This document shows, piece by piece, positions 1-32,000 of a stretch of DNA of 32,000 nucleotides. The stretch covers positions 240,001 through 272,000 of the forward strand of contig JALHOH010000002.1 in NCBI GenBank assembly GCA_022843095.1, given 5' to 3'. The DNA is from Candidatus Saccharimonadota bacterium (GTDB taxonomy: Bacteria; Patescibacteriota; Patescibacteriia; 2-12-FULL-60-25). Numbering within the stretch: position 1 is the stretch's first letter; every line of letters starts with the position of its first letter. The position numbers and the translations under genes were made by a program. The notes beneath the pieces are model-generated. The model saw only the letters and a list, made by a program, of their open reading frames with translations. It made no database searches and was not told the origin of the DNA.

Positions 1-1495
1 TCTTCGCGAGCTTTCCTCCAAGCGAACGCCGCTCCAAAAACGACGTCCACGCTTCCGGGGTCGTGGTTGCAAGGACCTGCACAGAACCACGATCAAGTTC
101 GGTCGCCAAGGTCTCCGCCAAATCCATCGGACCCATTCCGTGACCCCCCGTGAGCGCTTCAATCCCTTCCAACACCAGCACAATATTTCCGCTGATCCCC
201 ACTTCACGCAGCATGGTCAACAGGCGCTCTGGCGCCTCGGCCGGATCACCGGAAGCCAATAATTCAGGCAACTTAATGGAGACAAGTCGCTTATCAAACA
301 GGATTTTTGGCACCGTCTCTTCGACCATGGCGCGCGCCAATTGCTCGACCAGCGCCGTTTTTCCCACCCCGGATTCTCCCACCAACACGATCCCGCTTTT
401 CCCGCTCTCAAACGCACGAAACAGCTCTTCTCGCTCGCGATGTCTTCCCACCATTGGACCAATGTATCCTCGACGGGCCGCATGCGTCAGATCTTCGCTA
501 AATCGATCCAATAGAGGCGTTTGGCGTGCGGTCATGGTCCGGTTCATCGCGGTATCTGGCTTCAACCGCGCAAGCAACGCGAACCGATCATGTTCTTCAC
601 GCAATTGCTCTTGGATACGCAACCATTCCGCAACGTGCTGGACATGTGCCGGCGGAAAACCCGCTGCATCAAGCGCATCCTGAACGCCTTGATCGGCGGC
701 ATAGGCGGCCAAAAAGATTTCCACGGCGCTTACATGCTTCCGACCCACGGTCCGCGCATCCAAATAGGCACGCAACAACACCTCTTTCGCTTCACGAGAC
801 AATCGCGTGGGCGTCCCCACCTGTCCCTCGCGCAATAGGGCCACCAACCGATCTTTCACCGCTTCAAACGGCATGGCGAGACGCGTCAAAAAAATCCCAC
901 CCGTCGGCGAGGTCAACGCCGCCACAAACAAATGAGCGGGCACAAGCTCGGTGCGTCCCACTTTTTTGGCAAAGCCATATGCGTCTTCGATCACCTGCCA
1001 GGCGGATGAAAGAAAATACGGCGAAACGTCATGCGCATGTGCCGGTGCTTCGTTCGGGACCTCAGATACACCGGATCGCATCCCCCAATGTGGAAGCGTT
1101 TTCACCTCTTCACGAAACACACGAAGGCGAAACACGAGGAACGATCCAAGAAACACCGCCGCCCAAAATGCCTGCACAAACCAATATCCCGACGTCCAAA
1201 AGGTGGCGGAAAGCAAGGCATCGGCATCGTCCAAACGCACCAAGCCATACACAAACAACGAAAACAGGACCACAACGACGCCTCCAAGCCCCGCATGCAA
1301 CAGCACATGAATGCGGTGTTTTGTCTTCCGGAACGCCAGAGAAAAATCATCAATCGGCGCAAGCCAGACCAGCTGCCCGTCCTGAGACGGAAGCGAAAGG
1401 CCCGCCCCCTGACATTCGCGACATCCAACAGAGGCGCGCGGATCACCGCCGCAACGCGGACACATAACCGGAGAAACGTGGGCGTCAGGAGCCAT
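1..1495 (-). CDS. Clp/Hsp100-family AAA+ ATPase, N-terminal ~498 codons only (3' end runs off the left edge). It has an N-terminal CxxC..CxxC zinc ribbon, two predicted TM helices, Clp_N-like repeats and then a Walker-A AAA module.
   Basis: Absent from the ORF track because no stop lies inside the window. My reverse-strand translation from ATG 1495..1493 stays open to base 1. It reads MAPDAHVSPVMCPRCGGDPRASVGCRECQGAG..., ..RKTKHRIHVLLHAGLGGVVVVLF.., ..GIVLVGESGVGKTALVEQLARAMVEETVPK.., ..VLATTTPEAWTSFLERRSLGGKLAK. The GESGVGKT Walker A and its context match ClpA/B/C D1 modules. The long + strand ORFs here (150..683, 526..1467, 1031..1669) are R/P/H-rich shadow frames. Confidence 0.75.
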   Translation of the reverse strand, partial: MAPDAHVSPVMCPRCGGDPRASVGCRECQGAGLSLPSQDGQLVWLAPIDDFSLAFRKTKHRIHVLLHAGLGGVVVVLFSLFVYGLVRLDDADALLSATFWTSGYWFVQAFWAAVFLGSFLVFRLRVFREEVKTLPHWGMRSGVSEVPNEAPAHAHDVSPYFLSSAWQVIEDAYGFAKKVGRTELVPAHLFVAALTSPTGGIFLTRLAMPFEAVKDRLVALLREGQVGTPTRLSREAKEVLLRAYLDARTVGRKHVSAVEIFLAAYAADQGVQDALDAAGFPPAHVQHVAEWLRIQEQLREEHDRFALLARLKPDTAMNRTMTARQTPLLDRFSEDLTHAARRGYIGPMVGRHREREELFRAFESGKSGIVLVGESGVGKTALVEQLARAMVEETVPKILFDKRLVSIKLPELLASGDPAEAPERLLTMLREVGISGNIVLVLEGIEALTGGHGMGPMDLAETLATELDRGSVQVLATTTPEAWTSFLERRSLGGKLAK

Positions 1496-1925
1496 ACGAA
1501 GAAAAAACGGAAGTCAATGGATTCCATCCAATACCATCGGAGATGTTTACCACGAGCAAAAACAACGCAATCGGCGGCCAACCCATCCACAAAAGGACGA
1601 TCAGCGCGTAGACAAGCGCCTCAATCCCGAGTGCGATCGCGCGGAAGAAGATCACCACAAACCGCATGAGAACACTGATCAGACGACCGGACCATTCGTG
1701 TTCTCCGTACATCGGCACAAAGAAATGACGCAACCAAAGTGGGATTGCATAGGCACGTGCGCGATACCTGAGTCCTTGCCACCCCCAACGCGCGACCGCA
1801 ACCACGCCATCCGAATACCACCACACCGGAAAACGGACCACGCTCCCCGCAAGATCAACCACGGCAAACGAAAGAAGCGAACGCAGGGCCTGGGCCATAT
1901 GGGTGCAGTATACCAAATGACGCAT
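1485..1925 (-). CDS. Hypothetical integral membrane protein
   Basis: 146-aa ORF with hydrophobic segments (VVIFFRAIALGIEALVYALIVLLWMGWPPIALFLLVV). Same strand as its neighbours, and its stop overlaps the Clp-like start by ~11 nt. No family recognised; start uncertain. Confidence 0.45.
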   Translation of the reverse strand: MRHLVYCTHMAQALRSLLSFAVVDLAGSVVRFPVWWYSDGVVAVARWGWQGLRYRARAYAIPLWLRHFFVPMYGEHEWSGRLISVLMRFVVIFFRAIALGIEALVYALIVLLWMGWPPIALFLLVVNISDGIGWNPLTSVFSSYGS

Positions 1926-2023
1926 AAAAAAACTTCCCCGAACACGCCAATGTCGGAGAAGTCATCCACACGCGACAGAACCCGCGCGGCAACAGCGTTC
2001 CCGCGCCCGCTCTATCCGTCGTC

Positions 2024-2389
2024 TTATCGACGCGTAATGTGTCCTGTTGGAGGCTGAATAAACTCGACCTCTCCCACCGGGACAAACCCCTTCCCTTCGA
2101 TACGCGCTTCCAACGCCTTCAACGTTTGCAGTTCTGCGACGCGGGATTCAAGCGCGGAAACCGCCTCTTCTAACCGATCCGCCTGTTTTTCAAGCGATCG
2201 CAAGGCATACGCCTTAGAAGCGGACATGTTGACCTGAAAGATATACACCCCTGCGGACAATCCGATCCCAATGGCAAAAAAGGCGAGCCAAAACAGCTTT
2301 CCGTGTTCGCCGAGTCGTCGTCCGACCGGCATCGGTAGCCCCAACGTCTCATGAGGCCGTTTCATGGCGATGGTGTAGTTCCTTGCCAT
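2024..2389 (-). CDS. FtsL-like bitopic protein (single TM plus coiled coil) in the third position of the dcw cluster
   Basis: ORF 2024..2440 trimmed to ATG 2389 (MARNYTIAMKRP..) so that it starts after the rsmH stop. It has a TM helix (LFWLAFFAIGIGLSAGVYIF) followed by a heptad-like segment (LRSLEKQADRLEEAVSALESRVAELQTLKALE). The call rests on position after mraZ-rsmH and on topology only. Confidence 0.5.
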   Translation of the reverse strand: MARNYTIAMKRPHETLGLPMPVGRRLGEHGKLFWLAFFAIGIGLSAGVYIFQVNMSASKAYALRSLEKQADRLEEAVSALESRVAELQTLKALEARIEGKGFVPVGEVEFIQPPTGHITRR

Positions 2390-2399
2390 ACTGCATCGA

Positions 2400-3290
2400 C
2401 TATTGCTTAATCGCCCCACGTAACTTTGCACTTCTTGCACGTGGATTCCGCAAGAGTTCCGCTTCGCTCGCGACCACCGGTTTTTTGGTGACCGCCTTCC
2501 ATCCCGCCTGTTTAAACGCCTGCTTCACGATCCGATCTTCCAATGAATGGAATGAGATGATCGCAAGCCGACCACCTGGTTTTAGCACCGCGCGTGCCGC
2601 CTGGATCGCATCTTCGAGCGCCCCAAGCTCATCGTTCACAGCGATACGCAGCGCCTGAAAGGTGCGCGTCGCCGGATGGATGCGTCCACGTTCATACCCC
2701 TTGCCCACTGCCCCTGCAATCAACTCGGCAAGCTGCGTGGTCGTGACAATTTTTTCCTTGCGACGAGCCTCGATCAACCGGCGCACAATCCGATACGCCA
2801 TTCGCTCTTCTCCGTAGTCGCGCAAGATCCGCAACAACTCCGCTTCAGGCCACGTTTGCACAATCTCCGCCGCCGTGAGCCCGTCTTCATTCGCCCGTAT
2901 GCCGAGACGCATATCCAATGGCCCCTCGATACGAAACGAAATCCCACGAAGTGGATCCTCTAATTCATCCGACGAAAGACCGAGATCCAGCAATACGCCG
3001 TCGAGCGGCGTGATCTCAGCCTCTCGCGCGATGCGATCGAGAAACCGAAAGTTCGATTCTACCCCCTGCCACCGTTTCCCGTACACTTGAAGATTCTGAC
3101 CAGCGCGCGCAAGGGCGACCGGATCAACATCTAAGGAAAGCACGCGTCCGTCCGGAGACGAACGCCGTAATAATTCCGCCGTATGCGTCGCACCGCCCAG
3201 CGTACCGTCCAGATAGCGTCCACCCGCCCGAACATCGAGGACAAGCATGGTCTCCTCGAGGAGGACGGCTTCGTGCACGCTTCCGTTCAT
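2400..3290 (-). CDS. rsmH: 16S rRNA (cytosine1402-N4)-methyltransferase RsmH/MraW
   Basis: 296 aa with H-x-P/AVLL, YLDGTLGGATHT (SAM pocket), LLDLGLSS, RGISFRIEGPLDMRLG and ISFHSLEDRIVK. Its ATG overlaps the mraZ stop (GTATGA). Confidence 0.95.
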   Translation of the reverse strand: MNGSVHEAVLLEETMLVLDVRAGGRYLDGTLGGATHTAELLRRSSPDGRVLSLDVDPVALARAGQNLQVYGKRWQGVESNFRFLDRIAREAEITPLDGVLLDLGLSSDELEDPLRGISFRIEGPLDMRLGIRANEDGLTAAEIVQTWPEAELLRILRDYGEERMAYRIVRRLIEARRKEKIVTTTQLAELIAGAVGKGYERGRIHPATRTFQALRIAVNDELGALEDAIQAARAVLKPGGRLAIISFHSLEDRIVKQAFKQAGWKAVTKKPVVASEAELLRNPRARSAKLRGAIKQ

Positions 3291-3718
3291 ACGCCTAAAC
3301 CAGCAAGACGCTCAGCGATTTCATTCCCACGCGATTCCAGCGAACGCGTATGCGCATCCCAGAGCGTCGCATCCCACAATTCGATGCGATCGTATAATCC
3401 TGCAAAGACCACGGATTTTTGGATGGATGCATACTGGCGCAGGTACTCCGGAAGGAGCAAGCGACCTGAGGCATCCAGCGCAACATCCATCGCCCCCGCA
3501 AACATGAGACGCGTAAACGCGCGGCTTTCTTCTTGTCCTAATGGCAATGCGGCAAGTTTTTGTGCCAACAATTGCCACGAGGAAACGGGGTACAGAAACA
3601 GGGAACGATCGAGTCCACGCGTCACAATTGCCCCATCGGACAGGGACGCACGAAACTTGACCGGAACGGAGATCCGGCCTTTTTCGTCCATCGTATGGCG
3701 ATATTCGCCAATGAACAT
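3287..3718 (-). CDS. mraZ: Transcriptional regulator MraZ
   Basis: MFIGEYRHTMDEKGRISVPVKFR... plus a second SpoVT/AbrB-like half (..DASGRLLLPEYLRQYA..). The track ORF extends to 3796. I trimmed it to ATG 3718 because the canonical MraZ N-terminus starts there and the upstream extension covers operator-like repeats. Confidence 0.9.
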   Translation of the reverse strand: MFIGEYRHTMDEKGRISVPVKFRASLSDGAIVTRGLDRSLFLYPVSSWQLLAQKLAALPLGQEESRAFTRLMFAGAMDVALDASGRLLLPEYLRQYASIQKSVVFAGLYDRIELWDATLWDAHTRSLESRGNEIAERLAGLGV

Positions 3719-3754
3719 AGGCGTTTCACTCCGGTGGGTGATGCGGGCCGGAAA

Positions 3755-3807
3755 ATCCCACTCCATCCCACTATCCCCCATCCTATGACATTTCAAGGGA
3801 AAATCAA
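3755..3807 (-). promoter_or_regulatory. Candidate mra promoter (TTGATT-16 nt-TAGGAT on the minus strand) followed by three GTGGGAT-type direct repeats (MraZ-operator-like)
   Basis: Plus strand carries ATCCCAC at 3755-3761 and 3765-3771 and ATCCCCCA at 3773-3780. These read as GTGGGAT, GTGGGAT and TGGGGGAT on the coding strand at ~10-bp phase. The -35-like AATCAA is at 3802-3807 and the -10-like ATCCTA at 3780-3785, both reverse complement. Confidence 0.4.
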
Positions 3808-3820
3808 AATTTCGTTGTGG

Positions 3821-3850
3821 ATAATAAAAAGCCCTCGACCAACCGAGGGC
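3821..3850 (-). terminator. Rho-independent terminator after the 113-aa gene, upstream of the mraZ promoter
   Basis: GCCCTCG (3831-3837) / CGAGGGC (3844-3850) form a 7-bp perfect stem with a 6-nt loop. On the minus strand this is followed by TTTTTATTAT. Confidence 0.6.
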
Positions 3851-3868
3851 TCTCTCTACGTTCTTTAT

Positions 3869-4210
3869 TTACCGCGTGGAGGTGGTAGATGTCCCCATCA
3901 TTGGCATGCCCGTCGTATTCAAATCATGAATTGCGCGAGATTGTTCCGCAGATTGCTTTCTGACTTGATACAATTCATCTTCCAGCGACCGAATCTGAAG
4001 CGTGAGATCAGTCACACGCTGAAAACAGGCGGTGATCTGCGCACTTCCAACCAAAATGGATGACGTGGCGAGCACAAATAACACCGCGAATGCGACAAAG
4101 TGCCACGGCTGCCATTGCGTCGGTCGTAGCCAAGACGACGTCTGAACGGGACGTGAAACGGGTCGCTCTTTAACGGCAGACGGTCGGGCGGGGCGTTTTG
4201 GGGTGGGCAT
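3869..4210 (-). CDS. Bitopic TM plus coiled-coil protein (FtsB/DivIC-like topology)
   Basis: 113 aa: basic N-terminus, TM (WHFVAFAVLFVLATSSILVG), then LTLQIRSLEDELYQVRKQSAEQSRAIHDL. Ends at the terminator at 3821-3850. Topology-based call only. Confidence 0.45.
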   Translation of the reverse strand: MPTPKRPARPSAVKERPVSRPVQTSSWLRPTQWQPWHFVAFAVLFVLATSSILVGSAQITACFQRVTDLTLQIRSLEDELYQVRKQSAEQSRAIHDLNTTGMPMMGTSTTSTR

Positions 4211-4221
4211 AAAAGCACTGA

Positions 4222-4497
4222 CTAAAGCGGTTTACGAGTAGCCTGACGACACTCCGACAATTGCGCATGCAACCGGCCGTTCTCTGCATCCAATGCCTCG
4301 ATCGTGCGCGTAAGTGTCGCGCGCGAAAGATGCAAATAGCCATACGTGAATGACGCAAGTAAGGACGCGGAGATGAGTCCAAACATGACGCCAATCAGTA
4401 TGGCAAAAAAGAACCCGCGAGGACCGAGATCATCTTGTTCATGAGTGCGCATACGGATTGCGAACACTATACCACACCTTTCCGGAAGCACGCACAA
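4222..4497 (-). CDS. Bitopic TM plus coiled-coil protein, second of a tandem pair
   Basis: 91-aa ORF with TM (FFFAILIGVMFGLISASLLASF) then LTRTIEALDAENGRLHAQLSE. An alternative start is ATG 4452 (MRTHEQDD..). It lies 6 nt downstream of the uvrC stop and 11 nt upstream of the next gene. Confidence 0.4.
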   Translation of the reverse strand: MCVLPERCGIVFAIRMRTHEQDDLGPRGFFFAILIGVMFGLISASLLASFTYGYLHLSRATLTRTIEALDAENGRLHAQLSECRQATRKPL

Positions 4498-4503
4498 TCC
4501 CCT

Positions 4504-5778
4504 TCACGACGCACGTCCAAGCAAGCGCTTGCTACGCAACGTTCGGTGATACGCAATCGCAAACCGATGTGCTTCATCACGCACCGACGCCAAGAGCTCG
4601 ACGTATTCTTCACACAACCGACAGAGCTCTAAATGACGCTTGCTGCACACCAATTCATTCTTCTTTCGTTCCGGACCTTTTGCGATACCGATCACCGGAA
4701 TCGCTAGATCCAGCGCATGCAACACCTCTTCTGCGGCGTGCACCTGCGGCAATCCTCCGTCGATGAGCAACACATCCGGCTTCCGCCACTCTGGATGCTG
4801 AAAACGACGCATCAGCGTCTCGCGCATGCTTGCGACGTCGTTTGCGCCAACCACCGTTTTGATGCGGAATTTACGATACTCCTGCTTTGCCGGCGCTCCA
4901 TTTTCGAACACCACCATGCTTGCGACTTGGGACGTCCCGGACACGTGAGAAATGTCATAGCCCTCGATCCGCCCAAAAATATTCACAGCCGTTTCACCGA
5001 GCTTCATCTTATCCACATCCGGATCTTCACGTTTCAAGATGGCGATATCCTGAATGTGCTCCAAAAATCGAATCTTATTCCGAAACTCCGCCGCAGCTTC
5101 ATACCGCTTCTCTGCCGCGGCGGCTTTCATCTCTCGTTGATACTGCTTTAACAACGCATCTTTTTTTCCTTCAAAAAATTTGATCAGGTCGCGGATGGTT
5201 TTCTGGTACGTCTTCTTTTCCGCCGTATTGATGCACACGCCCGGACATTGTTTGAGATGCACATAAAAACAAGGACGCTTTTGCCCCGGAACACAGGTGG
5301 ACCACGGGAATGCGCGGCGCACCAAATCCAACGCCGCGCGCAATGCGCGAGGGGATGTGTACGGACCAAATACAGCCTTGAACGCTTTTGGCGATTGCTC
5401 ATCCAACTCCTGACCTCGAATCAAAAGCGGACGCGGAAAATCCTCTTTCGTGATCACCAAATACAAGAAACTTTTATTATCCTTTGCCAGGATGTTGTAC
5501 TTGGGCCAGTAGTATTTGATGAGGTTCGCCTCCAAAATCAATGCCTCCAGCGCCGTGGGCTTTTCGATGTAATCGATCGCCACCACGTGCCGCGTCATCT
5601 CTTCGATATTCCCTCCATGCGGACGCTCAAAATGCTGCCGTACGCGCCGCCGCAAATTCGCCGCCTTCCCCACATAAATCACCGTCCCGGACGCATCTTT
5701 CATCAAATACACCCCGGGACTTTCCGGCAGCGTTTGATTCTTGATGGAGATGGTTGAAGGGATCATACAAGACAACAC
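4504..5778 (-). CDS. uvrC: Excinuclease ABC subunit C, short form (no C-terminal HhH domain)
   Basis: GIY-YIG (PGVYLMKD..VIYVGKAANLRRRV), Cys-rich segment, UVR motif (EKRYEAAAEFRNKIRFLEHI) and RNase-H-like nuclease domain (RIEGYDISHVSGT..). It ends at ..RDEAHRFAIAYHRTLRSKR after 424 aa. Confidence 0.9.
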   Translation of the reverse strand: MLSCMIPSTISIKNQTLPESPGVYLMKDASGTVIYVGKAANLRRRVRQHFERPHGGNIEEMTRHVVAIDYIEKPTALEALILEANLIKYYWPKYNILAKDNKSFLYLVITKEDFPRPLLIRGQELDEQSPKAFKAVFGPYTSPRALRAALDLVRRAFPWSTCVPGQKRPCFYVHLKQCPGVCINTAEKKTYQKTIRDLIKFFEGKKDALLKQYQREMKAAAAEKRYEAAAEFRNKIRFLEHIQDIAILKREDPDVDKMKLGETAVNIFGRIEGYDISHVSGTSQVASMVVFENGAPAKQEYRKFRIKTVVGANDVASMRETLMRRFQHPEWRKPDVLLIDGGLPQVHAAEEVLHALDLAIPVIGIAKGPERKKNELVCSKRHLELCRLCEEYVELLASVRDEAHRFAIAYHRTLRSKRLLGRAS

Positions 5779-5785
5779 TTCTACG

Positions 5786-8353
5786 TTACCGTCGTTTTAA
5801 CACGTCTTTCAGATACTTGCCCGTAAAACTCTTTGCGTTTTTTGCCACGTCTTCCGGCGTTCCTTGTGCCACGATTTGACCACCCTTGTCCCCTCCTTCT
5901 GGACCAAGATCGATCACCCAATCGGCGTTTTTGATGACATCCAAATTGTGCTCGATGACGCACACCGTGTTGCCGCGCGCGACCAAGCGATGGAGTACTT
6001 CCAACAACTTGCGGATATCTTCGAAATGCAAACCGGTCGTCGGTTCATCTAACAGATAAAACGTGCGTCCCGTGTCACGACGCGCAAGTTCGGTTGCGAG
6101 CTTGATGCGCTGCGCCTCTCCTCCTGACAACGTCGTCGCCGCCTGCCCAAGCGTCAGATACCCAAGACCAACCTCCAGCAGAATACGCGTTTTGTCATAA
6201 ATCGGTGGGATGTCATGGAAAAATCCGTTCGCTTCTTCCACGGTCATCGAAAGCACTTCCGCGATATTCTTTTCGCGATATTTTACCTCCAGTGTTTCGC
6301 GGTTAAATCGCTTTCCTTTACACACGTCACAAGGGACGTACACCGTGGGCAAAAAGTGCATTTCGATCGCGATCTGCCCATTCCCTTCGCAATGCTCACA
6401 ACGGCCGCCCGGAACGTTAAAACTAAACCGCCCGATTTTGTACCCGCGCACACGCGCCTCCGCGGTCAGCGAAAACAGATCACGCACGTGATTCCAAATC
6501 CCCGTGTATGTTGCTGGATTGGATCGCGGGGTGCGACCAATCGGAGATTGATCCACATCAACCACCTTATCCAGCCAATCTACCCCCTCGAGCGTCTGGT
6601 GCGCCCCGGGTTTGACCGTGGACAGATTCATCCGCCGGGCAAGCTCCCGGTACAACACGTCAATCATGAGCGTGGATTTCCCGGAACCAGACACCCCCGT
6701 GATTGCCACGAACCGCTTGAGCGGGATCTTGACCGTGATGTTTTTTAGATTGTTTTCCGTCGCCTTCACGATCGTCAGATGCTCTTTGCTGTCCCCACGA
6801 CGTTTCGCCGGATACGCGATCCATTTGTCCCCGCGCAAATACGCGCAGGTCAACGAATCCTCGTTTTGCAGCACCGTAGGCATGGGACCGGCCGCCACCA
6901 CCTCTCCTCCGTGCACCCCAGCACCCGGACCAATATCCACCAGGTAATCGCTCGCATGGATGGTATCTTCATCGTGTTCGACCACGATAATCGTGTTCCC
7001 AAGGTCGCGCAGTTTCTTGAGTGTATCGATTAATTTTGCGTTATCGCGTTGATGCAGCCCAATCGTCGGTTCATCCAGCACATACAGCGCGCCAACCAAC
7101 CGCGATCCAATCTGCGAGGCAAGGCGAATGCGCTGTGCCTCTCCTCCGGAAAGCGTCCCTGCCGTTCGGTTGAGAGTGAGATATTCAAGGCCAACGTCTA
7201 ACAAAAACGTGAGACGCCCCAAGATCTCCTTCATGATCGGCTCGGCGATGCGCATGTCCTGTTCATCCAACGAAACGCCGACAAAAAAATCCGCCGCCTC
7301 GCTGATAGGCATCGACGTTGCCTCAACGATGCTTTTTCCATTGATCCACACAAACAGTGCCTCGGTGCGAAGCCGCGCGCCGTGACACGCATCGCAAATT
7401 TCCTCGCTAAACAGCTCTTTTGTGCCAAGTCCGTTGCAGGTGGTACAGGCACCGTAAGGAGAATTGAACGAGAACAGACGCGGCTCGATTTCCGGAAACG
7501 CAAATCCATCATCCGGACACGAAAATCGAGCGCTCATTAACTGCTCGCTTCCGTCATCTAAAATTAACAACACCGTGTCTTCCGCACGATCCAGCGCGAT
7601 TTCAATGGCTTCTGCCAATCGCGATCGCAGCTGCTTATTCCCCTCGATCGGCCACCCTAGCGGCACACGATCAATCACGACCTCAATCGTGTGGCGCGTG
7701 TTCCGTTCCATGGGCACCGGTTCGCGCAAACTATACCACTTCCCGTCCACCCGCACATCCAAAAACCCAGCTTCGTACAAATCTTGCAGCATCTGGTGAT
7801 ACTCCCCTTTGCGCCCTCGCACAACTGGAGCCAGTACCGCGATTTCGTTGGTAAACGTCTTCGCCCCTTTCTTTTTTCCCTTGCCAGACGGTTGTTCTGG
7901 AACCTCCTGGTGCGCGTCCGCCGTGAGCTTCATCGCCCGATCCACCATCTCGTCGATGGTCATCTTGCGGATAGGATTGCGGCACACCGGACAGTGCGGT
8001 TTGCCGATACGCGCATACAACACACGGAGATAATCGTAGATTTCCGTGATGGTCGCGACCGTAGAACGTGGGTTTGCGGAATGCGCTTTTTGATCGATCG
8101 AGATCGCCGGCGACAACCCCTCGATCTCATCCACATCCGGCTTGTCCATTTGCCCTAAAAATTGACGCGCATAGGCCGAAAGCGATTCCACGTAGCGTCG
8201 TTGTCCTTCCGCAAAAATCGTATCAAACGCCAAACTGGACTTTCCCGAACCGGAAAGTCCTGTCAGCACCACCATTTTGTTCCGCGGTAATTCCAGGGAG
8301 ATGTTTTTCAAATTATGCTCCCGCGCGCCGCGAATGACGATCTTGTCTTGCAT
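5786..8353 (-). CDS. uvrA: Excinuclease ABC subunit A
   Basis: [11 protein letters not shown], two Walker A motifs ([18 protein letters not shown]), two LSGGEAQR signatures and zinc modules. The track ORF starts at 8410. I trimmed it to ATG 8353 ([17 protein letters not shown]), the canonical N-terminus. Confidence 0.95.
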
Positions 8354-8406
8354 GCCACCATCATGCCATGACCTGATGCGCTTGACCAGAACAAAAAGAG
8401 AACGCC

Positions 8407-8781
8407 TCACGAGGAGGCGTTCTCAGGCGGCCGTGCGGACCGTGCATCTACGGTCCAGGAATCCGGCGCGTTCAAGGTAAGAATAAACGTCGCGATCGCA
8501 AGGGTCGCATCGCGGACCCCGATCGCGCCTCCCGCTGTGATCGCGATGCCGGCAAGATGCGCCCCCAGAACAAAGGCAACCGCGCGTGTGTAGACGCCCA
8601 GCAATAACGTCGCGGCGGCCACCACCTCAAACCACCCGTTCAATCGCACCAGCATCTCCCCCGGAATGGGCAAATAGCCTGTCGCTTCCGGAAGAAATCC
8701 GACCCACACGGATGGATCCTGCAGCTGCATCACCCCAAACCATCCGTACAACGCGACCAATGCAAGACGCAGCACGACCAA
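8407..8781 (-). CDS. DoxX-family membrane protein
   Basis: [17 protein letters not shown].., [20 protein letters not shown] and [13 protein letters not shown] fit the DoxX pattern. The track start at 8949 would overlap the upstream gene by ~148 nt. I placed the start at TTG 8781 (GTG 8775 is also possible), so the start is uncertain. Confidence 0.55.
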
Positions 8782-8801
8782 AGAAGCATTGGATATAAAG
8801 A

Positions 8802-9311
8802 CTATTGAACCAACACGCCGATTTTGAGCAAAAACAATGCACTTTGCGCAGACTTGCTGCTGCCATGTTTTTTCTGAAATCCTTGCGTCCCATCTTTTCC
8901 GCACATTCGTCCGATCGGGCCAGGACCACCCGGATGACGCGACACCCAAGACGTCAGGTCATACACGCTTCCATTGATCGTGGTCCAGCAGTTTTCCGGG
9001 GTCGCATGCGCTTCCACATCTGCCATTACGTAGTCACCCACCTTTGGAGATGGCGCTTTGGCGCCCGGATCCTCTTTTGCCGTCGCCGGATTGTCCGGCG
9101 TCGTCCCCGGCTCCCCGGCCGGCGGCATGGTATCTGGTGTTTCATCCGTAGCAACCGGCGCGGGCGTGGATGGCTGCTGCGTTTGCGATGATTCTTGGGT
9201 ATTCGCGATCGATGGCGGTGAAGCCGGGCGACTAACCATGACCAGATACCCGGCACCGGCGACGAACAGGGCTCCCAAAGCGAGAGCAAGTGTACGCTTC
9301 GTGTTTGTCAT
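8802..9311 (-). CDS. Membrane-anchored cytochrome b5-like heme-binding domain protein
   Basis: N-terminal signal anchor (LALALGALFVAGAGYLVMV), a P/T/E-rich linker, then H..ENCWTTINGSVYDLTSWVSRHPGGPGPIGRMCGKDGTQGFQKKH. This matches the cyt-b5-like signature with HPGG. Confidence 0.7.
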   Translation of the reverse strand: MTNTKRTLALALGALFVAGAGYLVMVSRPASPPSIANTQESSQTQQPSTPAPVATDETPDTMPPAGEPGTTPDNPATAKEDPGAKAPSPKVGDYVMADVEAHATPENCWTTINGSVYDLTSWVSRHPGGPGPIGRMCGKDGTQGFQKKHGSSKSAQSALFLLKIGVLVQ

Positions 9312-9331
9312 ATGTTTGCGATCCTAGCACG

Positions 9332-10384
9332 TCATCCAATCTTGACCAGCCCCTCTTTCCCCGCCGCACGGATCACCCGCTCATACACACGCAAATAGCC
9401 CTGCGTCATCTTCTCTTTGCTAAACAAACGCTCGGCTCGTTCGCGCGTGGCATGGCGGCTGATCGTCCCGATCTGCTGGATCGCCTGCGTCATCCCTTCC
9501 ACTGAATCCACCACAAATCCCGTGCGACCGTGTGCGATGACCTCCGGAACCGACCCATTGTTCCACCCAATCACCGGCGTCCCACACGACATCGCCTCAA
9601 TCATCACCAATCCAAACGTCTCGTCGTACTGCGTTGGAAACAGAAGCGCCTTTGCCCCGCGCAATAACTCGATTTTTTGCGCGAGTCCCGCCTCCCCTAC
9701 ATAACGCACCGTCGTCCCGTTGATCTCCGGCTCCACAACGCGATGCCAATACCCTTCCGCCTGATAACTTCCCCCCGCAATCACGAGCGGTACGCCAGCA
9801 GCTTTTGCCGCCTGGATCGCAAAGAGCACCCCTTTTTCTTCGGTCACCCGACCAAGATACAAAAAATAGTCCTCCGGTGTGGCAGAAAACGCAAATTGCG
9901 TCGTGTCGATTCCATGATAAATCGTGGCCACCCAATTCAATTCCGGCATCTGCAATCGCTGGGCACGCGAAAACGACACATATGATAGATGCTTATACTT
10001 CTGCAATAACGGACGAATTTCGTCGCGAATCGGACTATGGACAGAAATAAGCGTCGGCGTCGCAACCAGCGGGGCGTAAAACGAACTCAACAACGTAAAG
10101 TGGGAATGGATCACATCCACGTCAGATGCGGCACGATAGCAATCCGAGATGAGCGCGGCGTTATAGTGACGCTGCATATCTCCGGGCAATTTAGCGATCT
10201 CGATGTCCGGCGATTCGACCGCGTGAATCCGTCCACGGGTACACGATCGCGCCGATCCAAACACAGACACGTCATGTCCCGCCTCAACCATCCCTTCCGT
10301 CAACGCTGCGACGTGGGAATAGATGGCTTTCGTGGAGGACAGGTCCACCGGATACAAGCTGGAAACAAGTTGTGCGATACGCAT
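9332..10384 (-). CDS. Glycosyltransferase, GT4/GT1-type (GT-B fold)
   Basis: MRIAQLVSSLYPV.., ..LGRVTEEKGV.., ..LFPTQYDETFGLVMIEAMSCGTPVIGWNNGSVPEVI (E-x7-E region). Trimmed from 10606 to ATG 10384, which lies 7 nt after the upstream stop. Confidence 0.85.
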   Translation of the reverse strand: MRIAQLVSSLYPVDLSSTKAIYSHVAALTEGMVEAGHDVSVFGSARSCTRGRIHAVESPDIEIAKLPGDMQRHYNAALISDCYRAASDVDVIHSHFTLLSSFYAPLVATPTLISVHSPIRDEIRPLLQKYKHLSYVSFSRAQRLQMPELNWVATIYHGIDTTQFAFSATPEDYFLYLGRVTEEKGVLFAIQAAKAAGVPLVIAGGSYQAEGYWHRVVEPEINGTTVRYVGEAGLAQKIELLRGAKALLFPTQYDETFGLVMIEAMSCGTPVIGWNNGSVPEVIAHGRTGFVVDSVEGMTQAIQQIGTISRHATRERAERLFSKEKMTQGYLRVYERVIRAAGKEGLVKIG

Positions 10385-10391
10385 AGGACGA

Positions 10392-11594
10392 TCAACGACA
10401 AAGCGAGCGAAAAAGACGAAGGTAGGTGCGAAACACGGCCGCAGGCGCATGTGTTTTGCGAAGATGTGCCACAAACGCATCGGTTGGCGGACGGCCGGCG
10501 CACCGCATGAGTCGATCAAGCACTCGTTCCGGATCTTCCATCCCGATAATCCAAGTTCCCATCCCCTGCGCTCGATACTCCGACACCCATCCGACGTGTG
10601 GGGCAATCAACGTCGGCGTTCCACACAGCGCCGCCTCCATCACCACGGTTGGCGAGACGTCAAAATGTGAAGGGAGTAACAGCACATCCACCGAGCGGTA
10701 GAACGCCGCCAACGCCGTACGATCCATCGGCGGGACGATCTCGATCAACCGACGGTAACGCGCCTTTACTTGCGCATGCACCGTCGTGGTCGGAATCTTG
10801 GTCACTGATCGAAACGTCAGAGGCGCGCCGCGTTTTTTTGCCGCCTGCGCAATCGCGAGCACCGCTGGATGATTCTTGATCCGATCCCACCGCGCCACAC
10901 ACCCCACCACAAACGCCTGTTTTTTGGGTTCCGTCGTTTTTCTCCTTCGGCGCCCTTTTGCAAACAACGGGTCGTAGGGCAACGGGATGATCACCGCCTG
11001 CGCCGTTGGCACCGGGCGCACCCATGCGGCAAACGCCCGCTTACTAAACGCGTTCAAAAAGACCTGGCGCGTGGCGAGCTCCACAACCTCGCGCTCCATC
11101 TCCGCCATCGCCTCACGCGAAGCACGAGAAAAAAGATGCGCATACTGATCCACCTCGACCGTCGCAATCCCGGCATGCTGGATCACGACGGGAATCCCCT
11201 CGCGCGCCGCAGCCTTGAGCAACAACCAGGCAAACACCGAGAACCCATTCAAAAACAACAGATCTCCCCGCTCTTCTCGCATCCAGCGTTGAATCCGTGC
11301 CAGCTCCTCGGCGAACCATGTCTCGGGCAGCTGCTTCCTGCGCATGCGCAAAAACCCACGATACCGCGCCTCCGGGATGGCAAAGCCAAATAACCGGACG
11401 GAATCCTGAAGAAATCGCGTCCGGATCGTTGGTGAGTGCGCTACGCGTCCATGTTCGTGGATCAAGCCGATCCAGGTCGCGCCAAGCTTCGTCGCATAGG
11501 TCCCAAACGATCGCGCAAAATTTGCTGGCCCGCCCGATCCGATCCCCGTTGACCCTGGCACATTCGATGCATATTCATTTGTCAGGATCCGCAT
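10392..11594 (-). CDS. Glycosyltransferase family 1-like protein
   Basis: 400 aa. The C-terminal half has VGCVARWDRIKN.. and LLLPSHFDVSPTVVMEAALCGTPTLIAPHVGWVSEY, typical of GT-B glycosyltransferases. The N-terminal half is divergent. Confidence 0.7.
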   Translation of the reverse strand: MRILTNEYASNVPGSTGIGSGGPANFARSFGTYATKLGATWIGLIHEHGRVAHSPTIRTRFLQDSVRLFGFAIPEARYRGFLRMRRKQLPETWFAEELARIQRWMREERGDLLFLNGFSVFAWLLLKAAAREGIPVVIQHAGIATVEVDQYAHLFSRASREAMAEMEREVVELATRQVFLNAFSKRAFAAWVRPVPTAQAVIIPLPYDPLFAKGRRRRKTTEPKKQAFVVGCVARWDRIKNHPAVLAIAQAAKKRGAPLTFRSVTKIPTTTVHAQVKARYRRLIEIVPPMDRTALAAFYRSVDVLLLPSHFDVSPTVVMEAALCGTPTLIAPHVGWVSEYRAQGMGTWIIGMEDPERVLDRLMRCAGRPPTDAFVAHLRKTHAPAAVFRTYLRLFRSLCR

Positions 11595-11648
11595 GAAAAA
11601 ACCCTACCAACCATTGGTGGATGACGCAATGGCAACACCTGGAATTAC

Positions 11649-12617
11649 CTAGGCCTGCGGCACCTCTAACACGCAATTCCCCGCATCGCGGAGCTTCACT
11701 GGATCCACCTTGTACAACACCGGCGCAAAATTCGTGAGCGCAAGCGTGCTCTGCAGCCGTCGATTCTTCCCACGCGACACACGCCACAACCGATTGTATC
11801 GAAACCAGCGCGTCCCATCGTGGACGAAACAATGGTCCGTCTCCTGCACACGATACGCGTCCAGTCGAGGGTCATCCGTACGTACCTCCCCCCACAATTT
11901 CTCGTTCGTCATCCAAAGACGCACCTGGATGGGCGCGTGTGAGGTATTTTTCACCTTCAAATCCACGAAGTTATACAAAATCGTTGCTCCACTCCCAAAC
12001 GGCACCGTTCGCCCGGAATCCGGAAACACATCCAATGAATGGTGATAACGCTCCACAATCTCGACTGGCGCATGCAAAAACAGCCAATGCAACAAATTTG
12101 CCAGCTGACACAACCCACCCCCCAACCCCCCGAGCACCAGGCCGCGGGAGAGCAACATCCCATCCACAAACCCCCGTTTTTTGGTGGGCTTCCCAACGAG
12201 CGTCCACAACGAAAATGTCTCTCCAGGACGGATAACGATCCCATCGATCTCCGCAATCGCCACCTTCAAATTCTGAACCTTATTCCGCTGTAACCGCATG
12301 TCTGATGCCCCCAATTTTCGGAGCAACAACGAACTGTGCTTGTGCAGACGATGTGGGAGCGACTTGGACGATTTGGTCCGCGCAATCGAACGATTGGCCG
12401 CATGTTTAAGCGTCGTGAGCGTTTGACGCGCAAACAACACCGCCGGCTTGAGTCGAGGAAATCGCAACGAAAACGGCACGCGCGAAGGTCGCTCCTCCTG
12501 ATGCAATCGCGCGAGGATATCCTTCATCGCTGTCTTCGAAACCCGAGAGGTCGCCATGGCATCGATCATACCATGACGAAAACGCGGGTGTGGGAGAGGG
12601 ATGACATGTTGACGCAC
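11649..12617 (-). CDS. VanW-family protein
   Basis: IRPGETFSLWTLVGKPTKKRGF..GGGLCQLANLLHWLFLHAP..ERYHHS..FPDSGRTVPFGSGATI matches the VanW domain pattern as I recall it. The start is uncertain, with later in-frame ATGs at 12569, 12557 and 12527. Confidence 0.75.
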   Translation of the reverse strand: MRQHVIPLPHPRFRHGMIDAMATSRVSKTAMKDILARLHQEERPSRVPFSLRFPRLKPAVLFARQTLTTLKHAANRSIARTKSSKSLPHRLHKHSSLLLRKLGASDMRLQRNKVQNLKVAIAEIDGIVIRPGETFSLWTLVGKPTKKRGFVDGMLLSRGLVLGGLGGGLCQLANLLHWLFLHAPVEIVERYHHSLDVFPDSGRTVPFGSGATILYNFVDLKVKNTSHAPIQVRLWMTNEKLWGEVRTDDPRLDAYRVQETDHCFVHDGTRWFRYNRLWRVSRGKNRRLQSTLALTNFAPVLYKVDPVKLRDAGNCVLEVPQA

Positions 12618-12643
12618 GATCCCCGCCTTTCCATCATACGATC

Positions 12644-12913
12644 ATGCCTCCCTCCTCCGAACTTCCGCCACTTCCGAACGACGCGCCGCGCATCGGAGAC
12701 GTGTATCTCCACTATAAACACGGCGACGCGTACCGCGTGACCGGACTCGCCATCGATACGCAAACCGACACCTGGGTCGTGGTGTACGCACCGCTCTATC
12801 CATCCCCGGCCGCGCCGTTGTTCACGCGTCCCGTCCGAGACTGGAATGCGGAAGTCACGTGGAATGGATCTACGACGCGGCGTTTTTTGCCAGCATCCCC
12901 TGCAACGCCGTAA
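12644..12913 (+). CDS. DUF1653-like small protein
   Basis: GDVYLHYKHGDAYRVTGLAIDTQTDTWVVVYAPLY....TRPVRDWNAEV...RRF fits the DUF1653 pattern (Y.HYKG..Y.V...A.h.E....VVY..LY....RP...F). Its 3' end overlaps the convergent hydrolase gene by 44 nt. Confidence 0.6.
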   Translation: MPPSSELPPLPNDAPRIGDVYLHYKHGDAYRVTGLAIDTQTDTWVVVYAPLYPSPAAPLFTRPVRDWNAEVTWNGSTTRRFLPASPATP

Positions 12914-13442
12914 GACAGGCGGGGAGCTCGCGGAACCCCGCGCTTCCGTTCAAGTGCGCGCCGTTTTTGATGACGAGAAGCGGAGCCTGCAACACCTCCG
13001 CCAACGCCTGGCCATCCGCAAGCGGCACGATGGCATCATTGTCCCCGTGAATCACCACGATGTCGCGGACGTACTTTAGAATCCGTGCGCCATCAACGCG
13101 TTTTGGTAAAAATGCATCGATCGCCTTTCTGCCCGTGCGCGCCAGCGGGCCAGACACCAGCACCAATCCACGCACATTTTTTGGCTTCGCTTTTTCGAGA
13201 TACCGCAAAATCGCCGGAACACCCAAGCTGTGCCCGACCAAATAGACCGGCTCCTTTTTTGGCAGACGCGTGACGTGACGCGCGATCTCCTGCACCCATT
13301 CGCGAACCCGAGGCCGTGACGGGGATGGCATCGCAAGCGCACACGCATACACCTCCATCTTCGCAAGCTCAGCCATGAGCCACGGCCGCCACCCGCCGTT
13401 CGGACTCCCTTCGAACCCATGGATGAGGAAGATGTGGGGCAT
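12870..13442 (-). CDS. Alpha/beta serine hydrolase, YdeN/RBBP9-like
   Basis: IFLIHGFEGSPNGGWRPWL.., nucleophile elbow VGHSLGVPAILRYLE, and a later VVIHGDNDAIVP. Confidence 0.8.
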   Translation of the reverse strand: MPHIFLIHGFEGSPNGGWRPWLMAELAKMEVYACALAMPSPSRPRVREWVQEIARHVTRLPKKEPVYLVGHSLGVPAILRYLEKAKPKNVRGLVLVSGPLARTGRKAIDAFLPKRVDGARILKYVRDIVVIHGDNDAIVPLADGQALAEVLQAPLLVIKNGAHLNGSAGFRELPACLTALQGMLAKNAAS

Positions 13443-13485
13443 AGGCTACAAGACAGCGGTATGTACAAAATTTAAATATAATCAA

Positions 13486-14313
13486 TTACTCTAATTCCTT
13501 CAGCGTCTTCCCGTTCTGCGTCTTCCACTCGTTCAAACCATTCATAGAGCTGCCACGTACAATCGTGGCAGCTGCACTCGGTGACGAAAATAGATAATCC
13601 TGAGTAAAAACATAGTGACGATCGTCGGAAGAGGAAAGAATTCCGCCCTCAATCATCTGCGTGCGCCGTTTGAAGTAATTATGACCTTCGAAGGCTGGTG
13701 CATGTTTTTTTCTAGCTAAGCTCCCCTTGAGCACCAACAGACCACTCTCGCCGTACACACCCTGTGCATTCGCATCAGGGCCAATACAAGTCACTGAAAC
13801 GCCCGACTGCTTCACCTCGGCTTCAACTTCATTGCTAGCACGAAGCACTGAGTAGCCTAAACTCAAAAGAACATCAGACGCGCGATCAACAAACTCCTCC
13901 ATCACGTCCTGATCCTCTGACGAGATCGTTGGACTCTTGGGCGACGTACCGTTTTCTAAAGTCACCAGTCCCTCTGACGCGAGACGCTTTGTGAAAACAT
14001 GTTCCAAATATCTCACCTCGGTCTTTGTAAGTTTGGGTGAAGTAAATGCAATCAATTCGATCCAATTCGGTTTCGTGATCGCATGTTGCGCAAGTCTCTG
14101 TCCAAGTGCATCCGTTTCACCTACGTAGATATTGTTTTCATCACCCAGCAAAAAATACACGGCTGGCTTTTCCGCCTCAGGAAGCTCCTTCATTTTTTTT
14201 AGCGCAGCTCTTGGTGCAATGATCGCCTTTCCGTTCCAATTCGAAAGCTCGGCAATTTTAACGCCATACGGAGTGCCGTCGAGTAAGACGACCTTGAGGG
14301 ACTTGGATCGCAT
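13486..14313 (-). CDS. GIY-YIG nuclease-like protein with a C-terminal DUF4357 domain
   Basis: VVLLDGTPYGVKIAELSNWNGKAIIAPR.., PAVYFLLGDENNIYVGETDALGQRLAQH (GIY-YIG-like) and a C-terminal YLFSSPSAAATIVRGSSMNGLNEWKTQNGKTLKELE (DUF4357 pattern). Trimmed from 14430 to ATG 14313 (MRSKSLKV). Confidence 0.8.
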   Translation of the reverse strand: MRSKSLKVVLLDGTPYGVKIAELSNWNGKAIIAPRAALKKMKELPEAEKPAVYFLLGDENNIYVGETDALGQRLAQHAITKPNWIELIAFTSPKLTKTEVRYLEHVFTKRLASEGLVTLENGTSPKSPTISSEDQDVMEEFVDRASDVLLSLGYSVLRASNEVEAEVKQSGVSVTCIGPDANAQGVYGESGLLVLKGSLARKKHAPAFEGHNYFKRRTQMIEGGILSSSDDRHYVFTQDYLFSSPSAAATIVRGSSMNGLNEWKTQNGKTLKELE

Positions 14314-14657
14314 ATTTTGGATACAACATAGCCGGCTCTGAGCATCTTGAATAGGGTTGAAATACGGTAGAAACCTATTATCAATGCAAAAATATAAAAC
14401 GATTACCGCTTCATTTAAGGGCTCAACCAAGCAAAATAGTCAGTCAACTTCTAAAGACGATCCTGGGCTTGGGTTTTCGTACGCAGTTTCAGTTATTCAA
14501 GATTACGTGAATGAAGCACCAATAATGGCATTCATGCACGCAAATTTTAGGTTTTTAAGTTAATAACCTACGATTTGAGACTTGGCGTTATATCGGGATA
14601 ACGATTGGAATCACCACAAGGTGCTCAATGTATCTAAATCTCTCAAATCTCCTTGGA

Positions 14658-17600
14658 TTATTCCGCTGCAACCTCAATAGTAAAGGCATGTATTGCATCT
14701 TTATTCAGGATTTGAAGTTTTAGTTTTTGAAAAACTTTAACCACTACTTGTTGGCGTAGATATCCCTCGGGATCAGGATGCTGCTTAAGCCACGCAGGAT
14801 TCTCAAGAAGAATTTTATTGCGTAGCTCGTCATCCTGATTTAGGTCTGCAACGTTGAGATAAAAGAATCCATGTCTAAATTTCTCATCTTCAGGCTTATT
14901 AATCGGTGAGTATTGAATCAATTTGAAGAACGATTTTAGATCGACCACGACGATCTTGTTTTGCAGTTCATCTTTTTGAGCAAACAAATCTATCACGGGT
15001 ATATCTACCCCATTTACCCGTAGCAAACCTCGGTACTCTTTACATCCACTAAAACTGCTCTTCGCGGCACCTTCTCGAAAATGCGGGGTGAAGTTAGGAT
15101 GATTGAAGATCGCATTTTCAAGTCTGTAATCAAGCGTCTCTAAAATTACTGGATTCGAAATTTTTTGCGTTTGTAGCACCGCTTCAAGCTGACTGACAAA
15201 ATTTTCTTGAGTGACCTGAGTACAGGGCGATGCTTGATTGAGCATTCCCTCAAAAATAAACTGATCTTCAGAATTCGCCATTCCCTCTCCATAGGTATCG
15301 CCCCATCCGGCAAAATGAACGTACCAATTTTTTATGAAGCCGGCCTTTTGATCAAGCTGATTATAGCCCCAAGAATCGATATGTTCATCCGGCAATGCAT
15401 GGGATTTATCACTAAATAATCCCATGCTCACCAGCAGAGGACGGAGCACACCATTTTCTGAAAATGTTTTTTCAATTTTAGCCTTAAACTCTTCCAGTTT
15501 TTCCGGATCTATAGCCACCGTTTTGAGCATCTCTTGTTCGTCATATTCTTGCTGTTTACGGGCCCCCTGAAAAAGCTCTTTTAAAGCATTGACCTTAGAT
15601 ATTGCTTGCTGATCTAGAATCGGCCATTGGGTCGGATCTGACGCAATGGCATCAAGAATTGTAATAAGTCCACGATCATTGCCTCCCCGCTCTGCTAAGA
15701 ATGCGAATTCACGAGAAGTTGGGAGAGCTATGGCCTTAACCTGTTGATCATTCATGGATTTCAGTAGTAATAGAGCGACGGCACAGTAGAGCCTATCAAG
15801 CTTCCCAAGAAAGTATATTTCGTGAACGCGCCCATCCGGAATCGATTCCCAATGATCCCAATTCCAGATACGTTCAGTCTCGAATGATCGGGTAGATTGA
15901 TAAAGGAGGGTAAGCTTATTTATATCTTTTGGAAGATAGCTAATGCAGGCTAAGACGAAATTCTTGATAACCGTATCGTCAGGGTTCTTTTTACAGTCAT
16001 CAAAGATGAATGCCGACAAACCAAAGGTAACCTGATTGCGCCTAACCTCGACATCGCGCTCAATTTTTTCTTTGGCTTCTTGTAGCGCAAGTCTTTTTTC
16101 TATTTCAGCTCTTTGGGCTGGATCCGTGGCTTCTTGAAAGCTATATCTCAGGTTCTCCGCACGCGGGTGCTCGTGCGATGGATGAAAGTTATGAAAGACT
16201 TCGAAAAACTGAAGAAGGAATGTCTTAAAATCCTCCTCTCTACGCGCATCGAAAGCCGCTTTTAGAATACTTTGGAAAGTCACAAAGATCGGCACAAAAA
16301 AATCATTGAATTCCAGAAGCGTCTTCGGATCACCGGCTTTCTTGTCTATTTGATATCCAAGTCTATAATCAGCTGTTTCCTTTAAATAGCGCCAGGTCCT
16401 CTCAACGACTGCATCAGTAATTTTCGAGTCTCTTTCTTCAAGAACGGTGAGATACAGTAGGTATGGAAATACAATGAATTCTTGGAACAGGTACTGGTCC
16501 CCAGACTCTATAGCCCTTCCAGCGATTGCAATCGGTAAATAGGCTAGATCATAAAATGTTTTGCGGTCATTGCTTTGGATCGCTTTCGTGCAGATATCGC
16601 GTACGCTCTCAAAGAGCCAACGTATTTCATCCCAACCGCCAAAAAGAGTAGAACGCTCTTTAACGGCTTGGTCGTATGTATAGCCTCCACCATATTTTTT
16701 CATGGCAGCCAGAAAAGATTCTGCTAGATCGATGTAGATTTTTTTGAGCTCCTCTATGCGATCTGCTCTTTTTTCCCCAATAGCAATAATCAACTGCCCG
16801 TTTAGGCTTGCTAACTCGAGGCGCATCTCATCGGAAAAGCTATCTTGGGACTTTATGCTAAAAACAGAACGCGCCAGGTGCTCTGCGTCTCGTAAGGCCG
16901 AATCGCTCTTGATAGCATCTTTATCAAAGCTGAATAGAAGATTGCTATCCTCCGAAATTCTATCTTGAAACTTTTTATGAACGTATAGCTTCGCCTGTTT
17001 ATAGCTGTCCCTCCGTTTTCCAACGGTAGAAGAATCACCCGCGTAGGTCAGCTCTGTTTTATTGGGATAAAAACTGTAACCATTCTTATTGGCTGCCGTT
17101 TCTAAAAATTTGGCGAGTTCGTATAAACGATCCATCTTAATATCAACAATGTAACCTCTTTTTTCAGTACGCACCTGAAAGCGCTCTCCGGATTCTTCTT
17201 GATCGAGTGAGAACGGGTAAAAATCCAATCCAGCTTTATTTTCTTCAAGACTTTTAAGGAAGATGCTATTACCAATACGTTCTTCTGCCGCCTTGTTTAT
17301 ACTCCTGTCGATCCTATCCTTTAAAAGCGCCGTTCTCTTGGCAGAAAACTTCGCCTTATCCAACAACACAACTAATAGACGCCAGAGCGATGCGACCGTT
17401 AAGATCGCAACAATAATAGTTGGAACAATCGCCCAGACATTTACATCACCCCAAATATAAATAAAGAAGCTGGCGATCTCTGTTACGGTGAGCGGGAAAA
17501 GGAAACTTTCACGCAATAATACACGAGCACGATCTTTTGCTTCATCGTCTCTAACGCTTTCTGCGACAAAAATGAGCAATGCAAAAATGACTGCTCCAAC

Positions 17601-17999
17601 GCCAGCATGAATGGCTATAAGGTTTTGAAAATGTCCACTTTTTTCAAAGTCTAATGGATGCCAATGCGGCATATGTGCCAACCAATAAAAAACCGCTGTA
17701 CCTCCAAGGATAATCATCAGAACCAACCAGGAAGGATAGTAGAGTTGCTCGCCCAGATTCCTAAAGCGTTCAAACTTTATGCCACCCCACGTTTTGGAGA
17801 TATCCTTCCTTATTTTCGTCGTCAAAAGTTCAGATTTCTGTTTTTGTAACTTGACCCACATCCCTAGGATCAATCCGGCCAATATCAAACATCCTCCAAC
17901 TATCCAGGTAACTTTAAGGAAAATAAAAAACAGCAACCAGTTGTAGACACCAAAAAGGATAGTTAGAAAATTTGTTACATTCCAGCAAACGTCACACAT
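14658..17999 (-). CDS. Orphan 1113-aa polytopic membrane protein: about six N-terminal TM helices plus a ~890-aa soluble region of unknown function
   Basis: Uninterrupted 3.3 kb ORF whose ATG 17999 lies 6 nt after the HTH stop. TM segments include FLTILFGVYNWLLFFIFL, WIVGGCLILAGLILGMWV, WLVLMIILGGTAVFYWLA, LIAIHAGVGAVIFALLIFVA, FPLTVTEIASFFIYIWG and WAIVPTIIVAILTVASLWRLLVVLL. I saw no P-loop (no GK[ST]) and no HExxH. No family recognised. Confidence 0.85.
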   Translation of the reverse strand: MCDVCWNVTNFLTILFGVYNWLLFFIFLKVTWIVGGCLILAGLILGMWVKLQKQKSELLTTKIRKDISKTWGGIKFERFRNLGEQLYYPSWLVLMIILGGTAVFYWLAHMPHWHPLDFEKSGHFQNLIAIHAGVGAVIFALLIFVAESVRDDEAKDRARVLLRESFLFPLTVTEIASFFIYIWGDVNVWAIVPTIIVAILTVASLWRLLVVLLDKAKFSAKRTALLKDRIDRSINKAAEERIGNSIFLKSLEENKAGLDFYPFSLDQEESGERFQVRTEKRGYIVDIKMDRLYELAKFLETAANKNGYSFYPNKTELTYAGDSSTVGKRRDSYKQAKLYVHKKFQDRISEDSNLLFSFDKDAIKSDSALRDAEHLARSVFSIKSQDSFSDEMRLELASLNGQLIIAIGEKRADRIEELKKIYIDLAESFLAAMKKYGGGYTYDQAVKERSTLFGGWDEIRWLFESVRDICTKAIQSNDRKTFYDLAYLPIAIAGRAIESGDQYLFQEFIVFPYLLYLTVLEERDSKITDAVVERTWRYLKETADYRLGYQIDKKAGDPKTLLEFNDFFVPIFVTFQSILKAAFDARREEDFKTFLLQFFEVFHNFHPSHEHPRAENLRYSFQEATDPAQRAEIEKRLALQEAKEKIERDVEVRRNQVTFGLSAFIFDDCKKNPDDTVIKNFVLACISYLPKDINKLTLLYQSTRSFETERIWNWDHWESIPDGRVHEIYFLGKLDRLYCAVALLLLKSMNDQQVKAIALPTSREFAFLAERGGNDRGLITILDAIASDPTQWPILDQQAISKVNALKELFQGARKQQEYDEQEMLKTVAIDPEKLEEFKAKIEKTFSENGVLRPLLVSMGLFSDKSHALPDEHIDSWGYNQLDQKAGFIKNWYVHFAGWGDTYGEGMANSEDQFIFEGMLNQASPCTQVTQENFVSQLEAVLQTQKISNPVILETLDYRLENAIFNHPNFTPHFREGAAKSSFSGCKEYRGLLRVNGVDIPVIDLFAQKDELQNKIVVVDLKSFFKLIQYSPINKPEDEKFRHGFFYLNVADLNQDDELRNKILLENPAWLKQHPDPEGYLRQQVVVKVFQKLKLQILNKDAIHAFTIEVAAE

Positions 18000-18005
18000 A
18001 TGCGA

Positions 18006-18194
18006 CTACATTTCATGCTCCTTCAGGAACTTTGTGAAAGCCTCTTTCGTTACTCGAAACTCTTTCCCAAACTTATAGGCGTCCAAGCGGCCAGCTTTAA
18101 TATAGCGATAGATCGTCATTTCACTTACGCGTAGCTTTTCTGCAATCTCCGAGACAAGATAAAAGTCCGTCTTGGACGGGATTTCGACGGTCAT
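18006..18194 (-). CDS. Excisionase-family / MerR-like helix-turn-helix DNA-binding protein (62 aa)
   Basis: MTVEIPSKTDFYLVSEIAEKLRVSEMTIYRYIKAGRLDAYKFGKEFRVTKEAFTKFLKEHEM matches the HTH_17/excisionase pattern (..T..E.A..L.VS..T.YR.I..G.L.A.K.G...RI....). Trimmed to ATG 18194, 4 nt after the mod stop. Confidence 0.75.
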   Translation of the reverse strand: MTVEIPSKTDFYLVSEIAEKLRVSEMTIYRYIKAGRLDAYKFGKEFRVTKEAFTKFLKEHEM

Positions 18195-18198
18195 ATCA

Positions 18199-20172
18199 TT
18201 AAGCCACCCACAAATTATCGCCGAATATACGCTTGAGGTTCCACTTGCGCGTGGAATTAACGGATCGCTCAAGACAAATGAATCGCCGCTCTTTGAATGT
18301 TTCGAGCGCTTTTATCGTCTCGTCGTGAATACTTTCATCCAGACAAACTAGCGCTGTTTTTTCACCATCTGAAACATCCAGGACTTTATTCTTCTTGAAT
18401 TCCTTCATCGGCTTGGCAGTGAAATTCAAATCAAATCCATCCTTCAAAGCAATCTCAACCAGCAGTTCATCTGGTTTGAAGTCGAAAAGATGCGCTTGCT
18501 TGGATTTTTCCAAGTACGCTTCCCAAGCTTTTAACTTTTCTTCCTCCGTCATTTCCGAATCAACCTCAAACATGTTTTGAGGGAATAAAGATTTTGCAAG
18601 ACGAAGTGTTTTAAATCCGGTATCCACTTCGGGTTTTTCTTCTTTAATCTTGGCACCGGCTCGCTTTACGCGTTCGATGGTGATTTGAGAAATTGTCTTA
18701 TAGCCCGCTTTGAACGCTTCGCTTTTCTCATCTGTGGCTTCAGGGAGTTGAACTAGAATAAATTTACGGTTGCCATTGTCTTCTTTGTTCAGTTCCATAA
18801 TTGAATGCCCAATGGTTCCTGATCCCGCAAAAAAATCTAAAATCAAATCATCACTTTTAGTACAAAACTCCACAACATCCTTTAATACTAACTCATCTTT
18901 TGGATGCTCAAAATAATCGCCGCCCATAAGCTCGCGAAGACGTTTGGTGGCTGCGCGACCATCCTGATAAAAGACACTGTAAGGAACCTGCGTTTCTCTA
19001 TCCTTCAAGTAAGTTTTGATACAGGGCACCGATGTCTCATCCGGTCCGAAATGCACTCTATTATCAACGATTGCTTCGAGCATTTTGTCGGGTGAACCAA
19101 ACATCCAGCCACGGGAAGGCACCTTGCATGGTTTTTTTGTAACCGGGTGGAGTACTTCATATGTTGGACCTCCACCGCCGGGCCATGAAATATCTGCCGC
19201 AAAGTAGATGCCTTTTTCATCCACATGGCTATAGTGGCTATGGTTTTTTGCAGGATCTGTATTGTCTAAACCCGCATACCAATTAGATAAACCTAGCTCA
19301 ATTGATTTAAAGTCGTTCTTGAATTTCTTTTTTAATTTCTCATATGCCGAATAGATCGCTTCCAGCCCCTTCTTTCGATGTCTCCATGTAATATCATTTT
19401 CAATGAGTTCAATCGAATTCTTTACATAGCAGACTAGATATTCATGCGATATAGAAATGAATCGGGAGTCGTTTTTTCTTCCTCCGCTCCATACTAATTG
19501 CGCAATAAGGTTCTCTTCTCCAAAAATTTCGTCAGCCAGCTTCCGCAAATTGTGAACTTCGTGGTCATCGATGCTCACAAAAATAACACCATCGTCTCGC
19601 AGTAAATTTCTCGCCAATAACAACCGGCTTTGCATCATCGAAAGCCAATTCGAATGATAGCGGCCGCTTGATTCGGTATTCGTATCAACGCGCACCCCCT
19701 CCTGCATCACACCGCCTTTTTCCCAATACGCCTGTTTTGATTCTGAATAATCATCCGGATAGACAAAATCATGACCTGTGTTGTACGGCGGATCGATGTA
19801 AATCATTTTCACCTTTTTGAAGTACGAGGATTGGAGCAGCTTCAGCACTTCCAAATTCTCGCCTTCAATGATGAGATTCTGCGTCGTATCAAAATCTACG
19901 CTCCGTTCTTTGTCCGGAACGAGGCGCGCTTTACTTGGCGTGAACGCAAAGCGCTTGGAAGCTGTTTTGCCAGTCCAAGGAAACGCATAACGCTCCACCT
20001 CTGGTTTCGAGTAGTCATCGACGAGAGCCTGTAGCTCTTTAGCATTCAATGTATTTCCTTCGCCGAAAAGCGCAGGATAAATCTCGCGCATTTTCTCGAT
20101 CATCTCTTTGCGAACATCCTTGCTCGTAGCAGGGATCTGGTTCAGAGAAATTCCTTCGTTCTTTTTAGTCAT
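18199..20172 (-). CDS. mod: Type III restriction-modification Mod subunit (N6-adenine DNA methyltransferase, beta class)
   Basis: NLIIEGENLEVLKLL, MIYIDPPYNTG (motif IV DPPY), a central variable region, then DFFAGSGTIGHS (FxGxG SAM motif). The motif order IV..I is typical of Type III Mod. Confidence 0.9.
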   Translation of the reverse strand: MTKKNEGISLNQIPATSKDVRKEMIEKMREIYPALFGEGNTLNAKELQALVDDYSKPEVERYAFPWTGKTASKRFAFTPSKARLVPDKERSVDFDTTQNLIIEGENLEVLKLLQSSYFKKVKMIYIDPPYNTGHDFVYPDDYSESKQAYWEKGGVMQEGVRVDTNTESSGRYHSNWLSMMQSRLLLARNLLRDDGVIFVSIDDHEVHNLRKLADEIFGEENLIAQLVWSGGRKNDSRFISISHEYLVCYVKNSIELIENDITWRHRKKGLEAIYSAYEKLKKKFKNDFKSIELGLSNWYAGLDNTDPAKNHSHYSHVDEKGIYFAADISWPGGGGPTYEVLHPVTKKPCKVPSRGWMFGSPDKMLEAIVDNRVHFGPDETSVPCIKTYLKDRETQVPYSVFYQDGRAATKRLRELMGGDYFEHPKDELVLKDVVEFCTKSDDLILDFFAGSGTIGHSIMELNKEDNGNRKFILVQLPEATDEKSEAFKAGYKTISQITIERVKRAGAKIKEEKPEVDTGFKTLRLAKSLFPQNMFEVDSEMTEEEKLKAWEAYLEKSKQAHLFDFKPDELLVEIALKDGFDLNFTAKPMKEFKKNKVLDVSDGEKTALVCLDESIHDETIKALETFKERRFICLERSVNSTRKWNLKRIFGDNLWVA

Positions 20173-20180
20173 ATGTATAG

Positions 20181-21035
20181 TTATTTTGACGACTTCTTCT
20201 TTCCAGAAATCCGCTTTGGCTCCGACTTGCGCGGCAGGACGCCGATCTTGCGACGTACTAAATCTTTAATGTGTTCCTCGGCCGGCAATTCTTCCGGCAT
20301 CGTGCCGCCGATTTGTTCGATGGTTTTACGGACTTTGCTGCCAACGTCGTAATGCGTAGCACTTGCCGCATCTTCGCCCGTCACGCCATTCATTTTGAGC
20401 TTGGCATCCGTTTGCGTGATACGGAACAAATTCGCGGCCAGCTCCGTGGAACCTGCACGATCCAAAATGTCGTCGTGGCCGATGCCTTTCTTTTGTTTGA
20501 TATCTTCGGCGGTCAATCCATACAAACCGAGATAACCAGCGTTGTTGAACTTTCCAAAATTATCAACGCCCGCCTTCTTTGCCGTATCGAATAGTTGCTT
20601 GTTATGCGAAATGACCTGCTGGCGTGTAAACAGGCGCTTCCCATCGTCGTCCAATGTCTCGTAAAGCTCCTGTTTGCGCGTCTGAACGGCAAAATAGGCT
20701 TGCGCGAAGGCAATCTCCGGCTTCCGAGGATCGCCATTCTGGGCGATCAAATAACAAGCAAAGCGGGAAAGATGGTAATTAACGACTTTTCTTGCCGTTT
20801 TTGAGCCTATTTCGACCAATTTCGGGGCGTCCCGAAAATGGTCCTGAACCGCCTGCTTCGTGCTTACACAGGTGGCTTGAGCGCGCTTAACGGCATTATG
20901 GAAGTCTTCCCAACGGGAATACCCAAGAAGAGGCATTAACTCACGCGCCTCCCAATACTCGTAGCCGTGTTCATCCATCTTTTTGATGAATTCGAAGTCC
21001 TTATGCAGGGATGTGGGGATGATGGAGGTATCCAT
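20181..21035 (-). CDS. dinD: DNA-damage-inducible protein D (DinD) homologue
   Basis: Full-length resemblance to my recollection of E. coli DinD: YWEARELMPLLGYS, SRFACYLIAQNGDPRKPEIAFAQAYFAVQTRKQEL, RLF.R....HNKQL, DRAGSTELAANLFRITQTDAKLK, THYDVGSKVRKTIEQIGGTMPEELP. Confidence 0.85.
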   Translation of the reverse strand: MDTSIIPTSLHKDFEFIKKMDEHGYEYWEARELMPLLGYSRWEDFHNAVKRAQATCVSTKQAVQDHFRDAPKLVEIGSKTARKVVNYHLSRFACYLIAQNGDPRKPEIAFAQAYFAVQTRKQELYETLDDDGKRLFTRQQVISHNKQLFDTAKKAGVDNFGKFNNAGYLGLYGLTAEDIKQKKGIGHDDILDRAGSTELAANLFRITQTDAKLKMNGVTGEDAASATHYDVGSKVRKTIEQIGGTMPEELPAEEHIKDLVRRKIGVLPRKSEPKRISGKKKSSK

Positions 21036-21043
21036 AAATGAGA

Positions 21044-23662
21044 TTAAAAGATTTTCGTTTCCGTCGACTCGTTCGCCTTTTCCTTGAACGTCTCAAACGA
21101 ATCGATCGGGGCTAAATATTCTTTCAAACCGACCGCTTCGAAGTGCTTAACGGCGCAATCAATTTTCATGCGTTCGTCCGGCGCCAAATCTTCTTTCCGT
21201 TTCGTTCCTTTGGTTTCCACGACAAATTGATACGTGACTTCTGCACCATCTCCATCTAATGAACGCTTTTCAACCACAATCGCCCAATCCGGTTGATATT
21301 CACCGATAGGCGTTGGAACGGAATACCATTTCGGAAGCTTGAAAAAGAGTCGGATGCGATGATCGTTATCCAACTCCGCACCAAATCGACGCTCTACGTC
21401 ACTATCAATTTTCTCCGCGTCATATAGTCCTTTGTTCGGAGTCGCGACAATATCGCCGAGCGTATCATCAAGCTCTTTGAATAAACCGGGCGCAAAGCTT
21501 TCACCGGTCTGTTCATAACGAACAACCGTAACAAGCTCGCGATCAATAATACGCTTCATTCGTTCGGTGGCTTCCGTCATAAAGACAATCGGATTCTTGG
21601 TGACGTGTTGCGGATTTCCAGCCTTAGATAAAATTTGGCGAACCGTATCAAAAGCGAGCCCGGTTTGATCGGAAATCTCATTCACCGGATCAATTGATGC
21701 CTTAACACCATTCGCCGAACGCGGATCCGCCGCTCCCACATATTCATTCCAAAGTTTTGGCGCATATTCACGACCAAGGGTTGTGATGCGATTCAATTCA
21801 ACGTTGATTGACGGGGCTGGTACACGAATCGTTCCGACTTCTTCCGCACAACGCTTGATAATAGATTCTTCATTAAAGACGGCTGACCATGAAGTTTTGA
21901 GAGCAATGCGCTTCCACAATTCAGAGAAGTCTTTGCTTTCAAATTTCGCCTTGTTCAAACGCAACTTCTTTGATTGAGCTTTCGCGTCACGGACTTTCGG
22001 CGCTTGCGCCTCGGTTCCGTATTCCTCGGACAACTCTTGCTGATACTGTTCCGCGAATGCGTGGTAACTCTGGTTTGCGATAACGGTGAGCAAGTTTACC
22101 TCTTGGCCTTCGTGTACATCAGCCGCATCTCGAAAGCGATCTCCATTTCGATCCACGCAGATACGAAGACCGCGCCCAAGCTCTTGCCGTTTTTTTACGG
22201 AACTTTTTGTTTCGTTTAACGTACAAATATTGAAAATATTCGGATTGTCCCAACCTACGCCAAGCGCGGAGTGTGAGAAGATGAATTCTAAGGGATTTTC
22301 CAAATCCAACAGCCGTTCTTTGTCTTTCAAGATGAGCTGATACGCCTCGCTATTTTTACTCATGGAAGCCTCGTTATCCGTCCACTCACCCTTACCTGTC
22401 TGAGCAAAATATCCGTTATGGATGGCTTCGATATTTTTTGGTTCATCCTTGTATCGTTTTTGATATTCCTCACGATACATTTCAATGAACAACCGACGAA
22501 TTTTTCCATCTTCGTTTACATAATTTGAGACGCGGTCAATAAAAAACAACGAAAGAACTTTGATGCCTAGTGGCACGCGAATATCCTTTTTCTCAAAGTG
22601 CTTTTTGATGGTGTGGCGAATCTGTTCACGGAATAAGTCCTCATTATCGCGGCTGCCAGCGCCCTTAACGAGCACGCTTCCGTTGGTGAATTTAATTTTA
22701 TCTTGCCCATCCTCCATGTCGCGCCAAATACGTTCGATAATCAGACCTCGATACGCTGGATTGCCAGTTTCAACGGATAAATCATCGCATACCTCGACTT
22801 TCCCAGGCTTCAATGGACTTCCACATTTCAATCGATGCGTCATGAAAGTGCCGTCTGCATTTTTCTTATTCACGATCAGCCAGGTGTACGGCTGTCCATT
22901 CCCTCCCGGGAATATGATATCGTCCACCACGATATCATCGGTCGTATTATCTACGGTCGTGGATAATACCTCGACGCGCTTCACTAACGACTTCTCATAC
23001 GCGTCAAACGGCGTGAGTCGGTAAACCACATTCTTTGGCTCCGTATGCGTAGCAGAGTAACGAAGCTTGAATAGCGGATTAAGCGAGCTTAACCCCTGCT
23101 CTGATTTTTTCGTTCCCATGCCGACCTGCGGCTCATCCATCACAATAATCGGGAACGTCTGTTTGATGAGATCAATCATCCGGACTCCATGCGTGCTATC
23201 GCGCTCCTGGGAAATAATTCTATCTTCCGCATTGAATGATTGAATATTCATTACCATGATCTGGAGCGTGTTCGCTTCGCAAAACGCTTTTACCTGCGCC
23301 AACTTCTTACTGTCGTACCCAAAATATTCAAATGGGATCGAATACATTTCCTTGAAGTGCGTCCGTGTCATCTCGAGTGTTTTGAGCACACCTTCACGAA
23401 CCGGAATGCTTGGGACAACGATAATGAACTTCGAAAGACCGTAAGCGCGATGCAAATCAAAAATCGTTCGAAGGTATACGTAGGTTTTTCCCGTTCCCGT
23501 TTCCATCTCTATGGAAAAATCCATCTCCTCTGTTTTGTGTGCATCTTTGTCCGAGATTTTGTGTTCAGCGAGGATCACGTCTCGGTTCTGTAAGATTCGT
23601 TCAGGTGAGAGTGAGAGAACATTGGCATGGACTTCGGCGAACACGTTGTCACGCGCCTTCAA
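21044..23662 (-). CDS. res: Type III restriction endonuclease Res subunit, main frame (helicase plus PD-(D/E)xK nuclease). The N-terminal 26 codons are displaced into another frame.
   Basis: Helicase motifs IEMETGTGKT (I), IVMDEPQ (II), RYSATH (III) and QELGRGLRI (VI), plus a C-terminal nuclease motif YQPDWAIVVEK...FVVETKG. The track ORF starts at a TTG (23662), not at the true N-terminus. Confidence 0.9.
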   Translation of the reverse strand: MKARDNVFAEVHANVLSLSPERILQNRDVILAEHKISDKDAHKTEEMDFSIEMETGTGKTYVYLRTIFDLHRAYGLSKFIIVVPSIPVREGVLKTLEMTRTHFKEMYSIPFEYFGYDSKKLAQVKAFCEANTLQIMVMNIQSFNAEDRIISQERDSTHGVRMIDLIKQTFPIIVMDEPQVGMGTKKSEQGLSSLNPLFKLRYSATHTEPKNVVYRLTPFDAYEKSLVKRVEVLSTTVDNTTDDIVVDDIIFPGGNGQPYTWLIVNKKNADGTFMTHRLKCGSPLKPGKVEVCDDLSVETGNPAYRGLIIERIWRDMEDGQDKIKFTNGSVLVKGAGSRDNEDLFREQIRHTIKKHFEKKDIRVPLGIKVLSLFFIDRVSNYVNEDGKIRRLFIEMYREEYQKRYKDEPKNIEAIHNGYFAQTGKGEWTDNEASMSKNSEAYQLILKDKERLLDLENPLEFIFSHSALGVGWDNPNIFNICTLNETKSSVKKRQELGRGLRICVDRNGDRFRDAADVHEGQEVNLLTVIANQSYHAFAEQYQQELSEEYGTEAQAPKVRDAKAQSKKLRLNKAKFESKDFSELWKRIALKTSWSAVFNEESIIKRCAEEVGTIRVPAPSINVELNRITTLGREYAPKLWNEYVGAADPRSANGVKASIDPVNEISDQTGLAFDTVRQILSKAGNPQHVTKNPIVFMTEATERMKRIIDRELVTVVRYEQTGESFAPGLFKELDDTLGDIVATPNKGLYDAEKIDSDVERRFGAELDNDHRIRLFFKLPKWYSVPTPIGEYQPDWAIVVEKRSLDGDGAEVTYQFVVETKGTKRKEDLAPDERMKIDCAVKHFEAVGLKEYLAPIDSFETFKEKANESTETKIF

Positions 23663-23729
23663 ATAATCGAACGATGGAATTCACCGCATCAAGCTGGTAT
23701 CCGAGATTGGCTTCAAAATGGAGCTTCAT
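23649..23729 (-). other. res: 26-codon ORF encoding the displaced canonical N-terminus of Res (frameshifted gene fragment)
   Basis: My translation gives ATG 23729 .. MKLHFEANLGYQLDAVNSIVRLFEGA, then TGA at 23651-23649. The M-K-L-x-F-x...Q.DA....V.LFEG pattern is the usual start of Type III Res proteins. The main frame is the +1 frame relative to it. Confidence 0.7.
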
Positions 23730-23743
23730 AAACGTTTGACAGT

Positions 23744-23772
23744 AGTTTACGTTGGCAACATCTAAGGGTCAA
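23744..23772 (-). promoter_or_regulatory. Candidate sigma70-type promoter of the res-dinD-mod-HTH-membrane protein operon
   Basis: On the minus strand: TTGACC (23772-23767), a 17-nt spacer, then TAAACT (23749-23744). The -10 ends ~14 nt upstream of ATG 23729. Sequence pattern only. Confidence 0.35.
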
Positions 23773-23954
23773 TCGTTTTCGTCAAGCATCAGCGCACGAT
23801 TTTTGAGTTGTTTTATGTTCGCCAGACATCCTTGTGGATATCTCCCGCTTCTCTAGGAGAGCTTTGGATGTCGTGCGTGACATGGCGAACGAAACGCATA
23901 CGTACACCAAACTGCAGACGATGTTTGACGTAGTCTCACAGCCGCCGTTGAGTG

Positions 23955-24460
23955 GGGCGTGCTCAATACCATTCCGCGCTTGAATAGCAGGACGTGGATT
24001 TTCGCCAGCGTACAGTCACAGTCCACCGCGCAAATGTCGGCGGACACATTGGTACTCCGAAGAATAGACGTATTCGATAAGTGCCCCTCACGAATGAAGT
24101 CATCAATAAGCTCAAATCTCTGAACAACGAGTCCAAGCTTATCTTCCACCGCGCTGGCAAACGACTCATTTACTGGCCGTCGCTCTGTTTCCTTCAGCGA
24201 ACCTGTAAACGCGCTAATATCAGTCCAATCGATGGCACACGCTTCGTCATACGTTCACATCGCATCTCGCTCCAGAATTGCTACGCGATACGATCAACTC
24301 CTTGGACGCGTCACAAACCTTGAAAGTTTGGGCAATAGGTGGTCAACGCGACGTTACCGTCACAACCAATCAACCTCGCGCCTCCTTCGCAGCCCGGGTT
24401 CCTCACGAGTGTCGCCGGCACTCGTTCGGATCCCCTTCGAATCCATTACCACTCGCATAA
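23955..24460 (+). pseudogene. Tyrosine recombinase (phage-type integrase) remnant: catalytic domain only, with in-frame stops and several frameshifts
   Basis: Pieces are spread over three + frames: ..LNTIPR.. / ..ALE*QDVDFRQRTVTVHRANVGGHIGTPKNRRIR*VPLTNEVINKLKSL..KLIFHRAGKRL....CKRANI / WHTLRHTFTSHLA / ..DQLLGRV....RRYRH. These correspond to integrase boxes (R, W.D.DF, TPK, H-x-L-R-H-T-F, LLGH, Y). The N-terminal domain is missing because the res promoter starts ~180 nt upstream. Confidence 0.75.
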
Positions 24461-24493
24461 AATAAGACCCGCATTATAGCGGGTCTTATTTTA
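24461..24493. terminator. Bidirectional Rho-independent terminator between the integrase remnant and the tRNA
   Basis: AATAAGACCCGC (24461-24472) / GCGGGTCTTATT (24479-24490) form a perfect 12-bp stem with a 6-nt loop, and T-rich sequence flanks it on both strands. Confidence 0.75.
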
Positions 24494-24581
24494 TGGCGGA
24501 GAGGGAGGGATTCGAACCCTCGATACCTTGCGGTATGCTTGCTTTCCAAGCAAGTGCACTAGACCACTATGCGACCTCTCC
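24494..24581 (-). tRNA. tRNA-Ser (anticodon GGA), 88 nt with long variable arm and encoded CCA
   Basis: The reverse complement GGAGAGGTCGCATAGTGGTCTAGTGCACTTGCTTGGAAAGCAAGCATACCGCAAGGTATCGAGGGTTCGAATCCCTCCCTCTCCGCCA folds by hand. It gives a 7-bp acceptor, a D arm, anticodon stem CTTGC/GCAAG with loop TTGGAAA, a 16-nt variable arm, T arm GAGGG-TTCGAAT-CCCTC, a G discriminator and CCA. Confidence 0.93.
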
Positions 24582-24825
24582 ATGCTCGGCCTTGCGACAC
24601 TCCGCTGCGCAGGCGTCGGACGCCTGACTTCGCTACGGTCGCGGCCTGCGCGTACCCCATTGCTTCGGCGGACCTCAGCAACGGGGACCCCGCGGGAGAA
24701 TACTTGAACGAAACCGGGCAAAGCATACTGAATCCGAGAAAGAAGGGCAAGACCGCGTCGGGGGTTTCTTTTTTACCACGCGTTTCCTACAATCCCGGCG
24801 GTTCTTTGACACAGGAGGTGGTAAG

Positions 24826-25806
24826 GTGACACTCACATTGCGCGGGGTGCCGTTCCAACGCGTTGCAAACGCCGCAGGCGCACGCAACTTCGACGGAGCC
24901 GGATACCCCTTTCATGCCCTGGTTCCAGGGCTCAACTTCGAGAATGCCACGTTTGTAGCAAAAACGACGACGCTGGAGGCGAGGCCGGGCAACATGCCCC
25001 TGAAAGACGATCACCGAACGCCGGCGCAGTTCAAGCCGGATTGCATCCGCGTGCATCCCTGGAAGGGGATCGTGCTGAATGCGGTCGGGCTGTCCGGACC
25101 GGGGGCGCAATCCGTGCTCTCGCAGCAGGCGCTTTTGCGCTGGCCGAACCCGTTTTTCGTGTCGTTCATGTCCATCAAACAGACGGCGACCGAACGGCTC
25201 ACGGAACTCACCGTCTTTCGCTCGCTGCTGGGCACGTTTCTGCCGCTCTATGCCGCGAAGGTTGGGCTCGAGATCAACTTCTCGTGCCCGAACGTCGGCG
25301 TGAAGCACAAAGAGCTGTGCGCCGAAATCCAGGAAACGCTGGATCAACTCCGTACGCTCAAGATCCCGGTCGTCGTGAAGCTGAGTCCCCTGTTTCCGGT
25401 CGAGCAGGCGTGCGTGCTGGCCAAGCATCCGGCGCTGGATGCGCTCTGCATGGGAAACACCATTCCCTGGGGCGAAATGCCGGATGCGATCCCCTGGAAA
25501 CGCCTGTTCGGTACGGAAGTCTCCCCGCTTGCCCATCTGGGTGGCGGCGGACTCTCGGGCGCCCCACTCAAACCCATCGTCGAAGGATGGATTCGGAATG
25601 CGCGTGTGGCGGGATTCAAGAAGCCGATCATCGCGTGTGGCGGGATTCTGCAGGAACGGGATATCGACGATCTGATCGTCGCCGGTGCGGACGCAGTTCA
25701 GCTCGGGACGGTCGCGATCGTCCGTCCGTGGCGCGTGCGACGACTGGTGCAACATGCCCTGGCGCAATTCGCGCTGGCAGAAAAAGTGGGTGAGGTGGCA
25801 GCATGA
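24826..25806 (+). CDS. pyrD: Dihydroorotate dehydrogenase-like flavoprotein (class 1 type, SCPN motif)
   Basis: GTG start preceded by AGGAGG. Motifs: NAVGLSGPG, LEINFSCPNV, VVVKLSP, GGGLSGAPLKP, IIACGGI....D......AGADAVQLGT. The N-terminal third is divergent from canonical PyrD. Confidence 0.8.
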   Translation: MTLTLRGVPFQRVANAAGARNFDGAGYPFHALVPGLNFENATFVAKTTTLEARPGNMPLKDDHRTPAQFKPDCIRVHPWKGIVLNAVGLSGPGAQSVLSQQALLRWPNPFFVSFMSIKQTATERLTELTVFRSLLGTFLPLYAAKVGLEINFSCPNVGVKHKELCAEIQETLDQLRTLKIPVVVKLSPLFPVEQACVLAKHPALDALCMGNTIPWGEMPDAIPWKRLFGTEVSPLAHLGGGGLSGAPLKPIVEGWIRNARVAGFKKPIIACGGILQERDIDDLIVAGADAVQLGTVAIVRPWRVRRLVQHALAQFALAEKVGEVAA

Positions 25807-26861
25807 ACACGATCACGATTACCTGCGATCCGCTGGTGGATGCGCACGTACATCTTCGCACAGGGCCGCTGCTTCGGACGGTGGCACCGGAAACGGCACG
25901 GTATTCGGACATGGCGCTCGTCATGCCCAACATCGCGCCCCCCGTTCGCACCGTCGATGACGCCAAGCGGTATGAGCTGGATATCAAAGGCGTTATTCGT
26001 GCGGCATCGGAGGCGATGGACGCGACCTTTCGTCCGTGGTTCGCTCTTCAGCTCTGTGCCGACACGACGCCGCAGGTCATCAAAGAGGCGGCGGCGGACG
26101 ATTCCCCCGTTCTCGCGGTGAAGTACTACCCGCCAAACGTGACGCATGGAAAATCCGACGTCCGTGATCTGCAAGACATGCGTCCGACGCTGTCTGCCAT
26201 GGAGGCGCTGGAAGTTCCGCTTTGCCTGCATGCGGAGGTGCCGGGCGAAGATCCGCTCCGGGCAGAAGCGGCGTTCATCCCGACGATCAACTGGCTGGTC
26301 CAGACGTTCCCGCGCCTGCGCATCGTCGTGGAACACGTCACGTCGCGAGCCATGATCGAGGCCATCAAGGGGTGGCCGAAACACGTGGGGGCGACCATCA
26401 CGGCGCATCACCTGTTCCTGACCTTCGCCGATGTGATGGGGGCGCGACTGCATCCTCATCACTTCTGCAAACCGATCCCCAAAACGCCGGACGACCTGAT
26501 CGCCCTCCGCGAGGCCGCGCTCGAAGCTTCGCCAAAGTTCTTCTACGGCAGCGACAGTGCGCCGCACCTGAACGCGGCCAAGCGCTCGGCAGAGGCGCCG
26601 CCTGGCGTGTATACCGCGCCGGTTGCGCCCATGCTCCTCGTGGATCTCTTCTTCCATGCAGGAAAACCGGATGCGTTTCGGCGTTTCACGCGGATGAACG
26701 CCTGCACCTTCTACAACCTGGATGAAACACCTGCGTTCAAGCTGACCGCAACCTGCGATCTGACCGCGCAAGAACCACCCACGATCTCTCAGAAAGAGGA
26801 TCCGCACTGGTTCTTTGCCGGCAAACCGATGCGCTGGCAGGTGACGCGGACAACGCTCTAA
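25803..26861 (+). CDS. pyrC: Dihydroorotase, E. coli-type (class II)
   Basis: DAHVHLR, VMPNIAPPV, AVKYYPPN (carbamyl-lysine context), LCLHAE, VVEHVTS, ATITAHHL, CKPIPK, GSDSAPH. Collinear with my recollection of E. coli PyrC. Its start overlaps the pyrD-like stop by 4 nt. Confidence 0.9.
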   Translation: MNTITITCDPLVDAHVHLRTGPLLRTVAPETARYSDMALVMPNIAPPVRTVDDAKRYELDIKGVIRAASEAMDATFRPWFALQLCADTTPQVIKEAAADDSPVLAVKYYPPNVTHGKSDVRDLQDMRPTLSAMEALEVPLCLHAEVPGEDPLRAEAAFIPTINWLVQTFPRLRIVVEHVTSRAMIEAIKGWPKHVGATITAHHLFLTFADVMGARLHPHHFCKPIPKTPDDLIALREAALEASPKFFYGSDSAPHLNAAKRSAEAPPGVYTAPVAPMLLVDLFFHAGKPDAFRRFTRMNACTFYNLDETPAFKLTATCDLTAQEPPTISQKEDPHWFFAGKPMRWQVTRTTL

Positions 26862-26867
26862 CGCCTT

Positions 26868-26899
26868 CCCCTCTCGTCACGCGCGCGAGGGGATTTTTT
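26868..26899 (+). terminator. Probable Rho-independent terminator after pyrC
   Basis: CCCCTC (26868-26873) / GAGGGG (26887-26892) form a stem around a GC-rich 13-nt loop, followed by ATTTTTT (26893-26899). Confidence 0.5.
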
Positions 26900-26940
26900 G
26901 ATCCACATGTGATGTGCATTGTGTGGTATACTCGCGTTGA

Positions 26941-27930
26941 ATGGAGGAAACTCGGATTGCGCACCATCGGGCAGCGGCATCGCTCACGAATGCCGTCCCG
27001 ACCGCCCTCCCAACGGACACCGTCGGGAAGATTTTGACGCGCATTCAAACGCACGCCGACGTGTTCGAAACGCTCCACTACGTCTACATCCTTAATCCAC
27101 GCCAACAATTGAAGGGCGTGATCTCGATGAAGGAATTGCTGCGCTCGCCAAAAGCCGTCGAAGTCCGCGGGCGGATGGAAAAGCGCCTCATCACGATCGG
27201 ACCAGGAACGGATCGCATCAACGGCGCACGACTTGCGCTCAAATACGGACTCAAAGCTATCCCGGTCGTCGATACGTTTGATCGATTTCTTGGCGTGTTG
27301 ACCCCGGATCAAATCCTCCACGATTTGCACACCCGCCAGCTGGAACAGGCGCTTCATTCGGCGGGGATGCGCTTCCGCGATCCGGCACACGCGCTGCTTA
27401 AAGCAACTGCGTTTCAACACATCGAAAAGCGTGCACCATGGCTTTTGGTTGGACTGGCCGGTGGGTTATTGGGGGCTGGTCTCATGGAACGGTATAGCGC
27501 GGCACTACAGACCGAGTTCCTGCTTGCGGCGTTTGTCCCGGCCATTTTGTACATCTCAAACGCGCTTGGGATGCAAACGCAGACGCTGTTCGTCCGCGCG
27601 CTCGCGCTCGAACCAAAACTCAACCTCCGCTGGTTTGTGTGGCGTGAATTCAAAATCGGGATCTACCTCTCCATCTTATTCGCCGCGATCAGCGCCATGG
27701 TGACGCTTGTCCTGTGGCAGCAACACATCATCAGCATTATCATTGGTCTCGCCTTTGCTGCAACCATGTTGGTCGGGATGACCACGGCGCTTATGCTCAC
27801 CTGCCTGTTGCGCAAACTCAAGGTCGATCCCGGCGTTGCGGGTGGCCCCTTCGCGACGGTCATGTCAGATCTCTTAAGCCTTGCGACCTACGTCGGCATC
27901 AGTGTTTCCCTCATCCCCTTCCTCAAATAA
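26941..27930 (+). CDS. mgtE: Magnesium transporter MgtE, short form (CBS pair plus TM domain, no N domain)
   Basis: CBS-like segments (HYVYILNPRQQLKGVISMKELL; IPVVDTFDRFLGVLTPDQIL), then the MgtE channel domain (RAPWLLVGLAGGLLGAG.., FVPAILYISNALGMQTQT.., DPGVAGGPFATVMSDLLSLATY). Confidence 0.85.
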   Translation: MEETRIAHHRAAASLTNAVPTALPTDTVGKILTRIQTHADVFETLHYVYILNPRQQLKGVISMKELLRSPKAVEVRGRMEKRLITIGPGTDRINGARLALKYGLKAIPVVDTFDRFLGVLTPDQILHDLHTRQLEQALHSAGMRFRDPAHALLKATAFQHIEKRAPWLLVGLAGGLLGAGLMERYSAALQTEFLLAAFVPAILYISNALGMQTQTLFVRALALEPKLNLRWFVWREFKIGIYLSILFAAISAMVTLVLWQQHIISIIIGLAFAATMLVGMTTALMLTCLLRKLKVDPGVAGGPFATVMSDLLSLATYVGISVSLIPFLK

Positions 27931-27939
27931 TGCGCAAAC

Positions 27940-27967
27940 AAAAAACACGCCCTCGGGCGTGTTTTTT
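27940..27967. terminator. Bidirectional Rho-independent terminator between convergent mgtE and the DsbA-like gene
   Basis: AAAAAACACGCC (27940-27951) / GGCGTGTTTTTT (27956-27967) form a perfect 12-bp stem with loop CTCG. An A-tract and a T-tract serve the two strands. Confidence 0.8.
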
Positions 27968-27973
27968 GTGAGC

Positions 27974-28723
27974 TTATTTCGAGGCTCCCGCGGCTACGAT
28001 TTCCTGCTTCAACATTTCGTAGGGCACGGCACCGGACACAAGCTTGCCGTTCACGAAGGTGGCTGGCGTCCCTTCCACCCCGGCGGATTCTCCTTCCATC
28101 ATGTCCGTCGAGACGCGCGTCTTCACGTCCTGATCCGAGTCCAGACACTTGGTGAAATCCGCTTCCTTGAGCCCCATCTCTTTCGCCAAACGGACGTAGA
28201 GATCGCGGCCAAGCGTGGTCTGGTTTTCAAACAACTTGTCGTGCATCGTCCAGAACTTGTCGTTGCCACCAAGCTTCGCCGCGCATTCTGATGCGACAGC
28301 GGCCGGCGTGGCCTGCGGGTGGAACGATAACGGGAAGTGACGATAGACCAAGCGCACATCGTTCGGGAAATCCTTCAGCGCCTGCTTGATCGCCGGAAGA
28401 TGACGGCTGCAGAACGGACATTCGAAATCCGAGTATTCGATGAGCGTCACCTTCGCGTTCTTGTTGCCAAGAATGTGATCTTTGTCAGAGACCGGCTTGA
28501 CCGGACCCGCGGGCGTTGGCGTTGGGGACGGAGAGGGCGATGGGGACGGCGTCGGGTTTGTAGCAACGACGTTGGTGCCACCGGCAGCCAACGACTTTCC
28601 GCTCCAAACAAGACTTACGACCGACCCAAGCGCGACAATGGACGAGATGGCGAGGCCGAGAAAGAGACCCATGTAAAACATGGTTTTCGGACTCCCGCTC
28701 CAGAATCCTTGAGGTTGCTCCAT
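27974..28723 (-). CDS. Membrane-anchored DsbA-like thiol:disulfide oxidoreductase (thioredoxin fold, CPFC)
   Basis: TM anchor (MFYMGLFLGLAISSIVALGSVVSLV), (S/T-P)n linker, then VTLIEYSDFECPFCSRH..VYRHFPLSFHPQA. Trimmed from 28813 to ATG 28723. Confidence 0.8.
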   Translation of the reverse strand: MEQPQGFWSGSPKTMFYMGLFLGLAISSIVALGSVVSLVWSGKSLAAGGTNVVATNPTPSPSPSPSPTPTPAGPVKPVSDKDHILGNKNAKVTLIEYSDFECPFCSRHLPAIKQALKDFPNDVRLVYRHFPLSFHPQATPAAVASECAAKLGGNDKFWTMHDKLFENQTTLGRDLYVRLAKEMGLKEADFTKCLDSDQDVKTRVSTDMMEGESAGVEGTPATFVNGKLVSGAVPYEMLKQEIVAAGASK

Positions 28724-28816
28724 AGAATACTGTTGAACAGTTATGGTACAATGACCTTTTTTAGGCATGTACAAGTATACGGGCACCCCCCGCGATCGTC
28801 GACAGCGTGTCAAGGA

Positions 28817-29530
28817 TTATGGCTGCGTCGAAGTGGTGAGAGGCGCGACAGGAGGCAACGCGGCTTCGATCGCGGCGGCAAATTCCTGCGCATTCCGCGG
28901 ATAGATGCGACGGTTCCCCACAAAAAACGTTGGCGTCGCATTCACGCGGTTCTTCATCGCCTCGTTCACGTCTTCTTGGATGGCATTCGCATAGCGTTCT
29001 TGCGACATGCACTCCTTCCATTTGTCATGATTGTACGGCCCCTTCTCTGCCAACGACTGCGCGATCCGTTCGTACACCGGTTGCGGATCACGCGCATTCT
29101 CCCAAGAGGATTGCTGAGCGTACAACGTGTCGTGATAGGTCCAAAACCATCCCTGTTCATGCGCGCAGCGTGCGGCAAGCGCAGAAGAACGTGCATTGCG
29201 GTGCATTGGCAGCGGAAAATCCTTCCACACAAACTTCACTCCCAAATCGCGGAACCGTTCGATGGTCGGCTTCACAAACGCCTCTGCTGCACGGCAAGCC
29301 GGGCACTGAAAATCGCCGTAGATTTGGACCGTCACCTTGGCGTCTTTCTCTGGCCCCTGAAACGGATGTCCTTCATCCGTAAACACAAGCCCCTCTTCTA
29401 CCCCACCCGGACCAACCGGTCCTGGATCGGCCGGCGCCTTTAGAACTGCGTAAATAAACCCCACAAACAGGAGCCCGGTCACCGCAACGATGCCGGCGAT
29501 CAATTTGCCATTTTGCGTAGATTCTTGCAT
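28817..29530 (-). CDS. Membrane-anchored DsbA-like thiol:disulfide oxidoreductase (CPAC), paralogue of the downstream gene
   Basis: TM anchor (LIAGIVAVTGLLFVGFIYAVL), then VTVQIYGDFQCPACRAAE..VWKDFPLPMHRNA. Trimmed from 29695 to ATG 29530, downstream of the trxB stop. Confidence 0.8.
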   Translation of the reverse strand: MQESTQNGKLIAGIVAVTGLLFVGFIYAVLKAPADPGPVGPGGVEEGLVFTDEGHPFQGPEKDAKVTVQIYGDFQCPACRAAEAFVKPTIERFRDLGVKFVWKDFPLPMHRNARSSALAARCAHEQGWFWTYHDTLYAQQSSWENARDPQPVYERIAQSLAEKGPYNHDKWKECMSQERYANAIQEDVNEAMKNRVNATPTFFVGNRRIYPRNAQEFAAAIEAALPPVAPLTTSTQP

Positions 29531-29583
29531 ACCCACCCATCCTAGCCGGTTGGATGGCGGACGTGAAGAAACGCGCACGCCGC

Positions 29584-30495
29584 TTACTCGTGCGTCTGTA
29601 AATACTTGATGATGGAAAGCGCCGCCTTGCTCCCCTCCCCCACGGCAATGGCGATTTGCTTCTCCGCCACATCGGTCACATCTCCCGCGGCCCACACCCC
29701 CTCCACGTTGGTGGCATTATACTTATCCACAATAATCTGCCCCCATTTATCTTTGGCGACAAAAGAAATATATGCCGCCGCCGGGACAAGTCCGATCTCA
29801 ATAAATACCCCGGTGCACGGCTCGATCCGTTCGACGCCCGCATGCTGCAGCTGAATCCCCGTGACCATGGTTTCCCCCAAAATGCCGGTGGTGCGCGTTT
29901 CTGCATGGACGCGAATTCGAGGATGGGTCAGCACTTTTTTTAACATGACCGCATCGCCACGCAGGTCTTTATTAACGGTCACAAGCAACACCTCGCGTGC
30001 ATAAGTGGCGGCAAATAGCGCTCCATCCATCGCCGAATTCCCCCCGCCGATCACGACTACGCGCTGATCCTTAAACAGCGGCGCATCACAGGTTGCGCAG
30101 TACGTCACCCCTTTTCCATAAAACGTTTTTTCTCCAGGGACGTTCAACGTGCGATGGGTTGCACCAGAAGCCACCAACACCAAGCGCGCCTCTACCACAC
30201 TTCCATCCGACAACTGCGCGCGATACCCACGCTCCAGTTTTTCCAGCATCGTGACACGAAGGCCTTCACGAAGATCCATCGCGTCGCGATAGTCCGCCAA
30301 ATGTTCTTGAAACTTCTTCACCAACGAAATCCCATCTAAGAGATGAAATCCTAAATAGTTCTCCACATCCGCAGACCAAAGCGTTTGTCCGCCAATGATC
30401 TCAGCGACCATGGTCAATCGGACGCGCTGTCGAGCGAGATACACGGCCGCAGCCAGCGCGGCCGGACCGCCGCCCACGATCAACACGTCCACCAT
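29584..30495 (-). CDS. trxB: Thioredoxin-disulfide reductase
   Basis: VLIVGGGPAALAAAVY (FAD GxGxxA), YCATCDAPLF (CATC redox centre), VVVIGGGNSAMDGA (NADPH site), GVWAAGDV. Confidence 0.9.
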   Translation of the reverse strand: MVDVLIVGGGPAALAAAVYLARQRVRLTMVAEIIGGQTLWSADVENYLGFHLLDGISLVKKFQEHLADYRDAMDLREGLRVTMLEKLERGYRAQLSDGSVVEARLVLVASGATHRTLNVPGEKTFYGKGVTYCATCDAPLFKDQRVVVIGGGNSAMDGALFAATYAREVLLVTVNKDLRGDAVMLKKVLTHPRIRVHAETRTTGILGETMVTGIQLQHAGVERIEPCTGVFIEIGLVPAAAYISFVAKDKWGQIIVDKYNATNVEGVWAAGDVTDVAEKQIAIAVGEGSKAALSIIKYLQTHE

Positions 30496-30501
30496 AGTCG
30501 A

Positions 30502-30708
30502 CTAGCGGTTCACGAGGTGCGATTGCGACATGGCACGCACTTCTTGGATCAAATGCAACCGTTCTGCGCGAAGGTCTTGGAGGTCGCGAAGCGATCCAAG
30601 CAATAACACGGACAGAAGCGCGACGAGCGTGCACAGCACCGTGTGATACAGCCCATACCAACGTGGGGCTGGCAACGCATCCGAAGGCGTACGTGACATG
30701 CGAGACAT
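30502..30708 (-). CDS. Small bitopic TM plus coiled-coil protein (68 aa)
   Basis: ORF trimmed to ATG 30708, just after the lgt stop: MSRMSRTPSDALPAPRWYGLYHTVLCTLVALLSVLLLGSLRDLQDLRAERLHLIQEVRAM. Supported by topology and operon position only. Confidence 0.35.
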   Translation of the reverse strand: MSRMSRTPSDALPAPRWYGLYHTVLCTLVALLSVLLLGSLRDLQDLRAERLHLIQEVRAMSQSHLVNR

Positions 30709-30716
30709 AGCAGTGT

Positions 30717-31466
30717 TCAGCGAGAGTGTAGCACAAAACCCCGACGAATGAGGAGAACCCCGGCGAGGAAGAGTGGGATCGAAAGCCACTGTGTGGGGGT
30801 AAGCCCCGCATAGCGAACATCCACCACACGCAAGAAATCCAAGCTAAAACGCGTCGTTCCTTCGATCAACATGTACACGCCAAACCAGTACCCCTTTGCC
30901 CGAGGACGGCGATTCAATACCAAAAACGCAATCCCCGTAAGAAACCCAATGATCGAAAGATAGAGTCCTAAATCATGACGGACCTCGCCATCAGGATAAC
31001 GAACACCCAACCAAAACGACGTAAGCGTTCCTGGATGATCATGGATCAAAAAACACCCGATACGTCCGACACCACATCCCCATGGCAACCCCCAAATCAA
31101 CGTGTCTGCATAGGCAAGCACATCCAGCGCGTGTTTGCGGACATACCACCAAAACGCCGCACCCGCCCCCAAAAACCCGCCAAACATCGCAAACCCCGGT
31201 TTACGCGGATCAAGCGCCTCCCAAGGATGGGCCAGGTAATGCGCCGGGTCATAGAACAGCACATGGAAGATCCGCGCGCCCAAAAATGCCGCAAGAAAAA
31301 TCCAAAAGGCGAGGTCGGTGATCTTCTTTGGATCCAGGCCGTACTTCACCGCACGCTGCGTCGCGATCCAGGTCCCCAATAAAAATCCGGCTGCAACAAA
31401 CGTCCCCCATGTTTGAAACGGGATTCCAAGAATCGGGACAGAAGTGACGCCAAAATAGGGAATCAT
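30717..31466 (-). CDS. lgt: Prolipoprotein diacylglyceryl transferase
   Basis: FQTWGTFVAAGFLLG.., FLGARIFHVLFY, GFAMFGGFLGA, GRIGCFLIHDHPG, and RHDLGLYLSII fit Lgt. Trimmed to ATG 31466, which overlaps the upstream stop (ATGA). Confidence 0.9.
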   Translation of the reverse strand: MIPYFGVTSVPILGIPFQTWGTFVAAGFLLGTWIATQRAVKYGLDPKKITDLAFWIFLAAFLGARIFHVLFYDPAHYLAHPWEALDPRKPGFAMFGGFLGAGAAFWWYVRKHALDVLAYADTLIWGLPWGCGVGRIGCFLIHDHPGTLTSFWLGVRYPDGEVRHDLGLYLSIIGFLTGIAFLVLNRRPRAKGYWFGVYMLIEGTTRFSLDFLRVVDVRYAGLTPTQWLSIPLFLAGVLLIRRGFVLHSR

Positions 31467-31861
31467 GCACGTCGAGACACAAACCACAGGACCTGCGCCG
31501 GCCACACGATCAACGAACATCCAAAAACGAGATACAGCGTTGTGGGAGAGATGGGCGCCCCCACAAGCGACGCAATCGTAAACAGCGATGGGAGAACCTG
31601 GTCATACGCTCCGACCCGCGTCCCCCACGGAAGACGCAGATACACCCAAGGAACAAGATACGCCCCAAGCGGTGCCAGCAAAAATGCGAACAGGAGCGCG
31701 CCTCCGTCGGCGCCGTAGTACACGCCGTATTGAAACGTCGTCATCGGCTCAAACCCGCGTGTAAGCAAAATCGTCAGCGCGTGAACGATCCCCCAAAATG
31801 CCACGTAGCCAAGCTCGGCCGTTAACACAAGCAGCAACGCACGATCTTTGGTGAGACGCAT
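31463..31861 (-). CDS. Hypothetical integral membrane protein
   Basis: ORF trimmed to ATG 31861 (MRLTKDRALLLVLTAELGYVAFWGIVHALTILL...). It has four or more hydrophobic segments and is translationally coupled to lgt. The track's N-terminal extension is R-rich and overlaps a better upstream frame. Confidence 0.45.
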   Translation of the reverse strand: MRLTKDRALLLVLTAELGYVAFWGIVHALTILLTRGFEPMTTFQYGVYYGADGGALLFAFLLAPLGAYLVPWVYLRLPWGTRVGAYDQVLPSLFTIASLVGAPISPTTLYLVFGCSLIVWPAQVLWFVSRRA

Positions 31862-31868
31862 AGTCTTA

Positions 31869-32000
31869 TTAAAGGACGCGTAAGGTACGTAAGGCGGCGC
31901 GAAAATCGTGTAACGCCTGTGACGCTGACCGCGGGGTGAGTTCAAACGCCACGTCATGCGCAAGTTGGTTGCGCAGCTTGTGCGCCGGCCACACCTGCTG
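31869..32000 (-). CDS. C-terminal 43 codons of an edge-truncated ORF carrying an R-x4-H (RNQLAH) HEPN-like motif
   Basis: My translation is ..SRCGRRTKLRNQLAHDVAFELTPRSASQALHDFRAALRTLRVL*, with stop TAA at 31871-31869, 7 nt upstream of the next start. It is short and sits in a high-GC context, so chance openness is possible. Confidence 0.3.
   Translation of the reverse strand, partial: QQVWPAHKLRNQLAHDVAFELTPRSASQALHDFRAALRTLRVL

Follow-up and report, generated by a model that had tools for sequence, protein, structure and literature searches.

Here we describe a gene that closes a Type III restriction-modification (R-M) operon in a Candidatus Saccharimonadota bacterium and whose product is a member of a protein family that is large, horizontally mobile and without a name, and in which the same four-part architecture recurs. 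As a self-contained, swappable cassette, the gene is exchanged independently of the R-M operons, and it preferentially follows R-M operons of any type as their tightly coupled final gene. Its product is membrane-anchored and ends in a domain that is predicted to adopt the HK97 fold, which to our knowledge has so far been known only in virus capsids and encapsulin shells. Through its association with R-M genes it is a strong candidate anti-phage gene of a new kind. The window, that is, the whole stretch of 32,000 nucleotides that was analysed, contains the following genes of interest:

13486..14430, (-) strand: GIY-YIG and DUF4357 protein of 314 aa, in the low-GC island (Pfam, PHROG 12629)
14658..17999, (-) strand: target gene, encoding a 1113-aa polytopic inner-membrane protein, ATG start (ORF and translation)
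18006..18194, (-) strand: 62-aa HTH_17 (excisionase/MerR-like) gene between mod and the target gene (Pfam HTH_17 2e-11, TIGR01764 4e-13)
18199..20172, (-) strand: Type III mod, 657 aa (PADLOC MTase_III 1.7e-177, Pfam N6_N4_Mtase)
20181..21035, (-) strand: DinD-like/Bro-N protein of 284 aa between res and mod (NCBIfam DNA damage-inducible protein D 9e-101, PADLOC PDC-S13 7e-105)
21044..23662, (-) strand: Type III res, 872 aa, with ResIII helicase and RE_endonuc domains (PADLOC REase_III 3e-194, Pfam)
24494..24581, (-) strand: tRNA-Ser(GGA), island border (ARAGORN)

The genes of the operon are oriented in the same direction in the order res, dinD-like, mod, HTH gene and target gene, and gaps of 8 nt separate the dinD-like gene from res and from mod. 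The mod stop codon (TAA, 18201-18199) is followed 4 nt later by the ATG of the HTH gene at 18194, and the stop codon of the latter (TAG, 18008-18006) is followed 6 nt later by the target ATG at 17999. Both junctions are as described in an earlier note based on the sequence alone, which had also correctly recognised the Type III R-M genes upstream, the 1113-aa reading frame with about six N-terminal transmembrane (TM) helices (present in the ORF call, the hydropathy profile and the AlphaFold2 model) and the linkage of the region to a tRNA gene: an 11-kb low-GC island (~13450-24450; GC 0.37-0.52 versus 0.55-0.64 in the flanks) adjoins tRNA-Ser(GGA). The description of the target as the last gene of the operon holds for the res-dinD-like-mod-HTH block, which it closes, but the GIY-YIG and DUF4357 gene follows on the same strand 227 nt downstream. 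A related cassette in locus L045 also adjoins a tRNA-Ser gene (anticodon GCT) and has a counterpart of the HTH gene at the same position that is 95% identical; this small gene, whose match to mad1 is weak (6e-9 in PADLOC; in NCBIfam 29.9 bits, where the cut-off is 80), was not found at the other homologous loci. The colinear L045 operon lacks the DinD-like gene and has no counterpart of the GIY-YIG and DUF4357 gene, and the central region of mod is hypervariable between the two loci.

The AlphaFold2 model of the full-length protein (pLDDT 85.1, pTM 0.69) starts with a TM domain, continues with a stalk that carries a small alpha/beta domain and with an alpha-solenoid, and ends in a C-terminal domain; these correspond to the following parts of the window:

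17361..17999, (-) strand: TM domain, aa 1-213, six TM helices, predicted N-in/C-in (hydropathy, AlphaFold2 helices, positive-inside rule)
17475..17624, (-) strand: most conserved segment, aa 126-175, comprising TM4, a cytoplasmic amphipathic helix and TM5 (column identity)
16839..17360, (-) strand: stalk, a long cytoplasmic helix at aa 215-252, followed by the small alpha/beta domain at aa 258-385 (AlphaFold2 secondary structure)
15426..16838, (-) strand: all-alpha, ARM/HEAT-like solenoid, aa 388-858 (AlphaFold2)
14661..15425, (-) strand: C-terminal HK97-fold domain (capsid/encapsulin-like), aa 859-1113 (predicted structure and Foldseek)

Hydropathy and AlphaFold2 place the TM helices at approximately aa 8-27, 30-50, 89-108, 126-148, 167-185 and 188-212. 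Four of them form a conserved core, TM1-2 being missing in some homologues. Across 41 sequences, the inside loops contain on average 9.3, 4.8 and 8.8 lysine and arginine residues and the outside loops 1.5 and 0, and because of these counts the C-terminal domain is predicted to be cytoplasmic. The segment spanning TM4, the loop and TM5, with the motif NLIAIHAGxGAxIFALLIFVAESxRDDExKDRARVLLRESFLFPL, has a mean column identity of 0.80-0.86 versus 0.40 across the whole protein, which argues for a role beyond anchoring; a search of the TM domain for toxic or enzymatic motifs gave none. The soluble part, which had been taken to be mostly helical, comprises in the model two alpha/beta domains (aa 258-385 and 860-1108) besides the solenoid, for which beta-catenin and designed helical repeat proteins were secondary Foldseek matches. 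A resemblance to DUF2254 that the earlier note suggested is reflected in a match to PF10011 in one of 13 members (E=0.012), in which aa 196-297, a stretch from TM6 through the stalk into the first part of the alpha/beta domain, align with profile positions 126-218 of 368; its 14.9 bits are below the gathering threshold of 28.8, and full-length Pfam scans gave no DUF2254 match.

The structure check suggested in the earlier note, an AlphaFold model followed by Foldseek, was carried out, and the C-terminal domain proved to be the most informative feature. A separate model of aa 825-1113 (window positions 14661-15527; pLDDT 92.5, pTM 0.88) matched 125 PDB chains at E<=1e-3. The significant matches were exclusively HK97-fold proteins (E down to 2e-6, TM 0.40-0.62), the top 50 all being capsid proteins or encapsulins, and searches of PDB and BFVD with the full-length model led to the same picture. 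The TM-scores of the matches are around 0.5 at a sequence identity of about 10%, and the highest (TMt up to 0.62) were obtained with compact encapsulins. The comparators included HK97 gp5, HRP29, NF5, N4, SaPI1-hijacked 80alpha and the encapsulins of T. maritima, M. tuberculosis and P. furiosus (2e0z). As in these shell proteins, the predicted order in aa 859-1113 is N-terminal helices, a beta-hairpin at the position of the E-loop and a 25-residue spine-like helix, continuing with a mixed alpha/beta core and then a long C-terminal strand, and the size of the domain (~260-290 aa) is that of encapsulins. By structure comparison, the predicted domain belongs to the HK97-fold class, whose hallmarks are an A-domain and a P-domain with a long spine helix and an E-loop hairpin. 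A conserved motif, GYNQxDxKAAFIxxWHVHYxGWGxxYGxGMAxSED, lies at aa 878-912. The assignment is based on predicted structures; none of the capsid and encapsulin profiles searched (Pfam, e.g. Phage_capsid and Linocin_M18, with 41 members; PHROGs; PDB profiles) gave a match that would support it at the sequence level. The target domain also differs from the shell proteins in that it has no detectable sequence similarity to them, forms the C-terminal quarter of a membrane-anchored protein of 1,100 aa, and is encoded outside phage or prophage morphogenesis modules and not beside encapsulin cargo genes.

The protein had been considered an orphan, which it is not: a profile search retrieved 1,734 representative clusters at 50% identity, nearly all full length, and 78 clusters were obtained at 90% identity. 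That it has no nameable domain was borne out by the searches, as no confident match was found in Pfam, NCBIfam, PADLOC, PHROGs or among PDB sequences; in PADLOC-DB v2.0.0, which includes MADS, Zorya, Kiwa and the PDC candidates, no family matched at E<=0.1. A motif scan agreed with the reported absence of Walker A and HExxH and gave no HKD motif, and no methyltransferase, helicase or nuclease domain or other NTPase motif was detected. The gene is under purifying selection (pN 0.13-0.14, pS saturated), as are all four of its domains (pN 0.13-0.15, pS saturated). Members are patchily distributed over Patescibacteria, Atribacterota, Planctomycetota, Pseudomonadota, Bdellovibrionota, Fusobacteriota and one archaeon, a methanogen; the hosts are mostly uncultured, and Patescibacteria and other uncultured lineages are especially rich in members. 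We rejected the possibility that it is a phage or prophage structural gene, since IMG/VR, INPHARED and PLSDB contained no relatives and no portal, terminase, protease or scaffold gene was present in any annotated neighbourhood of the homologues. An encapsulin system was rejected as well, because the gene is flanked by R-M genes, by recombinases or by genes of other kinds, and not by cargo genes.

In 16 of 29 informative distinct loci, the gene lies immediately 3' of, and on the same strand as, R-M genes, typically with between an 8-nt overlap and a 25-nt gap; these 16 include loci of common ancestry (the window and L045; L002, L022 and L031), so that the counts are not fully independent. The upstream genes are of Type III in the window, L045, L002, L022, L031, L026 and probably L006, of Type I in L001 and L019, and of Type II in L016, L018, L023 and L033, whereas only methyltransferases precede the gene in L034 and L039, and a GmrSD-HNH (Type IV-like) enzyme does so in L032. 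In the remaining 13 loci R-M genes are not adjacent; for example, the L012 homologue sits among ribosomal and cell-division genes and that of L003 near cell-wall genes. Large serine recombinases are encoded within 10 kb in 10 loci, and in L008 the gene lies between two recombinases and a D5-type primase. Single loci have CBASS, NERD or PLD genes nearby, and apart from the R-M genes no partner gene is conserved. The neighbourhood check thus revealed R-M adjacency and no conserved non-defence context. On these raw counts, the family shows the R-M adjacency, patchy spread and mobile-element association of defence-island genes. The view of the gene as a component of Type III R-M in particular does not hold: it is a portable single-gene cassette, and members of the family accompany R-M systems of Types I, II and III and of the GmrSD type or stand alone; as the protein additionally lacks homology to Mod and Res, a role as a Type III R-M subunit was rejected.

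The behaviour as a cassette is evident from the comparison of L002 and L022. Their DNA is about 80% identical up to the stop codon of res and again from the stop codon of the target gene onwards, but this identity breaks across the target, whose proteins are only 40% identical. The target proteins of the window and of L001 are 77% identical, although the former stands behind a Type III and the latter behind a Type I system.

In our best reading, the protein would be a stand-alone, R-M-linked defence module in which a capsid-fold sensor or oligomeriser is combined with a conserved membrane effector; the earlier note's view of an undescribed defence gene is favoured by the R-M linkage and the lack of a known family, and we infer the defence role from this association. 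The gene would act against phages, and more broadly against mobile genetic elements, as a second layer behind restriction. Late in infections that have escaped restriction, the membrane-tethered HK97-fold domain may engage components of capsid assembly, for instance scaffold, portal, capsomers or the major capsid protein. It would serve to sense them or, as a poison subunit, to hold them captive at the membrane, and a signal would then pass through the solenoid to the conserved TM domain, which might collapse the integrity or potential of the membrane and so abort the infection. As a whole, that is, including the cassette, the second layer and the capsid-engaging mechanism, this is the explanation that we tentatively prefer, at a probability that falls somewhat short of even. 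HK97 folds also simply self-assemble, which is a counterpoint to capsid binding. HK97-fold proteins are indeed defined by their self-assembly into capsomers, and the domain might be no more than a scaffold of a defence or conflict effector, forming, on the inner side of the membrane, part of a cage or a capsomer-like ring of five or six subunits that organises a TM pore or channel. The trigger would not be capsids but, for instance, damaged DNA, restriction products or an inhibited R-M system. This combination, which we judge unlikely but a serious contender, would be in line with the best TM-scores being those to compact encapsulins and with the high conservation of the TM domain; the R-M linkage fits it equally well, and guardians of R-M, PrrC and PARIS among them, exist (PMC12707154). 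Sensing of one R-M enzyme is difficult to reconcile with four mechanistically unrelated R-M classes and solitary copies, and a common C-terminal docking motif was sought in the upstream proteins and not found.

The mobility of the gene bears on a rather improbable alternative, in which it is cargo of serine-recombinase integrative elements, encoding an entry-exclusion, superinfection-exclusion or maintenance protein that travels with R-M addiction modules. The recombinases, the setting of L008, the tRNA-Ser genes next to the cassettes of the window and L045, and the mosaic, cassette-like evolution are consistent with this, but the large domains are predicted to be cytoplasmic, which fits poorly with a block of entry at the surface, and several copies, such as those of L012 and L003, have no recombinase or other mobile-element gene nearby; since exclusion and defence overlap in practice, this alternative is only partly distinct from ours. 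The housekeeping-like surroundings of L012 and L003, together with the weak PF10011 match, would instead suit an ordinary DUF2254-like membrane protein involved in transport or the envelope, with R-M adjacency reflecting shared residence in variable regions. We regard this as very unlikely, as near-zero-gap adjacency to unrelated R-M types in 16 of 29 loci is far above chance for a gene class that we estimate at about 1% of genes, the distribution is patchy and horizontally transferred, the cassette is replaced inside conserved elements, and the match is below threshold and confined to a single member. The least probable alternative is an accessory R-M subunit that regulates the restriction complex, or anchors or concentrates it at the membrane where phage DNA enters. 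The apparent translational coupling, and the fact that encapsulin-type HK97 folds bind cargo peptides, speak in its favour, but Type I, II, III and GmrSD-type enzymes have no subunit in common, the upstream proteins carry no common C-terminal tag, and many copies have no R-M genes nearby. Moreover, Res proteins that are 91% identical occur together with target proteins of 40% identity, a pattern that fits badly with a physical interface under co-evolution.

Several known systems resemble the target in part. Both PrrC and RloC are anticodon nucleases, soluble and equipped with ABC-ATPase domains, whereas PARIS combines an ATPase with a TOPRIM nuclease. R-M operons are known to carry such accessory abortive-infection genes, e.g. 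PrrC in the EcoprrI Type IC locus, and PrrC, RloC, PARIS and the target gene are alike in being extra genes in or behind an R-M operon that are thought to act when restriction fails (review PMC12707154). The target differs from them in that it is membrane-embedded, has no NTPase or nuclease motif or PADLOC match, and accompanies more than a single R-M type. DUF2254 proteins, predicted membrane proteins of about 400 aa, share with it a general layout in which a small cytoplasmic domain comes after a TM block, but only the target has the solenoid and the HK97 domain. The only precedent that we found for an HK97-fold domain fused to TM helices is provided by the Family 3 encapsulins of Mesorhizobium, which have a C-terminal MFS-like extension with four to five TM helices (Andreas & Giessen 2021, PMC8346489). 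Their order is the reverse of that of the target, the HK97 domain being N-terminal and the TM helices C-terminal, without a solenoid, and they are encoded in natural-product biosynthetic clusters and not behind R-M operons; homology between the two was not seen.

Among eukaryotes, Fv1 and enJS56A1 are domesticated Gag, capsid-derived restriction factors. The analogy with the target is conceptual only, a host capsid-type protein directed against a viral capsid on entry or during assembly, as the fold, lineage and viruses differ, and the HK97-fold domain may derive from a virus or from a cellular protein of the encapsulin kind. That the target is likewise a domesticated capsid-fold protein serving as a membrane-tethered antiviral restriction factor, whose HK97-fold domain co-assembles with or recognises the capsid proteins of tailed phages and thereby poisons heads or triggers a membrane-disrupting abortive response, is in our opinion unlikely. 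Were it so, HK97-fold proteins would gain a third functional class beside virus capsids and encapsulins, and Fv1 and other Gag-derived restriction factors would have a counterpart in prokaryotes.

Even without a role in defence, the family is large and has a strongly conserved membrane protein architecture that lacks any annotation, none of the four profile libraries searched (Pfam, NCBIfam, PHROGs and PADLOC-DB v2.0.0) holding a model for it. If the preferred reading is verified, it would be a widespread single-gene defence module with ~1,700 representative clusters and, by virtue of its position behind every restriction type, a general partner of the most common form of bacterial immunity. 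A membrane-anchored, non-viral HK97 fold would also bear on the debate on the exchange of proteins between capsids and cells, and would offer a testable case of a host that uses a capsid-like protein against viruses.

The target gene, an ORF of 1113 codons with an ATG start on the minus strand, comes fifth in a block of same-strand genes in the window that is transcribed in the order res, DinD-like gene, mod, HTH gene, target, in which res and mod are the Type III restriction-modification (R-M) genes. The genes of this block, together with the gene downstream of it in the same genomic island, are as follows (window coordinates):

21044-23662 (-), res; PADLOC REase_III 3e-194, Pfam ResIII and RE_endonuc
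20181-21035 (-), DinD-like/Bro-N gene; NCBIfam DinD 9e-101, PADLOC candidate PDC-S13 7e-105
18199-20172 (-), mod; MTase_III 1.7e-177
18006-18194 (-), HTH_17 gene, 62 aa
14658-17999 (-), target gene, membrane protein of 1113 aa
13486-14430 (-), GIY-YIG and DUF4357 protein, 227 nt downstream of the target; PHROG 12629, 7e-51

Translation, profile matches and the gaps in the sequence confirm the ORF, the R-M block and the 4- and 6-nt junctions described in the earlier note. The successive intergenic gaps from res to the target are 8, 8, 4 and 6 nt, the last two (mod-HTH and HTH-target) taken directly from the sequence, and we consider the five genes to form an operon because the gaps are only 4-8 nt; a promoter and terminator scan of the block returned fewer sites than shuffled sequence. 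For the HTH gene, the longest possible ORF would begin with a TTG (18272), encode 88 aa and overlap mod; what is supported as the start is the ATG at 18194, which gives 62 aa, since the corresponding gene at L045 (the L numbers denote homologue-bearing loci in other genomes) also encodes 62 aa that are 95% identical. The N-terminus of the window Res is 28 aa shorter than that of L045, and DNA similarity extends upstream to ~23912; the true start of res may differ, or its 5' end may be damaged.

The island spans ~13450-24450 and has a GC content of 0.37-0.52, versus 0.55-0.64 in the flanks, which contain housekeeping genes (RsmH, UvrC, UvrA, glycosyltransferases and a VanW-like gene) on one side and tRNA-Ser(GGA), PyrD-like, PyrC and MgtE genes on the other. 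Neither an intact ORF nor a recognisable integrase remnant is present in the ~830 nt between res and tRNA-Ser (23663-24493), the ORF fragments in this interval have no Pfam match, and an att-repeat search did not find a direct repeat of the tRNA 3' end at the distal island end. A perfect 14-bp inverted repeat (AAAATAAGACCCGC...GCGGGTCTTATTTT, 24456-24495) immediately adjoins the 3' end of the tRNA and resembles a terminator.

Single-sequence and per-member scans against Pfam, NCBIfam, PADLOC, PHROGs and PDB sequences gave no match to the target, and neither did sequence-family searches with whole-protein, N-terminal and C-terminal profiles of its family. The resemblance to DUF2254 suggested in the earlier note stays below threshold, and functional literature on DUF2254 was not found; for MADS, only the HTH protein resembles MAD1, weakly, and the target matches no MADS model. 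A motif scan agrees with the reported absence of Walker A and HExxH motifs, and HKD, DEAD and HNH motifs are absent as well. The single regex match to PD-(D/E)xK, at aa 870-885, was treated as a chance match because the 'PD' is not conserved and the fold search returned HK97 instead. Full-text literature on the HK97 fold, membrane, defence and R-M accessory genes yielded no published description of the family.

The label of orphan, which the target had been given, does not hold. A word-indexed search recovered 78 clusters of homologues (27-98% identity), nearly all of them full length (~1,000-1,190 aa) and none with a Pfam domain, and a family profile of 41 members, scored against 1.84 billion representative proteins, matched 1,734 of them at E<=1e-3, 779 of these reaching E<=1e-30; nearly all of these proteins, too, are full length. 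The species-representative genomes that bear the family are mostly Patescibacteria; other hosts are Atribacter, Scalindua, delta- and gammaproteobacteria, Bdellovibrionales, Fusobacteriales and one Methanobacteriaceae archaeon. A phage or plasmid origin was rejected, since relatives were found neither in 2.9 million viral contigs (IMG/VR) nor in 50,697 phage genomes (INPHARED) or 72,556 plasmids (PLSDB). Purifying selection is apparent in every domain of the target: pN is 0.11-0.15 with pS saturated in comparison with a 77%-identical orthologue, and dN/dS is ~0.05, where measurable, in comparison with a 75%-identical one. At L044 (6001-7098), the similarity of a 365-aa protein to the family is confined to the N-terminal TM and alpha/beta part; its gene, in the interior of a 706-kb contig with an unrelated 204-aa ORF after it, is a decayed copy or else a form that naturally consists of the N-terminal part alone.

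A full-length AlphaFold2 model, built with a 41-sequence alignment (mean pLDDT 85.1, pTM 0.69), predicts four parts, namely a membrane domain, a stalk with a small domain, a solenoid and a C-terminal alpha/beta domain, with these boundaries:

aa 1-213, membrane domain of six helices
aa 215-252, long stalk helix
aa 258-385, small alpha/beta domain
aa 388-858, all-alpha solenoid, to which the weaker Foldseek matches (armadillo and designed repeat proteins) are due
aa 860-1108, C-terminal alpha/beta domain

The soluble part, which had been thought to be mostly helical, is thus predicted to contain two alpha/beta domains. TM1-2 are missing in some homologues, leaving a four-helix core. Averaged over 41 sequences, the inside loops 51-88, 149-166 and 213-252 carry 9.3, 4.8 and 8.8 K/R residues, versus 1.5 and 0 in the outside loops 109-125 and 186-187, and therefore the N- and C-termini, with the whole of the chain beyond aa 213, are placed in the cytoplasm. 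The best-conserved stretch of the protein is aa 126-175, comprising TM4, an amphipathic cytoplasmic helix and TM5, with a column identity of 0.80-0.86 versus a mean of 0.40; this conservation exceeds what a mere anchor would need.

Compared by Foldseek with the PDB and with the BFVD viral library, the full-length model was in each case closest to tailed-phage major capsid proteins. When aa 825-1113 were modelled separately with a 28-sequence alignment (pLDDT 92.5, pTM 0.88), the model matched 125 PDB chains at E<=1e-3, and the top 50 were all HK97-fold proteins, with TM-scores of 0.40-0.62 and ~10% identity. These matches include phage capsids (HRP29, NF5, HK97, N4, Kp7, DT57C, and capsids hijacked by SaPI1 and PLE) and encapsulins (T. 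maritima, M. tuberculosis, M. xanthus, H. ochraceum and the P. furiosus particle 2e0z). The predicted elements follow one another in an order that fits the HK97 fold: N-terminal helices lead to a hairpin where the E-loop would be, after which come a 25-residue helix resembling the spine helix, a core of mixed type and, close to the C-terminus, a strand of 14 residues. The invariant residues G878, K885, F888, W892 and G904 are concentrated in the stretch that runs from the hairpin into the beginning of the long helix. Profile searches of PHROGs, Pfam and the PDB detected no HK97 likeness at the sequence level. By structure, the domain is predicted to fall within the definition of the HK97 fold; by every measure of sequence family and genomic context, the target is neither a phage capsid protein nor an encapsulin. 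The only published fusion of this fold to TM helices that we found is a Family 3 encapsulin of Mesorhizobium, in which the TM helices belong to a C-terminal MFS-like extension and which is encoded in biosynthetic clusters; its layout and context differ from those of the target (PMC8346489).

The genomic context of the relatives was surveyed at 29 distinct loci with readable upstream sequence, arranged here by what lies next to the homologue (the 16 loci with R-M genes directly upstream, and five of the other 13):

Type III upstream: the window, L045, L002, L022 and L031
Type III upstream: L026, with a Fic gene between res and the target (Fic/DOC-family gene at 8453-9568)
Type III upstream, probably: L006, Res-type helicase at the contig end
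Type I upstream: L001, hsdM-hsdR, 8-nt overlap
Type I upstream: L019, hsdRMS, 3-nt gap
Type II upstream: L018, MTase and DpnII-family
Type II upstream: L023
Type II upstream: L033, REase_II 5e-84 and MTase
Type II upstream: L016, TaqI-family and MTase, via a 117-aa ORF
MTases upstream without an identified nuclease: L034 and L039
GmrSD-HNH upstream: L032
Non-R-M: L003 (Elusimicrobia), 476-aa PLDc_2 protein at 13441-14871, 45 nt after the homologue
Non-R-M: L007, NERD protein near
Non-R-M: L008, within an element with two serine recombinases and a D5-type primase
Non-R-M: L014, CBASS operon adjoins
Non-R-M: L012, among ribosomal and cell-division genes

The earlier note had proposed the target as a candidate defence component tied to a Type III system. 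The R-M linkage stands, as the homologue lies immediately downstream of same-strand R-M genes at 16 of the 29 loci, a count whose independence is somewhat overstated because some linked loci share ancestry; the tie to Type III does not, given the Type I, Type II, GmrSD-HNH and stand-alone settings. When the neighbours within 5 kb of the homologues were compared all against all, DNA methyltransferases (12 loci), large serine recombinases (8 loci, or 10 if the range is widened to 10 kb) and Type III Res (4 loci) recurred, and no other partner gene did. A conserved small upstream partner was likewise discarded, the HTH gene of the window recurring only in the closest relative, L045. The target thus forms a module complete in itself, which apparently has a strong preference for a place at the 3' end of R-M operons. 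The PLDc_2 protein may be a nuclease partner in the L003 lineage. Within 8 kb of the L014 homologue (14477-19381) are a ParB-MTase fusion, an S24 peptidase and the CBASS operon (patatin and SMODS cyclase), next to a serine recombinase; at L038, a Fic/DOC-family gene (49-993) lies upstream of the homologue.

Comparison of individual loci revealed exchange of the target and R-M genes as separate modules. L002 and L022 share ~80% DNA identity in the 3' part of mod and over the whole of res, where the similarity breaks off with the stop codon; none can be detected within the target (40% protein identity), but from the target stop codon it returns and runs through a downstream serine recombinase; the sole further gap is the central, presumably specificity-determining, part of mod. 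Conversely, the targets of the window (Type III) and L001 (Type I) are 77% identical. The order is res before mod in the window and L045, and mod-res in L002, L022 and L031. L045 carries the res-mod-HTH-target cassette of the window without the DinD-like gene, and because the two operons are otherwise colinear, this gene, with its 8-nt gaps on both sides, looks like an insertion. The GIY-YIG gene is not common to both loci, and the similarity stops near window 14469. Res is 95.6% identical between the two, the HTH protein 95.2% and the target 75.3%, and pS rises from 0.36 in res through ~0.55 in the ends of mod to 0.86 in the HTH gene and 0.77 in the target. Since synonymous divergence rises along the operon, we consider it to be a mosaic of segments of different ages, and the discordance between Res and target to reflect recombination; faster protein evolution of the target was rejected, as its synonymous sites are saturated too and dN/dS is low. 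The HTH gene is extremely constrained (pN 0.02, pS saturated), and aa 221-450 of Mod are hypervariable (pN 0.50 versus 0.03 and 0.09 in the flanking parts), as would be expected for a swap of the target-recognition domain. In both genomes the cassette adjoins a tRNA-Ser gene, with a GCT anticodon in L045 (1057-1148) and GGA in the window (24494-24581), which suggests that it integrates at such genes.

We infer from these data that the target is a conflict (defence) gene providing an extra layer behind restriction, which fits the habit of R-M loci of carrying accessory genes such as the abortive-infection gene prrC (PMC12707154). The protein pairs with four unrelated R-M classes, exists in stand-alone copies, and can be only 40% identical where the accompanying Res proteins are 91% identical, all of which argues against a role as an R-M subunit, or as a PrrC-style sensor of one particular enzyme. 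Encapsulin-like docking of R-M enzymes as cargo was also rejected, as the upstream proteins have no common C-terminal motif.

In the reading that we prefer, the membrane-tethered, cytoplasmic capsid-fold domain would engage the capsid-assembly machinery of tailed phages as a sensor or poison subunit, with the conserved TM domain as effector. We give almost as much weight to the possibility that the HK97-fold domain is a pure scaffold, with which the evidence agrees equally well. The preference for engagement of phage capsid assembly is based on its explaining why a capsid fold in particular has been retained, and why the protein would be useful beside an early-acting nuclease system of any type. 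The target is a candidate defence module without a described counterpart. As a predicted HK97-fold protein it would be of a third kind, after capsids and encapsulins.
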